Part shown: positions 1 through 64,000 of the stretch, in pieces | Numbering within the stretch: position 1 is the first letter of the stretch | How the letters are laid out: each line of letters opens with the position of its first letter | Source: Bacteroidales bacterium | Lineage (GTDB): Bacteria; Bacteroidota; Bacteroidia; Bacteroidales; B18-G4 | NCBI GenBank assembly: GCA_018400295.1 | Contig: JAGYMZ010000001.1 | Coordinates: 2,672-66,671 of the forward strand | Length of the DNA: 64,000 nucleotides | Direction of reading: 5' to 3' | Notes under the pieces: generated by a model | Told to the model about the DNA's origin: nothing | The model's input: only the letters and a program-made list of their open reading frames with translations | Database searches by the model: none | Program-made: the position numbers and the translations under genes

Positions 1-616
1 TTACACCCGTTCCACAGGAGAGGGTTTCACCTTCTATACCTCGTTCATAAGACCGGACAAAAATGGAATGTTTTTGCTTTTCAATAAGATCGATGTTAAT
101 TCCATGTTTCTTATATTCAGGGGAGTACCGTATCTTCCTGGCAATGGCGATGAGGTCGCTGCTTTCAATATTCTCCTGAAACAAGAGGTAATGAGGCACG
201 CCCGAATCAACGACCATGAAATCTTTTTCCCGGCGGATGATTTCAGGATCTTTCATTTTGAGTCTGATCGTGAACATGCCTTTATCCCTGCCAAGGATCA
301 GGGCTTCGTGCAAACCGTCACCGGCCATAAAGACTGTATTTTTTTCGATGATCCCCAGTGAAAAGGCATAGCCTGCGATGCATCTTCCGCCGTTTCCGCA
401 CATACCTGCAGGGGTACCGTCAGGGTTATAAAAATCCATGCCGAAATCAGCTTCGGGGGAATGCTCCAAAAAAATGATCCCGTCACTACCGATGCCAAAA
501 TTGCGGTCGCACAGGTGCCTGATCACTCTGGCATCCTTTTTGAAGCATTTGGTACGGTTGTCAATCAGGATAAAATCATTTCCGGTGCCCTGGTACTTGT
601 GAAATTCAATTTTCAT
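1..616 (-). CDS. dapF: diaminopimelate epimerase (3' end truncated by window edge)
   Basis: Manual translation (absent from ORF track): MKIEFHKYQGTGNDF...MCGNGGRC...ETLSCGTGV, with both catalytic Cys motifs; frame runs off position 1. Confidence 0.95.
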   Translation of the reverse strand, partial: MKIEFHKYQGTGNDFILIDNRTKCFKKDARVIRHLCDRNFGIGSDGIIFLEHSPEADFGMDFYNPDGTPAGMCGNGGRCIAGYAFSLGIIEKNTVFMAGDGLHEALILGRDKGMFTIRLKMKDPEIIRREKDFMVVDSGVPHYLLFQENIESSDLIAIARKIRYSPEYKKHGINIDLIEKQKHSIFVRSYERGIEGETLSCGTGV

Positions 617-620
617 TGCA

Positions 621-628
621 CAAATATA
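621..628 (-). promoter_or_regulatory. Bacteroidota housekeeping -7 promoter element (TATATTTG) for dapF
   Basis: Plus strand CAAATATA, 4 nt upstream of dapF ATG; matches TAnnTTTG. Confidence 0.55.
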
Positions 629-857
629 ATCGTGTAAATGAGTAAATACAAGATAAAAGGTCCAAATGTATGCTGGTGGCAGCACTTATGCAATCTTCCT
701 GGGAAGGTGTTTGCGAAGCGATTATGAAGTTCCCTTCCCTTTCTGTGGTGTTGGTGTATGCAATTAACAAAAATTAACAGGATGGGAGATAAGAATTCAG
801 AGGGGGATGTCGTTTTTTTTCTGAACATTCCGGCCAATATATTGTTAAAATTTAAAT

Positions 858-2327
858 ATGGATATGATTAAGAAAGCATTGATCACATTAGGGATTTTTA
901 TTCTGGGCGGAATTTCTGTTGTATTGATTTCCAGCCAGATGAAAAATGAAAGGGAAAGAGATCTTCCCCATATTCAACCACTTCCCGAAATGCAGGTTCA
1001 CAAAACAGGGTATACCGGCCATACGGCTGTTACAGGTCCTGATTTCACCCTTGCTGCTGAGAAAACAGTAAATGCCGTGGTTCACATTCGTTCTCAATTT
1101 TTGAGAAAAAGCAATACCTATGATGATTTTTTTGGGGCTTTGCGCGAATATTTCGGATATGATCAACCGAATCAGCGCCAGTATCCCATATCCGGATGGG
1201 GGTCTGGCGTGATCATTTCTTCAGAAGGTTTTATCGTTACCAATAATCATGTTGTATCCGGGGCAGAATTGGTTGAAGTTACCCTGAATGACAAGCGAAC
1301 GTACGAAGCGGAAATCGTCGGTACGGATCCCACCACCGACCTTGCTGTTATCAGGATAAAAGAGCGGGGCCTTCCGTTCGTGCGCTATGGAAATTCCGAT
1401 GAAGTCAGGGTAGGGGAGTGGGTTTTGGCTGTGGGTAACCCATTTAATCTGACATCAACCGTCACTGCCGGCATTGTAAGTGCGAAAGCAAGGGATATTA
1501 ACATCCTGGGAAATCAGGCGGGCATCGAATCTTTCATTCAGACCGATGCGGCGGTAAACCGGGGGAACAGTGGCGGCGCGCTGGTGAACAATAAGGGTGC
1601 GTTGATAGGTATCAATGCCGCCATTGCAAGCAATACCGGTTCGTATACCGGCTACTCCTTTGCCATTCCGGTGAATATTGTCAGAAAGGTGGTGGAAGAT
1701 ATTATGCTCTATGGGGATGTTCAACGCGCATATCTCGGTGTAGTTGTTCGGGATATTGATAGTGATTTTGCTGAAGAAATGGGCCTTAAGAACCTGAAAG
1801 GACTTTACGTTGAAGCAATTTCTGAAAGTGGCGGCGCAGAAGCATCGGGAATTGAACGGGGAGATGTGATTACACATATCAATGGCATAGAGGTTAACAG
1901 CCTGTCGCAATTGCTGGAAGTTGTCGGGCAGTTTCGCCCCGGCGATGAAGTCTGGGTTGATGTATACCGGGGTCGTAAGACCATGAAGTTTAATGTTGAA
2001 CTTAAGAATGAAGATGGCACCACTTCGGTAATCAAGAAAGAGGAGAAATTTTATCAGGAAAAACTGGGTGCCACACTTCAAAGAATAACCAATGAGGAAA
2101 AGCGCATATACAGGATCAAGAACGGATTGAAGATTTCTTCAGTTGAGCCGGACGGTATCCTTAGCAGCGGAGGCATACGAAAGGGGTTTATTATTGTTAT
2201 GATCAACGATAAACCGGTAAGTAATAAGTCCAGTCTTGATCGTGCCATTAAATCAAGTGAAGATTTCATCAAGATCCAGGGGGTGTATCCCAATGGTATG
2301 CGCGTCACGTATGAATTTGGTTTATAG
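858..2327 (+). CDS. degP: Do/HtrA family periplasmic serine protease with PDZ domains
   Basis: N-terminal membrane anchor; TNNHVV (His), DLAVI (Asp), GNSGGAL (Ser) catalytic triad; two C-terminal PDZ-like regions. Confidence 0.93.
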   Translation: MDMIKKALITLGIFILGGISVVLISSQMKNERERDLPHIQPLPEMQVHKTGYTGHTAVTGPDFTLAAEKTVNAVVHIRSQFLRKSNTYDDFFGALREYFGYDQPNQRQYPISGWGSGVIISSEGFIVTNNHVVSGAELVEVTLNDKRTYEAEIVGTDPTTDLAVIRIKERGLPFVRYGNSDEVRVGEWVLAVGNPFNLTSTVTAGIVSAKARDINILGNQAGIESFIQTDAAVNRGNSGGALVNNKGALIGINAAIASNTGSYTGYSFAIPVNIVRKVVEDIMLYGDVQRAYLGVVVRDIDSDFAEEMGLKNLKGLYVEAISESGGAEASGIERGDVITHINGIEVNSLSQLLEVVGQFRPGDEVWVDVYRGRKTMKFNVELKNEDGTTSVIKKEEKFYQEKLGATLQRITNEEKRIYRIKNGLKISSVEPDGILSSGGIRKGFIIVMINDKPVSNKSSLDRAIKSSEDFIKIQGVYPNGMRVTYEFGL

Positions 2328-2471
2328 AATGATCGGTGCCAGTGGCAGAAGGATTGAATGGTTTTTTCCGCCTGATTGGAGGAAGCGCGTTACGGAACTT
2401 GATATTTAGGAATGATGCAATTTTCAGAAGGATTTTATCGTTAAAATATTTTAAATGAGCAAATTTTTTTG

Positions 2472-2479
2472 TATATTTG
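2472..2479 (+). promoter_or_regulatory. -7 promoter element (TATATTTG) for rpoD
   Basis: Exact TAnnTTTG match 68 nt upstream of ATG. Confidence 0.6.
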
Positions 2480-2547
2480 CACGCTATTTTCAAAAATAAG
2501 TTCTTCTGATACAGCGTATTTTTTACAGGATTTAGAGAAAGGAGATT

Positions 2548-3414
2548 ATGAGGCAATTAAAGATCACAAAATCCATTACCAACCGTGAAACCGCATCTCT
2601 TGACAAGTATCTGCAGGACATAGGAAAAGAAGAACTTATAACCGCTGAGGAAGAAGTCGAATTAGCCCGGAGGATCAAGCAGGGAGAACAGGGAGCGCTG
2701 GAGAAGCTAACCAAAGCCAATTTGCGTTTCGTTGTGTCTGTTGCAAAACAGTATCAGAACCAGGGATTGAGTTTGCCTGATCTGATAAATGAGGGAAATT
2801 TAGGTTTGATCAAGGCAGCGAAACGGTTCGATGAAACCCGGGGATTTAAGTTTATTTCTTATGCCGTGTGGTGGATCAGGCAGTCTATTTTACAGGCACT
2901 GGCCGAACAGTCCAGACTGGTCCGGTTGCCGCTCAACCAGGTCGGGTCTTTGAACAAGATCAAAAAGGCCTCATCAAAATTGGAACAGACATACGAACGT
3001 ACGCCTTCCACGGATGAGATCGCTGAATTGATGGAATTACCTGAATACAAGGTGGATAAAGCGATGAAGATCACCACCAAGTATGTTTCCATGGATGCAC
3101 CCATTGCACCGGATGAGGATACAAAATTACTGGATGTTTTTGTCAATGATGACAGCCCAACTACCGATTCAACCCTGATGAGGGAATCGCTGAACAAGGA
3201 AATTCAACGGTCGCTGTCTACGCTTACCGAAAAAGAAAGGGACGTGATCAACCTGTATTACGGTATTGGGATGAATCATGGACTAACACTGGAAGAGATC
3301 GGGGCGAAATTCGATCTTACCAGGGAAAGAGTGAGACAGATCAAAGAAAAGGCCATACGCAGGTTGAAACATACATCAAGGAGTAAGCTTCTTAAAGCTT
3401 ACCTCGGTGAATGA
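2548..3414 (+). CDS. rpoD: primary sigma-70 factor, Bacteroidota type (lacks region 1.1)
   Basis: [11 protein letters not shown] start typical of Bacteroidota; [46 protein letters not shown]. Confidence 0.95.
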
Positions 3415-3433
3415 TTTGTTTATTTCTTTGGAT

Positions 3434-3475
3434 AAAAAGGGATTTCATTTGCTATAAATGTGATCCCTTTTTTTT
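3434..3475 (+). terminator. intrinsic terminator after rpoD
   Basis: AAAAAGGGAT..CATTT-gctat-AAATG..ATCCCTTTTTTTT hairpin followed by T-run. Confidence 0.7.
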
Positions 3476-3482
3476 ATATTTG
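3475..3482 (+). promoter_or_regulatory. -7 promoter element (TATATTTG) for gap
   Basis: TAnnTTTG match overlapping the end of the rpoD terminator T-tract. Confidence 0.5.
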
Positions 3483-3536
3483 AATATTTTCCATATAGTG
3501 TGCGTTTAATATTCTTTTACAAAAAACTGGTATCGT

Positions 3537-5015
3537 ATGGCAAATCAACACGACAAAAACCTTGAAGTAAATGAGCATTCATTTAACCATTCCCTGCATA
3601 AGTGGAATGAAGATGAAAAAGCGGGCCTTGAGTTCATCGGTTTATTGGGAAAACTTTTTTATGATAAGTCGGTAGAGCTGATTTTTTTTAGAAGCCAATT
3701 GATAGACCGCAGTGCGAGTGTCATCCTGTACAAACATTCTTATGCAAAAACCGTTATCGGGGAAGCCCTGGATATCCGGATATCCCTGGCCCTGGCCAAA
3801 TCCATCCTGGAACTGGGTATTGAGAATGCCAGGCTGGATATCGGGAAACTTAATTATGAATGGACAAGGGAAAAGGATGATTTCAAGGATTATAATGATT
3901 TTATATCCGGCAAACTGAAACATATCCATAATAAAAAGCCGCCTTTCGACAGGCCCCGTGATGTTGTACTGTTCGGGTTCGGACGGATTGGAAGGCTTCT
4001 TCTCAGGGAGTTGATCATTCAGGGAAATGGGACACAACTCAGGGTGAGGGCCGTGGTTACCCGGAGGGTTACTGCTGAGGATATTCGTAAACGTGCTTCC
4101 CTCATACGGCATGATTCAATACATGGTCCGTTCCGGGGTAACGTTATTGAAGATACGGATAATAAAGAGATTTACATTAACGGCCACATTGTTAAAATGA
4201 TGGAAGGGAGCACCCCTGAAGAGATGGATTATGAACAGGAAGGGATTCGGGATGCCATACTGATCGATAATACAGGTATTTTCCGTGACCGGGAAGGATT
4301 GGGCCGTCACCTTAAATCCAAAGGGATCAGCAAGGTTATTTTTACCGCCCCCGCCAAAGGGGATATTCCCAATATCGTATACGGCATCAACCATTTGGAT
4401 GTTGATCTGGATAAAGAAAACATCTTTTCAGCCGCTTCGTGCACGACAAATGCAATTGTGCCTTCCCTGTATGTGATCGAAAATATACTCGGAATTGACA
4501 AGGGGCATATTGAAACCATCCATGCCTATACAAATGATCAGAACCTGATCGATAACTATCATAAGAAGCCCAGGCGGGGACGTGCTGCGCCCCTGAACAT
4601 GGTCATTACATCCACCGGTGCCGGTTCGGCAGCCGCGAAAGCCATACCTTCCCTGGCCGGGAAGCTGACCGCCAACGCCGTACGGGTGCCAACCCCGAAT
4701 GTTTCCCTTGCCATATTGTCCTTACAGGTTAAGACGAAGACCGATAGGGATTCCCTGGATAATATTATGAGGGATGCTGCCCTCAGGGGAAAACTGGTGG
4801 AACAGATCCGTTATTCGGCTTCCAATGAATCGGTCTCCAGTGATTTTATCGGGGATCCGGTTGCCGCCATATACGACTCCCCTTCTACCAAGGTTTCTGC
4901 GGATGGTAAAAATATCATGCTATACCTATGGTACGACAATGAGTTTGGTTATGCCATACAGGTCATCCGGCTGGCAAAACACGTGGCCAAAGTTAAAAGA
5001 TACAGGTACTATTAA
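3537..5015 (+). CDS. gap: glyceraldehyde-3-phosphate dehydrogenase, long form with N-terminal extension
   Basis: GFGRIGR, ASCTTN catalytic motif, ETIHAYTNDQ, WYDNEFGY; about 140-aa N-terminal extension. Confidence 0.93.
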   Translation: MANQHDKNLEVNEHSFNHSLHKWNEDEKAGLEFIGLLGKLFYDKSVELIFFRSQLIDRSASVILYKHSYAKTVIGEALDIRISLALAKSILELGIENARLDIGKLNYEWTREKDDFKDYNDFISGKLKHIHNKKPPFDRPRDVVLFGFGRIGRLLLRELIIQGNGTQLRVRAVVTRRVTAEDIRKRASLIRHDSIHGPFRGNVIEDTDNKEIYINGHIVKMMEGSTPEEMDYEQEGIRDAILIDNTGIFRDREGLGRHLKSKGISKVIFTAPAKGDIPNIVYGINHLDVDLDKENIFSAASCTTNAIVPSLYVIENILGIDKGHIETIHAYTNDQNLIDNYHKKPRRGRAAPLNMVITSTGAGSAAAKAIPSLAGKLTANAVRVPTPNVSLAILSLQVKTKTDRDSLDNIMRDAALRGKLVEQIRYSASNESVSSDFIGDPVAAIYDSPSTKVSADGKNIMLYLWYDNEFGYAIQVIRLAKHVAKVKRYRYY

Positions 5016-5069
5016 GCCGTTTTCTTTTCTGTTTATTCATATTTCTGTTATTTTGTGTTTGAAATTTAA

Positions 5070-6686
<1,617 letters not shown>

Positions 6687-6732
6687 AGTACGTTCGCCGG
6701 TTCCGGTCCTTCGATAATTGAACTAATTAATC

Positions 6733-6740
6733 TATCTTTG
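6733..6740 (+). promoter_or_regulatory. -7 promoter element (TATCTTTG) for yidC
   Basis: TAnnTTTG match 27 nt upstream of ATG. Confidence 0.55.
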
Positions 6741-6767
6741 CAAACGCATTCCTGAAAAATAGCAACG

Positions 6768-8744
6768 ATGAATCGCAACACGGTACTTGGTCTTATCCTG
6801 ATCTTTGGAATTTTTATTGGTTGGAGCCTTCTGATGCGCCCCTCGAAGGAAGAACAGGAAAAAATGCAGCGCAGGCAGGATTCCATAGTTCGGGCGGATT
6901 CCATCAATGCTGCCAGGATGGCTGCTGAAAAACGGATCCGTGATTCACTTGCCATCGCCGAAAAAATATTGCAGCAACAGCAACAACCCGTTGTTCCGGA
7001 AGAGGCCCCGGTTGAGCCCGAAAAAGCTGTTGCAGATGATGCAAAACACGGAAAGGATCGCCGGGAAATGTTTGGCATTTTTGCCGAAGCGATGGATAAG
7101 GACGAAAAGCATATAGTCCTGGGAAATAAGCGCCTCGAACTTACCCTGACCACCGAAGGAGGGAAAATATACAAAGTTCGGTTAAAGGATTACCAGACTT
7201 ACGATTCACTTCCCCTGATCCTTTTTGATTCCGATACCTCCGCCTTCGGTTTGCAGTTTTTTGCACAAAACCGTACAATCTTTACCGATGCATTGCATTT
7301 TGAACCTTATTTCAATGGTTCTCCTTTTGAGGGCAATGCATTGCAAGCCGAAGACGGAAAGCCGGTTACGCTTAGCATGCGCTTAAAACCATCTGTAAAT
7401 GACTCCCGTGCCGGTCCGGAACGGTACATTGAATACATATACACGGTTGAGCCGGATGCGTATATGATATCCATGGACATAAAGATTGTTGGTATGCAGG
7501 ATGTGATTTCCACCTCCGGCAGCATTTTGGATCTGAAATGGAGGACCAACCTGCGAAAACAGGAAAAATCCGTCGACCGTTTCAATGGTTCGACCATCTA
7601 TTATAAATTCGAGGACGGAGATACGGATTATTTGTCGGAACGTAGCGACGATAAAGAATCTTTAACGGATAAGATCAAATGGGCGTCCTTCAAACAGCAT
7701 TTTTTCAGTTCAACCATCATTGCCGGGGAGCATTTTGTAAACCCGGTGATGGAAACCTATACCCATCCGGAACCCCTGAGCGAACGGTATCTGAAAACCA
7801 TGGATCTCACACTGGGCATTCCCTATCAGGGGGAACCGGAGCGCCAGGTTGATATGCAATTCTATTTTGGTCCCAACAAGTATTCCACCATGCGGAAATA
7901 CCAGCTGGACCTGGAAAAACAGATCCCGCTGGGCTGGAGCTTCTTTTTGCTTCAGTGGATCAACCGATTTGCTGTTATTCCGGTATTTAATTGGCTGGGT
8001 AGTTTTGGATGGAATTACGGGATCATCATTCTGGTGCTTACCATCATGCTTAAGGTCGTACTTTTCCCCGTTGCATATAAAATGTATAAATCCACAGCAA
8101 AAATGCGGGTGCTCAAGCCCGAGGTGGATGAAATATCCAAAAAGTTTCCCAAAAAGGAAGATGCAATGAAAAAGCAGAAAGCAACCATGGACCTTTACAA
8201 AAAGGCCGGAGTCAATCCAATGGCCGGTTGTGTGCCCATGTTGCTTCAGCTCCCGATTTTGATCGCATTGTTCCGTTTTTTCCCCTCATCAATTGAATTG
8301 CGTCAACAACCTTTTCTCTGGGCCACAGACCTGTCAAGCTATGATTCCATTTTGAAATTACCCTTCGATATTCCGTTTTATGGGGATCATGTCAGCTTAT
8401 TCACCTTATTGATGACGGTCTCAACCATAATTTATACCCGGGTCAATAACCAGATGATGGGGGCATCAAGTTCCCAGATGCCTGGCATGAAAACGATGAT
8501 GTATATCATGCCTGTCATGTTCCTGGGGATCTTTAACAACTATGCCTCTGCATTAAGTTATTATTATCTTCTGGCCAACCTGATCACTTTTGGTCAAATG
8601 TTTATTATCCGCAAGACCATCAACGAAAAGAAAATTTATTTGAAGATCCAGGAGAAGAAGAAAAAGCCCAAAACCAAGTCTGGATTCCAGAAACGCCTTG
8701 AAGAAGCTGCAAAGAAAAAAGGATATGACCCCCGGCGACGGTAG
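6768..8744 (+). CDS. yidC: membrane protein insertase YidC
   Basis: N-terminal TM, large periplasmic domain, YFGP, NYGIIILVLT, NPMAGCVPMLLQLP, FLWATDLS. Confidence 0.95.
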   Translation: MNRNTVLGLILIFGIFIGWSLLMRPSKEEQEKMQRRQDSIVRADSINAARMAAEKRIRDSLAIAEKILQQQQQPVVPEEAPVEPEKAVADDAKHGKDRREMFGIFAEAMDKDEKHIVLGNKRLELTLTTEGGKIYKVRLKDYQTYDSLPLILFDSDTSAFGLQFFAQNRTIFTDALHFEPYFNGSPFEGNALQAEDGKPVTLSMRLKPSVNDSRAGPERYIEYIYTVEPDAYMISMDIKIVGMQDVISTSGSILDLKWRTNLRKQEKSVDRFNGSTIYYKFEDGDTDYLSERSDDKESLTDKIKWASFKQHFFSSTIIAGEHFVNPVMETYTHPEPLSERYLKTMDLTLGIPYQGEPERQVDMQFYFGPNKYSTMRKYQLDLEKQIPLGWSFFLLQWINRFAVIPVFNWLGSFGWNYGIIILVLTIMLKVVLFPVAYKMYKSTAKMRVLKPEVDEISKKFPKKEDAMKKQKATMDLYKKAGVNPMAGCVPMLLQLPILIALFRFFPSSIELRQQPFLWATDLSSYDSILKLPFDIPFYGDHVSLFTLLMTVSTIIYTRVNNQMMGASSSQMPGMKTMMYIMPVMFLGIFNNYASALSYYYLLANLITFGQMFIIRKTINEKKIYLKIQEKKKKPKTKSGFQKRLEEAAKKKGYDPRRR

Positions 8745-8877
8745 CTAACGAAAAAGCATCTTGAAAACGGACGCCGGCAGCGCTGTTCAAAACTCCCGAT
8801 ACAATCCGCTTTCCCCTTCTGTGAGGAAGCCGAGGAGGGTCTTTCAGTACGGGATGTGCATGCCTTGTTTACGTGGT

Positions 8878-9102
8878 TCAGGCCTCTTTGATCCGGGCAT
8901 AGGCAATGGGTGGCTGGATGGAGTCATCAATTTTTAGTTCAACGACATCATCGTATTCTTTTAACATTCTGGACAAGCGGCCGTACCTGATCTCTTTTTT
9001 TCGCAAGTAAGCACCGATCTTGGCCAGGTTTGCCCATCCTGATTCGTCTGCACTCCTGGAAATGGCCTCAATTACTTCGGAACGTATTTGTGATTTATCC
9101 AT
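8878..9102 (-). CDS. stand-alone OST-HTH/LOTUS domain protein
   Basis: 74 aa; AI..S.DESGWANLAKIG.YL...YGRLSRML..PIAYARIK matches the bacterial LOTUS pattern (GWxxLxxxG...YGxxxL); A-rich start context. Confidence 0.75.
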   Translation of the reverse strand: MDKSQIRSEVIEAISRSADESGWANLAKIGAYLRKKEIRYGRLSRMLKEYDDVVELKIDDSIQPPIAYARIKEA

Positions 9103-9180
9103 AATGCTTTTATAACAATTCTTTAATTACAATGCTGTTACCATAACATGTGACGCACTGCATGTTATATAAAGGGAATT

Positions 9181-9231
9181 TATTGCCGGCGGCAATAGAT
9201 GGATCTTATGTGCCTATTGCCTGTGGCAATA
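9181..9231. repeat. tandem pair of perfect palindromes TATTGCC-N3-GGCAATA
   Basis: 9181-9197 TATTGCC-ggc-GGCAATA and 9215-9231 TATTGCC-tgt-GGCAATA. Confidence 0.9.
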
Positions 9232-9287
9232 AAAAAGAACGAATGAATCCATAAAAGATTAAGAATAAATATACCTTGTCATCACAA

Positions 9288-9319
9288 CAAATATACGCAT
9301 TTTTTGACCGGAAGTCAAT
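9288..9319 (-). promoter_or_regulatory. promoter for the LOTUS gene (-33 ATTG, 20-nt spacer, -7 TATATTTG)
   Basis: Plus strand CAAATATA at 9288-9295 and CAAT at 9316-9319; implies a leader of about 180 nt. Confidence 0.5.
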
Positions 9320-9410
9320 TGCCCTTTTTTTATTTTTTATACAGAAGTATCACAAAACCAATAGATTCTGCTCATCAACAACAGGAGGTATGGTGTGTAT
9401 AAAGATGTGA

Positions 9411-10013
9411 TTATGTGTTTTGGGATTGAGGGAGGGACAGCAACGTGTGGTGTAAGTCCAATACCTGCGGGATAACCATATGCTTGTCATCATTGATGAT
9501 GATATGATCGGCCAATTGGCATTTCACGGAATCGCTATATTGGTAGTGCATCCTGCGCAATATATCTACCTTGCTGATGTTGTCCCTGTGCATAACCCGT
9601 TGGATGCATGCTTGTTCAGGAGCGGAAACACAAATGGTCACATCCAGGGTTTTATGAAAGCCGCTTTCGAAAAGAAGGGCGGATTCATACATCAGCAGGG
9701 GGGTGTTTTCGAAACGATGGATCCATTTTTGCAATGCTTCGTAAACAAGGGGGTGGATGATCGCATTTATTTTGCTGAGATTTTCTTTTGATGAAAAAAT
9801 GGTCTGTGCCAGTGCGGAAAAATCCAGGCCTCCATCCTTCCCGGCGACCTTTGTTCCGAGAGCGTCGGTTACCCGGCGGACAACCTTTTTATCCCCGTAC
9901 ATCTTCCTGGCTTCTTGGTCTGCATAAAAAACCGGAACATTCAGTGATTCAAATACCCTGGCAACGGTGGTTTTCCCACTTCCAATAATACCGGTGATCC
10001 CTGCCTTGATCAT
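9411..10013 (-). CDS. coaE: dephospho-CoA kinase
   Basis: GITGIIGSGKT P-loop, ADQEAR, INAIIHP, ESALLFE. Confidence 0.95.
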   Translation of the reverse strand: MIKAGITGIIGSGKTTVARVFESLNVPVFYADQEARKMYGDKKVVRRVTDALGTKVAGKDGGLDFSALAQTIFSSKENLSKINAIIHPLVYEALQKWIHRFENTPLLMYESALLFESGFHKTLDVTICVSAPEQACIQRVMHRDNISKVDILRRMHYQYSDSVKCQLADHIIINDDKHMVIPQVLDLHHTLLSLPQSQNT

Positions 10014-11011
10014 GGTTTCATGATGATATAATCTACTTTTTCCGGTATGATCTGTATGACTTTTACAAACGAGGGAGACTGTGTCAGGGTTAGGTTCAGC
10101 TTCCGGATATTGTTCGGATTCTCCCCGGGAAGTTCTGTGCTTACTCTGAACATGTCCGGGTCAACCCGTTTGAAATCTTTCAAAGCAACGAGGTATTTCA
10201 GTTTGACGGTTTCAGGGAATGTCTTTACACGATAACGGTCGGATATGCCCTTGATACGGATGGGCAATTGCAGGCTGGTCTCGGTGAACTTTTCAACAGG
10301 AATGGTCACCTGCACTTCTTCCGAAGAGTATGAAACCGTATTGCTATGTACCGGTATTATTATTTTCAGGTCTTTAGTCACGGTTTCATCCAGGTTTTCC
10401 AGTTTCGTGTACGGCGTACCGATCTTTTCTATGGTGTCAATGCAGGATTCAGGTCCCCGGACCGTTATCTCCGGCGGATCGATACGGATCGTATCGTACA
10501 GCATGTATTGTTTTGCATAGGAGATGTCCATATCCGGCCGTACCGGAACTTTTCGTTCGACAATGCCCGACATGGAAAACCACAGGGTATCGGGAGATAC
10601 ATCCGTTATATTATAGGATGGGGCGAGCCAGTTATTTAACCCGGTAAGCAAATGGTGCGAGTGCATGAAAAACTGACCAGGTAAAGTGGATTCTGTATAT
10701 GGGATGGTGGTCAGGTCAATATCGAAAGGTGAGCGGAACGTCATGTACTTCAGGCTGAACAGGTCGGATCCCTTGGCATTTATCGTGAGCGTTATCTTTT
10801 GTGTCGACTGGCTGATGACTTTTTCAGCCGGGGGATTTCTGAATTTGATCCGGTAATTGACCTGGGCGGAATAATCCTGTGACATTTTGATAAGGATCCA
10901 GATAAAAAGGGAAATACCCAGGCATATCAGGAAAATGTAAAGCTGTTTCCTGAATGTTACGTCTTTGGGCCTGCGGGCCTTGCGTAAGAATCCAATGAAT
11001 GATGGTCTCAA
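10010..11011 (-). CDS. YbbR/CdaR-like domain membrane-anchored protein
   Basis: N-terminal TM, KVPV and GPES..I repeats; conserved Bacteroidota position between yajC and coaE. Confidence 0.75.
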   Translation of the reverse strand: MRPSFIGFLRKARRPKDVTFRKQLYIFLICLGISLFIWILIKMSQDYSAQVNYRIKFRNPPAEKVISQSTQKITLTINAKGSDLFSLKYMTFRSPFDIDLTTIPYTESTLPGQFFMHSHHLLTGLNNWLAPSYNITDVSPDTLWFSMSGIVERKVPVRPDMDISYAKQYMLYDTIRIDPPEITVRGPESCIDTIEKIGTPYTKLENLDETVTKDLKIIIPVHSNTVSYSSEEVQVTIPVEKFTETSLQLPIRIKGISDRYRVKTFPETVKLKYLVALKDFKRVDPDMFRVSTELPGENPNNIRKLNLTLTQSPSFVKVIQIIPEKVDYIIMKP

Positions 11012-11023
11012 ACTATATTTTGC

Positions 11024-11359
11024 TTATTTGTTCCGGCCCAGCTGCGAGGTATTATCCATGGCAACTGCACTCTTTTCAAAAATCATACGGTTTTGATCCC
11101 CGACATCTAAAATAATGGTCGTATCTTTTACTTCCAGGATTTTTCCGTGTATTCCACCTATGGTTACCACTTTATCCCCCTTCTTAAGGTTTTCCCTGAA
11201 CTTTTTTTGTTCTTTGGATTTCCTCATCTGAGGACGGATAAAGAAGAGATAAAATACCACAATAATAAGGATAAGGGGGAGGAATGACATAAAACCTCCG
11301 CCTTCGCCCCCTTCCTGGGGCATAAAAAGCAATGTTGAAAGGAAATGTAACATAGACAA
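11024..11359 (-). CDS. yajC: preprotein translocase subunit YajC
   Basis: [27 protein letters not shown]. Confidence 0.95.
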
Positions 11360-11365
11360 ATTTAT

Positions 11366-11848
11366 TTAATTTAACGATTCAGGCGTAATGACCCTGGCTT
11401 TAATTCGCAATTGCGTTGAATTTGGCTGCGTATTGGCTATAATGGTGGCTGTTTTGTTTTGAAACCCGAGCCGGCCTCTCGAATCAAAGGTTATACTGAC
11501 AATCCCTTCTTCACCGGGGGCTATGGATTTCCTGGGATATTCGGTTGCTGTGCAGCCGCAGCTGGTGCTCACCTTGCTGATAACCAGGTTTGCTTTCCCT
11601 GTGTTTTTAAACTTGAAACCATAGGTGACCTTTTCGCCCTGTATCACCGATTCAAAATCGTGTTCTGTTTCGGCGAAAGTGATCATGGGTAATTTGCCCG
11701 CGTTGGCTTCCCCGTCAGCACTGATGGGATTGGTCACCACATCTGCGGGAATATCTCCCGCCTTTTCCTGATGTTGGCAAGATAGAAACAAAGGGATCAA
11801 TGCTGCGCTTATCAAAACCATCCGGATCAGTTTCATTTTTCCGAACAT
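11366..11848 (-). CDS. DUF1573 domain lipoprotein (start uncertain: 11878, 11848 or 11836)
   Basis: Lipobox FLSC; F.F.NTG...L.I..V.TSCGCT...IAPGE.G.I...FDS. Confidence 0.85.
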   Translation of the reverse strand: MFGKMKLIRMVLISAALIPLFLSCQHQEKAGDIPADVVTNPISADGEANAGKLPMITFAETEHDFESVIQGEKVTYGFKFKNTGKANLVISKVSTSCGCTATEYPRKSIAPGEEGIVSITFDSRGRLGFQNKTATIIANTQPNSTQLRIKARVITPESLN

Positions 11849-11912
11849 AATATTTTGCTTTATAATATGATATTGCATGGTTGTGAACCTTTTTGTTCCG
11901 CCCCGCTTATGT

Positions 11913-13163
11913 TTAGTTTTTCCCCAATATGGTTATGGAGCCGTAGAACTCGCTGTCTTCAAAATATCCCGTGCATTTCAGCACGTAAAAATATACCCCG
12001 TCATCAAGGTTGCCTCCGTCCCATTCATTATTATAATTGGAACGTTCATACACTTTGCTTCCCCATCTGTTGTATATAACAATTTCATTGCTGATGTAGT
12101 TTTCCAGTTTTTTGATTTCGAAATGATCGTTGATGCCGTCCCCGTTGGGTGTGAAAACGTTGGGGATATCCAGTTCAAGTTCCTTTACGGGTACGGTCAT
12201 CATGATCGAATCCTGGCAACCGCCCTGTTGTATGGTATATTTGAAAAAGGCCTCATAATTACCGACCTTGTTATAAAAATGCGTGGGGGTTTCCTGGTCG
12301 GATTTGGTGCCGTCCCCGAAACTCCAACTCCAGTCGGTTAATTGAATTGAATCCACGGAATTGTTGGTAAACCAGAATGCTGTCCGCGGATCGGTAATGT
12401 AAACCGTATCTTTGTCACGTTCGATGTCAATATCCGGCAGATCGAACAACTCCACTTCGTAGAGTGTGTCGAAGGAGCAACCGTAACCATCTGTAACCGT
12501 GATGTTATATTGGCCTTCACAAAGTCCTATGGCATATGATGAGTCGCCCGGGTCGATTTTTGCCTGCCAGTGATAATGGTAGGGTGGTAATCCGCCGGAA
12601 GCTGTAGCTTTAACCTGTCCTTTACAATCCTGTCCGCCCGGGCAGATCAGGTTGGGTTGCTCAAAGTCTACAAATATCCTGGGATACATGTTGATCTTTA
12701 TCTCATCTGTGCATGAATTTGTTCCGTCGGAGATCTCTACACTGAAAAAGGTGGTGTCTGTGATGACCGCATTCGTGAAATAATTGGTATCGCCGTTGCT
12801 CCAGAGGTATGACAAGTTGTTTGGGGAGGCTTCAAAGAAAAAATCCGTTTTATAGCACAGGGTATCGGGCTCCTGAATGATGCGGGCATTGATCACATAA
12901 CATTCAGCGGTTTCATTGGTTGTGCCGTCGTTGCGTGTGACAGCGTAAGTGTCCGTTTCCTTTACAAAGATCACCCGTGTTGTGTCACCGGTGTTCCATT
13001 GATAGGAGACGTAACCTGCGCCGGCATCAAGGGCGAGGCTGTCGACATTGCAATGCAGCGTTGTATCCGTTTGGAATACGTTAACGGTATCTGCTGTAAT
13101 GGAAGCCCATGCCGGGAAGGCTGTAAGTACTGAAAATAGAATGATTATTCCTGACCTCATCAA
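11913..13163 (-). CDS. T9SS type-B (CHU_C/gliding-motility C-terminal domain) cargo protein with SprB-like repeat and PKD domain
   Basis: Signal peptide; SGGLPPYHYHW..GLCEGQYNITVTD; WSFGDG PKD; IPNVFTPNGDGINDHF..IYNRWG..WDG..G.YFY. Confidence 0.88.
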   Translation of the reverse strand: MMRSGIIILFSVLTAFPAWASITADTVNVFQTDTTLHCNVDSLALDAGAGYVSYQWNTGDTTRVIFVKETDTYAVTRNDGTTNETAECYVINARIIQEPDTLCYKTDFFFEASPNNLSYLWSNGDTNYFTNAVITDTTFFSVEISDGTNSCTDEIKINMYPRIFVDFEQPNLICPGGQDCKGQVKATASGGLPPYHYHWQAKIDPGDSSYAIGLCEGQYNITVTDGYGCSFDTLYEVELFDLPDIDIERDKDTVYITDPRTAFWFTNNSVDSIQLTDWSWSFGDGTKSDQETPTHFYNKVGNYEAFFKYTIQQGGCQDSIMMTVPVKELELDIPNVFTPNGDGINDHFEIKKLENYISNEIVIYNRWGSKVYERSNYNNEWDGGNLDDGVYFYVLKCTGYFEDSEFYGSITILGKN

Positions 13164-13195
13164 TCGTGTTTTAAGCCTTAAAGCTTACAAGGCTG

Positions 13196-13203
13196 CAAAA
13201 TTA
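13196..13203 (-). promoter_or_regulatory. -7 promoter element (TAATTTTG) for the CHU_C...coaE operon
   Basis: Plus strand CAAAATTA, 32 nt upstream of start. Confidence 0.55.
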
Positions 13204-13375
13204 CGGAAAAAATGAACACAGGTGAAGTGAAAAGGGCAATATCCTGTCCTACCTCCATTAATGCGATAATTGGCAAAATATTGCCTGAGCGCGGGATAAT
13301 TTCATCCTGTGGACAAAAAGGCATTGCCCTGGTTTCGTATATGCCATTAATTCATGATTTTCCCTGGTATGGGCT

Positions 13376-13391
13376 TTGGCAAAATAATTGA
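13376..13391 (+). promoter_or_regulatory. possible sigma-54-type -24/-12 promoter for clpB
   Basis: TTGGCAAAATAATTGA: GG and GA separated by 10 nt as in TGGCACG-N4-TTGC; no TAnnTTTG found upstream of clpB. Confidence 0.35.
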
Positions 13392-13423
13392 TCAGCCATA
13401 GCCACAATAATGGAGGAACCACT

Positions 13424-16015
13424 ATGAATTTTAAGGATTTTACATTGAAATCACAGGAGGTTGTTCAGAAAGCACAGGAAATAGCGGCTTCCGGGCAACA
13501 CCAGGCCATAGAGACAACCCATTTACTGAAGGCCATGCTGTTGGTAGATGAGAACGTTGTTCCATACCTGTTGAAAAAGATGGGCGTGAACATCCCGGTA
13601 CTGAAACAAGCGCTGGATAAGATCATCGAATCTTATCCGAAAGTGAGCGGCGGGGAACAATATTTATCCGGTGATGCAGGGAAAGCACTGCAAAAAGCAT
13701 CAGCATTTTTGAAGGAATTCAACGATCAGTTTGTTTCAATTGAACATTTGTTGCTGGGAATAATTGCCGGCGGGGACACGGCGTCCCGGTTGTTAAAAGA
13801 TAACGGGGTTTCCGAGAAGGACCTGAAAACGGCCATTAAGCAACTGAGAAAAGGATCCACGGTCAATTCGCAGTCTGCTGAGAATGCCTACAACTCACTG
13901 AACCGTTATGCACGGAACCTGAACGAACTTGCCCGGAGCGGAAAACTGGATCCAGTCATCGGAAGGGATGAGGAAATACGGAGAATATTGCAGATCCTTG
14001 CCCGGAGAACCAAAAACAATCCCATTTTGATCGGCGAGCCTGGTACAGGAAAAACCGCCATTGCCGAGGGTTTGGCCCATAGGATCGTGAACGGCGATGT
14101 GCCCGACAATTTAAAATCCAGACTGATCTACTCCCTGGATATGGGTGCCCTGATCGCCGGGGCCAAGTATAAGGGGGAGTTTGAAGAGCGGTTGAAAGGC
14201 GTGGTCAAGGAGGTGGTGGAATCTGATGGCCAGATCGTTTTGTTCATCGATGAGATCCATACGCTTGTCGGGGCCGGTGCCGGCGAAGGCGCCATGGATG
14301 CTGCCAACATACTGAAGCCGGCACTGTCGCGCGGTGAACTCCGGGCCATCGGTGCCACAACCCTGAAGGAGTACCAGAAGTATTTTGAAAAGGATAAGGC
14401 ATTGGAACGGCGGTTCCAGACCGTTATGGTGAATGAGCCTGCCACGCTGGATGCCATCTCCATCCTGAGGGGTTTGAAGGAAAGATATGAAACCCACCAT
14501 CATGTGCGGATCAAGGACGAAGCCATCATAGCAGCTGTGGAGCTTTCACAGCGGTATATTACCGACCGCTTCCTTCCGGATAAGGCCATCGACCTGATCG
14601 ATGAGGCGGCCTCAAAGCTTCGGCTGGAGATCAATTCCCTGCCGGAGTCTCTGGAGATCATTGAGCGCCGCGTCCGCCAGTTGGAAATTGAACGGGAGGC
14701 CATTAAAAAGGAAAAAGACAAGGTTAAGTTGGGCAGGATCAATGAAGAGTTGGCCAACCTGAATGATGAGCGGAGCAAATTAAGGGCGAAGTGGGAAGAA
14801 GAGCGCGGTCTCGTGGATAAGATCCAGGACGTGAAGAAAAGCATTGAGGATTATAAGATTGAGGCCGAACGGTCCGAACGGGAAGGCAATTTCGGCCGCG
14901 TGGCGGAAATACGTTATGGCAAAATAAAGGAGGCCCAGGTTCAGCTGCAGGACTTGAAGGAGAAGTTGACAGAGATACAGGGAGATTCACCCATGATCAA
15001 TGAGGAAGTTGGTTCAGAGGAGATTGCCGAGATCGTTTCACGCTGGACCGGCATACCAGTAAAACGGATGCTTCAGAGTGAAAGGGAAAAACTTTTACAA
15101 CTGGAAACACAGTTGCATATGCGCGTGGTGGGTCAGGATGATGCCATAGAAGCCGTCTCGGATGCCATCCGTCGGAGCCGCGCCGGATTGCAGGATGAGA
15201 AACGCCCCATAGGCTCATTTATTTTCCTGGGCACCACTGGGGTAGGCAAGACCGAGCTGGCGCGTGCCCTGGCTGAATTCTTGTTTGATAATGAACAGAA
15301 CATGGTCAGGATAGACATGTCTGAGTACCAGGAAAGACACAGTGTTTCCCGGTTGATCGGGGCTCCTCCGGGTTATGTGGGCTATGAGGAAAGCGGACAA
15401 CTGACCGAAGCCATACGGCGCAAGCCATATTCGGTCGTGTTGCTGGACGAGATCGAGAAAGCCCATCCGGATGTTTTCAATATTCTGCTGCAGGTATTGG
15501 ATGATGGCCGGCTGACCGATAATAAGGGCCGGGTGGTGGATTTTAAAAATACCATCATCATTATGACTTCCAATATCGGTTCCCACGTCATACAGGATAA
15601 AATTCGCGGAATAACCGGGGACAACAGGGAAGAGGTATATAACCGGACCCGGGAAGAGGTATTTGGCCTGCTGAAAAAGGCCCTCCGTCCGGAGTTCCTG
15701 AACCGTATCGATGAGATCATCATGTTCAGGCCCCTGACAAGGGAAGAGATCCGGGATGTGGTACGGTTGCAGTTCAACATAGTGAAGCAGATGATGGCCC
15801 GCAACGACCTGAATGTTTCCATCACCGGTGCGGCCGTGGATCATATTGCTGAGCTGGGCTTCGACCCTCAGTTCGGTGCCCGGCCGATCAAGCGCGTATT
15901 GCAGCGGAATGTACTGAACCAGCTTTCCAAAATGATCCTGGCCGGCAAGGTCAGCAAGGATAAGGAGATCGTGATTGACTACAGGGACGGCGCCCTGGTT
16001 TTCGATAATGTATGA
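13424..16015 (+). CDS. clpB: ATP-dependent chaperone ClpB
   Basis: Two AAA+ modules (GEPGTGKT; GTTGVGKT), middle coiled coil, RIDMSEY; ATG at 13424 preceded by GGAGG. Confidence 0.98.
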
Positions 16016-16126
16016 TCGAATACGGTTTGATATGGATTATATTTTTCCTGCCTTTGAATATATTTTTTTTATTGTTGATTGATTTTGTATATTTACAACA
16101 TATAAAACCAATAAAAAGAGTTAACT

Positions 16127-16831
16127 ATGAAAAGGATCTACTTAGTGATTGTTGCAGGAATTATAGGGATGAGCGTATCGGCACAGGGATTGATGATCGG
16201 TGGAAAATTCGGTCCATCGGTGGCATCGTTCTCAAAATCCGGATATGATGCAAAACTTTCTATGCATATCGGAGCTTTTGGGGTATATAAAATTACGGAT
16301 ATGTTCTCTGCTCAGGTAGAATTGAATTATGAGAACAAAGGATCAAGAACATATTATGGCTGGGGTTACGATCCGGGCGTGTATCATGGAAACATCTCCA
16401 GCTATTATAAATATGCAAAACTCAGATTAAGCTATCTTACCCTTCCGATGCTTGCCCGCGCAGATTTCAATATCGGCAGCGACAGGATTGGCGTGTATGC
16501 CCTGGCCGGTCCGTATTTCGGTTTTTTATTAGGGGCTGCATTTGACGGAAGCAGTGAAATTGCTACCGTTGAATACCGGTTCAACCCCAATACATTTGCA
16601 TATGAAGAGATTATATCGGGCGATCACAAAGTAAAGGATGATTTCAAAGGGTTTGATTTCGGATTCTCCTTTGGGGGCGGAGCAACGTATGAATTTATGG
16701 AAGGACTGAAAGGATTGGCCGAACTACGACTGAACCCCGGATTTCTCAATGTTTCTGCCGGAGACTATTCAAAAGCAAATAATTTCACCTTCAACATCAG
16801 CGTTGGTGTATTATATGATCTGGGACGCTAG
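16127..16831 (+). CDS. outer-membrane beta-barrel (PorT/porin family) protein
   Basis: Signal peptide, alternating beta-strand pattern, YLTLPML, C-terminal aromatic strand FNISVGVLYDL. Confidence 0.75.
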   Translation: MKRIYLVIVAGIIGMSVSAQGLMIGGKFGPSVASFSKSGYDAKLSMHIGAFGVYKITDMFSAQVELNYENKGSRTYYGWGYDPGVYHGNISSYYKYAKLRLSYLTLPMLARADFNIGSDRIGVYALAGPYFGFLLGAAFDGSSEIATVEYRFNPNTFAYEEIISGDHKVKDDFKGFDFGFSFGGGATYEFMEGLKGLAELRLNPGFLNVSAGDYSKANNFTFNISVGVLYDLGR

Positions 16832-16839
16832 CAGGCGGA

Positions 16840-17937
16840 TTACACATTAAACCGTATGTGTAAAATATCCCCATCCTGCACTATGTAGCTTTTCCCTTCG
16901 ATATGGAATTTGCCTTTGTCTTTGCAGGCCTGTTCAGATCCCAGGGCGATAAAGTCGTTGTATTTCATGACTTCTGCGCGGATGAAACCCCGCTCCAGGT
17001 CGCTGTGGATCACTCCGGACGCGCGGGAGGCTTTCGTGCCTTTTTTGATGGTCCATGCCCTGACTTCCTTCGGCCCTGCCGTGAAGAACGATTGCAAATC
17101 CAGGATGTCGTAGGCTGACCGGATGAGTTTGTTTACGCCGGGTTCGGATAAACCGGCATCTTCCAGGAACGCTTTCCGGTCTGCTTCATCCTCCAACTCG
17201 GATATCTCTGCTTCGAGCCTGCCGGCAAGTATGAGCATCCCGGTTTCCTCGGCTTTTACCGCCTCCTTGACCTGTTCCGCGTATGCATTGCCCTCAGCGG
17301 CCGATTTTTCGTCCACATTGCAGACGTATATGACCGGTTTGCCGGATAACAGGAAAAGGTCGCTGACCAACTTCTTTTGTTCATTGTTGAGGGGGACTGT
17401 ACGGGCAGACTGGAAATTCTCCAGATGGTTTTTATAGACTTCCAGAATTTCCAGTTCTTTTTGGGCGGATCTTTCTCCGGCCCTGGCAACTTTCCGGGTG
17501 CGTTCAATTTTTCGTTCCACCATTTCCAGGTCCCTTACCTGCAATTCCAGATCGATGATCTCTTTGTCCCGCACAGGGTTCACGCTGCCTTCCACATGAG
17601 GCAGATCTTCATCATCAAAGCAACGGAGGACATGGATCAGGGCATCGGCCTGCTGGATATCCGATAAGAACTTGTTCCCAACGCCTTCCCCCTTACTGGC
17701 CCCCTTGGCCAAACCGGGAATATCTATGATCTCTACCGTGGCCGGAACTACCCGGGCTGGTTTGATGAAGCGACTGATCTTGTATAACCGGTCGTCCGGA
17801 ACATTTACAATGCCAATATTGGATTTTGTCGCACTGAAAGCAAAATTGGATGATTGCGCCTTGGATGCAGACATGCAATTGAATATGGTGGTTTTCCCTG
17901 TGTTGGTTATTCCTATGATGCCGCAGTTGAGTGCCAT
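16840..17937 (-). CDS. ychF: Obg-family ATPase YchF, divergent G1/G2 motifs
   Basis: MALNCGIIG start; VPDDRL, GASKGEGVGNKFL, HVEGSVNPVRD, FFTAGPKEVRAWT, IHSDLERGFIRAE, YIVQDGDI. Confidence 0.92.
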   Translation of the reverse strand: MALNCGIIGITNTGKTTIFNCMSASKAQSSNFAFSATKSNIGIVNVPDDRLYKISRFIKPARVVPATVEIIDIPGLAKGASKGEGVGNKFLSDIQQADALIHVLRCFDDEDLPHVEGSVNPVRDKEIIDLELQVRDLEMVERKIERTRKVARAGERSAQKELEILEVYKNHLENFQSARTVPLNNEQKKLVSDLFLLSGKPVIYVCNVDEKSAAEGNAYAEQVKEAVKAEETGMLILAGRLEAEISELEDEADRKAFLEDAGLSEPGVNKLIRSAYDILDLQSFFTAGPKEVRAWTIKKGTKASRASGVIHSDLERGFIRAEVMKYNDFIALGSEQACKDKGKFHIEGKSYIVQDGDILHIRFNV

Positions 17938-18037
17938 GTGGATGCAATTATGTGTACCATTTCGCTTTGCAAAGATATTACTTTGGGAATTGTTGCCATT
18001 GAATGCCCGATTATTTTTTATTTTAAAATATGTTTCG

Positions 18038-18045
18038 TAATTTTG
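18038..18045 (+). promoter_or_regulatory. -7 promoter element (TAATTTTG) for rpsA; divergent ychF element at 17970-17977
   Basis: TAnnTTTG on plus strand; CAAAGATA at 17970-17977 for the minus strand. Confidence 0.55.
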
Positions 18046-18179
18046 CACGCCAATTTGTCGGGGCAGAAAAACATATAATCAGGTGTTTTTCAATTTTTTA
18101 ATCGAACAATTAAATCAAGTATGAATCCCTGGGCTGGTTTAAATCATAAGCAAACCATCCCATACAAACAAACCATTGA

Positions 18180-20885
18180 ATGGCAGATAATCAGGAAAAA
18201 ATCAACAAGGAGGAAGGTCTGCATGACGAATCGAACGATCAGCAGCCGGTAAACGACCAGGATGAAAAGACCGATCAGGAGCTTTCCGGAACTGAAAGAA
18301 CGGAAGTTCCAGAAGAACCCCAAGCAGAAGGCCCAAAAGCCGAAGAAGCGAAATCCGATACAACGGACCCTGAGTCAACGAAGACTGACAGGGAGGGCAA
18401 GAAAGATGAAAAGGCTGAGCCTGAAAGCAAGGAAGACATGACAGAAGAAAAGGAAGGAGAGAAGCCAGAAAACCGTGCAGAGCAAACAACGGAAGAACCA
18501 GCGGAAGGCACTGATGGTATTTCTGATGAATTGAAAGCGCTGGACGAAGACAAGGCTGAAAAGGTTGAAAAGGTGATCAGTGAAGAAAAGGCTACACTGA
18601 AGGAAGGCGAAAATATTCAGGTTGAAGACGTAACGGCAGCATCGGAAGCCACGGCAGCTGAAGAAAATAAAACGGAGGATCCCGGAGAATTTGATTGGGA
18701 CAGCATAGGGAAAAAACAGGACCTGTATTCAAAAGATGAACGCGAAAAGCTGGAGCAATTGTACGATAAGACACTCAGCTCCGTTGCGGAGCATGAGGTG
18801 ATCGATGGTACGGTTGTGGCTATGAGCAACCGCGAAGTTGTTGTCAATATTGGATTTAAATCCGACGGTGTCATACCTTTCAACGAGCTAAGATACAATC
18901 CGGATCTTAAAGTGGGCGATACCATTGAAGTATACGTGGAAAGCCAGGAAGACCAAAGTGGACAGCTCATCCTTTCACACAAGAAAGCCCGCATCCTCAA
19001 GTCCTGGGAACGGATCAACGATGCCTATGATAAGGACGAGATCATCCATGGATATGTAAAATGCCGTACCAAAGGCGGCTTAATTGTGGATGTTTTCGGA
19101 ATAGAGGCATTCCTGCCCGGCTCACAGATCGATGTGAAACCGATCCGGGATTACGATATGTATGTGAATAAGTCCATGGAGTTCAAGGTTGTCAAGATCA
19201 ATCAGGAATTCAAAAATGTGGTTGTATCCCATAAAGCCCTCATCGAAGCTGAACTTGAACAGCAAAAAGCCGAGATCATGGCTAAGCTGGAAAAGGGTCA
19301 GGTACTTGAAGGGACCGTGAAAAATATTACGTCCTACGGTGTTTTTGTTGACCTCGGAGGCGTGGACGGGCTGATACACATTACCGACCTTTCATGGGGA
19401 CGCATCAACCATCCCGAAGAGATTGTCGATCTGGATGAAAAGATCAAGGTCGTTATCCTTGATTTTGACGACCAGAAGAAACGAATTGCCTTGGGTCTGA
19501 AACAGCTGACGCCCCATCCGTGGGATTCGCTGGACCCGGATCTGAAGATCGGTGATAAAGTGAAAGGGAAAGTGGTTGTTATCGCAGATTATGGTGCATT
19601 TATTGAAATTGCACCTGGCGTGGAAGGTCTTATTCATGTTTCGGAAATGTCGTGGTCGCAGCACCTCAGGACTGCCCAGGATTTTCTTAAGGTTGGCGAT
19701 GTGGTTGAAGCTGTGGTGCTTACGCTTGACAGGGAAGACCGGAAAATGTCATTGGGCATGAAGCAACTTATTCCCGATCCATGGGCGGATATCATGGAGA
19801 AGTATCCCAAAAACTCCAGGCATAAGGCCATTGTAAGGAACTTTACCAACTTTGGCATTTTTGTGGAACTGGAAGAAGGTGTGGATGGACTCATCCATAT
19901 ATCCGACCTTTCCTGGTCCAAAAAGATCAAACATCCGGCCGAGTTCACCAGGATAGGTGAGGAGATCGAAGTTGTTGTCCTTGATGTGGACGTTGACAAC
20001 CGGAGGCTCAGCCTGGGGCATAAGCAGCTCGAAGAGAATCCCTGGGATGTATTTGAAACCATTTTTACCGTGGGCTCTGTCCATAAAGGCACCATTACAA
20101 ATACCAATGAAAAAGGTGCCATCGTATCGCTGCCTTACGGTGTGGAAGGTTTTGTGCCCAACCGGCATATGAACAAGGAGGATGGTTCTGTTGCTAAGCC
20201 TGAAGAATCGCTGGATTTTAAAGTGATCGAGTTTTCCAAAGATAACAAGAAGATCATTTTATCGCATACCCGGACTTTCCAGGATAAAAAAGATACCGAA
20301 AGGGCCAGGGAAACTACCAGGACCAAGTCTGCCCAGCGGCACACCAAAAAGGCTGTGAGAAAACTCAAGGATAACCTTGAAAGAACTACGCTTGGCGATC
20401 TGGAAGCTTTGGCTCATCTCAAAGAAGAGATTGAGTCGGAAGAAAGGAAAGCGAAGAAAGAGACCGGGGAGAAAAGGGGACAGCCTGAAAAGAAAGTGGA
20501 AACACCCACCAGTCCGAAACAAAAAAAAGAAACCAAACCCGGGAAGAAGGAAGCGGACGGACAGGAAGAAGTGACTTCTGGAAAGAAGGAACCTGAAGCA
20601 GCAACAGAAAAGCCTGAGGCAACGAAAGAAGAACCGAAACCGGAGCCAACGGCCGGAAAAGCGTCTGAGGCCGAAAAAGAAGCGCCCAAGACTGAAAAAG
20701 AAGCGCCCAAGACTGAAAAGAAAGCGCCTAAGGCTGAAAAGGAAGTGCCCGAGGCCGAAAAGGAAGTGCCCAAGGCTGAGAAGCAGGAAACGGGGACTGG
20801 AAAAGAAGGAAAAGAGGAACCGGAAGACAAAAAAGAGTCCGGATCTCAAGAAGACGCAAAAAAGAAGGACCCGGAGGACAAATAA
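18180..20885 (+). CDS. rpsA: 30S ribosomal protein S1 with long charged N- and C-terminal extensions
   Basis: EFDWD at residue 170, six S1 domains (e.g. YGVFVDLGGVDGLIHITDLSW), conserved TTLGDL tail, then an extra Lys/Glu-rich tail. Confidence 0.96.
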   Translation: MADNQEKINKEEGLHDESNDQQPVNDQDEKTDQELSGTERTEVPEEPQAEGPKAEEAKSDTTDPESTKTDREGKKDEKAEPESKEDMTEEKEGEKPENRAEQTTEEPAEGTDGISDELKALDEDKAEKVEKVISEEKATLKEGENIQVEDVTAASEATAAEENKTEDPGEFDWDSIGKKQDLYSKDEREKLEQLYDKTLSSVAEHEVIDGTVVAMSNREVVVNIGFKSDGVIPFNELRYNPDLKVGDTIEVYVESQEDQSGQLILSHKKARILKSWERINDAYDKDEIIHGYVKCRTKGGLIVDVFGIEAFLPGSQIDVKPIRDYDMYVNKSMEFKVVKINQEFKNVVVSHKALIEAELEQQKAEIMAKLEKGQVLEGTVKNITSYGVFVDLGGVDGLIHITDLSWGRINHPEEIVDLDEKIKVVILDFDDQKKRIALGLKQLTPHPWDSLDPDLKIGDKVKGKVVVIADYGAFIEIAPGVEGLIHVSEMSWSQHLRTAQDFLKVGDVVEAVVLTLDREDRKMSLGMKQLIPDPWADIMEKYPKNSRHKAIVRNFTNFGIFVELEEGVDGLIHISDLSWSKKIKHPAEFTRIGEEIEVVVLDVDVDNRRLSLGHKQLEENPWDVFETIFTVGSVHKGTITNTNEKGAIVSLPYGVEGFVPNRHMNKEDGSVAKPEESLDFKVIEFSKDNKKIILSHTRTFQDKKDTERARETTRTKSAQRHTKKAVRKLKDNLERTTLGDLEALAHLKEEIESEERKAKKETGEKRGQPEKKVETPTSPKQKKETKPGKKEADGQEEVTSGKKEPEAATEKPEATKEEPKPEPTAGKASEAEKEAPKTEKEAPKTEKKAPKAEKEVPEAEKEVPKAEKQETGTGKEGKEEPEDKKESGSQEDAKKKDPEDK
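20670..20786 (+). repeat. 21-bp coding tandem repeat, 5 copies plus a partial ([AT]EK[EK][AV]P[KE])
   Basis: gccgaaaaagaagcgcccaag / actgaaaaagaagcgcccaag / actgaaaagaaagcgcctaag / gctgaaaaggaagtgcccgag / gccgaaaaggaagtgcccaag. Confidence 0.9.
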
Positions 20886-20890
20886 TTGTC

Positions 20891-21006
20891 AAAACGGCCG
20901 CTTGTTTTCAGTCCGGACTTATTCCCGGAACGGTAAACCGGGTGGACAACCCTTTATGCTGAAAGGTTTCAATGAATGGATCTGCCATGAACAAGCGGCC
21001 TGTTTT
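20891..21006 (+). other. long inverted-repeat-bounded structure between rpsA and rnz (terminator or structured RNA)
   Basis: AAAAC-GGCCGCTTGTT (20891-20906) pairs with AACAAGCGGCC-T-GTTTT (20990-21006); inner hairpins CCCGG/CCGGG and ACC-CTTT/AAAGGT. Confidence 0.5.
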
Positions 21007-21114
21007 CTGACCATTGCGGTTCTGCGAAATATCCGGCGGAAACTCACACGCACCCGCCAAACTTAAGGCAGGTCTTCCTGCAGAGGTGCTGATCACGCAA
21101 TAAACACTGTGGAC

Positions 21115-22059
21115 ATGACAACTTTTGCAATCACCATACTGGGATGTGGCGCTTCTTTGCCGCTCCTGAGCAGGAACCCCAGCGCTCAGGTTGTCAATGT
21201 ACACGAGAAGCTGTTTCTGTTGGATTGTGCTGAAGCTACCCAGCTGCAACTTCGAAAATACCGTGTTAAGTTCCAGCGTATTCAGCACATTTTGATTTCG
21301 CATCTGCACGGAGATCATTATTATGGGCTCATTGGATTTCTTATGACCAATCATTTACTGGGCCGGCAGAAGGAATTGCACCTGTATGCCCATAAAGAGT
21401 TGAAGGAGGTCATGGAGATGCATTTGCGGATTTCTCAGACCGAGTTGCGTTACCCTTTGATATACCATGATTTTGATCCGGAGAAGCATCAGGTGATATA
21501 CGATGCCGGGGATATGCAAATAGAGGCTTTTCCCCTGGAGCACAACTTTCCTGCTTCCGGTTTCATTTTCAGGGAGGAAAAGGGAAGGCCGAATATAGAT
21601 AAGGATTTTATCAGGGGGCGAAAGATCAGTCATGCTGAAATTCAGCAGATCAAGTCCGGTGAAGATTATACCGATCCGGAAGGCCGGGTTTTTAAGAACG
21701 AAGAAATTACCCTTCCTTCCCCGGAACCCCGCTCCTATGCGTATTGTTCCGATACTGCATATCATGAACCCATCATACCTTATATTGAGGGGGTTACCCT
21801 TTTATATCACGAGTCTACGTTTATGCAGGACATGGCAGAGGCTGCACGGGAGAAATTTCACGCCACGGCCTCAGAAGCGGCCACAATTGCCAAAAAAGCG
21901 AGGGTTAAAAGACTTCTGTTGGGTCATTATTCGGCCCGGTACAGAAATCTGGATGAAATGCGCAGGGAGGCAGCGGAGATCTTTCCGGAAACAATATTGG
22001 CTGATGATGGCAAGGTCATACTCCTCCCACAAGAACCATCAGAGAAGGGCGTCGAATAA
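21115..22059 (+). CDS. rnz: ribonuclease Z
   Basis: ISHLHGDHYYG metallo-beta-lactamase motif, AYCSDT, LYHESTF, LLLGHYSARY. Confidence 0.95.
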   Translation: MTTFAITILGCGASLPLLSRNPSAQVVNVHEKLFLLDCAEATQLQLRKYRVKFQRIQHILISHLHGDHYYGLIGFLMTNHLLGRQKELHLYAHKELKEVMEMHLRISQTELRYPLIYHDFDPEKHQVIYDAGDMQIEAFPLEHNFPASGFIFREEKGRPNIDKDFIRGRKISHAEIQQIKSGEDYTDPEGRVFKNEEITLPSPEPRSYAYCSDTAYHEPIIPYIEGVTLLYHESTFMQDMAEAAREKFHATASEAATIAKKARVKRLLLGHYSARYRNLDEMRREAAEIFPETILADDGKVILLPQEPSEKGVE

Positions 22060-24969
22060 AATTTCTACCGGATGCAGGGCCTTCCGGCCAGTACCATCCA
22101 GGATCTGATGCCGGCAGCTTGTTCCGGGCGCTGCAATAAGAACGTCCTCAGTAGTTTTCCGGATCTCCGGGAACAATACTATTTCCCCGACATTCATCGA
22201 CAGATCATAGTGTTCTTTTTCATAACCAAAGGCGCCTGCCATTCCGCAGCATCCGGATTTGATCTCGGTAACCGTGTAATTAACAGGAAGGGATAACATT
22301 TTTTTGGTGGGTTCTGTGGAGGCCAGCGCTTTCTGGTAGCAGTGCCCGTGAAGCCTGATGTCTTTGGATGCTGAGGAAAAGGCATCCCTTTGTATATTGC
22401 CCCGTTCAAATTCCTGAAGAATAAACTCATCGAACATTAAGCAGGAAGCGGATAATTTTCGGGCTGCCGGAACGAGCTCCGTATCCACCAGTTCGGGGTA
22501 TTCATCCCTGAAAGTGAGTATTCCGGAGGGTTCAATGCCGATCAGGGGGGTGTCCGGGCCAACGATTTCATGGAGCAACGCAACATTTTTATTGGCAATT
22601 TTTTTTGCTTTCCTTACCAGTCCTTTGGATAAAAAGGTCCTCCCGCTCTGTGTATGCCTGGGGATTTCCACAGAATATCCCAGACGGAGCAACAATTTGA
22701 TGGCCTTAATGCCTATATGGGTATCGTTATATTCGGTAAATTCATCGGCGAAAAAATACACTTTGCCTCTTGACGCGGTATTGTATAGCGTTTCTTTGTT
22801 TATGGAAGCCCAGGCATGCAGTGTTGTTTTACAGAGCAGCGGAATAGAACGTTTTGGTGCAAAGCCCAGTACTTTTTTTATCAGCGCGGAGGCAATGCGG
22901 TTCCGGATGAAAAAATTATAAATCCCCGGCAGCAGGGATCCCAGCTTGTTGATCAGGGCCAGATTGGCAATTACCCTGGTACGCATTGGGATCCCGTTCT
23001 TATCGTAATAATGTTGTAAAAACTCTGCTTTGTATTTGGTTATATCAACATTGGAAGGGCATTCCGATTTACATCCTTTACAGGATAGACACAGGTCCAG
23101 AACATCATAGATCTCCTTATGATCAAAAGGATCTTTCCGGCTGCCACGGGTGAGAAATTCCCGCAGGATGTTTGCCCTGGCGCGTGTAGTGGTGTTTTCG
23201 TCTCTGGTTGCCATGTAGCTGGGGCACATGGTACCCCCGGATATTTCCGTTTTTCTGCAGTCACCCGATCCATTGCATTTTTCTACTGCATGCAGTAGTC
23301 CCTGATCTGCTGTGAAGTCAAATACAGTTTTAATTTCAGGTTCGGGAGCACCCGGGTCATAGCGCAGTTGCGTTCTCATGTCCGGGGTATCGATGATCTT
23401 GCCTGGATTAAAAATATACGCCGGATCCCATGCTTCTTTGATTTCCCTCAGCAGATCATAGTTTTTATGCCCGATCATCAGGGGAATGAATTCACCCCGC
23501 AATCGGCCATCACCGTGTTCCCCGCTGAGTGACCCCCTGTATTTTTTTACCAGTTGTGCAGTTTCCGTGGCAATGATTTTAAAAAGTGCTACATCGTGCG
23601 GATCTTTCAGATTTAATACGGGTCGCAAGTGTAATTCCCCGGTGCCTATATGGGCATGATAAACACAAGATAACCGGTGTTTTTCCAGTATTTTCCGGAA
23701 GTCTTGCATGTATCCGGGCAAAGATTCCGGGGTTACGGCTGTATCTTCAATGACAGAAACGGGCCGGGCATTGCCGGGCATATTGGATAAAACCCCCAAT
23801 CCGGATCTTCGAAGCTCCCAAACCTTGTTTATTCCATCTCCGGTAACGAGCGGAAAATGGTATCCCAGTCCCTGTGCCCGCATGTCTTTCTCCATGGAAG
23901 CTGCAATGCGCCGGATCTCTTCCATGGTATTCCTGCTAAAATCGATGATCAGGATGGCGCCCGGATCCCCTTTCAGAAAAAACCTGGATTTTCTAAGGCC
24001 GATGTTTTTTTCTGAGAGTTTCAGGATGGTGTCATCCATAAGCTCCACTGCACCGGGATTGTATTTTAAAGCGATAAGGTTCCCGCGAAAGGCTTCATCC
24101 AGGGTATGGAAATGAACGCAAAGCAGGGCTGATCGGTTGGGTGGCAAAGGGACCAGATTGAGTTTGATCTCAGTGATAAAGGCCAGCGTTCCTTCCGATC
24201 CGGCAATAAGTTTGGAAAGGTTGATTTTTTCACCATTGTCAGAGAAAGGTTCTGTATCCAACAGCAGGTCCAGGGCATATCCGGTGTTGCGCCTTTTTAT
24301 GGATGGGTCCGGAAATTCCTTCCGTATCTCATGCTGGTTTTCAGGATCGGATAATTTTTTGTCCAGGACCCGGTAAATCGTTGCTTCCAGGGATTGACCG
24401 CTGAGTTTTTCTTTGTATTCCTGCAGGGAAAGGGGACCGAATATTGCTTCCGATCCATCCGAGAGGATGGCTTTGATGCTGAGTGTATGATCGCGCGTAT
24501 TCCCGTAAATGAGTGAATGAGCCCCGCATGCATTGTTCCCCACCATGCCCGACATCATGCAGCGATTGGTGGTGGAAGTCTCCGGGCCAAATAGCAAGCC
24601 GTAACGGGCCGCTTCCCTGTTAAGCGCATCACGGATGACCCCTGGTTCCACCCTCGCCCAATGTTCGTCCGGGTTGATTTCCAGGATCCGGGTCATATAT
24701 CGTGAAATGTCCACGACAATACCACTCCCGACCACCTGTCCGGCCAGGGAAGTGCCGGCGGCCCTCGGGATAAGTGCTGTGTTTTGTTCTGAGGCAAACC
24801 GGACAAGTTTTTTGATGTCTTCGGTATGGCGGGGCCGGGCTATGGCTTCCGGTATTTCACGGTAGGGGGAAGCATCGGTTGCGTGCATCAGGCGGTAACT
24901 GTAGTCGTAAAACAGGTCTCCGTCAAGTGTGCGTTTTAATTTTTCCAGTTGCGTTGGGGAGGTCATCAT
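22039..24969 (-). CDS. FAD-linked, Fe-S-containing 2-hydroxyacid dehydrogenase (YdiJ/GlcD-GlcF fusion type)
   Basis: PRAAGTSLAGQ FAD-binding motif, GSEGTLA, HAHIGTGELH, SGEHGDG, CLSCKGCKSECP, HGHCYQK, SGCCGMAG. Confidence 0.88.
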   Translation of the reverse strand: MMTSPTQLEKLKRTLDGDLFYDYSYRLMHATDASPYREIPEAIARPRHTEDIKKLVRFASEQNTALIPRAAGTSLAGQVVGSGIVVDISRYMTRILEINPDEHWARVEPGVIRDALNREAARYGLLFGPETSTTNRCMMSGMVGNNACGAHSLIYGNTRDHTLSIKAILSDGSEAIFGPLSLQEYKEKLSGQSLEATIYRVLDKKLSDPENQHEIRKEFPDPSIKRRNTGYALDLLLDTEPFSDNGEKINLSKLIAGSEGTLAFITEIKLNLVPLPPNRSALLCVHFHTLDEAFRGNLIALKYNPGAVELMDDTILKLSEKNIGLRKSRFFLKGDPGAILIIDFSRNTMEEIRRIAASMEKDMRAQGLGYHFPLVTGDGINKVWELRRSGLGVLSNMPGNARPVSVIEDTAVTPESLPGYMQDFRKILEKHRLSCVYHAHIGTGELHLRPVLNLKDPHDVALFKIIATETAQLVKKYRGSLSGEHGDGRLRGEFIPLMIGHKNYDLLREIKEAWDPAYIFNPGKIIDTPDMRTQLRYDPGAPEPEIKTVFDFTADQGLLHAVEKCNGSGDCRKTEISGGTMCPSYMATRDENTTTRARANILREFLTRGSRKDPFDHKEIYDVLDLCLSCKGCKSECPSNVDITKYKAEFLQHYYDKNGIPMRTRVIANLALINKLGSLLPGIYNFFIRNRIASALIKKVLGFAPKRSIPLLCKTTLHAWASINKETLYNTASRGKVYFFADEFTEYNDTHIGIKAIKLLLRLGYSVEIPRHTQSGRTFLSKGLVRKAKKIANKNVALLHEIVGPDTPLIGIEPSGILTFRDEYPELVDTELVPAARKLSASCLMFDEFILQEFERGNIQRDAFSSASKDIRLHGHCYQKALASTEPTKKMLSLPVNYTVTEIKSGCCGMAGAFGYEKEHYDLSMNVGEIVLFPEIRKTTEDVLIAAPGTSCRHQILDGTGRKALHPVEILFDALL

Positions 24970-24993
24970 GCTTTCTTCCCGGAGATCCGGGGG

Positions 24994-25965
24994 CTAAAAT
25001 ATTTCGTCAATGAGTTTGTCGGCATCCTTGGCTGTTATTGATCCTGCAAATGTAAGTGTTTTCAATTTATTGCGCATATCCGCAGGGTGAAACCGGGCAT
25101 GGATGAGTGCCTTTCTGAGATCTTTTTCGGTTTTCCGGTTTGCTCCGTTCGTCAATGAGAATTCCCGGATGATTCCGTTGGAAATTTTCATTTCCAGGTC
25201 ACGATCCGGCATTATGTTTTTTTTATGAAAAACAAACGGGGGTGAATGTCCATAATTCCATTCCCAGGATGTGTATTTTTTTTCCGCCAGTTCACGGATG
25301 ATTTGATGCTCCCGGTGTGTCAGGCTTACTTTGTCTGCCGGTGAAAAAGCCCTGGATACATAATCTTCTAAAAACACTTTAAATCCATGGATACCCATAG
25401 GGACCGGAAGATGGCAGGCAATATTGGTTACCTGACTGCGTTTTGACCGAACCGCTTTGTCGTGGTAGTGTAGTCCCTTACTGGTCAGCGCTTTATTAAG
25501 GATATTCAGGTTGCTGTCAAACAAAAGGGTCCCATGATGAATGACCTTGTCTTTATATATATGCTCGGAATTTCCGGAAAACTTCAGGCCCGATATGGTC
25601 AGGTCGCTTTTTCCTGTCAGCATGGCTTCAATGCCCAATTCTTTCAGGGCATCAATGACCGGCCGGGTGTATGCCGGATAATCGATCAGTTTTCCGGGTT
25701 GTCCTTTCAAAATGAATGTGTAGTTCAGGTTTCCTTCGTCGTGGTAGACGGTTCCTCCGCCGGTGATCCTGCGTATAACGGGGATGCCATTATCCTGAAC
25801 GAAACGGTGGTTTATTTCCGAAAAAGCGTTCTGGTGCTTTCCGATAATAATGGCTGGCCGGTTGATCCACAGCATAAAAAGCGGTGCATCGAAAGTACGG
25901 AAGATGTATTCTTCCGTGGCAAGGTTTATAAAGGGATCGGTTTCTTCTCTCGTTATGATAAGCAT
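24994..25965 (-). CDS. lplA: lipoate-protein ligase A
   Basis: NLATEEY, IIIGKHQN, RRITGGGTVYHDEGNLNY, KFSGN, HHGTLLF. Confidence 0.93.
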   Translation of the reverse strand: MLIITREETDPFINLATEEYIFRTFDAPLFMLWINRPAIIIGKHQNAFSEINHRFVQDNGIPVIRRITGGGTVYHDEGNLNYTFILKGQPGKLIDYPAYTRPVIDALKELGIEAMLTGKSDLTISGLKFSGNSEHIYKDKVIHHGTLLFDSNLNILNKALTSKGLHYHDKAVRSKRSQVTNIACHLPVPMGIHGFKVFLEDYVSRAFSPADKVSLTHREHQIIRELAEKKYTSWEWNYGHSPPFVFHKKNIMPDRDLEMKISNGIIREFSLTNGANRKTEKDLRKALIHARFHPADMRNKLKTLTFAGSITAKDADKLIDEIF

Positions 25966-26100
25966 GGATGTAAAAATATAACGAATTGTTTTTCCGTAGT
26001 GAATGCAGAAAAAAAATGTTCAGTATTTTTGTGGCCGGTATGGGAGATCCGGCACTCAAGGGTTGGTGTTATGGTCTTCGTTTCTTATTTTGTAAAGCTT

Positions 26101-26712
26101 ATGAAATCATTTTTTCATCGGACACCAAAGCTTCTTCTTGTTTTTCCATTGTTTCTGGTCCTGGCTGGATGCGGCATTTTTGACCAGGCATCTGAGATAA
26201 GGGCTTTTTCGCGTTGCGAATTCCGGTTATCCGGTACGGAGGATGTAAGGTTGGCTGGTGTTCCCTTCGATAACGTCAACAGTCTGGATGACCTGAATGT
26301 CATTGAAATTGCACGGATCACAGGTGGGGTGGCAGCGGGTGACCTGCCGTTGGAGTTGACATTGCTGCTTGATATACGGAATCCGAACACCCGTCAGGCC
26401 GCGTTGAATGCGCTGGACTGGATTTTGTACATTGATGGTCATGAAATTACCCGTGGCGGCCTGAGCCGGCGTATAACTGTTGCCCCCCTGGGCGATGTGG
26501 AACGCATGCCATTGGGAATAAGCGTGAACCTATATAAGATCATGGAAGGGGGATCCGGAAATGCATTGATCAACCTGGCCCTGAATCTCAGCGGACAGGG
26601 CCAGGTTCCTTCCCGCGTATTGCTTAAAGCCAAACCCGTGATCTACATTTCCGGAAAGCCTGTGGCTTATCCGGGGTATATTAATATTCGGAATGAATTC
26701 ACTTCACGATAA
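26101..26712 (+). CDS. LEA type 2 / WHy domain lipoprotein
   Basis: Lipobox LAGC after ATG 26101; IRNPN..A.LNALDWIL.IDG; the upstream part of track ORF 25534-26712 is antisense to lplA. Confidence 0.7.
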   Translation: MKSFFHRTPKLLLVFPLFLVLAGCGIFDQASEIRAFSRCEFRLSGTEDVRLAGVPFDNVNSLDDLNVIEIARITGGVAAGDLPLELTLLLDIRNPNTRQAALNALDWILYIDGHEITRGGLSRRITVAPLGDVERMPLGISVNLYKIMEGGSGNALINLALNLSGQGQVPSRVLLKAKPVIYISGKPVAYPGYINIRNEFTSR

Positions 26713-26735
26713 TACCGGCGTATAGAATTTTCTGG

Positions 26736-28541
26736 TCAGAGCAGGCCGCCTTTCTGGTATATTTCCATCTGCACATCAAAGAATTTGTTGATATGTGTGG
26801 AGACATGATTACGCAAATTGGTGATTTCTCCGGTTTTGAAGTTTACACGGATGGTATCCCCGTTTTTTAAATCGATGTCTTTCAGAAGTTCCGGGTCGTA
26901 TGTCAGGATCGGAAATGCAGCGTTGATGGCATTTCTTTCGTAAATGGCCCCGTATGATTCTGCAAGGATGCAGCTAATGCCCAGAGATTTAAAACAATCC
27001 ACTGCTTGTTGCCGGGAACTTCCTGCTCCGAAATTTTTACGTGTTACAATGATATCGCCAGGCTGGGCTTTACTGGCGAAATCTTCATAGCCTTCAAGAT
27101 TGTCAAACGTATATTGTCCCATTTCATCGATATCCGTAATGGTAAGGTAGCGGTTATGGAAGATCATATCTGTGTCAATATCGTCTACCTCTATGAGCCA
27201 GACCCTTCCTTCTGTTTCAATGGGACGGTCTTCTTTTGGCTTTTCTTTGGAAACTTTTTCCTGTGCTGCTGATGTTCCCTTTTCAAATTCAGCAGGGATC
27301 GCAGGAATGTCATGTTGATCGGTGATGTATCCGGCAACGGCGGAGGCGGCAACCGTGGCCGGAGAAGCGAGGTAAACCGAGCCCTTGCCTTGTTTGCCTG
27401 CAAAATTCCGGTTACCAGTGCTGATCGTAACTTCACCCGGGCCATTTTGTCCTACCTGTCCTGCAGCACAACCCGCACAACCCGCATTGGAGACCAGGAC
27501 ACCGGCGTCCTTGAATATTTTAATGATCCCTTCGTTGAGGGCTTGTTTCCAGATTTGGTCGGTGGAAGGTACGATCTTCAGAACGACACCGGGGGCCACC
27601 TTTTTATCTTTTAGTATGGACGCGGCGATCCGGAGGTCGTCAATCCGGCCATTGGTGCAACTGCCAATGAAAGCAGAGTCTATTTTGGTTTTTTTGACCG
27701 AGGTTACCGGGGCATCATCGTGGGGATGGCCTGGATTCGCCACCATGGGTATGAATTGGGATATATCTATCTCATATTCTTTTTTATAGCAGGCATCGTT
27801 GTCTGCGTATACCGGTTCAAAATCTTTTCCGGTGCGCTTTTTCAGTTCACTGATGATTTTCTCACTGGGGGGGAACATAATGATGATGGCACCCAGTTCC
27901 GTGGCCATGGATGAGATGGTAATGCGTTCATCCAGCGTAAGCGCATCGATGGCATTCCCGTACATTTCAACGGAACGGCCCAGCAATGTGCTGGCTCCGA
28001 ATTTATTCAGCATGTTTAATACAATGTCCTTTGCTGTTACGGCATCCGGTTTTTTCCCTGTGAAGGTGATCTTAACCGATTCCGGTACTTTAAACCAAAC
28101 CGATCCATGTGCCCAGGCTGCTGCGATATCCTTATCGCCCATGCCCTGCCCGAAAGCACCGATGGCGCCCATAATGTTGGCATGCGAGTCCGTGGATATG
28201 AATGTGCCACCAGGCAGGATGAGTCCCTTATCAATGGCTATGTGCGTACCTATGCCCTGATCTATATCGTATACCTTTATGCCTTTGTTTCGTGCATACA
28301 TCCGGCAATAATGCTGGTTTGCCGCATATTTTTGATCAGAACCCCCGGGATTGCAATCGAATGTAAAATAGGTTTTATCGGGGTCATCTACATCAAGGCC
28401 ATTGTTTTCCAGGTTCTTCACAACATTTGCCCCGGCAAAATCACGGGCCACCCTGGCATCAATGGTGATGTCCACAATGTCACCTGGACGGACCCCGGCA
28501 ACACCGGAGTGATTATGAATGATCTTTTCTGTGATGTTCAT
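26736..28541 (-). CDS. fused LeuC-LeuD / homoaconitase-family [4Fe-4S] hydro-lyase
   Basis: DSHA, IGSCTNGR, AGCAGCA, STGNRNF (large subunit) fused to DIDTDMI and NFGAGSSRQQA (swivel subunit). Confidence 0.9.
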   Translation of the reverse strand: MNITEKIIHNHSGVAGVRPGDIVDITIDARVARDFAGANVVKNLENNGLDVDDPDKTYFTFDCNPGGSDQKYAANQHYCRMYARNKGIKVYDIDQGIGTHIAIDKGLILPGGTFISTDSHANIMGAIGAFGQGMGDKDIAAAWAHGSVWFKVPESVKITFTGKKPDAVTAKDIVLNMLNKFGASTLLGRSVEMYGNAIDALTLDERITISSMATELGAIIIMFPPSEKIISELKKRTGKDFEPVYADNDACYKKEYEIDISQFIPMVANPGHPHDDAPVTSVKKTKIDSAFIGSCTNGRIDDLRIAASILKDKKVAPGVVLKIVPSTDQIWKQALNEGIIKIFKDAGVLVSNAGCAGCAAGQVGQNGPGEVTISTGNRNFAGKQGKGSVYLASPATVAASAVAGYITDQHDIPAIPAEFEKGTSAAQEKVSKEKPKEDRPIETEGRVWLIEVDDIDTDMIFHNRYLTITDIDEMGQYTFDNLEGYEDFASKAQPGDIIVTRKNFGAGSSRQQAVDCFKSLGISCILAESYGAIYERNAINAAFPILTYDPELLKDIDLKNGDTIRVNFKTGEITNLRNHVSTHINKFFDVQMEIYQKGGLL

Positions 28542-28570
28542 ATCCTGAGTTTTATAATTTCAAAAATGCA

Positions 28571-29122
28571 TCACACCTGCAGTCTTTCCTTGAAAGGGAG
28601 GAATGTCATAAAATCTGCATGGTGTACGATGTATGCCTCTGTTGATCTTTTCACCATATTTCCTTCCCCGGCGTGGGTGGCAATGATGTGGCATACTTCG
28701 GGGGGCAGTCCGCATTCTTCGGCCAGTGAAACGCCGGAAAAAGGATGCCGCAGGTATTTCCCGTATGAGCCCTGAATGCTGTTGCCATTTTCATCTTGAA
28801 CATATTCCAGGAGCTTACCAACGTCTGCCAGGATAGCTCCCGCGATAAGAACATCCATATTTACAGGAAGCGCATCACCGAAAAAATCGTTGATCTTTTT
28901 CCCGCTTTCCCGTGCAATATGCACCACCGCCCTTTTATGATCCATGAAGGTCACTTTGAGATCAGGTCCGCATAGCAGGGTGAAAGGGATGCGCTTCAGG
29001 TCTTCCGGGGTCATAACACTTCTGTCAAGCGCCAACTCCCAGGTTTTGGCTGTATTTTCACGGAGTTCTTCATTCTTTATCCATTCAAGCTCCGGCCAGA
29101 GGGCTAAAACTGCTTTATTCAT
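28571..29122 (-). CDS. HD-fold protein with degenerate HD motif (LADVGK)
   Basis: H..., GAILADVGKLLEY, RHPFSG, IIATH, HHAD pattern of HDIG proteins. Confidence 0.8.
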   Translation of the reverse strand: MNKAVLALWPELEWIKNEELRENTAKTWELALDRSVMTPEDLKRIPFTLLCGPDLKVTFMDHKRAVVHIARESGKKINDFFGDALPVNMDVLIAGAILADVGKLLEYVQDENGNSIQGSYGKYLRHPFSGVSLAEECGLPPEVCHIIATHAGEGNMVKRSTEAYIVHHADFMTFLPFKERLQV

Positions 29123-29145
29123 AATTAAGGATTTTTTATATTAAA

Positions 29146-29171
29146 GGAAAGCGGGTTCAATCTCCGCTTCC
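29146..29171 (-). terminator. hairpin between the dehydrogenase and HD genes (weak terminator or stabiliser)
   Basis: GGAAAGCGG/CCGCTTCC inverted repeat, followed by a T-rich stretch on the minus strand. Confidence 0.35.
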
Positions 29172-29175
29172 CGGG

Positions 29176-30372
29176 TTATAACCTGGATATTACTGCATCG
29201 GTCATTTGTTGGGTGCTGGCAGCACCTTTCGCAATGACATCGGGTTTGCCTGACATCTTCATCATATCGTATGTTTTCACCTTGCCTTCCGATATCACTT
29301 CTGCAATGGCGCTCCGGATGGAATTTGCTTTTTCATTTTCATTAATGAATTCCAGCATCATGCAGGCCGATTCAAACATGGCAATGGGATTGACGATGGA
29401 GACATCGTATTCTGCATATTTCGGAGCGGAGCCATGTGTGGGTTCAAAAACGCCGATGCCTGAATCGGGGTTGAACTGAGCTGAGCAAGCAAATCCCAGA
29501 CCACCGATGAGTCCGGCAAACCCATCGGAAACAATATCTCCGAACATATTGCCCGCAACAATGACACCGTAATTTTCCGGGTTTTTGGTCAACCACATCA
29601 TCTGTGCATCTATGTTGGTGTTCCAGAGCTCTATGTCGGGATAATCAGACTTCTGGATATCTTTGGCCATTTTATACATCATCCCGGATGTTTCGCGGAT
29701 AACGTTTGGCTTTTCGCAAACGGTTACCGATGTGTATTTGTAATTCCGTGCATGTTCAAAGGCAGCGCGCAGAATTCGTTCCGTGTGCTTTTTTGTGAAT
29801 ATCCGCGTTGAAACGGAAATCTCATTTTTCGGGAAACTACTGAAATTCTTAACGAACCTGGGATGTGTTTTTAAAGCTTCGTAAACAATATCCGGCGGAT
29901 CCGACCATTCGACCCCCCCATACAATCCTTCTGTATTCTGGCGGAAGATTACCACATCTACTTCGGGTTCTTCAATGGAATTTCCCGGCCCTTTGCGAAT
30001 GAAATTCAATGGGTTTCCTTTGTACGATTTACAGGGTCTCATGCAAATGTCGAGGCCGAAATGTTGTCTCAGTCCGACAATCGGACTGGAATATACATAC
30101 CCCTTTTCCCTGAGTCCAGGGGAAAGTTCTTCGGCTGCCGCATCCTTGGGTTTCGAGGTGATCGCGCCAAAAAGGCCGATCTTGTGTTCCTCCAATAATT
30201 TGAGGGTCCTTCCGGGCAATGGGTTCCCTTCCGTTTTCCAAAATTCCCAGCCAATGTCTCCGTGTACGTATTCAGCTTCAAATCCGGATGCATCCAATAC
30301 CCTGATGGCTTCCTTTAAAACGGTTTTTCCGATCCCGTCTCCGGGAAGTGCAACGATGGTTCTTTTGGCCAT
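29176..30372 (-). CDS. isocitrate/isopropylmalate-family beta-decarboxylating dehydrogenase (homoisocitrate dehydrogenase-like)
   Basis: LPGDGIG, YSSPIVGLR, FRQNTEGLY, KPN, NIDA, NMFGDIVSD, EPTHGSAPKY. Confidence 0.9.
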   Translation of the reverse strand: MAKRTIVALPGDGIGKTVLKEAIRVLDASGFEAEYVHGDIGWEFWKTEGNPLPGRTLKLLEEHKIGLFGAITSKPKDAAAEELSPGLREKGYVYSSPIVGLRQHFGLDICMRPCKSYKGNPLNFIRKGPGNSIEEPEVDVVIFRQNTEGLYGGVEWSDPPDIVYEALKTHPRFVKNFSSFPKNEISVSTRIFTKKHTERILRAAFEHARNYKYTSVTVCEKPNVIRETSGMMYKMAKDIQKSDYPDIELWNTNIDAQMMWLTKNPENYGVIVAGNMFGDIVSDGFAGLIGGLGFACSAQFNPDSGIGVFEPTHGSAPKYAEYDVSIVNPIAMFESACMMLEFINENEKANSIRSAIAEVISEGKVKTYDMMKMSGKPDVIAKGAASTQQMTDAVISRL

Positions 30373-30426
30373 ATGTGTCTGGTTTTAACAAGTTTAATAG
30401 TAAGTATATCTCGCACGATAAGTAAA

Positions 30427-30506
30427 CAAATATACAATACATTGGTTGACTGGCAATAATTACGGGATATTTTATTTACCCGGCAAGGTGGAATTTTATA
30501 ATTTTG
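30427..30506. promoter_or_regulatory. divergent -7 elements for the dehydrogenase operon (30427-30434, minus) and cca (30499-30506, plus)
   Basis: CAAATATA and TAATTTTG. Confidence 0.55.
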
Positions 30507-30513
30507 CCGTATA

Positions 30514-31962
30514 ATGAATCTTGCGGGAAGAATAGATGAATATATTTTCAGGACGATTTCCGGGGTAGCTCAGGAAGAGAACCTGCCGGCTTATGTGATT
30601 GGCGGTTATGTGAGGGACCTCATCCTGGGCCGTCCTTCTGTAGATGTGGATATTATGACGGTCGGAAGTGGAATTGACCTTGCCAGGAAAGTAGCCTCAA
30701 AGATAGATAAACGGATCCCTGTTCATTATTTTAAGAATTTTGGCACGGCCATGTTCCGGTATGATGATGGAAAACAGAACTGGATCATAGAGTTTGTGGG
30801 TGCCCGCCGGGAATCCTACAGCAGGGATTCCCGAAAACCGGTTGTCGAGAACGGAACACTCGAGGATGATCAGAACCGGCGGGATTTTACGATAAATGCC
30901 ATGGCCCTGGATCTTGCACCTGACCATTATGGTGAATTGATCGATCCGTTCAATGGGTTGGCGGACATCGAAAAGAAGATCATACGTACGCCAAGGGACC
31001 CCGGTATTACATATTCTGATGATCCCCTGCGTATGTTACGAGCCATCCGGTTTGCAACCCAGCTGAATTTTACGGTTGATCCTACCTCTTTTGATGCCAT
31101 TATCCGGAACAAAGAGCGGATACGGATCATATCCCGCGAACGCATCAACGATGAGCTGCAAAAGATCATTGCATCCGATAAACCCGGGAGGGGATTTGTT
31201 TTGCTTGATAAAAGCGGATTGCTTGCGTATATTTTCCCCCAGTTGCAGGACCTTAAGGGAGCAGAATTTGTGGATGGAAAGGGTCATAAGGATAATTTCC
31301 TGCATACCTTGGAAGTACTTGATAATGTCGCTGAAAAATCAAACAATATATGGTTGCGGTGGGCCGCCCTGCTGCATGATATTGCCAAGCCGGCGACAAA
31401 AAAATACGATCCGGAAACGGGATGGACCTTCCATTCTCATGAGTATGTCGGGTATAAAATGATCCCGGTCATATTTCGTAAAATGAAACTTCCGATGAAT
31501 GAAAAAATGAGGTACGTTCAAAAGCTTGTTTTGTTGCATTTGCGTCCCATCGTTCTTTCTGAGGAGAGCGTGAGCGATTCTGCCATCCGCAGATTATTGT
31601 ACGAGGCCGGAGAGGATATTGACGATCTTATGCTTTTGAGTGAAGCTGACATAACATCCAAAAACCCCAGGAAGGTACTCCGGTATCTAAAAAATTTCAC
31701 CCTGGTGCGAAAAAAAATGAAGGAAATTGAAGAGAAGGACAGGATCAGGAACTGGCAGCCCCCCATATCCGGGGAAACTATAATGAAGGTGTTCAATATC
31801 CCTTCCGGGAAAGTTGTGGGTATTATAAAAAATTCAATACGCGAAGCCATCCTGGATGGTGAGATAAACAATGAATATGATGAGGCATACCGGTTTATGA
31901 TTGAAAAAGGGAAACAGCTCGGACTGAACCCCACGGAAAATCCCCCATCCAATGAGTGCTGA
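30514..31962 (+). CDS. cca: CCA tRNA nucleotidyltransferase with HD domain
   Basis: GGYVRD, DVDI, RRDFTINAM, DDPLRMLRAIRF, LLHDIAK. Confidence 0.93.
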   Translation: MNLAGRIDEYIFRTISGVAQEENLPAYVIGGYVRDLILGRPSVDVDIMTVGSGIDLARKVASKIDKRIPVHYFKNFGTAMFRYDDGKQNWIIEFVGARRESYSRDSRKPVVENGTLEDDQNRRDFTINAMALDLAPDHYGELIDPFNGLADIEKKIIRTPRDPGITYSDDPLRMLRAIRFATQLNFTVDPTSFDAIIRNKERIRIISRERINDELQKIIASDKPGRGFVLLDKSGLLAYIFPQLQDLKGAEFVDGKGHKDNFLHTLEVLDNVAEKSNNIWLRWAALLHDIAKPATKKYDPETGWTFHSHEYVGYKMIPVIFRKMKLPMNEKMRYVQKLVLLHLRPIVLSEESVSDSAIRRLLYEAGEDIDDLMLLSEADITSKNPRKVLRYLKNFTLVRKKMKEIEEKDRIRNWQPPISGETIMKVFNIPSGKVVGIIKNSIREAILDGEINNEYDEAYRFMIEKGKQLGLNPTENPPSNEC

Positions 31963-32878
31963 TCAGAGAACAAAACACCTCGTTGTGGTCACCGGTCCGA
32001 CGGCCGTCGGGAAAACCCAGACAGCGCTCCGGCTTGCTGGGCATTTCCAGACAGAGGTGATCTCCTGCGACAGCCGGCAGTTTTATTCCGGTATGCAGAT
32101 CGGTACGGCCAGGCCTGCCCGGGAAGAACTTCAGGGGATACCCCATCATTTTCTGGGACATCTCAGACCGGAGGAAGATTATAATGTATCGGATTTCGAG
32201 CAGGATGCACTGAAACTCCTTGACCGTTTATTCACAGATAAGGATATGGTAATTATGGTGGGTGGTTCCGGTCTGTATATCAATGCTGTTTGTTACGGCA
32301 TTGACGATCTTCCCGATGCAGATGAAACCCTCAGAAAAGATCTAAAAAAAACCCTGGATGTTAGCGGTTTAGCGACATTAAAGGAGAAGCTCAGGGAGCT
32401 GGATCCTGTGTATTATGAGCAGGTTGACCTGAATAACCCGAATCGCATCATGCGTGCCCTGGAGGTTTGCATGGTCACCGGCAGGCCATATTCCTCCCAG
32501 CGCCTGGATAAAAGGAAAGAACGGGATTTTGAGCTTATCATGATTGGATTGAACATGGACAGGCAAGCGCTGTTTAAGCGGATACACCGGCGCACGATGA
32601 CAATGATGGAAAACGGTTTGCTCGAAGAAGCCCGTTCACTGTACGCATTTCGCCATTGCAATTCCCTGAATACGGTGGGTTATAAAGAGCTTTTCCGGTA
32701 TTTCGAAGGTGTATATACGCTTGAGCAGGCCGTTGAAAAGATCAACACCCATACCCGCCGCTATGCCAAGCGGCAGCTTACATGGCTGGGTAAAGACCCG
32801 GATATCCTTTGGTTCCACCCCAAAGACCATTCCCTGATCGAAGGCTATATCGAAAAGAAGACAAGGGCCGGTGGTTGA
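31952..32878 (+). CDS. miaA: tRNA dimethylallyltransferase
   Basis: GPTAVGKT, DSRQFY, GTA, VGGSGLYI, TRRYAKRQLTW. Confidence 0.97.
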   Translation: MSADQRTKHLVVVTGPTAVGKTQTALRLAGHFQTEVISCDSRQFYSGMQIGTARPAREELQGIPHHFLGHLRPEEDYNVSDFEQDALKLLDRLFTDKDMVIMVGGSGLYINAVCYGIDDLPDADETLRKDLKKTLDVSGLATLKEKLRELDPVYYEQVDLNNPNRIMRALEVCMVTGRPYSSQRLDKRKERDFELIMIGLNMDRQALFKRIHRRTMTMMENGLLEEARSLYAFRHCNSLNTVGYKELFRYFEGVYTLEQAVEKINTHTRRYAKRQLTWLGKDPDILWFHPKDHSLIEGYIEKKTRAGG

Positions 32879-32953
32879 ATATACAATGTTTACATGTCAG
32901 GCCTGTCATTGGCATTCATGACATCTCCCCCTTTTTCTTTTGCTTTTTACGTA

Positions 32954-33056
32954 TATCTTTTATCCTTTTATCTTTATCCTTTTATCTTTATCCTTTTATC
33001 TTTATCCTTTTATCTTTTATCTTTTTATCTTTTATCTTTTATCTTTTATCTTTATC
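32954..33056. repeat. simple sequence repeat [C]T3-5ATC, 15 ATC units, with a 14-bp higher-order unit CTTTTATCTTTATC x3
   Basis: Read directly; ends 4 nt before the UDG ATG at 33061. Confidence 0.95.
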
Positions 33057-33060
33057 ACCT

Positions 33061-33636
33061 ATGGAAGAACTGAAAAACCGTGTGGAACAATGCACCAAGT
33101 GTCCTTTGCATAAAAGCCGGAATAAGGTTGTTTTTGGGAATGGTAATTACCAGGCCTCTGTTTTCCTGATCGGTGAGGGTCCGGGGTATGAAGAAGATAA
33201 GGCCGGAGAGGCTTTTGTGGGCCGGTCCGGAAAGCTCCTGGATAAGATACTGTTGGCCTGCAATTTCACGCGTGAAGCGCATGTTTTTATCGGAAATATT
33301 GTGAAATGCCGGCCTCCCGGAAACCGGACCCCATATCCGGAAGAAATGGAGGCCTGTTTGCCTTACCTGGAAGAACAGATCGAAAAGGTGGATCCGGCCA
33401 TTATCATAACCCTTGGCGCAACCGCACTGAAGGGATTGACGGGTGAAAACCTGAAGGTCACCAGGGAAAGGGGGAAGTGGAGATTATGGTTCAACCGCAT
33501 GCTAATGCCTACCTACCATCCGTCGGCCCTGCTGAGAAATCCTTCCCTGAAAAGGGATGCCTGGGAAGATTTTAAAAAAGTCATCCTGAAATACAGGGAA
33601 ATTATCGATCAAAATCACCCATGCCAATATATCTGA
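33061..33636 (+). CDS. family 4 uracil-DNA glycosylase ([4Fe-4S])
   Basis: CTKCPL, GEGPGYEED, FVGRSG, NIVKCRPPGNRTP, TYHPSALLR; the upstream part of track ORF 32809 is repeat-derived. Confidence 0.93.
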   Translation: MEELKNRVEQCTKCPLHKSRNKVVFGNGNYQASVFLIGEGPGYEEDKAGEAFVGRSGKLLDKILLACNFTREAHVFIGNIVKCRPPGNRTPYPEEMEACLPYLEEQIEKVDPAIIITLGATALKGLTGENLKVTRERGKWRLWFNRMLMPTYHPSALLRNPSLKRDAWEDFKKVILKYREIIDQNHPCQYI

Positions 33637-34480
33637 GGATATCCGGCTGATGATATTTGATCAGTCCGTCCAGAGGGTCTGCGTGTATATCGCCGATGCT
33701 TAGATCATATTGCCTGGCGACGTTTGTGAGCAAGTTTTTCATGTGATAGGCAACCGAGCCCACGTAGCTTACCGTATAGTCCTGGTAATCTGTATACCGG
33801 ATAACCTGTTCCTGTATAAATTCATCAAAAGAACGGAATATCAGGGCGTGGATCATGGGGTCTTCACGGTATCCGGCAATGAACGGCATGAAGGATCCTA
33901 AAAAACGGTTGGGGCGGGGTTGATTGTAAACCGCATCCAGAATATCTTCCAGGTTGTAAGAATATGCTTCTTCGAATTCCTCCAGGATGTGCACCGGAAG
34001 GTCCTTTCGTAAAAGTGCTGTCAGGAATAACCTTCCGATATGGGCGCTGCTTCCTTCATCTCCGAAAAAATATCCCAGGGAAGGGATGTTCTCTCTAATC
34101 CCTGTTCCGTCATACAGGCAGGAATTGGATCCTGTACCTAAAATACAAGCAATACCTGGCCTGTCATTGAACAGTCCCCGTGCCGCCCCCAGCAGATCAT
34201 GGTTTACTTCGGTATGGGCGTTCGGGAAGACTTTTCCCAGGGCTTCTTCTACAATGAACCGTTTTTTATCCGTTGAACATCCGGAACCGTAAAAGTACAC
34301 GTACCTGACGGCTCCATTATTTACGAAAGGGACCAGGTTTTTTTCAAGACTGTTTACCATTTCATGGGAAGGAACGTAATAGGGATTAAAACCGGCTGTT
34401 TGGTATTTTTTTTCATGTTCGTCTTTTTCAATAAAAACCCAATCGGTATGGGTGGATCCGCTATCTGCAATTAAAATCAT
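33602..34480 (-). CDS. BadF/BadG/BcrA/BcrD-family sugar kinase (Bacteroidota N-acetylglucosamine kinase-like)
   Basis: LIADSGST.TDW, G.NPY, FYGSGC, DLLGAAR, ILGTGSNSC, GDEGS. Confidence 0.85.
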   Translation of the reverse strand: MILIADSGSTHTDWVFIEKDEHEKKYQTAGFNPYYVPSHEMVNSLEKNLVPFVNNGAVRYVYFYGSGCSTDKKRFIVEEALGKVFPNAHTEVNHDLLGAARGLFNDRPGIACILGTGSNSCLYDGTGIRENIPSLGYFFGDEGSSAHIGRLFLTALLRKDLPVHILEEFEEAYSYNLEDILDAVYNQPRPNRFLGSFMPFIAGYREDPMIHALIFRSFDEFIQEQVIRYTDYQDYTVSYVGSVAYHMKNLLTNVARQYDLSIGDIHADPLDGLIKYHQPDILRYIGMGDFDR

Positions 34481-34519
34481 GTAAATTGTTTTTTACAAAT
34501 GTAGTGAAAACCTTAATGG

Positions 34520-34532
34520 TTGGTCTGACCAA
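34520..34532. promoter_or_regulatory. GntR/FadR-type palindrome TTGGTC-T-GACCAA upstream of the kinase; -7 element at 34496-34503 (minus)
   Basis: Perfect 6-1-6 inverted repeat; CAAATGTA at 34496-34503. Confidence 0.55.
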
Positions 34533-34632
34533 TCTTAAAGACGGCTTCACAAAACGAAGAAACGCATATGTGAAATATTCCGCTGTTCATATTTCCGGTT
34601 GTTTCTGGTTTGTGGACTTATGCCAATGAACC

Positions 34633-35013
34633 TCAGAAAAAATAAGGGATGAAAACAATCAAACCAATAGCCAGGGCAGATAATGCGGCGATCAGCACTG
34701 CGGCAGCGGCCATGTCCTTGATCATTCCGGCCCTGGGGTTCGTGCCCGGGGAAACCAGATCGGTCAGCGCTTCAATGGCCGAATTAACCAACTCGGCTGA
34801 AATGACAAGTCCTGTGGCGAACGCAAGCAGGGCCCATTCTGTTCCGGTAATGGGATAAATGATGCCCAACAGGATAATGGCACCCATTGCGGCAAGCTGG
34901 ATCCATAAGTTATGCTGGGTTTTGATGGCGTGAATCAAACCCGTGAAGGCAAAACGGATGCTTTTACCCCTTTGACGCATCGAAAACCCCTCATGCCCGT
35001 GTTCATCTTTCAT
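34633..35013 (-). CDS. dgkA: DgkA-family diacylglycerol/undecaprenol kinase
   Basis: FAFTGL, AELVNSAIEALTDL, KDMAAAAVL; three TMs. Confidence 0.88.
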   Translation of the reverse strand: MKDEHGHEGFSMRQRGKSIRFAFTGLIHAIKTQHNLWIQLAAMGAIILLGIIYPITGTEWALLAFATGLVISAELVNSAIEALTDLVSPGTNPRAGMIKDMAAAAVLIAALSALAIGLIVFIPYFF

Positions 35014-35896
35014 GCTCTGTATGTTTGGGAGGCCAGGGTATCAGTCCTGAAGTATGCTTCATATGTGCATCGTATCCTTTTTTCCGGCCAAGCATTCGTT
35101 CATCGGTCATGGGTACGCTGATGAAAAAGAACAACAGGATCATGGCCAGGGGGCCGGACAATATCCACCATTCAAACAGCATGGGTTTCATGGAAAAAAT
35201 CGACAATCCGATCCAGAACAATACTTCGCCGAAATAATTGGGGTGACGGGAATATTTCCACAGACCGGTTTTCAGGTAAGCACCGGACCCGGATTTTTGG
35301 GTTACGAAAGAACGCAATTGCTCATCCGAAAAATATTCCAGCAGAATGGCCGACAGGGTCACGAGCATGGCAATTATATCCAGGAAACTGATGTTGTTTA
35401 TGTTGGCGGTTATGGCGGGATATACTGCCATACAGCCCAAAAATACCAGGATCGTTGGGAAGAGGTGTATGCCGAGGAAACTGATCAGCCAGTAAATTCC
35501 CGGAAATTGTTTGCGGAAATTCGTGTACCTCCAGTCTTCATCCTGCAGACCGGTCCAACGGCGCGCCCAGTTATAGGTAAGCCGTGTGCCCCATAGCAAT
35601 ACCAGTGCCAGTATGATCCAGGCTACCGGGTTTTCTGCGGCTGGCTGGCTGAACTTCCAGAACAGCAAAATGGGTATTGGGGCAACGCTCCAATATGGGT
35701 CATACACAGAAGAATTATTGAAGGCCATACTGAAGATAAAAACGATCACCGTGGCAAGTGCATCCAGAATGGCAGCTGCCAGGATGGGATGCAGGGATCT
35801 TACTAGCGGATAGAAAAGAAATACGAAGATCAATGCGGTGAGATAAGCAATCAGGGTAACCAACAGTCCTTTTACTTTGATTCGGGTATTTTCCAT
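35003..35896 (-). CDS. DUF1295 / steroid 5-alpha-reductase-like membrane protein
   Basis: NNSSVYDPYWS, WG.RL, EDWRY, SDEQL, GLWKYSRHPNYFGE. Confidence 0.88.
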   Translation of the reverse strand: MENTRIKVKGLLVTLIAYLTALIFVFLFYPLVRSLHPILAAAILDALATVIVFIFSMAFNNSSVYDPYWSVAPIPILLFWKFSQPAAENPVAWIILALVLLWGTRLTYNWARRWTGLQDEDWRYTNFRKQFPGIYWLISFLGIHLFPTILVFLGCMAVYPAITANINNISFLDIIAMLVTLSAILLEYFSDEQLRSFVTQKSGSGAYLKTGLWKYSRHPNYFGEVLFWIGLSIFSMKPMLFEWWILSGPLAMILLFFFISVPMTDERMLGRKKGYDAHMKHTSGLIPWPPKHTEHER

Positions 35897-36186
35897 GCCT
35901 TTTCCTTAATATTTCATATTCAATTCACAAACTGTAGCAGGATCTTTAACGATCTGCAGCGTAAAAATACAACAACCCCCTTATATTCAAAAATTTTTCA
36001 TGGAAAAGACCAAAAGAAATCCGCCGGGGCCATGTTGCTTCTTCCGGTATCGGTTGTGTTGGTGTTGACCATCCTGTCCGGTGAAGGTTTGGTTGTATGA
36101 TACATACATCGGTATTCTGCCTGGTTGGCAACCTGTGCAAGGGTGTGATTTTGGCAAGGTGCGTGAAGCCGTTTATCATGCGGACA

Positions 36187-36903
36187 TTATTTGGGGAGAT
36201 AAAATTTCAGGTCTTTGTAAAAGGCACGCGCAGGCAGGGCGGATCTGTCGGGATGCCCTGCCCATTCGTGATTGGCTGACATCCACAAATTGAACAGGAT
36301 CAGATGGCCTGGTTCCGGTATGTTTTTGCGTGCTGTGCGTATGCGTTTCCCATCGATGTACCATGTTATTTTTCCTGGAGCCCATGCAATGGCATAATGA
36401 TGAAATCCTTCCGATGCATCAAAGCCCGTATTCCTGGTTTTGGGGTATTGCCTGCCCGATGCATCCCAGTAATTGGTGAGTACGGAATATGTATTTTTTC
36501 CCATGATCTCAACATCAATTTCGTTGCCGGGCCGGGCAGGGTCTTTAAGCGTAAAAAAGGAAGATATGAGTCCGGACCCTTTGGCGGCTTTCATGCGGAC
36601 CTCGATCAATCCGTAGGGGTATGCTTTTGCTGTCCGGATCTCAGCTCCTGATACCGGTGTGTCTGCATCCGGAACATAGTTGAGGTTAAGGGCCAGCAAC
36701 GAATCCAGGAATTCCACGTTTCGCGGATGAAAACCTGAAAGGTTATTACGGAAAGTGCCATGGGTCAGGTGCCAGTCATCCCTTTCACCGGACATGTCTG
36801 CTTCCCATTCCAGTTTCCAGTCCCTGGAATAATCAATCGTTGAGCAGGCGGAGGCAAAGACCAGAAAGATCAAACATGGAAACCTGGCCTTCAGGTATTG
36901 CAT
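36187..36903 (-). CDS. GH16 glycoside hydrolase lipoprotein (beta-glucanase-like)
   Basis: Lipobox ASAC, SGAEIRT, YGLIEVRMK, catalytic EIDVE, FHHYAIAW, LWM. Confidence 0.88.
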   Translation of the reverse strand: MQYLKARFPCLIFLVFASACSTIDYSRDWKLEWEADMSGERDDWHLTHGTFRNNLSGFHPRNVEFLDSLLALNLNYVPDADTPVSGAEIRTAKAYPYGLIEVRMKAAKGSGLISSFFTLKDPARPGNEIDVEIMGKNTYSVLTNYWDASGRQYPKTRNTGFDASEGFHHYAIAWAPGKITWYIDGKRIRTARKNIPEPGHLILFNLWMSANHEWAGHPDRSALPARAFYKDLKFYLPK

Positions 36904-37070
36904 GATGCAGGATTTTAATTTTTTGCAAAAATAGGCATTTCTTTTTTTGAGCGATGCAGGGAAGGCACCAATGTCCTTGAAACGCAATATATGATTTAAA
37001 GACAGAATTTTATATCATTTAATTCTCCGGAAACATGAGGGCTTATTGTGCCGGGGTAATAAATTTTACT

Positions 37071-37078
37071 TATCTTTG
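37071..37078 (+). promoter_or_regulatory. -7 promoter element (TATCTTTG) for the RRM gene, implying a leader of about 150 nt
   Basis: TAnnTTTG match 156 nt upstream of ATG. Confidence 0.55.
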
Positions 37079-37234
37079 ACCCGAAAACATGGAAACCGGT
37101 TTATTGGATCAATGAATTATTTCACCCTTCCTGGTGTTTCTTTTTCCTTGCATTTTATAAATCAGTTTCAGGAAATGTTCCGGAGAACATGAAAAACCGG
37201 ACACGTATTTTATTATTTTTTAATTTTCAGTATT

Positions 37235-37483
37235 ATGAATATTTATGTCGGAAATCTGAATTATGACTTGCAGGAATCAGATTTGGAGCAAGTCTTCAGT
37301 GAATACGGAACTGTAGAGTCCGTAAAAATTATTAAAGACCGCGACACCGGTCGCGGAAAGGGTTTTGGCTTTGTTATTATGCCTGATGATGAAGAGGCCG
37401 CTGCTGCTATTCAGGAGTTGAACGGCCAGGATGTTATGGGAAGAAGTTTACGGGTTAATGAAGCGAGACCTCCAAGGAATTAA
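37235..37483 (+). CDS. single RRM (RNP-1) RNA-binding protein
   Basis: IYVGNL (RNP2), KGFGFV (RNP1), LRVNEA. Confidence 0.95.
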   Translation: MNIYVGNLNYDLQESDLEQVFSEYGTVESVKIIKDRDTGRGKGFGFVIMPDDEEAAAAIQELNGQDVMGRSLRVNEARPPRN

Positions 37484-37506
37484 GAATCAAAAAGTAGTTT
37501 TACATT

Positions 37507-37938
37507 ATGACACAAATTAAAAAAGATGACACCGTTAAGGTACATTACACGGGAAAATTTCAGAACGGAGATGTATTTGATACATCGAAGGAAAGAGAAC
37601 CACTGGAATTCAAGGTGGGCGAAGGCAAATTGATACCGGGTTTTGAGAAGGCTGTCGTTGGTATGAATGAAAAAGAAAAGAAAGTGATCGAAATATCTTC
37701 CGAGGATGCATACGGGCCCAGGCATGAAGAGTTGGTTCAAAAAGTGAATAAATCCAACCTTCCTGAAGACATCGAGCCTGAGTTAGGAATGGAACTGGTT
37801 TCCAAGCATCCCGATGGACAGCAGATGGTAGTCCGGGTGGTTGAGGTGGCCGACGACAGCATCATGATCGATGCAAACCATCCCCTTGCCGGCGAAGATC
37901 TTACTTTCGAGATCGAAGTAGTGGAGGTGAACGCTTAA
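37507..37938 (+). CDS. FKBP-type peptidyl-prolyl isomerase (SlyD-like, no His tail)
   Basis: VKVHYTG, FDTS, LIPGFEKA, AYG, DANHPLAG..LTF. Confidence 0.93.
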   Translation: MTQIKKDDTVKVHYTGKFQNGDVFDTSKEREPLEFKVGEGKLIPGFEKAVVGMNEKEKKVIEISSEDAYGPRHEELVQKVNKSNLPEDIEPELGMELVSKHPDGQQMVVRVVEVADDSIMIDANHPLAGEDLTFEIEVVEVNA

Positions 37939-37963
37939 TAGATCTAAAAGCGCTTAAAAAATG

Positions 37964-38000
37964 AAAAAGTCCGGATTTTATTTGAAAGTCCGGGCTTTTT
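37964..38000. terminator. bidirectional intrinsic terminator between FKBP and EthD-like genes
   Basis: AAAAAGTCCGGA...TCCGGGCTTTTT. Confidence 0.8.
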
Positions 38001-38074
38001 GTTTTTCTACCGGACGATCAGCCGATGTGTTGGATGGACTATAGGGAATGGCCTGCCATTCATTCAAAAGGATG

Positions 38075-38743
38075 TTAACGGATATGGTATTCTTTTGTCA
38101 GGTATGTTTCAATGCTTCCGTAGTCTATGAAAGATTTTACATCGACAAATACTTCAAGCATGTGGTATAGCATTGTGAGCGGATTTCCGAAAAACCTGGC
38201 TGGATTCAATAGGTCGGAAGGTTTTCTTGTGTGCTCTTCAACAATTCCGTCATACCATTTCGTTCCGCTTTTCAGTTTTTTTGTTACCACATTCCGGGAA
38301 TAATGCCATATAGGGTGTACACGAAGTGTCAAAGGCGTGTGTCCTTCGTGCCAGCGCTTGATAAAAACAGGATAATCAATGGATCTTTTTTTCCTGAAAA
38401 GCGTGAGAAGGCAGGAGCCCGGAGTGGCTTCTCCGGAATTCCATTTCCTTTGATGGTCTACAGGCCTGGCTTCCTTAACGGCAAAGGCTTCTGTGCATTC
38501 CAAAGAATGTATGAGCGGATCCAGGGGGGTGTTTGTTTTCCGGTAAACCGACACGCATGCCATGTTTTGCTTGCCAAAGGGTATAACCGATATACCCGGC
38601 GGATTGGTTTCGGTCACCGTGAAACTCAAGGCGCAAGGACTGGCATCGCAAGCAGCCTTTTCCGTTATTTCCCAAATTTGCTCCTTGAACGATGACCGGG
38701 ACATGGATGGGGCGCCCCGGAACAGATACATTTGCTTATACAT
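38075..38743 (-). CDS. EthD-like dimeric alpha+beta barrel protein
   Basis: C-terminal half LFRKK...F..RWH..H.PL......HY.RN.V....YDGI.E matches the EthD pattern. Confidence 0.6.
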   Translation of the reverse strand: MYKQMYLFRGAPSMSRSSFKEQIWEITEKAACDASPCALSFTVTETNPPGISVIPFGKQNMACVSVYRKTNTPLDPLIHSLECTEAFAVKEARPVDHQRKWNSGEATPGSCLLTLFRKKRSIDYPVFIKRWHEGHTPLTLRVHPIWHYSRNVVTKKLKSGTKWYDGIVEEHTRKPSDLLNPARFFGNPLTMLYHMLEVFVDVKSFIDYGSIETYLTKEYHIR

Positions 38744-38917
38744 CTCCGTGTATTTTTTTTTGCCGGCACAAGGTACTAAAAAATTCTTCCTTTTACATGC
38801 CCGGATTTACATCAGTGCCTTTATGAATTCATTGCCTTTTTAAGGCACACGTCGGGTTAAATTATATCTTTGATGTTTGTTTGCAGGCATATTATTACTT
38901 CATCTAAAACCAATACC

Positions 38918-39970
38918 ATGACTTCCCTCAGGGGCAGGGCCTTTTCAATACTCGTAACCGGTGGTTCAGGTTTTCTTGGCAGATCGGTTGTTTCTGAATT
39001 TTTACTGAAGGAGTCGCCTGTACAGGTGACAAAGATCAGAATTCTGGATATCACCCCGTACCCCGGTGATTTACCGGATGGGCGTGTAGAAGTTATGGAG
39101 GGTGATGTACGTAATTATAAAGAGGTACGGGAAGCATGCAGGGATATGGACATGGTAATCCACGCTGCAGCGATCGTGGATTGGGGTACGAAGCCGGAGC
39201 ATGAAGTCTTCGATGTAAACGTAACCGGAACGGAAAACGTCATCAGGGCCTGCCGGGAAGAGGGGGTAGGCCATTTGCTTTATACGGGGTCGCTGGATGC
39301 GGTGCACACAGGCAAACCACTGGTGGATATTGATGAATCCTGGCCATATCCTGAAAAACATTCCAATATGTATTGCCGCAGCAAATACCTTTCTGAAAAG
39401 CTTGTTCTGAAGGCAAACGGCCAGAAGCTAAAAACATGTGTTCTACGGCCTTCAGACATTTACGGTGAGGCGGATCCTTATCATATCCCTGCCCTGATAA
39501 ATATGGCCAGGAATGGGTTTTATGTCCGTCTTGGAGGCGGCCGGGCCAAATGCCAGCATGTTTATGTACGGAACATGGCCTATGCTCATGTATTGGCTGC
39601 CAGGGCATTAATGGCCGATGATTGTGTGGTATGCGGCCAGGCTTATTTTATCACAGACGGGCCGGGGACTAATTTTTTTACTTTTTTTGATCAGATCGTC
39701 AGAGGAGCTGGTTATCGCATACGTCCTGAGAACTTATGGCTTCCCCGGTGGCTGGCTTATTCCCTGGGTACAATGTCGGAGTTCGCGGCCATTCTGGTGA
39801 GGCCGTTCAAGTATTATCAGCCGAAATTCAGCCGTTTTGCCGTAATATATACATGTACTGATTTTACATTCCGTTCCAATAAAGCAAGAAAAGATTTTGG
39901 CTATATTCCTAAATACAGCGAAGCGGAAGCCCTGGAAAATACGATCCGGTATTACCGGAAATCCGTGTAG
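38918..39970 (+). CDS. 3-beta-hydroxysteroid dehydrogenase/NSDHL-like extended SDR
   Basis: VTGGSGFLG, HAAA, NVTGT.NVI.AC, YCRSK, LRPSDIYG, GQAYFITD; -7 element TATCTTTG at 38865-38872. Confidence 0.85.
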   Translation: MTSLRGRAFSILVTGGSGFLGRSVVSEFLLKESPVQVTKIRILDITPYPGDLPDGRVEVMEGDVRNYKEVREACRDMDMVIHAAAIVDWGTKPEHEVFDVNVTGTENVIRACREEGVGHLLYTGSLDAVHTGKPLVDIDESWPYPEKHSNMYCRSKYLSEKLVLKANGQKLKTCVLRPSDIYGEADPYHIPALINMARNGFYVRLGGGRAKCQHVYVRNMAYAHVLAARALMADDCVVCGQAYFITDGPGTNFFTFFDQIVRGAGYRIRPENLWLPRWLAYSLGTMSEFAAILVRPFKYYQPKFSRFAVIYTCTDFTFRSNKARKDFGYIPKYSEAEALENTIRYYRKSV

Positions 39971-40130
39971 GCCATACTTTTCTCATCTATGCCAACAAAC
40001 CACCCATAAACTTCACTTTGCCGTAGTTCACACGTTGTCCCTTTTGCCAAAAACACAGGTATGCCTGGTGCAAAAGTCCTGCTTAATCCACCGCCACGGT
40101 ATTTCCATGAATATATCGAATGGGAAGACG

Positions 40131-40152
40131 CGGTAAAATGCGCATTTTACCG
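40131..40152. repeat. perfect 22-bp palindrome CGGTAAAATGCGCATTTTACCG
   Basis: Read directly; 11+11 with no spacer. Confidence 0.9.
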
Positions 40153-40363
40153 ATGTTTATGGCTTGTTTGTCCGTCCGGGGAAGTGCATATTCCTTGCAG
40201 TTTTTTGATTTACATCCCGATCCATTTTCCAGGGAAGTATAATTGTCATATTTTTACGGATTCCCCCTGTGATATGCCCGGAAATCCGCTATTTTTGTGA
40301 TCAGGGTTTCCGCTTATCATGGTTGCGCTTGTATTTTGGTTTAGAAATCAATTTTCCTTCAGA

Positions 40364-41260
40364 ATGGTTTATACGCTCGGAGAGTCCCTGATGGATATTA
40401 TATTTAAGGATGGCCGTCCAGTGGCTTCACGGGCGGGTGGTTCCGTGCTGAATTCCGCAGTGTCCCTGGGGCGTTGTCAGGTGCCGGTCAGCCTGGTTTC
40501 GGAGCTGGGGGCAGACCGGCCTGGTGATATGATCCTGGATTTTCTTCATAAAAACCGTGTAAAAACCGATTTTGTTTACCGTTACCGCGAAGGCAAAACA
40601 CCAGTAGCCCTGGCCTTTCTGAACAGGCATAACGATGCGTCATATTCTTTATACAAGCCATACCCGGAAAAGCGGTTGCAAATTCCCCTGCCGGAATTCA
40701 ATCCGGGAGACATGCTTCTTTTCGGATCCTTTTACTCATTGACAAGCGAGGTCCGGGATAAAATTCTGGGAATGGTCCGTCAAGCCCGGAAGAACGGTGC
40801 TTATGTAATATATGACCCCAATATCCGGAGCCCCCATAGAAATCAAATGGAAACCTGGGAAAACCGGGTGAAAACGAATGTATCCATGGCTCATTTAGTC
40901 AGGGCTTCGGATGAGGATTTTATGACAATATATGGTGATCCGGACCCGGAAAATGCCTGGCGCATTTGTCGCGATGCAGGTGCAGAAGCATTGATTTTTA
41001 CACAGAACAAGAACGGTGTGCATTTGTTTGAAAAAGGCTCTGCACGGTATTTTGAAGTCCCTTTGATCACCCCGGTAAGTACGATAGGAGCCGGAGATTC
41101 TTTTAATGCTGGGGTGGTTTTTTCCCTGATCCGCCAACGCGGTGAAAAAAATCTGGAAAAAGCCGTCCGGAGCGGAATATCTTTTTCTTCAAATGTATGT
41201 ATGCGCTACGACAACTATATATCCCCGGAATTTGCAAAATCTGTGCTGTCCACCCTGTAA
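40364..41260 (+). CDS. PfkB-family carbohydrate kinase (fructokinase-like)
   Basis: GGSVLNSAV.L.R, YDPNIR, RASDED, STIGAGDSFNAG. Confidence 0.9.
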   Translation: MVYTLGESLMDIIFKDGRPVASRAGGSVLNSAVSLGRCQVPVSLVSELGADRPGDMILDFLHKNRVKTDFVYRYREGKTPVALAFLNRHNDASYSLYKPYPEKRLQIPLPEFNPGDMLLFGSFYSLTSEVRDKILGMVRQARKNGAYVIYDPNIRSPHRNQMETWENRVKTNVSMAHLVRASDEDFMTIYGDPDPENAWRICRDAGAEALIFTQNKNGVHLFEKGSARYFEVPLITPVSTIGAGDSFNAGVVFSLIRQRGEKNLEKAVRSGISFSSNVCMRYDNYISPEFAKSVLSTL

Positions 41261-41402
41261 GGCATACCTTCCCGTATATCCTTTGCGGTGGTGGGGATAA
41301 CATGCCGGCATGCATCTGTGCTGGGTTTTTGGTTCGTTAAACAACCTGGTTTTTTCAATGTGCCGGTTTGAGCTTTGGCAGAACGGAACTTATCCGGCAT
41401 TG

Positions 41403-43829
41403 TCAAATGCCTTTTCTTTTCTTTAAATATTGATAATCAAGATAGTACATTACTTTGATCGAAAACGAATTGATCATTGGATGGTCGAATGTTCCGCGGA
41501 AATTGGTGAAGAAGTCATCCGGGATTTCATTTTCGCGAATTTCCAGTTTGTTCTTGTACACAAAGAGCAGTTCACTTCCCGGGGCGAATTCCCAGGTGAA
41601 GACCATGTCAATATTAAAGGCATTAAAAGAATAATCATGACAACCTGTATAGGTGTTCTGATGGAGATGGCCTTCTGTATCCAGGTCGTAATAATCTTTA
41701 TATGCAAGGGTAAACCAATAATGACGGAGCCTCAGTGTAAGACTGGACCTTGGGGTGAAAATATAGCTTGCATCCAGGACGTTGGAAATAATATTGATGT
41801 TCCGTTTGCCAAATATTATCACATCTTCATTATAGCTATTGATGCTGTCGGTTACATATCCCAGGTCGTTATATTTCCGGTTGACACTAAAATTATATTT
41901 AAAGAACAGATGGTCGTTGATCCTCAACCTTGGTGCAATGCTGAAATTGTATGAATGTTGATCATAATCGCCGGATCTCCAGTAACCTCCGCGAAGATCT
42001 ACCACAAACCTCTTCCGGTAATCCGGAGAGAAGAAAAGGGATACATTCCTGCCTGAGGGGTATATGACTTTTCTGCCTGGAATCCGGGGCTCAAAATAAT
42101 CATGCCGTTCCGGATGGCCGCCCAGATCAATGCCTGTTGTCAGGTAGTTTTTCCATGTTGCCCTGCTGCTGACGTTAACGGATAGCGAGGAATATTCCCG
42201 GGGGGCATATAAGTAAGTCGTATGAACGGAGATTTCGTTATGAAGGCTGATCAATTTCCAAAAGGGGTCGTATAGATTATATTCGATCTCTCCGCCGTTG
42301 GAAAATTCATTATTCTTTCTGAGAAATCCCAAATCGTTGGGATCGTATGTATCGCTTTTGGAATTTTGCCATAATTCAAAACGAAAATTTCCGCTGATCT
42401 TTGATATTTCGGCATGATATAAGAATCCTGATTCCGGTGGGGCATTGGGATCATATTTCTGGCTTATGTTCAATCTTCCAAAAACAGAATACATATTTCT
42501 TTTCTCAGTAAGACGGAATTCCGTGCCGGTTACATTGGCGGTATGGTTGTTCCTTCCTCTGTAGACATTTGTATTGTAAAGACTGACGTATGAATTGTTG
42601 CTTATGGACTGATCCAAAACGAGCATGTTGTAATTTGTTGCCGGCTCGGTCAGAATCTCATTTTTGTTGCCGGTGCTGTCCCGTACCTCGGCAAACGTAT
42701 TGGAAGTAACGGCATTGAAGACACCTATTCCAAGCCCCCTGTTTGTTCTGCCGGATATTTTTGAGGCGTTGATGAGTTGGATCTCTTCCGGGTTTTTTAT
42801 GATATCCTCAGCGTTGTATTTGTTGCGTATTTCGTAATATTCCGTTGGGGTTCCACCGATGCGGCGGGAATAAAAAATGCCTCCCCGGTCGAAAAGTTCT
42901 GTTCCTTCTGTAAAGAAAGGCCTTTTTTCCTGATAATAGATTTCAAATGGCGACAAATCAACGATGACATCGTCGGATTCTACCTGCCCGAAATCCGGGA
43001 TCAGGGTTGCATCCAGGGTAAAACTTTCCGTGAGCCCCAGTTTTACATCCATGCCGTAGTTATACGAAAAGGACCAATGTTCATTGCCTGGGTTTTTCTC
43101 GGCATAACCGGCCAGGTAGGGTACAAAAGAAAGGCGTAACGGAGGTTTGATATCGTTGAGGCCGGTGAGGAGTCCCGATTGATTGAATACGTTTTCCTGC
43201 TTATTGTTGATGTAGCTCCAGGTTGACCATTCCCTGTATCTCCGGATATTTCGCCAGAAGTTCAGTCCCCATTCCTGTTTCTTTTCTTTTGGAAAACGCA
43301 GGGCAGAATAAGGTATTTCTATTTCCGCGATCCATCCGCTGTCGGTGATGGAAACGGCACTTTTCCACACAGCATCCCAGCTTTGGTCATGAAAACCACT
43401 GGCATATTTGGAATCCCCCTGTACACCGGAAGCTGTTATCCGGAATTCATAGGCGTTCTGGCCATCATCATAAGGGGTGATGTCTATGGTGAATACGTCT
43501 GCGTTCAGATTGCCTGCATCGCGAATTCCCAGTTCGGTGAGGATGCTGTCCGGGGATGAATCATAGATCATGGCACCAACGTACAATCCCTTATTGTCGT
43601 ACAGGATTTTTACAACCGTTGGCTGGGAGGGCTCTCTTCCGTTATAAGGTTCATACTGAAAGAAATTTCTCGCAGGAAAAGCTTTCTTCCAGGCCGGTTC
43701 ATCAAGCATTCCATCAATGTTTATGTCAGCGCTGATGCGCAGGGCTATTGCTTTTTTACGCTCATCCTGCCCGGAAGCGTGAAGGAAAAAGATAAACAGC
43801 ATAAAAAACCCAATAACTCTTTTCATCAT
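41403..43829 (-). CDS. CBM9-like / DUF5916 domain exported protein
   Basis: Signal peptide, IDGMLDEPAW, WIAEIEIPYSALRF, PDFGQVESD, EKRPFF.EG, YSRRIG. Confidence 0.85.
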   Translation of the reverse strand: MMKRVIGFFMLFIFFLHASGQDERKKAIALRISADINIDGMLDEPAWKKAFPARNFFQYEPYNGREPSQPTVVKILYDNKGLYVGAMIYDSSPDSILTELGIRDAGNLNADVFTIDITPYDDGQNAYEFRITASGVQGDSKYASGFHDQSWDAVWKSAVSITDSGWIAEIEIPYSALRFPKEKKQEWGLNFWRNIRRYREWSTWSYINNKQENVFNQSGLLTGLNDIKPPLRLSFVPYLAGYAEKNPGNEHWSFSYNYGMDVKLGLTESFTLDATLIPDFGQVESDDVIVDLSPFEIYYQEKRPFFTEGTELFDRGGIFYSRRIGGTPTEYYEIRNKYNAEDIIKNPEEIQLINASKISGRTNRGLGIGVFNAVTSNTFAEVRDSTGNKNEILTEPATNYNMLVLDQSISNNSYVSLYNTNVYRGRNNHTANVTGTEFRLTEKRNMYSVFGRLNISQKYDPNAPPESGFLYHAEISKISGNFRFELWQNSKSDTYDPNDLGFLRKNNEFSNGGEIEYNLYDPFWKLISLHNEISVHTTYLYAPREYSSLSVNVSSRATWKNYLTTGIDLGGHPERHDYFEPRIPGRKVIYPSGRNVSLFFSPDYRKRFVVDLRGGYWRSGDYDQHSYNFSIAPRLRINDHLFFKYNFSVNRKYNDLGYVTDSINSYNEDVIIFGKRNINIISNVLDASYIFTPRSSLTLRLRHYWFTLAYKDYYDLDTEGHLHQNTYTGCHDYSFNAFNIDMVFTWEFAPGSELLFVYKNKLEIRENEIPDDFFTNFRGTFDHPMINSFSIKVMYYLDYQYLKKRKGI

Positions 43830-43900
43830 ATACCCTTCAGCGGCATGGGGAAATTAATTACGACAATAACGTTGAATTCAGGAGAGGCAAAGGTATCAAA

Positions 43901-43918
43901 TTGTGAACGGATTAACAT
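43901..43918. promoter_or_regulatory. candidate Rex operator at the DUF5916 promoter
   Basis: TTGTGAA-CGGA-TTAACAT; -7 element CAAAGGTA at 43888-43895 (minus). Confidence 0.5.
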
Positions 43919-43970
43919 TGTCGGTTGATACTTTTCCGGAACGAATTTCCCGATCGAATCTGTGATTTTC

Positions 43971-45353
43971 CTAGGCGGATTCGTCGTGTTCTATTTTTTG
44001 AACAAACAGTTGCCCTGTTTGGTAGCTGACTACTTTAACTGCATCATTTTTTTCGATATATCCGCTTATTGCCGTTGCATCGTATACATCCTCACCGATA
44101 AGGATTTTGCCCGAAGGCCTGAGGACGGTAAAAGCCGCTCCTTCTTTCCCGATCATACCGGAATAAATCTTATCGGCGGAAGTATATCCATCGTCCCTGG
44201 ATTGGATGGCATCGAGTGCAAGATGGCCAAAAAGGTGTGTGGTAAACATTTTTTTACTTAAATAGAAAGCGCCGAGCAGGGCCAGGAAAATGGCAATGAT
44301 CACGGTAAAGAATGAGCTGATGATGCTGTTGTATGAAACCGGACTGAAGTCCCAGCCCACATTTCCAACAAGGCTGAGCATGAGCCCTGCTATGATAAAT
44401 ATGACCCCGGTGATCCCGGCCACTCCGAATCCGGGGATGGCAAAAATTTCCACCGCAATAAGGACCACACCGGCAATAAAAATAAGAATTTCCCAGTTGC
44501 TGGCAAGTCCTTCGATATACAGGGGTGCAAAGTACAGCAAGGCCGCAATAACCGATGCCATAAGCGGGAATCCGACCCCGGGAGATTGCAGTTCGAAATA
44601 TATGCCCCCAATGATGATCATGATGAGTATGCCATTGATTACCGGGTTAATAAGGAATCCGATGATCTTGTCGGTTGTGGTGATCTTTTGCTTCCTGAAT
44701 TCATAGTTTTCAATATTGTTCAATTTCATGATATCCAGTGAACCATTCACTTTACCCTCGCAAAACCCATATTTTATAGCTTCCGAGGTTGTCAATGTAA
44801 GGACCTTTCCCGAATCAACCACTCCCGGGATATAAATATCCGGATCCACCATTGCCTGAGCTATCTCCGGATCCCTGCCTTTTGCTTCAGCGGTTGCCCG
44901 CATCCAGGATCGCATATAGGATTGATATTTGTCCGGAACAGGTTGGCCACTTTGATCCACAACGGTGGCTGCTCCAATGGAAGCTACAGGGTTCATGTAT
45001 ATTTTATCACAGGCGATGGCTATCAGGGCTCCGGCGGAAGCGGCGTTATTATCAATAAAAACCCATACCGGAATTTTGGAATTTAATATTTTGGTCCGGA
45101 TGGAATCTGCCGCATCTACCATGCCACCATAGGTGTTCATATGGATCAGAATGAGATCCATTTCCAGATCCCGCGCTTCTTCCATGGCTTTTTTGGTTGT
45201 GCGCCACACCGGAGGAGCGATGTTTTCTTTTATATCAAAAGTATAGATCCTGTAGGTATGGTTTCCAGGCAAGGTAGTGTCTGGCCGTGCCTGCAGCATC
45301 CCGGTGAAGAACGACAGGAACAGGACAAAAGACGTCAAAAGGATTTTTTTCAT
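43971..45353 (-). CDS. nfeD: NfeD-family membrane serine protease (long form)
   Basis: MNTYGG, AASAGALIA, AQAM, FELQSPG, EIFAIPGFG, C-terminal OB fold LRPSGK...YDA. Confidence 0.88.
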   Translation of the reverse strand: MKKILLTSFVLFLSFFTGMLQARPDTTLPGNHTYRIYTFDIKENIAPPVWRTTKKAMEEARDLEMDLILIHMNTYGGMVDAADSIRTKILNSKIPVWVFIDNNAASAGALIAIACDKIYMNPVASIGAATVVDQSGQPVPDKYQSYMRSWMRATAEAKGRDPEIAQAMVDPDIYIPGVVDSGKVLTLTTSEAIKYGFCEGKVNGSLDIMKLNNIENYEFRKQKITTTDKIIGFLINPVINGILIMIIIGGIYFELQSPGVGFPLMASVIAALLYFAPLYIEGLASNWEILIFIAGVVLIAVEIFAIPGFGVAGITGVIFIIAGLMLSLVGNVGWDFSPVSYNSIISSFFTVIIAIFLALLGAFYLSKKMFTTHLFGHLALDAIQSRDDGYTSADKIYSGMIGKEGAAFTVLRPSGKILIGEDVYDATAISGYIEKNDAVKVVSYQTGQLFVQKIEHDESA

Positions 45354-45357
45354 GTTT

Positions 45358-45696
45358 TCAGATGGGTTTGTTATGCTTTTGCCGGTATAATTTTTTCCAG
45401 GCATTTCGTTGCCAGTAGTTCCTTTTCCAGGTTTTACCCCAGCTTATGTTTGTCCACAATCGTTCGTGAAAATAATAGAATATGATTTTTGAAAAAAATT
45501 CAACGATGGCTACGAAGGATGCTGTTTGAAATACTTCATCGAACGTTTTGTCGGAATATCGTTTAAAAATTACAAAAACGATGAGAAATGTTGTCAAAGA
45601 GGCTATAATTCTCCAGCTAAATGCTTTAACGACACTTCGCAAAGGGTTCTCTTTGGCTTTTTTCTCTTCTTTTGGAACCTTTCGGAACTTGATCAT
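45358..45696 (-). CDS. DUF2061 domain membrane protein
   Basis: RSVVKAFSWRIIAS...K...YYFHERLW..I.WG. Confidence 0.85.
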   Translation of the reverse strand: MIKFRKVPKEEKKAKENPLRSVVKAFSWRIIASLTTFLIVFVIFKRYSDKTFDEVFQTASFVAIVEFFSKIIFYYFHERLWTNISWGKTWKRNYWQRNAWKKLYRQKHNKPI

Positions 45697-45748
45697 GGTG
45701 ATAAACGATTTTTTGTAAACCAAGACAATGATAGCGGATTTTTCAATT

Positions 45749-46546
45749 TTATGCAAACGATTTTTGCAGAAGGTCCATAAAGGCGTTGTGTGTTATTGAA
45801 TTTGAAGCAATTATTTCCTGCCCGAACAAAAAATCATTCCCATTGCGGAAATCTGTAACCCTGCCGCCGGCCTGCTTGACAATAAATGCACCTGCTGCAA
45901 CATCCCAGGGATTGAGGCCATATTCAAAAAAAATCTCAAAACGCCCACAGGCAACGTATGCCAGGTCAACCGCGGCGGATCCCAGCCTCCGGATACCGGT
46001 GGTGTATTTCATGCATTTTTTGAGAAGATGTATGTAGTTGTCCAGCGCTCTGTAATCGTAGTAGGGAAAACCGGTTGCCAACAATGCGCCACTTAATTTG
46101 ACAACCCTGGACACCCTGATTTCTTTTCCGTCCAGATAGGCCCCTGCACCTTTGTATGCATAAAAGCATTCTTTGGTATTAATCTCAAATACCACACCCA
46201 TTATTGGTTCATTATGTTGCATGAGCGCGATACTGACCGAATAAATAGGGATGTGATTGATATAGTTTGTTGTTCCGTCTAACGGATCTATGATCCATGT
46301 GTATTCTTTTCGGGCATTTTTTACGGTTTTTTCTTCTGTAATGAAGCCGGAGCCGGGTATTACCGTTTTCAATTCGTCGACCAGTATTTGCTCCGCTTTT
46401 TTGTCCACATACGTGACAAAATTATTTTTGCTTTTTGTTTCAATATCCTCCGCCGACAGTTCATGAAGTTCTTTATAAATGAATTTTCCTGTAAGGCGGG
46501 CTATATTGCAAACCTTTTCTGTAATGATCTGTAAATCCATAGGCAT
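45749..46546 (-). CDS. suhB: inositol monophosphatase family protein
   Basis: WIIDPLDGTTNY, RRLGSAAVDLAYVACGRF, WDVAAG; start overlaps the mtaB stop (TAATG). Confidence 0.9.
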   Translation of the reverse strand: MPMDLQIITEKVCNIARLTGKFIYKELHELSAEDIETKSKNNFVTYVDKKAEQILVDELKTVIPGSGFITEEKTVKNARKEYTWIIDPLDGTTNYINHIPIYSVSIALMQHNEPIMGVVFEINTKECFYAYKGAGAYLDGKEIRVSRVVKLSGALLATGFPYYDYRALDNYIHLLKKCMKYTTGIRRLGSAAVDLAYVACGRFEIFFEYGLNPWDVAAGAFIVKQAGGRVTDFRNGNDFLFGQEIIASNSITHNAFMDLLQKSFA

Positions 46547-47850
46547 TATTCTCTTGACGTTTCGTTGCAAAAAAATATCCCGTTGTTGTCCATCCTGTTT
46601 ATGGTTACCGGTATTATTTTATTAACGAAATCAGGGTTGTAAGGTCGTTTAACACGAATATAATTGTCCGACCATCCATACATATGGCCTTTCTGTATGT
46701 CCGATTCGAAAAGGACCGGCACCTTTCTGCCCCTGTTTTTCCCATAGAAATATTGTTTCTTTTTGGCAGATAAGATGTGCAGGTAATGGCTGCGGGATTT
46801 TTTCTCCCTGGGCGGCACCTTGTTTTTCATCCGGGCAGCTTTGGTGCCGGGGCGCTCGGAATAGGTGAAAACATGGACATAAGAAATATCCAGGGAATCA
46901 ATGAAATTGCAGGTTTCCTTGAAATTCAAATCAGTTTCTCCCGGAAATCCTGTGATGACATCTGCAGCAATGCATGCATGAGGCATGGTATCTTTGATCC
47001 TTCTGACGCGGTCACGGTAAAGTTCCGTATCGTAGTTGCGGTTCATTAGTTTCAGGATGGCATCGGAGCCGGACTGAAGGGGTAAATGAAGGTGGGGCAT
47101 GAATTTGCCGGACGATGCAATATGGTCTATTATTTCATCCGTCAGCAGATCGGGTTCTATGGAAGATATGCGGATCCGGTCTGCGTTATCCAGATTTTCC
47201 ATTGCGCTCATCAGGTCTGACAGGTTTTCCTTGGTGTTTTTTCCATAGTCGCCGATGTTGACCCCTGTAAGGACAATTTCCCGGGCATTCGTTGCCGCTG
47301 CTTTTTCAGCCAATTTCATGGTTTCTGAAACCGGCTGGCTGCGGCTGCGGCCCCTGGCCATGGGAATTGTGCAATAGGAGCAAAAATAATCGCAACCATC
47401 CTGTACCTTCAAAAAGGAACGTGTCCGGTCGCCGGATGAAAAGGCGGGAAAATAATCCGTATGGGTCTGTACGTCCGAAACATGCATCCCTTTGGTTTTC
47501 GCCGTCCTGAATAATTTCAGGCATTCCTGCAAGGCAAATTTTTCCGCATTGCCGATGATCATGTCGGTTTCTTCCAGACCCGCAAGATATTCCGGCTGTA
47601 ATTGTGAATAGCATCCCATTACTGCAACGATGGAATCCGGGTTTTTTCTTTTGGCCTGCCGTATGGCTTTGCGGCATTTGCTTTCGGCCTGTGAGGTGAC
47701 CGCGCATGTATGGATCACATAGATGTCGGCTTTCTCGTCAATGGCAACGGGATTATAACCATTCTCCGCCAATTCCCTTGACAAGGCTGATGATTCGGAA
47801 AAGTTCAGTTTGCATCCGAATGTTTTGAATGCGACCCGGGCCTTGTTCAT
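46546..47850 (-). CDS. mtaB: tRNA t6A37 methylthiotransferase
   Basis: FGCKLNFSES, CAVT, GCYSQ, KVQDGCDYFCSYC, RGRSRS. Confidence 0.93.
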   Translation of the reverse strand: MNKARVAFKTFGCKLNFSESSALSRELAENGYNPVAIDEKADIYVIHTCAVTSQAESKCRKAIRQAKRKNPDSIVAVMGCYSQLQPEYLAGLEETDMIIGNAEKFALQECLKLFRTAKTKGMHVSDVQTHTDYFPAFSSGDRTRSFLKVQDGCDYFCSYCTIPMARGRSRSQPVSETMKLAEKAAATNAREIVLTGVNIGDYGKNTKENLSDLMSAMENLDNADRIRISSIEPDLLTDEIIDHIASSGKFMPHLHLPLQSGSDAILKLMNRNYDTELYRDRVRRIKDTMPHACIAADVITGFPGETDLNFKETCNFIDSLDISYVHVFTYSERPGTKAARMKNKVPPREKKSRSHYLHILSAKKKQYFYGKNRGRKVPVLFESDIQKGHMYGWSDNYIRVKRPYNPDFVNKIIPVTINRMDNNGIFFCNETSRE

Positions 47851-47888
47851 GGCCCCAAAGATACGATGAATAACGTTGGGATCACTGA

Positions 47889-48800
47889 TCAGGGTGTGTT
47901 TCTTTTCCTTACATTGATCTGTTGAAGCAGTATGCCGGCTACAATAAAAATCAATCCTGTCCAGGTAGTGTCCATGATCTTTTCTCCCACGGCAATGGAA
48001 ACAAAAACAAGCGACAAAAACGGGGAAAGGTATATCAAATTACCAATCTTAGCCGTTGTGGAAGAAAGTTTTAGTGCCCTTAGCCATAGGACAAATGTGA
48101 GGCCCATTTCGAAAACCCCGATATAAAAAACGCCTAAGTATCCTTCTGCAGGGAGTATCCTGATGGAGTTTGTCAGCAGCGCTGTTATGAGGATATAAAT
48201 GAAGCCAAATAAAAAGTTTAGCAATAGTTTGGGTATTTCATCCCGTTTGTCTTTCATGTTCAGGATCCAAAAAGTAGCCCAGATGAATGAGCTGCCCAGG
48301 GCCAGGATAACGCCCAGTTCATTTGAAAGGCGGATCCCGGAAAAATCTCCTTTGGTGGCAATGATCACAATGCCAAAAAAACTGATCAACAGGGCCGATA
48401 TGCTCTTTATGCCGATCTTTTGCTTCAGCAAAGGGATGGATAATAAAACCAGGGCCAGTGGCCAGGTATAGTTCAGCACGACCGCCTCCTGTGCAAAAAG
48501 GATGTCATAAGCCTTGATCAGGACCATGTAATACAGGTAGGGATTCAGAAATCCGTACAGGGCTGATTTAAGGACATCCTTGCCGGTTGTCCGTGCGGGC
48601 GGATATGTTTTATTCCGGGCCTTCAAAATCAGAAAGAGCAGGATGACAGCTATAAAAGAAGAATAAAGCACCAATTCGATAAATGAAACGTATCGCAATG
48701 TGATTTTAAAAGCGGATCCTATTGTCGACCAGAAAGTAACGGCCAGCAAGGCCAGCAGTATGGCTGTTTTTTGATCTTTTATCCGGTTATTCTTGCCCAT
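47889..48800 (-). CDS. DMT/EamA family transporter
   Basis: About 10 hydrophobic segments in two repeats; NYTWP, YLSPF. Confidence 0.88.
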   Translation of the reverse strand: MGKNNRIKDQKTAILLALLAVTFWSTIGSAFKITLRYVSFIELVLYSSFIAVILLFLILKARNKTYPPARTTGKDVLKSALYGFLNPYLYYMVLIKAYDILFAQEAVVLNYTWPLALVLLSIPLLKQKIGIKSISALLISFFGIVIIATKGDFSGIRLSNELGVILALGSSFIWATFWILNMKDKRDEIPKLLLNFLFGFIYILITALLTNSIRILPAEGYLGVFYIGVFEMGLTFVLWLRALKLSSTTAKIGNLIYLSPFLSLVFVSIAVGEKIMDTTWTGLIFIVAGILLQQINVRKRNTP

Positions 48801-50326
48801 TCGGGAAATACATTTAGATCGATGTCGAATACAAGGTATCCAATAAAATAGACGGCCAAGGTAACAATGATCGCTCCGATAAAATTCAGGACAAGACCCG
48901 CTCTGGCCATTTCAGGAATGCGGATCTTTCCCGTACCGAAAATAATGGCATTGGGAGGTGTTGCGACAGGCAGCATAAAGGCCATGGAGGCTGAAAGGGT
49001 GGCCGGGATCATCAGGAAAAGCGGATTGATCTCGATGGATACGGCCAGCCCGGCTAAAACCGGGAGCAGCATCTCTGTGGTGGCTGTGTTGGAGGTTAGC
49101 TCCGTCAGAAATGTTACCATGATGGAAATGCAAAATATAACGATCAGGGGGTTCATGCCCCCAACCCATTTTAGCTGATTGCCGAACCACAGAGATAGTT
49201 CCGATTCTTTAAATCCGCTGGCCAGTGCGAAACCGCCTCCAAACAAAAGGACAATGCTCCATGGCAACTGCCGGGCCGTTTCCCAGTCCATGATCCTTCC
49301 ATTGCTTTGCTTGCCTGCCGGAAAAACAAAAAGCAGGATGGCAATAAAAATAGCAACCGTCCCGTCGTTGATGTATTCCGGCTGGTTAAGCCATCCCGAC
49401 CAACCCGGGATCAACACGGGTCCGGCCTGAATGTCCGCTCTGGTCAGCCACAGCACAGCAACACTGATGAATGCGGTCAATACGACTTTTTCTTCATACG
49501 TTTTCCTGCCCAATGTTTTATAATGTTCTTTAAAGGTGGTGGGACTGAGATATTTCCAATTTTTCTTATCCGGCCGGAAGAGGACCTGGAGATAAACCCA
49601 GGTAATCAAGAACAGTACGATCGTTAGGGGAATGGCGAAAATAAACCATTGGGCAAAACTAATTTCCGGCGCTTCGGGAAAATAGATCTGAAATATCCTG
49701 GCAAAAGAAAGGTTTGGCGGCGTTCCGACAAGTGTGGCCACACCGCCGATGGAAGCACTGTAGGCAATGCCCAGCAGCAATCCCAAACTGTATTTTCGGA
49801 TTTCGGATTTTCCAATGCGGAATTCAAGTTCACCGATGATGGAAATGACAATGGGGATCATCATCATGGCCGTTGCGGTATTGGATATCCACATAGACAG
49901 GAAGGCCGTGGCAAGCATAAATCCAAGCAGGATCCTCGATGGGCTCGTGCCTGTGAGCATCATGATGCGCAATGCTATTCTTTTGTGCAGATCCCATTTT
50001 TGCATAGCCAGGGCAATGATAAATCCCCCGATAAACAGAAAAATTATATGGTTAAAATATGTGGAAGCGACCGCTTTACCGTCCATGATCCCAAAAATGG
50101 GGAAAAGGGCCACCGGGAGGAGGGAAGTCACGGCCAGGGGCACTGCCTCGGTAATCCACCAAATAGCCATGAATGCAGCTATAGCCAGGGTATTGGTGAC
50201 CGCTGGGTTTTCCGGCGCCAGATTTCCAAACAGCATGATTGCCAAAGCGGATGACGGGCCAAGGATCAGTCCGGTTGTGGAAAAAAGACTGGCTTTATGC
50301 AGTTTTGGAGAAATGGATGCGGACAT
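48779..50326 (-). CDS. DASS/SLC13 sodium:di/tricarboxylate (or sulfate) symporter
   Basis: WWITEAVP, SMWISNTAT, GTPPN, TSNTAT, AFMLPVATPPNA. Confidence 0.92.
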   Translation of the reverse strand: MSASISPKLHKASLFSTTGLILGPSSALAIMLFGNLAPENPAVTNTLAIAAFMAIWWITEAVPLAVTSLLPVALFPIFGIMDGKAVASTYFNHIIFLFIGGFIIALAMQKWDLHKRIALRIMMLTGTSPSRILLGFMLATAFLSMWISNTATAMMMIPIVISIIGELEFRIGKSEIRKYSLGLLLGIAYSASIGGVATLVGTPPNLSFARIFQIYFPEAPEISFAQWFIFAIPLTIVLFLITWVYLQVLFRPDKKNWKYLSPTTFKEHYKTLGRKTYEEKVVLTAFISVAVLWLTRADIQAGPVLIPGWSGWLNQPEYINDGTVAIFIAILLFVFPAGKQSNGRIMDWETARQLPWSIVLLFGGGFALASGFKESELSLWFGNQLKWVGGMNPLIVIFCISIMVTFLTELTSNTATTEMLLPVLAGLAVSIEINPLFLMIPATLSASMAFMLPVATPPNAIIFGTGKIRIPEMARAGLVLNFIGAIIVTLAVYFIGYLVFDIDLNVFPEWARITG

Positions 50327-50439
50327 TGAGATGGATTAATGAGCGAATATACAAAAATGCCGGTTTAAACAAAATCATCATATCTTTCCTGCCAATTCGG
50401 AATATTTTATAGTTTTGCTTTTCTCATAAAGATTTTATT

Positions 50440-51384
50440 ATGAAAAAATTAGCCGTGGTTGCATTTGGGGGCAATGCCTTGATCCGGGCCGGACAAAAAG
50501 GGACCATTGATGAGGTAGAAGAGAATGCCTATATTACCTGTGAAAAATTGCTTAAGCTGATACGGCGCAACTACAATTTTATTTTGACCCATGGCAACGG
50601 TCCCCAGGTTGGGAACATCATACTTGCCAATTATGCCGCGCATAAGATGTATGGGCTTCCGGACATGCCTCTCGATATCAGCGTAGCGTATTCCCAGGGA
50701 TACATAGGATACGTTATCGAGCAGCAGCTCAGGAATGTTCTCAAAGCCAATGACATTGAAAGGGACATCATTACCATTATAACACAGGTGCTGGTAAATA
50801 AGGATGATCCTGCATTTGAGCATCCAACCAAACCGGTAGGGCCGTATTACGAGAAAGAGGAAGCCGATATAATGTCTGCGGAAACCGGTTCAAACTTTGC
50901 CGGGGATCCCCGCGGGAGAGGATTCCGTAAGGTGGTTGCTTCACCGAAGCCCCTGGTGATCAACAACATTAAAACCATACGAAATATCGCCAAAGAGGGA
51001 CATATCGTCATTGCGGCCGGTGGGGGAGGAATACCCGTGTTCTATGTTCGCGAGAACAAGCTTCAGGGTATTGACGCCGTGATCGACAAGGATCTTGCAT
51101 CGGCTTTGCTGGCAACCCAGATCAACGCAGATAAGCTATTTATTTTAACCGATGTTCCGAAAGTGTGCCTGAACTTTAATACCCCACAGGAAAGAACCAT
51201 CGATAAGATGAACATTGCTGAGGCCAGAAAGTATCTGGAAGAAGGGCATTTCCCCGAAGGCAGCATGGCCCCGAAGATCAGGGCTGCGGTTCATTTTGTT
51301 GAGAACAGCGGCAAAGACACCATCATTACAAAAACTACGCTATTGGGTGTGGATGACGGAGGTACACGGATCACCATGGTTTAG
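50440..51384 (+). CDS. arcC: carbamate kinase
   Basis: VAFGGNAL, THGNGPQVG, PTKPVG, R.VVASP.P, VIDKD, GSMAPK; -7 element TAGTTTTG at 50410-50417. Confidence 0.95.
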   Translation: MKKLAVVAFGGNALIRAGQKGTIDEVEENAYITCEKLLKLIRRNYNFILTHGNGPQVGNIILANYAAHKMYGLPDMPLDISVAYSQGYIGYVIEQQLRNVLKANDIERDIITIITQVLVNKDDPAFEHPTKPVGPYYEKEEADIMSAETGSNFAGDPRGRGFRKVVASPKPLVINNIKTIRNIAKEGHIVIAAGGGGIPVFYVRENKLQGIDAVIDKDLASALLATQINADKLFILTDVPKVCLNFNTPQERTIDKMNIAEARKYLEEGHFPEGSMAPKIRAAVHFVENSGKDTIITKTTLLGVDDGGTRITMV

Positions 51385-51413
51385 GCCCGGCATTTTGATA
51401 AAACAGTCCCCCG

Positions 51414-52043
51414 TTACAGCTCATTCTGTGTTTTGACAAAGAAGGCCACTTTCTCAAGGGAGGTTATCATGTCATATTCTTCCAGGAAAACACCGTGGGG
51501 TACATTTACAGGCTTGGGGGTGAAATTTAAAATACCTTTGATCCCTGCATCTACAAGCATATCGCAAATTTCGGTGGTTTGTTCCCCTGGAACTGTCATC
51601 ACCCCGATCCGGATATTCTTTTCTTGTATGATCTTTTTTATATCCGCGACATTATAGATCGGGACACCGGTAATCTTTTTTCCAATTTTTTTCGGGTCGA
51701 TATCAAACCCTGCTGTAATGGTCAGTTTGGTCCTTCTGCCTTTGAAATAATTAATGATCGCTTTTCCCAGATTTCCGGTGCCAACAACGCATACATCGAT
51801 CCTTTTCTCGCTGTCTATGATATTGCCTATCAGATCGATCAGTTCTTTAACATTATATCCCTTTCTAAGGGTGCCCGTGTAACCGATCAACATGATATCC
51901 CTTCTTACCTGAACGGCCGTAATGTGCTGTATTTTGGCTATTTCATGGGAGAATATATGCGTCTTTCCCTTCGCAAGGCACAGAAGCAATGCCCTTCTGT
52001 ATTGGCTTAAGCGGGCGATGGTCTTATGAGGTAAATGTTTCAT
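51414..52043 (-). CDS. rex: redox-sensing transcriptional repressor Rex
   Basis: RL..Y, QVRRD, GY.V..L, VVGTGNLG.A, GFDID..KIG, GI.GILNFTP. Confidence 0.92.
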   Translation of the reverse strand: MKHLPHKTIARLSQYRRALLLCLAKGKTHIFSHEIAKIQHITAVQVRRDIMLIGYTGTLRKGYNVKELIDLIGNIIDSEKRIDVCVVGTGNLGKAIINYFKGRRTKLTITAGFDIDPKKIGKKITGVPIYNVADIKKIIQEKNIRIGVMTVPGEQTTEICDMLVDAGIKGILNFTPKPVNVPHGVFLEEYDMITSLEKVAFFVKTQNEL

Positions 52044-52055
52044 TCGTGCAGGCTA

Positions 52056-52130
52056 TTGTTAAAATAATAACAATGCAAAAGTACAATGGCCTACACCAAA
52101 ATCCAAAAAAAATTGTTAAGAATTTAACAA
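52056..52130 (-). promoter_or_regulatory. rex promoter flanked by two Rex operators
   Basis: TTGTTAA-AATA-ATAACAA (52056-52073), perfect TTGTTAA-GAAT-TTAACAA (52113-52130), and between them TTTG-N20-TACTTTTG (52107-52076, minus). Confidence 0.8.
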
Positions 52131-52168
52131 TGTTAAAATATAACAAACTCAAGTCCTGTATGCCTTAT

Positions 52169-52609
52169 TTATGGGCCTTCAGGAAGCCAGCCCCGGGAAG
52201 CATGAATTTTCAGATCAGTATCCGGAATGTAGGGTTTGATATCCAAAACCGGAGTAGCATCCAGCACATCCATTGGCGATGTGAATATCCGGGATCCTTC
52301 AATTTTTAAAAGGCCCAAAACATTTAAGCCGATCTTGTTGGGGCGGTAGGGAGAGCGACTGGCGAACAGGCCCACTTCTTCTCCGTTGAGCCTGGGAGGA
52401 TGCGCAGTCAGATGAACTTCATTGATCCGGTCAAAGTAAAAGATCGCAATAATATGCGAAAAAGCATCCAGTTTATAAAGCGCTTCTGAATATTCCGGAT
52501 GAAGGTCGATGAAAAAATCCCCATCGGCATTCTCATCCGGCCTGAAAGGGGCTTTTTCGGTATAGGGAGTGTGTGTTATGCCAACAGGCTGCAGAATAAT
52601 ATTTTTCAT
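52169..52609 (-). CDS. TsaA/TrmO (YaeB)-like SAM-binding protein, single domain
   Basis: PVG..HTPY, FSHII, GLFASRSPYRPNKIGL, DVLDATPVLDIKPY. Confidence 0.85.
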   Translation of the reverse strand: MKNIILQPVGITHTPYTEKAPFRPDENADGDFFIDLHPEYSEALYKLDAFSHIIAIFYFDRINEVHLTAHPPRLNGEEVGLFASRSPYRPNKIGLNVLGLLKIEGSRIFTSPMDVLDATPVLDIKPYIPDTDLKIHASRGWLPEGP

Positions 52610-52621
52610 TGGCGAAATGCG

Positions 52622-53443
52622 CTATTGCCTTGTTTGTTTTTCCAGCCAGGAAATCCACTGCTCTGTACCCTCGTCGTTTTGAGCCGACATTTCAATGATC
52701 TCGAGGTGATGGTTAACCTTCAGCGCATATTCTCTGGCTTTATCTGTACTGAAGTTAACGTAAGGGGCAAGGTCGGTTTTGTTTATGATGCATAGATCTG
52801 AAGTTTCAAACATGGTGGGATATTTCAGGGGTTTGTCGTCCCCTTCGGTGACACTCATGATGACAACACGGCAGGTTTCTCCCAGGTCGAACATGCTGGG
52901 GCATACCAGATTTCCTACGTTTTCAATAAAAACCATAGAACCTTCGTCCGGGTTCAGTTTTTTAACCGCCCTGTTGACCATGGACGCATCCAGATGGCAT
53001 CCGGCTCCCGTGTTAACCTGCACCACAGGTGCTCCGGCTTTGTCAATACGTTCGGCATCGTTCATGGTTTGCTGATCTCCTTCAATGATGAAGAGATTGT
53101 GGTGTTTGTTGATTTTTTCTATGGTCTTTTCCAGGATGGTTGTTTTTCCTGAGCCGGGTGAACTGACGAGATTGATGGCCAGAATATTCTTTGCCTCAAA
53201 AAATCCCCGGTTCCTTTCTGCCAAAAGATTGTTCTTTTGCAAAATATCCTGTTCCAGCTGTATTTCCGCACCATGATGATGATCTCCCGTATGCTGGTGG
53301 GAATGGGCATGGTCGTGGTCGTGATGATGGTCATGGTTGTGGCCGTCGTGGGTATGTTTATGGCTGTGAGCATGTTCTTGATTTTCCCCGGGCTTTCTGA
53401 TGCTTATTTGATCGGTTTCACCGCATCCACAAGTTCCGCACAT
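52622..53443 (-). CDS. hypB: hydrogenase nickel incorporation GTPase HypB with CxxCGC and His-rich N-terminus
   Basis: MCGTCGC, SSPGSGKTT, EGDQ, NTGAGCHLD, ENVGNLVCP, NKTD. Confidence 0.97.
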   Translation of the reverse strand: MCGTCGCGETDQISIRKPGENQEHAHSHKHTHDGHNHDHHHDHDHAHSHQHTGDHHHGAEIQLEQDILQKNNLLAERNRGFFEAKNILAINLVSSPGSGKTTILEKTIEKINKHHNLFIIEGDQQTMNDAERIDKAGAPVVQVNTGAGCHLDASMVNRAVKKLNPDEGSMVFIENVGNLVCPSMFDLGETCRVVIMSVTEGDDKPLKYPTMFETSDLCIINKTDLAPYVNFSTDKAREYALKVNHHLEIIEMSAQNDEGTEQWISWLEKQTRQ

Positions 53444-53477
53444 AGTATTATGTTTTTTATGATTAAACCAATTGTTT

Positions 53478-53825
53478 TTACTTGAATGCTATTTTGATGG
53501 ATTTTATTTTCATTTCTTTTCCCTGAATGATGTCTGTATATGGATTCATGCATTCCGGACAAATGGTGAAGTGATCACCGGTGCGGAATTCTGTGCCGCA
53601 TGATGAGCATTTGGCAATGCCCGGGATCTCTTCAATTCTGATGTCAGCCTCCTGTAGGATCGTGCCTTTGATGGCTTCTTCAAGGGCAAAATCCAGGGCT
53701 TCCCTTATGATGCCCGACAATATGCCTATTTCCAGTACTATTTCTGAGACGGATGAACCTCCTGCCCTGTGTGTCTCTTCTTCTACACTTTCAACAATGC
53801 TCATCGCAACAGATAGTTCATGCAT
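53478..53825 (-). CDS. hypA: hydrogenase maturation nickel metallochaperone HypA
   Basis: MHELS, CSSC, CPEC; -7 element CAAAAGTA at 53849-53856. Confidence 0.96.
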   Translation of the reverse strand: MHELSVAMSIVESVEEETHRAGGSSVSEIVLEIGILSGIIREALDFALEEAIKGTILQEADIRIEEIPGIAKCSSCGTEFRTGDHFTICPECMNPYTDIIQGKEMKIKSIKIAFK

Positions 53826-53952
53826 TTCAGGGTGAATTTTTCAAAGTACAAAAGTATGCATTTCTGTTTCTTGTCAAACACCCGCCAAAAATTCAACTTG
53901 TTTTTTGATGCAATATTTTGTACATTTATTAGGAAGAAAGAAGGAGGTTATT

Positions 53953-54363
53953 ATGGCATCAAAGCCCATTGTATTATCAGTCAGTTGTCCCAAATGCCGG
54001 AAATCCCTGATGGATAATGATGTTCTGATCAACAACAAGCAAAGCGTCCGGTTGAATATTGCGATGAATGGGGATAGAAAAGGCAATTTGCACCTGAGTT
54101 CAATATATGGGGATTTTTCGTATACCAGCAATATTCCCATTAAAGACGGGGAGATCGTGAATTTTATATGCCCCTACTGCAAGGGCAATTTAAAACGAAG
54201 GGTAAGGTGTGAACTCTGTGATGCACCTATTGTTTCATTTACCGTAGATATCGGTGGGCGGGTCAGCATTTGTTCCAGGAAAGGATGTAAAAACCATTAT
54301 ATGGTATTTGAAGATATCGAGACCGTCATCAGGAAATTTTACATTGAATTCGGGGACATATAA
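53953..54363 (+). CDS. hypothetical Cys-rich (multi zinc-ribbon-like) protein
   Basis: CPKC, CPYC, CELC, CSRKGCKNH; AAGGAGG 5 nt before ATG; A-rich coding-like sequence. Confidence 0.8.
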   Translation: MASKPIVLSVSCPKCRKSLMDNDVLINNKQSVRLNIAMNGDRKGNLHLSSIYGDFSYTSNIPIKDGEIVNFICPYCKGNLKRRVRCELCDAPIVSFTVDIGGRVSICSRKGCKNHYMVFEDIETVIRKFYIEFGDI

Positions 54364-54366
54364 AAC

Positions 54367-55410
54367 CTAACAAATCCTGGGCAGTTGTTCTCCGGCCATT
54401 AGGTCGATAACCCGCCGGCCCCCGATCCGGGTCAGGAGCCAGGCATTTCCCGGATGTTCTGTGACGATTTCTCCAATAATGGCCGATGTTTTTCCAAGGG
54501 GGTGATCCTGCATGGTTTTCAACAGCATCATTGCTTCATTTTCCGGAACCACCATGATCACTTTTCCTTCATTGGCTACATAGAGCGGGTCAAAACCCAG
54601 CAATTCGCATAATCCCCTGACTTTGTCGGTAACCGGGATCATGGTTTCTTCGAGTTGTACACCGAGGTAGTGTGATTTTGCAAGTTCCGAAACAACCGTT
54701 GCCAGTCCGCCCCGTGTTGCATCACGCATGAAACGGATATGTCCTGAGGCATCCATGCAATGCCGGATCAGATCGTTTAAGGAAGCACTGTCGGAACAGA
54801 TATCGGCCCTTAATTCAAGTTCATTGCGGGCACTCATGACCGACATGCCATGGTCGCCAATGGATCCGTTGATGATGATTTTATCCCCCGGAACGATGGT
54901 ATTGCCCGATGAAATATGCCGGTGTTTTTTGTTCAGGATGCCAATCCCGGAAGTTGTGATAAATAACTTGTCGCATTTACCCTTTTCAACCACTTTGGTG
55001 TCGCCTGTTACAATGCGTACGCCGGCGTTTTTAGCTTCCGCGGCCATGGATTTTACAACATTTTTCAGAATTGTGTAATCCAATCCTTCTTCAATGATGA
55101 AGGAGGCACTGAGATAAAGTGGTTTCGCACCGGAAACCGCAATATCGTTTACTGTTCCGCACACCGAAAGTTTACCAATATCTCCACCCGGAAAAAACAG
55201 GGGATCCACTACAAAAGCGTCTGTTGTGAATGCAAGGGAAGAACCGGGGATGTCCAGAAGTGCTGAATCGGTCCCCATGTTGAGGACATCATTATCAAAG
55301 TACTTCAGAAAGAGTTCATCGATCAGTTCGTGGGTTAACTGTCCGCCAGATCCGTGACCGAGTAATATGTTTGGGTGTTTTCCGGGCATATTCGTAATCT
55401 TAAAGTCCAT
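54367..55410 (-). CDS. hypE: hydrogenase maturation protein HypE
   Basis: GHGSGG, TTDAFVV.PLFFPGGDIG, MRDATRGG, C-terminal EQLPRIC. Confidence 0.97.
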   Translation of the reverse strand: MDFKITNMPGKHPNILLGHGSGGQLTHELIDELFLKYFDNDVLNMGTDSALLDIPGSSLAFTTDAFVVDPLFFPGGDIGKLSVCGTVNDIAVSGAKPLYLSASFIIEEGLDYTILKNVVKSMAAEAKNAGVRIVTGDTKVVEKGKCDKLFITTSGIGILNKKHRHISSGNTIVPGDKIIINGSIGDHGMSVMSARNELELRADICSDSASLNDLIRHCMDASGHIRFMRDATRGGLATVVSELAKSHYLGVQLEETMIPVTDKVRGLCELLGFDPLYVANEGKVIMVVPENEAMMLLKTMQDHPLGKTSAIIGEIVTEHPGNAWLLTRIGGRRVIDLMAGEQLPRIC

Positions 55411-56482
55411 ATTTAAAAAAAGCGTGACATGCGCCTTCCGATGAAACCATGCACGCTCCGACAGGATCTGAAGGGGTACATACCTTTTGATATAAGGGAC
55501 AATCTACAGGCTTTTTTAATCCTTTCAGGATTTCACCGCAGATGCATCCTTTGTCTTCTTTTGTCGGTTCTACTGCGGCATGAATATTTTCTTCCGCATC
55601 AAACCGCTTGTATTTTGTTTTTAATTTCAGGCCGCTTGATGGTATGATGCCCAGTCCCCTCCACCAATCATTGCGGAGCTCAAATACTTCATCCATCATG
55701 GATAATGCTTTAAGGTTCCCTTCCGGATGAACCGCCCGTTTGTATTGGATCTCCACACCGGGTTGCCCTTTTTCCGTTTGCTTAAGCAGCATAAGGATGG
55801 ATTGAAGCAGGTCGACCGGTTCAAACCCGGAGATTACGCTGCCGATCCCATATTTTTCCAGGATGGGGGTGTAAATGGATGATCCGGTGATGGTGCTGAC
55901 ATGGCCTGGGGCAATATACCCATGAATATTGATGCCTTCATCCACGATTGCTTGCATGGCCGGGGGCATGACTTTATGGGAGCTGAGCAGGAAAAAGTTG
56001 GGAATATGTTGTTCATGTGCAATGAGGATGGCGGCCGCACTTGTTGGGGCAGTAGTTTCAAAACCAATACCAAGGAACACGATGCGTTTTTCCGGGTTTC
56101 TGGCAGCGATTTTCACTGCGTCCAGAATGGAATAGACAATGCGTATATCCCGGCCCTTGCTTTTTTCTTTTTCCAGGGTGGAGGATGAACCCGGTACGCG
56201 AATAAGGTCACCAAAAGTGGTTACTATAAGGTTTTCCTGTTTGCTGTATGCTATGGCGATATCGATAAAATTCCGGCTGGATACGCACACAGGGCAGCCT
56301 GGCCCGGAAAGAAGCTCAACAGCCGGGGGCAACATTGACGGGATGCCATATCGTTGTATAGCCATGGTATGTCCGCCGCATACTTCCATAAACCGGACTT
56401 TATTTCCGGAATGCTTGTGTATCTGGTCAACCAGTACCTGAACCAGTTGCTTTTCCCTGAATTCATCAATATACCTGATCAT
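55400..56482 (-). CDS. hypD: hydrogenase maturation protein HypD
   Basis: MEVCGGH, GPGCPVC, GFETT, PGHVS, GACMVSSEGAC. Confidence 0.97.
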   Translation of the reverse strand: MIRYIDEFREKQLVQVLVDQIHKHSGNKVRFMEVCGGHTMAIQRYGIPSMLPPAVELLSGPGCPVCVSSRNFIDIAIAYSKQENLIVTTFGDLIRVPGSSSTLEKEKSKGRDIRIVYSILDAVKIAARNPEKRIVFLGIGFETTAPTSAAAILIAHEQHIPNFFLLSSHKVMPPAMQAIVDEGINIHGYIAPGHVSTITGSSIYTPILEKYGIGSVISGFEPVDLLQSILMLLKQTEKGQPGVEIQYKRAVHPEGNLKALSMMDEVFELRNDWWRGLGIIPSSGLKLKTKYKRFDAEENIHAAVEPTKEDKGCICGEILKGLKKPVDCPLYQKVCTPSDPVGACMVSSEGACHAFFKYGL

Positions 56483-56515
56483 TCCTGTTCCCTGAATATC
56501 TCCGATTAATGGCTT

Positions 56516-56782
56516 TTACATAAGATCATCGTGTCCGTGTCCCTTTTCCTGTGCATCGGTTTGTTCATTCAGCGCATCCAATTCCTGAAATAACAGGAGG
56601 GTTTCCCGGGCCTCTTTATCACTAATCTTTTGAAGGGCAAAACCTGCATGGAGCAATATATAATCTCCGGGTTTAACATCATCAAGCAATTGAAGACCGG
56701 CCTTGTATGTGACACCACCTACGGTTACTTCAGCATATTCTCCTTCAATTTTTTCGACTTTGGCTGGTATGCTTAAACACAT
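56516..56782 (-). CDS. hypC: hydrogenase chaperone HypC
   Basis: MCLSIP, GDYILLHAGFA. Confidence 0.96.
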   Translation of the reverse strand: MCLSIPAKVEKIEGEYAEVTVGGVTYKAGLQLLDDVKPGDYILLHAGFALQKISDKEARETLLLFQELDALNEQTDAQEKGHGHDDLM

Positions 56783-56784
56783 AA

Positions 56785-59061
56785 TTATCCTTTCTGACTG
56801 AATTGTTTCGAACGTAGTTTTGCTGCGGCAATGGCAAGTTGCCCGAGGGCAATCCCACCGTCGTTGGCCGGCACTTTGACCGGTGAATAAACCCGGAAAC
56901 CATGTAAATTCAATATCTTCTCTGTGTTTTTCAGCAGATAGCGGTTCTGGAAGGTCCCTCCCGAAAGAACCACTTTTTCAATGCCGTAATCTGCACGGAT
57001 TTTTTCAGCTGTTGCAAAAGTAATGTTTATAATGGTGCGGTGGAACCTGGCGGAAATTATTCCTGGGTCTGTATTGTTTCGGATATCCTGTATGATCTCA
57101 TCGAACAAGGGCCGGAAGCCGATCTCTTTGCCGGTGTAAAAAGAATAGGATCCTGTTTCGCTTGTATCTATGATGTTTTCCAGCCGCATGGGTGCTTCCG
57201 CATGAAAACTGCTTTTGTGGCAAAGGCCCAGCAAGGCTGAGACAGCGTCGAATAATCTTCCTGCACTGGAGGTCAACGGAGCGTTTATATTACGGTCGAT
57301 GGCTTTCAGGATCAAATCGGCATTTTCCCGGTTCAATCCTTCCACGAACGGAATTTGTAGCGCGAAAAGTGCTTCCTTATAGTAATGGTACAGATATGAA
57401 AGGGCCATTCTCCAGGGCTCTTTGGTGGCGAGGTCGCTTCCGGGCATGGGAACAGGCTCAAAACTTGAGAACCTTTCAAAGTCGTTCAGGCCGGCGATCA
57501 GGAATTCGCCACCCCATATGGTATGATCCGTACCCAGTCCGACACCGTCAAAGGCAATGCCGGAAACTTTTTCTTGCAGACCGTATTCAGCCATCACAGA
57601 GGCAATGTGTGCATGGTGATGTTGAACGGGTATGGTTGGCAGGCCCGTGGATCGGGCGTATCGGGTGGACAAATAGTCAGGGTGCAGGTCGTGGGCAATG
57701 TATCCGGGATTAACCCTGAAGAGTTTTTGCATTCTGGAAACGGATTCTTCAAAAAAATCCAGGGTTTCGAGGTTTTTCAGATCTCCTATATGTTGGCTCA
57801 GGATGGCTTGCCGCTCTTTGCCGAGGCAAAAGCAATTGACAAGTTCAGCGCCCGTTGCAAGGATGTTGTTTGCATTGAATGACAGGTCAATGGGGGATGG
57901 GGCGAATCCCCGGGATCTGCGGATAAGTCTTTCTTTGTCATTTACGACAAATGCGACCGAATCGTCTGTACGGTTATGGATATCCCTGTTGTAAAAGATG
58001 GTTGCGCGGGCCTTGTCGCCAAAGACCTGCAATGCTTCTTTATTTTCTGTGATGATGGGTTCTTCGGAAAGATTCCCGCTGGTAAAGACCAGGACCGGCA
58101 GGGTTGTTTTTTCAAAGAGCAGGTAATGGAAGGGCATATAGGGAAGCATGGCTCCGGTCGTATCAAATCCCACACTGACATCCGGTGCAAGTTCTTTGCG
58201 GGTTTTGAGAAGGACGATGGGCCGCCTCCAGGAAGTCAGCAATTGTTCTTCTTTTTCTGAAAGCCTGGTATATTCCTGTACCGTGTTGAGATCACGGAAC
58301 ATGACCGCAAATGGTTTGCCATCCCTTGCTTTCAGTTTTCTGAGGTTGTTTACGCTTTCAGGGTTGATGGCATCACAGACCAGGTTGAATCCGCCAAGTC
58401 CTTTGATGGCAAGGATATGTCCACTTTCAAGAAGGGAGCAGGTGTGATCCAGGATCTTGTTGATCTGTTTAAGGTGCCTGTTTCGGGCAATAAGTTCATA
58501 ATGCGGGCCACAATGGTTGCAGGCCACGGGTTGTGCATGGAAACGCCGGTTGTTAATGTCCGTATATTCTTTCTTACACGTACTGCACATAATGAAATCA
58601 GCCATGGTCGTCATGTGCCTGTCGTAAGGCAAATCCCGGATAATGGTAAACCTGGGCCCGCAATGGGTGCAGTTGATCAGGGGGTAATTCAATCTGTGTG
58701 GTTGTTTCTTCATGTCTTCAAGGCAACGGTCGCAAACGGCAATGTCCGGACTAACATCGGTGATGGCTTCTGTAGTGCGCTCACTTTTTCTGATGGAAAA
58801 TGTGTTGTATGCATGGCCGGTGACGGGGATCGCTTGAACATTCTTGACTTCCGATGCCATGGGGGCTTCTGTTGATATTTTGTGAATGAAATCTGTAAGG
58901 TGGGTATTCCTGCCCTGGGCCAAAATGACGACTCCGTCATTCCGGTTCTCTACCCAGCCGCTGACGCTGTGTTCCCTTGCCAATCTGTATATGAAAGGCC
59001 GGAATCCAACTCCCTGCACAAGTCCGTGGACATGTATTTTGTATGATTGATTTATTTTCAC
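56785..59061 (-). CDS. hypF: carbamoyltransferase HypF
   Basis: G.VQGVGFRP, CDRC/CTHCGPR, RRFHAQP.AC..CGP, KGLGGF, HHHAH, ANDGGI.LGQ; GTG start; -7 element CAAAATTA at 59075-59082. Confidence 0.97.
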   Translation of the reverse strand: MKINQSYKIHVHGLVQGVGFRPFIYRLAREHSVSGWVENRNDGVVILAQGRNTHLTDFIHKISTEAPMASEVKNVQAIPVTGHAYNTFSIRKSERTTEAITDVSPDIAVCDRCLEDMKKQPHRLNYPLINCTHCGPRFTIIRDLPYDRHMTTMADFIMCSTCKKEYTDINNRRFHAQPVACNHCGPHYELIARNRHLKQINKILDHTCSLLESGHILAIKGLGGFNLVCDAINPESVNNLRKLKARDGKPFAVMFRDLNTVQEYTRLSEKEEQLLTSWRRPIVLLKTRKELAPDVSVGFDTTGAMLPYMPFHYLLFEKTTLPVLVFTSGNLSEEPIITENKEALQVFGDKARATIFYNRDIHNRTDDSVAFVVNDKERLIRRSRGFAPSPIDLSFNANNILATGAELVNCFCLGKERQAILSQHIGDLKNLETLDFFEESVSRMQKLFRVNPGYIAHDLHPDYLSTRYARSTGLPTIPVQHHHAHIASVMAEYGLQEKVSGIAFDGVGLGTDHTIWGGEFLIAGLNDFERFSSFEPVPMPGSDLATKEPWRMALSYLYHYYKEALFALQIPFVEGLNRENADLILKAIDRNINAPLTSSAGRLFDAVSALLGLCHKSSFHAEAPMRLENIIDTSETGSYSFYTGKEIGFRPLFDEIIQDIRNNTDPGIISARFHRTIINITFATAEKIRADYGIEKVVLSGGTFQNRYLLKNTEKILNLHGFRVYSPVKVPANDGGIALGQLAIAAAKLRSKQFSQKG

Positions 59062-59250
59062 TTTTTTACCGATGCAAAATTAACGGATTTCGGGCTATCT
59101 TATTTGAAATTTATGAATATGCCTCAACACATGATGAACAGCGCATTGCCATGAATATTTCATGCCGGATGATCCATGGCAGTGAGCAAATTTGTTAATT
59201 TGGTCTGTATATAAATTGCCAGGCGGCTTTTATAAGTGGGAAAAACAATC

Positions 59251-59278
59251 TAAATTTGCCTTGTTAATTAGTTAACAG
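59251..59278 (+). promoter_or_regulatory. hoxF promoter -7 element with an adjacent Rex operator
   Basis: TAAATTTG (59251-59258), then TTGTTAA-TTAG-TTAACAG (59261-59278). Confidence 0.75.
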
Positions 59279-59332
59279 TGCGTTGAAGATATTCTTTGAT
59301 AATCGTTATAATAACCTAATCAAATAATTATT

Positions 59333-61129
59333 ATGAGAAACACTGTCCAAAAAATAGTACAAAAAGCCGGAAATGATCGAGGCAGACTCATGGACATTTT
59401 GCTGGAGATTCAGGCGGAGCTGGGATATGTTTCCGGTGAAGTCACCGATCAATTGGCTGAAGAATTGGGCATTTCAAGAGTAGATGTAGAACAAACCCTT
59501 TCGTTTTACCATTTTTTCAGACAGGAACCCAGGGGTGAATACACGGTATATCTTAACAATAGTCTGGTTGCAAACATGATGGGCCGGGTTGAAGTTGCTG
59601 CTGCCTTTGAAAAGGAAGCAGGGTGTAAATTCGGATCCGTGACAGAAGATGGCAGGATCGGTTTGTTTGAAACTGCCGACATTGGGATGAACGATCAGGA
59701 GCCTGCCGCGCTCATTAACGGGAAGGTGTTTACCAACCTGACTCCCCTGGTTGTCCGGGAACTTGTGTCGGGTATGCGTAATGGGAAAAAGGTTGAGGAT
59801 ATGATAAGGAATTATGGCGACGGAAAGAACGGTTCTGATCTGGTCCGTGCCATGGTTCACAATAACATTAAGCAAAAAGGAAGTGTTTTGTTTTCTGCAT
59901 ATTCTCCCGGAGAAGGATTGACGAAGGCTTTGCAAATGTCTCCGGAAAAAGTGATCAGTGAGGTCAAAGATTCTTATTTAAGAGGTCGCGGGGGTGCCGG
60001 ATTTCCTACTGGTTTGAAGTGGGAGTTTTGCCGCAGGGCAAATAAGGAAGTATCGTATGTGTTTTGCAATGCGGATGAAGGAGAACCCGGAACATTCAAG
60101 GAAAGGGTTTTGCTGACTGAATATCCGCATCTTATTTTTGAGGGCATGGCCATTTCCGGATATGCCATTGGTGCAAAACATGGGGTGTTGTATCTCCGGA
60201 ATGAATATGATTACCTGAAAGCTTACCTGGAAAGTGTGCTTGAGGAAATGCATGAAAAGAAATTGCTGGGTGACCGTATCCTTGATACGGAAGAATTTGG
60301 TTTTGATATCCGGATCCAGATGGGTGCCGGTGCTTATGTATGTGGGGAGGAATCTGCCCTGCTCGAATCTTCTGAAGGGAAGCGGGGCGAGCCGAGAAAC
60401 CGTCCTCCGTTTCCTGTTGAAAAAGGATATATGGATCACCCCACCATCATAAACAATGCAGAAACGCTCTGCAATGTTGTAAAAATACTCAAGAACGGTT
60501 CAGAGTGGTACACCATGCTCGGATCACAGGAAAGTGCCGGTACAAAACTGATCAGTGTATCCGGTGATTGCAAATACCCGGGAGTTTATGAAGTTGAATG
60601 GGGCATTCGTGTGAAAGACATCCTGGACCTGGCTGGTGCTTCAAATATACAGGCCGTACAGGTTGGTGGGCCCTCTGCCGAATGTATAGGTCCTGCAGAT
60701 TTTAACCGGACGATTAGTTTTGAGGATCTGCCCACCGGAGGTTCCTTCATTATTATTGGCAATAAAAGGGATCTGATCGGTGATGTAGTTACAAACTTCC
60801 TGGATTTTTTCATTGAGGAATCCTGTGGTTCATGTACTGTATGCCGGACCATGCCCACGATATTAAAAAACAAGATCGCAAAGATCTTAACCGGCCATGG
60901 CGTGCAGCAGGATCTTGAAGATCTTCAGGACTGGGGATCTAAAATGAAAATGGCCAACCGTTGTGGTTTGGGACAAACCGCTGCCAACCCGGTACTTAGC
61001 ACACTGAAGAATTTCAGGGAAAAATATGAAGGCCTGATCAGAAAGGATGTTGATTTTGATTCAGGCTTTGACCTGGCAAGTGCTGTGGTCGATTCCTGCG
61101 AACATGTTGGCCGAACCCCCAATCTTTAA
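59333..61129 (+). CDS. hoxF: NAD-reducing hydrogenase diaphorase large subunit (NuoE-like + NuoF)
   Basis: LRGRGGAGFPTG.KW, CNADEGEPGTFK, GAGAYVCGEESAL, ESCGSCTVCR, CGLGQ. Confidence 0.93.
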   Translation: MRNTVQKIVQKAGNDRGRLMDILLEIQAELGYVSGEVTDQLAEELGISRVDVEQTLSFYHFFRQEPRGEYTVYLNNSLVANMMGRVEVAAAFEKEAGCKFGSVTEDGRIGLFETADIGMNDQEPAALINGKVFTNLTPLVVRELVSGMRNGKKVEDMIRNYGDGKNGSDLVRAMVHNNIKQKGSVLFSAYSPGEGLTKALQMSPEKVISEVKDSYLRGRGGAGFPTGLKWEFCRRANKEVSYVFCNADEGEPGTFKERVLLTEYPHLIFEGMAISGYAIGAKHGVLYLRNEYDYLKAYLESVLEEMHEKKLLGDRILDTEEFGFDIRIQMGAGAYVCGEESALLESSEGKRGEPRNRPPFPVEKGYMDHPTIINNAETLCNVVKILKNGSEWYTMLGSQESAGTKLISVSGDCKYPGVYEVEWGIRVKDILDLAGASNIQAVQVGGPSAECIGPADFNRTISFEDLPTGGSFIIIGNKRDLIGDVVTNFLDFFIEESCGSCTVCRTMPTILKNKIAKILTGHGVQQDLEDLQDWGSKMKMANRCGLGQTAANPVLSTLKNFREKYEGLIRKDVDFDSGFDLASAVVDSCEHVGRTPNL

Positions 61130-61160
61130 AAATGATTAACACGAAAATAAAACCATACGT

Positions 61161-61865
61161 ATGAGCGAAAAAATAAAATTCACCATTGACGGAAAAGAGT
61201 GTTATGCCGAGCCCGGGCAAACTATTCTGGAAGCAGCCCTGGACAATGGAGTATATATCCCATCGCTGTGTTATCTGAAGGATGTTATCCCTGCCGGATC
61301 CTGCAGGATTTGTAATGTCAAAGTGGCCGGCAGGTTTATGACCGCATGCACAACTCCTGTGGCAATGGGAATGGAAGTGGAAAATGACATTCCCGAATTG
61401 AATGAATTAAGGGTTTCCATCATAGAAATGCTTTTCGTTTCCGGAAATCATTTTTGTCCTGCATGCGAAAAGAGCGGCAATTGCGAACTGCAAGCCCTGG
61501 CCTATAAGTATACCATGATGGTACCCCGTTATCCTTATCTTTTTCCTGAAAAGAAACCGGACTCGGGCAATAAGAAGTTGTTTATTGATCGCAACCGGTG
61601 TATCCTATGCAAACGCTGCATCCGCGCAGTGAAAGATGAACAGGGAAGAAGTTTGTTTGCATTTAAGAATAGGGGCAATGAACTTGCCATCAGCCTGGAT
61701 CATGAGTTGGCTGAAAACATCAGTGATGAACTGGCTGAAGAAGCAATGGAGATTTGTCCTGTAGGGTCCATCCTGAAAAAGGAAAAGGGATTTCAACAAC
61801 CCATTGGTCACCGGAAGTTTGACAAGCAAGCCATTGGATCCGATATTAAAAGTGTAATAAAGTAA
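61161..61865 (+). CDS. hoxU: NAD-reducing hydrogenase diaphorase small subunit
   Basis: SLC..GSCRIC..AC, HFCPACEKSGNCELQ, CILCKRC, CPVG. Confidence 0.93.
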   Translation: MSEKIKFTIDGKECYAEPGQTILEAALDNGVYIPSLCYLKDVIPAGSCRICNVKVAGRFMTACTTPVAMGMEVENDIPELNELRVSIIEMLFVSGNHFCPACEKSGNCELQALAYKYTMMVPRYPYLFPEKKPDSGNKKLFIDRNRCILCKRCIRAVKDEQGRSLFAFKNRGNELAISLDHELAENISDELAEEAMEICPVGSILKKEKGFQQPIGHRKFDKQAIGSDIKSVIK

Positions 61866-61888
61866 AAATTTAATGGAGGTTATAAATA

Positions 61889-62437
61889 ATGAGTAAACCT
61901 GTAGTAGCAACAACATCATTGGCCGGCTGTTTTGGTTGCCATATGTCCTTACTGGATATAGATGAGCGCATCCTTGACCTGATTGAGCTGGTTGAATTTA
62001 ACAAATCTCCCATTGATGATATTAAAGTGTTTACCAAGCAATGCGATATCGGATTGATTGAAGGAGGGTGTTGCAATAGTGAAAATGTTGAGGTTCTGCG
62101 AGCGTTCCGGAAACAATGCAAAATATTGGTTTCCCTGGGTGAATGTGCCATCATGGGTGGTTTGCCGGCATTGAGGAACGGCATCCCCATCAAGGAATGT
62201 ATTGATGAGGCATACCTGAATGGTCCGACGGTGTCTGAAAATACGGAAAAGATACTTCCCAATGATGACGAGCTCCCCATGTTATTAGACAAGGTGTATC
62301 CTTGCCACGAGGTGGTGAAGATCGATTATTACCTGCCAGGCTGCCCTCCCAGGGCGGACCTGATTTGGAATGCACTAATAGCCCTGGTCACCGGTGATGA
62401 AATGGAATTGCCTTATGAAGTAGTAAAATTTGACTAA
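61889..62437 (+). CDS. hoxY: [NiFe]-hydrogenase small subunit
   Basis: AGCFGCH, EGG, GECA..GG, PGCPP; single-cluster size. Confidence 0.93.
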   Translation: MSKPVVATTSLAGCFGCHMSLLDIDERILDLIELVEFNKSPIDDIKVFTKQCDIGLIEGGCCNSENVEVLRAFRKQCKILVSLGECAIMGGLPALRNGIPIKECIDEAYLNGPTVSENTEKILPNDDELPMLLDKVYPCHEVVKIDYYLPGCPPRADLIWNALIALVTGDEMELPYEVVKFD

Positions 62438-62452
62438 TAAAAAGCGCTTAAC

Positions 62453-63904
62453 ATGAATAAAAAAATAACCATAGAACCTGTAACGCGTGTTGAAGGCCAC
62501 GGTAAGGTTACTATTCATCTTGACGATCAAAATAATGTAGACCAAACCCGTTTACACATTGTCGAATTCAGGGGATTTGAACGTTTTGTCCAGGGGCGTC
62601 CTTATTGGGAAGCACCTGTACTGGTTCAGCGCCTATGTGGTATTTGCCCGGTCAGCCATCACCTGGCCGCAGCCAAAGCCCTCGATGTTATTGTTGGGGC
62701 AGGGACCGGCGACGGACTTACCCCGACGGGTGAAAAAATGCGGAGGTTGATGCATTACGGACAAATGTTCCAGTCGCACGCTCTTCATTTTTTCCATCTG
62801 GTATCACCCGATCTGCTCTTTGGTATTGATGCCGATCCGGCCATCCGGAATGTCATTGGTGTGGCCATGAAACACAAGGATCTTGCCGTGCAGGGTGTTA
62901 TGATGCGCAAGTATGGGCAGGAAGTGATCAGGGCTACAGCCGGGAAAAAGATCCACGGTACCGGTGCAATACCCGGCGGGATCAATAAGCACCTTACGCC
63001 GGACGATAAAGAATTTTTTATCAATGGTCCGGATCCGATGAACATCGATAAAATGATCGATTGGTCACAAGGCGCCCTTGATTTTCTTAAGGATTATTAC
63101 AAAAAGAATACAGATTTTATCGATAATTTCGCACAGTTTCCCTCCAATCACCTTAGCCTTGTTAGAAAAGACGGTGCCCTTGACCTTTATCACGGGGTCA
63201 TTCGTGCTGTAGATGCAGAAGGGAATAGGATCCTGGATGATGTGGATTATCAGGATTATGAGAATCATATTGAAGAAGAAGTCCGCTCCTGGAGTTACAT
63301 GAAATTCCCCTACATCAAGAAATTGGGTAAGGAGAAAGGCTGGTACAGGGTTGGACCGTTGGCACGCCTTAATACTTGTGATTTCATTCCTTCCCCTCTT
63401 GCCCAGAAAGAGTTTGAAGCATATAAGTCGCTGACCAATGGCAAGCCCAATAATATGTGTATGCATTATCATTATGCACGCCTGATTGAGACATTGCACG
63501 CTGCTGAAATGATGAAGGAATTGCTGAACGATCCTGATCTCATGGAAGGTGAGCTGACGACCAAAGGGAGCAGGCAAAACAGAGGGGTTGGCTTGCTGGA
63601 GGCTCCACGTGGGACACTTTTCCATCATTATGAGGTTAACGACAGTGACGAGATCGTCAAGGCGAACCTGATCGTGTCTACAACCAACAATAATGAGCCG
63701 ATGAACCAGTCTGTGAACCGCGTTGCCCATAGCTGGATGGACGGGAAAACGGAGATCACCGAGCCTATGATGAATGCCGTAGAAGTGGCGATCAGGGCAT
63801 ATGACCCTTGTCTGAGCTGTGCTACACATGCATTGGGGAAAATGCCCCTGGAAGTGAAGCTGTACGATGCGCATAAAACGTTAATTGACAGGAAAAGAAC
63901 CTGA
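62453..63904 (+). CDS. hoxH: group 3d [NiFe]-hydrogenase large subunit
   Basis: RVEGHGK, L1 RLCGICPVSH, EAPRGTLFH, L2 DPCLSCATH plus cleavable C-terminal tail. Confidence 0.95.
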   Translation: MNKKITIEPVTRVEGHGKVTIHLDDQNNVDQTRLHIVEFRGFERFVQGRPYWEAPVLVQRLCGICPVSHHLAAAKALDVIVGAGTGDGLTPTGEKMRRLMHYGQMFQSHALHFFHLVSPDLLFGIDADPAIRNVIGVAMKHKDLAVQGVMMRKYGQEVIRATAGKKIHGTGAIPGGINKHLTPDDKEFFINGPDPMNIDKMIDWSQGALDFLKDYYKKNTDFIDNFAQFPSNHLSLVRKDGALDLYHGVIRAVDAEGNRILDDVDYQDYENHIEEEVRSWSYMKFPYIKKLGKEKGWYRVGPLARLNTCDFIPSPLAQKEFEAYKSLTNGKPNNMCMHYHYARLIETLHAAEMMKELLNDPDLMEGELTTKGSRQNRGVGLLEAPRGTLFHHYEVNDSDEIVKANLIVSTTNNNEPMNQSVNRVAHSWMDGKTEITEPMMNAVEVAIRAYDPCLSCATHALGKMPLEVKLYDAHKTLIDRKRT

Positions 63905-63908
63905 GCTG

Positions 63909-64000
63909 GTGAAGGTACTGCTTTATGGTTATGGAAACCCGGGAAGGCAGGACGATGGACTTGGGATTGCATTTGTAGAAAGAATGAAAGCCTGGGTTGT
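63909..64000 (+). CDS. hoxW: hydrogenase maturation endopeptidase (5' part, truncated by window edge)
   Basis: Manual translation from GTG: VKVLLYGYGNPGRQDDGLG, the HybD/HoxW N-terminal motif. Confidence 0.85.
   Translation, partial: MKVLLYGYGNPGRQDDGLGIAFVERMKAWV

Follow-up and report, generated by a model that had tools for sequence, protein, structure and literature searches.

The three genes at 26,736-30,372 of the window (the whole 64,000-nucleotide stretch of DNA that was analysed) are very likely half of a conserved six-gene module, and not a self-contained trio. This half comprises the dehydrogenase, an HD-domain protein and the 'iso-side' hydro-lyase (ACN1), while a second hydro-lyase (ACN2) and the lyase pair CitD::CitE and CitF are encoded elsewhere in the genome. 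No publication on the six-gene module was found in the literature. We infer that the module runs the chemistry of 2-oxoacid elongation, but that a cleaving enzyme takes the position of the synthase. The features of the trio are as follows.

30427..30434, minus strand: candidate Bacteroidetes-type -7 box TATATTTG (TAnnTTTG) upstream of the Iso_dh gene (sequence read)
29176..30372, minus strand: Iso_dh-family beta-decarboxylating dehydrogenase of the module type, 398 aa (ORF and Pfam)
29123..29175, minus strand: Iso_dh/HD intergenic spacer, 53 nt, transcribed through (spanned by the X6 contig)
28571..29122, minus strand: HD-domain protein with the dyad His changed to Ala (ILADVGK), 183 aa (ORF and Pfam)
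28542..28570, minus strand: HD/ACN1 spacer, 29 nt (ORF coordinates)
26736..28541, minus strand: ACN1, fused LeuC/LeuD-type [4Fe-4S] hydro-lyase with a remodelled active site, 601 aa (ORF and Pfam)

The minus-strand reading frames bear out the earlier description of three co-oriented genes spaced 53 and 29 nt apart; the median spacing at the Iso_dh/HD junction is ~27 nt (70 loci). All three genes are covered by metatranscriptome contigs with at least 99% identity, and one contig of run X6 (28636-29424) bridges the Iso_dh/HD junction, showing that these two genes are co-transcribed and expressed in situ. No RNA contig bridging the HD/ACN1 junction was found among the metatranscriptome contigs listed; the 29-nt spacing and the conserved order of HD followed by ACN1 suggest co-transcription there as well. 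RNA contigs from three runs (X6, X11, and X13) stop at 30400-30404, a short way downstream of TATATTTG, and this box is probably linked to the transcript start. The trio is flanked by genes for a CCA-adding enzyme, MiaA, an LEA_2-like lipoprotein, LplA, and an FAD-oxidase/Fe-S fusion. As the first-pass annotation stated, no synthase and no leu, lys or aks gene is adjacent, and a DapF homologue, truncated where the window begins, is present at 23-610.

Conservation was assessed in 151 genomes of the order, representing 149 genera. The HD gene, whose family comprises 898 clusters at 50% identity, is single-copy in 64 of these genomes. It is indeed kept with its partners: an Iso_dh orthologue (69-86% identity) lies directly upstream in 75 of the 80 evaluable loci, ACN1 follows downstream in 33 of 76, and 58 of the 62 HD-positive genomes carry ACN1, an arrangement that is far from chance. 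HD, ACN1, ACN2, and module-type CitF are all present in 55 of the 151 genomes and all absent from 83, leaving 13 with a partial set (pairwise Fisher p = 1.6e-28 to 3.3e-38, uncorrected for shared ancestry). A single operon, CitDE-CitF-Iso_dh-HD-ACN1-ACN2, is found at L019, L032, L036, L044, L047, L065, L069, and L084. Altogether, the module occurs in ~40% of the sampled genera of the order, and also in other phyla.

Could these be ordinary genes, that is, a divergent LeuB with LeuCD (or Icd with Acn) into which an unrelated HD phosphohydrolase was inserted by chance? Besides ACN2, the trio does hold the only LeuB/LeuCD-like genes of this 92%-complete genome, and the two superfamilies are the same. 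On the other hand, a search of this genome detected neither LeuA, IlvD, KARI nor AHAS, so no leucine or valine pathway, and icd-gltA and an aconitase of the mitochondrial type are encoded separately; the trio does not consist of ordinary leu or TCA genes. In addition, 12 genomes carry a bona fide LeuB as well as the module. Together with the HD adjacency, the tight four-gene profile with CitF, and the loss of His101 in ACN1, these results effectively refute an explanation that we regard as very improbable. The trio thus stands as part of a conserved and apparently undescribed unit, distinct from leuBCD and acn/icd, as had been suspected.

The 'missing synthase' is a lyase, since the C-C enzyme of the module is CitD::CitE with CitF or, in a sister variant, a citryl-CoA synthetase/lyase. 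In the genome of the window, the CitD::CitE fusion and CitF lie on contig C45 (53324-56181) and share 34% (N-terminal CitD-like domain), 36% (CitE), and 38% (CitF) identity with the E. coli proteins. The pair resembles the citrate lyase CitDEF, which in Klebsiella and E. coli is encoded with CitC, CitX, and CitG (citCDEFXG), but differs in that CitD and CitE are fused, and CitC, CitX, and CitG were found neither in the genome nor in any of the 84 loci. Moreover, the CitE part is far under the citrate-lyase beta cut-off (265 vs 443) and also matches the citramalyl-CoA-type lyase RipC, and the pair co-occurs with hydro-lyases and a dehydrogenase, not with an oxaloacetate decarboxylase or citrate carrier. 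Module-type CitF (63-78% identity across the order) is distinct from a second clade of ~42% identity, probably the true citrate lyase, which coexists with it in some genomes. The sister variant has the order CcsA-CcsB-Ccl-HD-ACN1(L,S)-ACN2(L,S)-Iso_dh (L096, L102, and at least 15 metagenome loci), with orthologue identities of 47/51% for ACN1, 49/41% for ACN2, and 50% for Iso_dh.

In the proposed mechanism, Iso_dh would reductively carboxylate a 2-oxoacid to a 3-carboxy-2-hydroxy acid, which ACN1, with or aided by the HD protein, would dehydrate to a cis-ene acid. ACN2 would then rehydrate this to a citrate-type tertiary alcohol, from which CitF/CitD::CitE would release acetate, or CcsAB/Ccl in other lineages acetyl-CoA, leaving a 2-oxoacid one carbon shorter. 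With 2-oxoadipate as the substrate, the route might read 2-oxoadipate + CO2 + NAD(P)H -> homoisocitrate -> cis-homoaconitate -> homocitrate -> 2-oxoglutarate + acetate. As a whole, elongation chemistry run catabolically on a homocitrate-type substrate is our best explanation, although we put it forward with considerable reservation.

The dehydrogenase (Pfam Iso_dh, 259 bits) reaches no NCBIfam equivalog cut-off; the top match, the AksF-type homoisocitrate dehydrogenase, scores 251 bits where 540 are required, and for LeuB the score is 177 with a cut-off of 353. Alignment to 6lky shows that the catalytic Arg/Tyr/Lys/Asp are retained and that the specificity positions are Ile-Val, following a 15-aa insertion that is also kept in the distant L096 orthologue. 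The equivalent of Arg85 of the Thermus homoisocitrate dehydrogenase (HICDH) is Val, and Asn115 of IDH has no equivalent. ACN1 matches Pfam Aconitase and Aconitase_C, but passes only subfamily models (PRK00402, 429 bits; hacA_fam, 403 bits), scores 307 bits against HacA_Meth, and misses the leuC and leuD equivalogs. Solved M. jannaschii LeuC/HacA structures match at 267 and 233 bits, the closest being LeuC 4nqy, the isopropylmalate/citramalate isomerase. The three Fe-S cysteines are retained, as are the D-S-H motif and the equivalent of Ser642; the His101 equivalent is C/T/L, GICHQ has become GIGTH, and GSSREH has become GSSRQQ, fixed in 30/30 orthologues. ACN1 is an aconitase-family enzyme that has been remodelled and is without the proton donor corresponding to His101. 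ACN2 (contig C18, 25461-27239, same genome) is a canonical fused LeuCD-type hydro-lyase. The small-domain loops are YLTI in ACN1 and NLTY in ACN2; methanogen homoaconitase has YLRT there, and isopropylmalate (IPM) isomerase has YLVY.

These features bear on a reading in which the same module acts on uncharged alkyl substrates, running the citramalate or isopropylmalate route in reverse. Examples would be 2-oxobutyrate + CO2 + NADH -> pyruvate + acetate, or 2-oxoisocaproate -> 2-oxoisovalerate + acetate. The uncharged Ile-Val pair resembles the Leu-Leu of IPMDH, YLTI is nearer to YLVY than to YLRT, and 4nqy as the closest structure, the low CitE score with its RipC match, and the scarcity of LeuB in module-positive genomes (12/62 vs 40/89, p = 0.0016) fit as well. 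However, LeuCD-type enzymes catalyse both half-reactions on citramalate and IPM, which would make two hydro-lyases unnecessary, and ~120 loci contained no linked branched-chain or Thr/Met catabolic gene. An Arg gained in ACN1 at the Q72/His position (30/30 orthologues) suggests an additional anionic group on the substrate, and lysine-to-aminoadipate genes were the sole pathway-specific partners found in operons with the module. We therefore consider alkyl substrates improbable; if they were used, the module would be an electron sink in Thr/Met/Leu fermentation and the CitDEF paralogue a citramalate-type lyase.

The HD protein matches the Pfam HD model at 37 bits and HDIG at 32 bits, has the HD fold in a confident model, and retains the H...D...H...H...D positions of the superfamily. 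The His of the eponymous dyad is replaced: its ILADVGK stands where the wider family has the consensus LLHDVGK. In 80 loci, this position is Ala (71), Cys (7), Ile (1), or Ser (1), never His, while more distant relatives keep the dyad. Thus, the HD dyad, the Iso_dh specificity positions, and the ACN1 active site all deviate from their family consensus, in line with the first-pass annotation. The AF2 model (pLDDT 96.8) has the YhaM HD domain (9h3f, TMq 0.68) as its top PDB match, the fold search indicated a generic HD domain and nothing more, and no solved structure related by sequence was found. HD proteins are not known from 2-oxoacid or citrate-lyase pathways. The HD family is specifically linked to lyase, hydro-lyase, and carboxylate-transporter genes, including TRAP carboxylate importers beside HD relatives (L104, L101). 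Because the HD gene adjoins ACN1 in either variant of the module, and because the usual proton donor is missing from ACN1, we consider it more probable that the HD protein assists or partners ACN1 than that it catalyses a step of its own. Given the generic fold, the earlier idea that it supplies, unmasks or repairs the substrate is speculative. Nothing in this analysis supported the phosphorylated substrate suggested earlier.

The module could also run in the same direction on 2-oxoglutarate: glutamate -> 2-oxoglutarate -> isocitrate -> cis-aconitate -> citrate -> acetate (or acetyl-CoA) + oxaloacetate. The CitF of L019 passes the citrate-lyase alpha equivalog (518 bits vs cut-off 501), and the variant lyase resembles that of Hydrogenobacter-type reductive TCA, in that an ATP-grasp_2/CoA-ligase pair and a short Citrate_synt precede HD-ACN1-ACN2-Iso_dh (L096, L102, L108-L134); formally, this variant is the segment 2-oxoglutarate -> citrate -> acetyl-CoA. 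Glutamate is also much more abundant than aminoadipate, which would explain the presence in so many genera. Against this, canonical aconitase and IDH are already encoded, citrate to isocitrate needs one aconitase while two distinct hydro-lyases are strictly conserved, and the separate CitF clade coexists in some genomes. The dehydrogenase lacks the Asn115 and Arg85 equivalents, and work on Thermus R85V reportedly indicated that Arg85 of HICDH is needed for isocitrate use. The variant further differs from the Hydrogenobacter system in its two LeuCD-type hydro-lyases, one without His101, and its HD protein; there is no sign of autotrophy, and the genome of the window lacks CcsAB/Ccl. We regard 2-oxoglutarate as an unlikely substrate; its use would make the module either a glutamate fermentation that is redox-neutral or a segment resembling rTCA, run by dedicated non-canonical enzymes.

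Citrate-lyase and CCS/CCL systems cleave in their known roles, and since, in addition, HD relatives adjoin importers and LeuB is depleted, the module probably works in the cleavage direction, even though these lyase reactions are reversible in principle. In the opposite case, the lyase pair would serve as a thioester-sparing 'synthase' that elongates a 2-oxoacid, for example to make 2-oxoadipate from 2-oxoglutarate, or to make a cofactor precursor, and the module would replace LeuA- or homocitrate-synthase-type enzymes in some lineages. The known pairings of such a hydro-lyase with an Iso_dh enzyme all serve elongation; oxidative decarboxylation would pull the sequence forward, the CCS/CCL variant in reverse could conserve ATP, and LeuB is often missing. 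This direction is nevertheless quite doubtful: the genome has no IlvD/KARI/AHAS route to 2-oxoisovalerate and has DapF for lysine, the importers accompany HD relatives, the loci contain no linked genes for later biosynthetic steps, such as aminotransferases, LysW-type carriers or Aks partners, and the linked P6C dehydrogenase catalyses a catabolic, irreversible aldehyde oxidation.

By sequence, the closest system is methanogen coenzyme B elongation (AksA, AksD/E = HacAB, AksF; AksF2 251 and HacA_Meth 307 bits), in which tricarboxylates of several chain lengths are handled. The trio misses all its equivalog cut-offs by a factor of two; moreover, that system has neither lyase nor HD protein, and a single homoaconitase catalyses both half-reactions, with YLRT reading the distal carboxylate. 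In Thermus and fungi, the upper alpha-aminoadipate pathway (homocitrate synthase, aconitase and homoaconitase LysTU/Lys4, homoisocitrate dehydrogenase) likewise has an Iso_dh-family dehydrogenase, and two separate aconitase-family enzymes share the tertiary-to-secondary alcohol isomerisation, each catalysing half of it; fungal and Thermus homoaconitases only convert homoaconitate to homoisocitrate, and the homocitrate side needs a second aconitase-family enzyme (PMC3556520). This requirement and the occurrence of CitF and ACN2 without HD/ACN1 in G005, G034, and G056 underlie our two-hydro-lyase logic. Unlike that pathway, the module has a citrate-lyase- or citryl-CoA-lyase-type enzyme instead of a synthase, HD as an obligatory extra, no Arg85 or His101 equivalents, and a direction that is likely reversed; lysine in this genome is made by the DAP route.

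In L019-type operons, the module is directly followed by L-piperidine-6-carboxylate dehydrogenase (P6CDH, 801 bits vs cut-off 730), an AlaDh_PNT-type enzyme, and saccharopine dehydrogenase, and P6CDH is enriched with the module (24/62 vs 13/89, OR 3.7, p = 0.001). These partners, this enrichment, and the AksF/HacA-type best matches are the reasons for proposing a 2-oxoadipate-type substrate. P6CDH was, however, missing from 62% of the module-positive genomes, this one included, and the known carboxylate-reading residues are lacking (Val for Arg85; loops YLTI and NLTY), so that a homocitrate-type substrate is itself only a tentative assignment. With CitG, CitX, and CitC absent, the CitD-like domain may be loaded in another way or not at all. 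If that assignment is correct, the module would offer lysine/aminoadipate catabolism a way out that consumes reducing equivalents and needs no O2.

The three genes on which the first-pass annotation had built a candidate pathway were confirmed as reported: they share the minus strand and are separated by gaps of 53 nt (Iso_dh/HD) and 29 nt (HD/ACN1). They encode a dehydrogenase (Iso_dh), an HD-domain protein (HD) and a fused LeuC/LeuD-type hydro-lyase (ACN1), referred to here as the trio.

Features of the trio and its flanks in the window
29176-30372, minus strand: Iso_dh-family protein, 398 aa (ORF and Pfam Iso_dh)
28571-29122, minus strand: HD protein, 183 aa (ORF and Pfam HD)
26736-28541, minus strand: ACN1, fused aconitase large and small subunit, 601 aa (Pfam Aconitase and Aconitase_C)
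30434-30427, minus strand: -7 box of the Bacteroidetes type, TATATTTG (read by eye)
30514-31962, plus strand: CCA-adding enzyme/poly(A)-polymerase-family gene with its own HD domain, divergent from the trio, with miaA next to it downstream
26092-26712, plus strand: LEA_2-like lipoprotein gene, convergent on the 3' end of ACN1
22039-24969, minus strand: FAD_binding_4 and FAD-oxidase_C fused to a 4Fe-4S dicluster region, 976 aa (GlcD/GlcF-type resemblance)

All genes of the trio are covered by contigs at ≥99% identity in four salt-lake metatranscriptomes. The HD/Iso_dh junction is crossed by one metatranscriptome contig (28636-29424), and among the listed matches no contig bridges the HD/ACN1 junction. 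RNA contigs from three runs terminate at 30400-30404, just 3' of the -7 box; a scan for sigma-70-type promoters and terminators gave hits no more frequently than in shuffled sequence. RNA contigs also run approximately 300 nt beyond the ACN1 stop and may derive there from the LEA_2-like gene.

The synteny of the CCA-adding enzyme gene and miaA with the trio recurs in about ten related loci (e.g. L011, L015, L021, L043, and L059), and the position of the LEA_2-like gene is conserved in L015, L037, L043, and L081. Beyond the latter, on the same flank, lie LplA and then the FAD-oxidase/Fe-S fusion, which resembles a D-2-hydroxyacid dehydrogenase of the GlcD/GlcF type. The fusion keeps its place 3' of the trio in L015, L043, and L059, the nearest relatives (63-69% identity), and in L059 it comes directly after ACN1. 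This may be simple conservation of synteny, or the fusion may serve the pathway as an accessory 2-hydroxyacid dehydrogenase. A DapF homologue was found at the left edge of the window, in line with the earlier report of dapF.

The neighbourhood of HD was compared across 80 loci, with named genomes from Bacteroidales, Marinilabiliales, Prolixibacteraceae, and Lentimicrobiaceae and with MAGs labelled Cloacimonadota, Chlorobiota, and Delongbacteria. In 75 of the 80 evaluable loci the gene directly 5' of HD is a module-type Iso_dh, with a median gap of approximately 27 nt, and ACN1 is found downstream of HD in 33/76 loci. When the neighbouring ORFs were clustered, a subset of the loci (L019, L032, L036, L044, L047, L065, L069, and L084) proved to have a longer operon, in the order CitD::CitE, CitF, Iso_dh, HD, ACN1, ACN2 (a second fused hydro-lyase), and then often an aldehyde dehydrogenase. 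In the genome under study the parts of this module are dispersed over contigs, with the trio on the contig of the window (C1) and the remainder on two others.

Module parts outside the window
C45:53324-56181: two-gene operon CitD::CitE-CitF, 59-67% identity to L019 (genome search)
C18:25461-27239: ACN2, 70% identity (genome search)

From the order, 151 genomes representing 149 genera were searched with HD, CitF, ACN1, and ACN2, and orthologues were present in 62, 67, 61, and 63 genomes, respectively. All four occurred together in 55 genomes, none in 83, and a partial set in 13; pairwise Fisher tests gave p = 1.6 × 10−28 to 3.3 × 10−38, uncorrected for phylogeny, with nearly every genome representing a separate genus. 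From this profile it follows that ACN1 occurs in 58 of the 62 HD-positive genomes, adjacent to HD or not. The first-pass annotation had let its pathway reading stand or fall with the conservation of HD alongside its two neighbours, and both the adjacency to Iso_dh and the co-occurrence with ACN1 bear this out. The trio as a pathway unit stood in part: it is conserved, and it is a piece of a larger module with CitD::CitE, CitF, and ACN2. That it belongs to a conserved module is very probable. Three genomes (G005, G034, and G056) carry CitF and ACN2 without HD and ACN1, and therefore the 'citrate-side' half can stand alone.

In several relatives, the module genes are interrupted by small genes from two families, the '23S rRNA intervening-sequence protein' and a PD-(D/E)XK nuclease family (L016:9504-9902, L069:1810-2169, L062:5634-6011), at the Iso_dh/HD, HD/ACN1 or ACN1/ACN2 sites. 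They look like selfish or mobile insertions.

A second form of the module has genes of the citryl-CoA synthetase/lyase (CCS/CCL) type in the place of CitD::CitE and CitF. Its operon encodes ATP-grasp_2 (532 aa), CoA-ligase (300 aa), and short Citrate_synt (246-262 aa) proteins, HD, two successive LeuC+LeuD pairs, and Iso_dh, and the arrangement was found in at least 15 further metagenome loci and, besides L096, also in L102. The HD relative is 50% identical and has an intact HD dyad. Of the LeuC+LeuD pairs, the first is orthologous to ACN1 (47% and 51% identity), with the signatures GSSRQQAV and DTDMIFHNRYLHIT common to both, the second pair is ACN2-like (49% and 41% identity), and the dehydrogenase has the same insertion as Iso_dh, ...PELQGKGLVYRSPIVRLRQ.... 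So both forms share Iso_dh, HD, ACN1, and ACN2 and differ only in the C-C enzyme, which is of a CitDEF type in one and of a CCS/CCL type in the other. Upstream of the variant lie genes for an M3 peptidase, a toxin-antitoxin system, methylmalonyl-CoA mutase, and ETF/Fe-S oxidoreductases, none of them diagnostic of the substrate. In one subclade (L116, L118, L114, and L120), a CCG-domain protein, a Pyr_redox_2 and ferredoxin protein, and a ferredoxin-fused ETF alpha, presumably accompanied by ETF beta, are encoded upstream of CcsA. This set might assist the redox step by electron bifurcation or confurcation.

Iso_dh reaches no NCBIfam equivalog cut-off. Its best matches are the models of AksF-type homoisocitrate dehydrogenase (HICDH), NF040626 (251 bits, cut-off 540) and NF040619 (239 bits, cut-off 500), in both cases under half of the required score. 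Judged by alignment, the catalytic residues of the superfamily (PF00180), one Tyr, one Lys, and three each of Arg and Asp, are all kept, and the motifs LRQ, MRP, FRQNTEGLY, EKPN, NIDA, and GDIVSD match their counterparts in 6lky and 3u1h. At the position of Arg85 of Thermus HICDH, which according to Miyazaki et al. in 2003 reportedly reads the distal carboxylate, Iso_dh has Val (...SSPIVGLRQ versus ...GAIRYLRR in the alignment to 3asj/1x0l), and this Val is also conserved in the orthologues, including that of L096. The gamma-substituent positions are Ile-Val in Iso_dh, Leu-Leu in 3-isopropylmalate dehydrogenase (IPMDH/LeuB), Ile-Arg85 in Thermus HICDH, and Asn-Val in isocitrate dehydrogenase (IDH), and a conserved 15-residue insertion lies just ahead of them in Iso_dh. 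Against the LeuB model TIGR00169, Iso_dh scores 177 bits, below the equivalog cut-off of 353.2, compared with 423-480 bits for the genuine LeuB proteins that relatives encode at other loci. Two rival substrates can be weighed here. An alkyl substrate, of the citramalate or isopropylmalate (IPM) type, would be handled with Ile-Val where IPMDH has Leu-Leu; we regard such a substrate as distinctly improbable. The other reading takes 2-oxoglutarate and citrate as the substrates. Of the residues by which IDH binds the gamma-carboxylate, Iso_dh keeps the equivalent of Ser113 but has Ile for Asn115, and it misses all prokaryotic NAD(P)-IDH equivalogs; this reading appears unlikely.

ACN1 passes only subfamily models of NCBIfam (PRK00402, 429 bits; hacA_fam, 403 bits) and remains below the cut-offs of HacA_Meth (307 bits, cut-off 550) and HacB (92-116 bits, cut-off 230). 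The equivalents of C358, C421, C424, and D165-S166-H167 and the GSSR motif are kept in 30/30 orthologues, and the general base equivalent to Ser642 is retained in ACN1. In aconitase, His101 protonates the leaving hydroxyl (PMC8184944); the equivalent residue in the ACN1 orthologues is Cys in 21, Thr in eight, and Leu in one. ACN1 has GIGTH in place of GICHQ, so that His147 of the GxxHQ motif is displaced by one position, as well as DSHANI in place of DSHTCT and GSSRQQ in place of GSSREH, and all 30 orthologues have Arg at the Q72/His position, Ser at the N258 equivalent, and Lys at the R452 equivalent. ACN2 is only 33% identical to ACN1 and canonical at every position where ACN1 departs; the His101 and His147 equivalents are kept in both ACN2 and MjLeuC. 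The small-domain loop reads YLTI in ACN1, with YL(T/A/H)I across its orthologues, and NLTY in ACN2, compared with YLVY in the IPM isomerase and YLRT (Arg26) in the homoaconitase of M. jannaschii. One could speculate that the Arg gained in ACN1 and the insertion of Iso_dh provide alternative carboxylate contacts.

The HD protein scores 37 bits against Pfam HD (PF01966; gathering cut-off 22) and its family is compact, with 898 clusters when grouped at 50% identity; the Bacteroidales-type orthologues are 77-87% identical. Its dyad is altered, reading ILADVGK (Ala-Asp) compared with the wider-family consensus LLHDVGK; among 80 orthologues the His position is occupied by Ala in 71, Cys in seven, Ile in one, and Ser in one, and never by His. 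H62, D100, H126, H150, and D170 are retained. A fold search with the AF2 model (pLDDT 96.8) returned generic HD domains only, the best being YhaM (TMq 0.68, 20% identity), followed by PgpH, YfbR and, weakly, the Ddi2 cyanamide hydratase. A PDB sequence search with the protein gave no match, and a fusion (Rosetta-stone) check of the longer family members recognised no second domain. Each member of the trio therefore departs from its family consensus, as had been claimed, in the HD dyad, in the active-site residues of ACN1, and in the specificity positions and insertion of Iso_dh. The suggestion of a phosphorylated substrate found no support; no linked gene implies any phosphorylated intermediate. 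Because the order HD-then-ACN1 is kept in both module variants, we lean towards HD acting as a partner of the His101-less ACN1. Four distant HD relatives lie on contigs too short to be informative (L098-L100 and L103). The neighbours of HD relatives include CitF with a TRAP transporter in L104, TRAP genes in L101, and, in L103, an Ldh_2 dehydrogenase.

The alpha, beta, and gamma components of citrate lyase are all encoded in the genome, as CitF and the CitD::CitE fusion on C45, and the CitF orthologue of L019 passes TIGR01584 in an NCBIfam scan. The PF01874 profile found no match in the genome, and neither the genome nor any of the 84 loci gave a tblastn match to E. coli CitG, CitX, or CitC. 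At Ser14 of E. coli CitD, the attachment site of phosphoribosyl-dephospho-CoA, MAFFT pairs ESG--D with G(E/G)xxRSD, an ambiguous alignment in which a conserved Ser (RSDC motif) of the CitD part falls in a 3-residue insertion beside the site. HD as a substitute for CitG/CitX is unlikely, since the CCS/CCL variant, which is CoA-based and carries no ACP, has HD just as well. A few genomes of the order have a separate CitF clade of approximately 42% identity, probably the genuine citrate lyase. Tandem pairs of module-type CitF (G057:C5:56685-59953 and G106:C1:1689157-1692437; 68-73% identical to the CitF of the genome under study) are local duplications of the alpha subunit. In L022, L060, and L073, the OAD_beta gene (Na+-pump beta subunit) near CitD::CitE-CitF was considered as a sign of an oxaloacetate product and rejected, because it belongs to an ordinary operon for methylmalonyl-CoA epimerase and MmdA/D/C/B (Na+-pumping methylmalonyl-CoA decarboxylase) directly upstream. 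This placement beside propionate-fermentation genes is probably synteny.

The genome comprises 2.63 Mb in 91 contigs and is 92% complete. Separate acn and icd genes, whose presence the first-pass annotation had left to be checked, are both found elsewhere: a mitochondrial-type aconitase of 753 aa on C45, and a 455-aa IDH, the only other Iso_dh gene of the genome, on C23 with the citrate synthase gene (gltA) immediately after it. The oxidative TCA branch is therefore already complete without the trio. No HMGL protein of the LeuA, homocitrate- or citramalate-synthase type, no IlvD (PF00920; control search positive in 14/14 reference genomes), and no KARI or AHAS signatures were found in the 92%-complete genome, so there is no leucine pathway for the trio to serve. 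A CDKITPG regex match elsewhere on C1 was taken for chance, because PF00920 finds no IlvD, and a LeuA-independent leucine route was rejected for this genome, as IlvD, KARI, and AHAS are absent. Lacking these and LeuA and LeuB, this small (2.6 Mb) fermentative genome is probably that of a branched-chain amino-acid auxotroph. Within the order, canonical LeuB (above the equivalog cut-off) occurs in 52/151 genomes and is depleted in the module-positive ones (12/62 versus 40/89; p = 0.0016), where it always lies at another locus.

In their known roles, citrate lyase and CCS/CCL cleave, in citrate fermentation and the reductive TCA cycle, respectively. As both C-C enzymes cleave, importers lie near HD relatives, and LeuB is depleted, a catabolic reversal of 2-oxoacid elongation is favoured. 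Iso_dh would reductively carboxylate a 2-oxoacid, ACN1 would dehydrate and ACN2 rehydrate the product, and the lyase would release acetate (or acetyl-CoA) and a 2-oxoacid one carbon shorter. The two distinct, strictly conserved hydro-lyases fit substrates that need a separate enzyme for each half-reaction. With homocitrate in fungi and Thermus, one enzyme cannot catalyse both halves (PMC3556520).

The pathway-specific partners found for the module are all lysine-catabolic. In L019-type operons it directly precedes L-piperidine-6-carboxylate dehydrogenase (P6CDH; 801 bits, cut-off 730), and an AlaDh_PNT-type (lysine-ketoglutarate-reductase-like) enzyme and saccharopine dehydrogenase also lie 3' of these modules. 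P6CDH is enriched in module-positive genomes (24/62 versus 13/89 others; OR 3.7, p = 0.001). These partners and this enrichment point to the reaction 2-oxoadipate + CO2 + NAD(P)H -> 2-oxoglutarate + acetate. The full best explanation, operation in the cleavage direction on a 2-oxo-dicarboxylate, most likely 2-oxoadipate, is held tentatively, at somewhat under even chances. Against it, the carboxylate-reading Arg of Thermus HICDH and that of methanogen HacB are both absent, and most module-positive genomes, including the one studied here, are without P6CDH. By our own bookkeeping, lysine breakdown via saccharopine would be redox-neutral with the 2-oxoadipate route.

A bolder proposal joins three parts and is unlikely as a whole: an O2-independent 'reverse homocitrate' pathway, an ACN1 that needs HD for its function, activation or repair, and a CitD::CitE/CitF without a prosthetic group made by CitG/CitX/CitC. 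The pathway would reductively carboxylate 2-oxoadipate from lysine or aminoadipate and cleave it to 2-oxoglutarate and acetate, redox-neutrally from lysine, and so give amino-acid fermenters a sink for electrons and CO2. Together, ACN1 and HD would be a functional class new to the aconitase superfamily, a His101-less Fe-S hydro-lyase with a dedicated HD-fold metalloprotein.

The literature searched, on homocitrate lyase, on citramalate lyase with isopropylmalate genes, and on clusters of citrate lyase with homoaconitase/HICDH, did not describe the module, an apparently undescribed combination of known enzyme families with three unusual components. If the proposed function is true, three puzzles of enzymology would arise, namely how a member of the aconitase family works when its canonical acid catalyst is missing, what an HD protein does within the metabolism of carboxylic acids, and how a complex resembling citrate lyase manages with no genes for loading its cofactor. 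Reversible C2-excision/C2-addition modules that avoid thioester hydrolysis are relevant to carbon-conserving pathway engineering. Genome-scale models of the carriers would change too, because present annotations give the module genes the names isocitrate/isopropylmalate dehydrogenase, 3-isopropylmalate dehydratase, citrate lyase, and 'HD domain protein'. These carriers include approximately 40% of the sampled genera of the Bacteroidales order and, for the CCS/CCL variant, Cloacimonadota, Chlorobiota/Ignavibacteria-like, Delongbacteria, and other lineages. Widespread anaerobes of sediments and digesters would then own a central-metabolic route missing from pathway databases, 2-oxoacid elongation chemistry with a lyase, probably run backwards, which would supply a missing piece of the anaerobic breakdown of lysine (2-oxoadipate) or glutamate.
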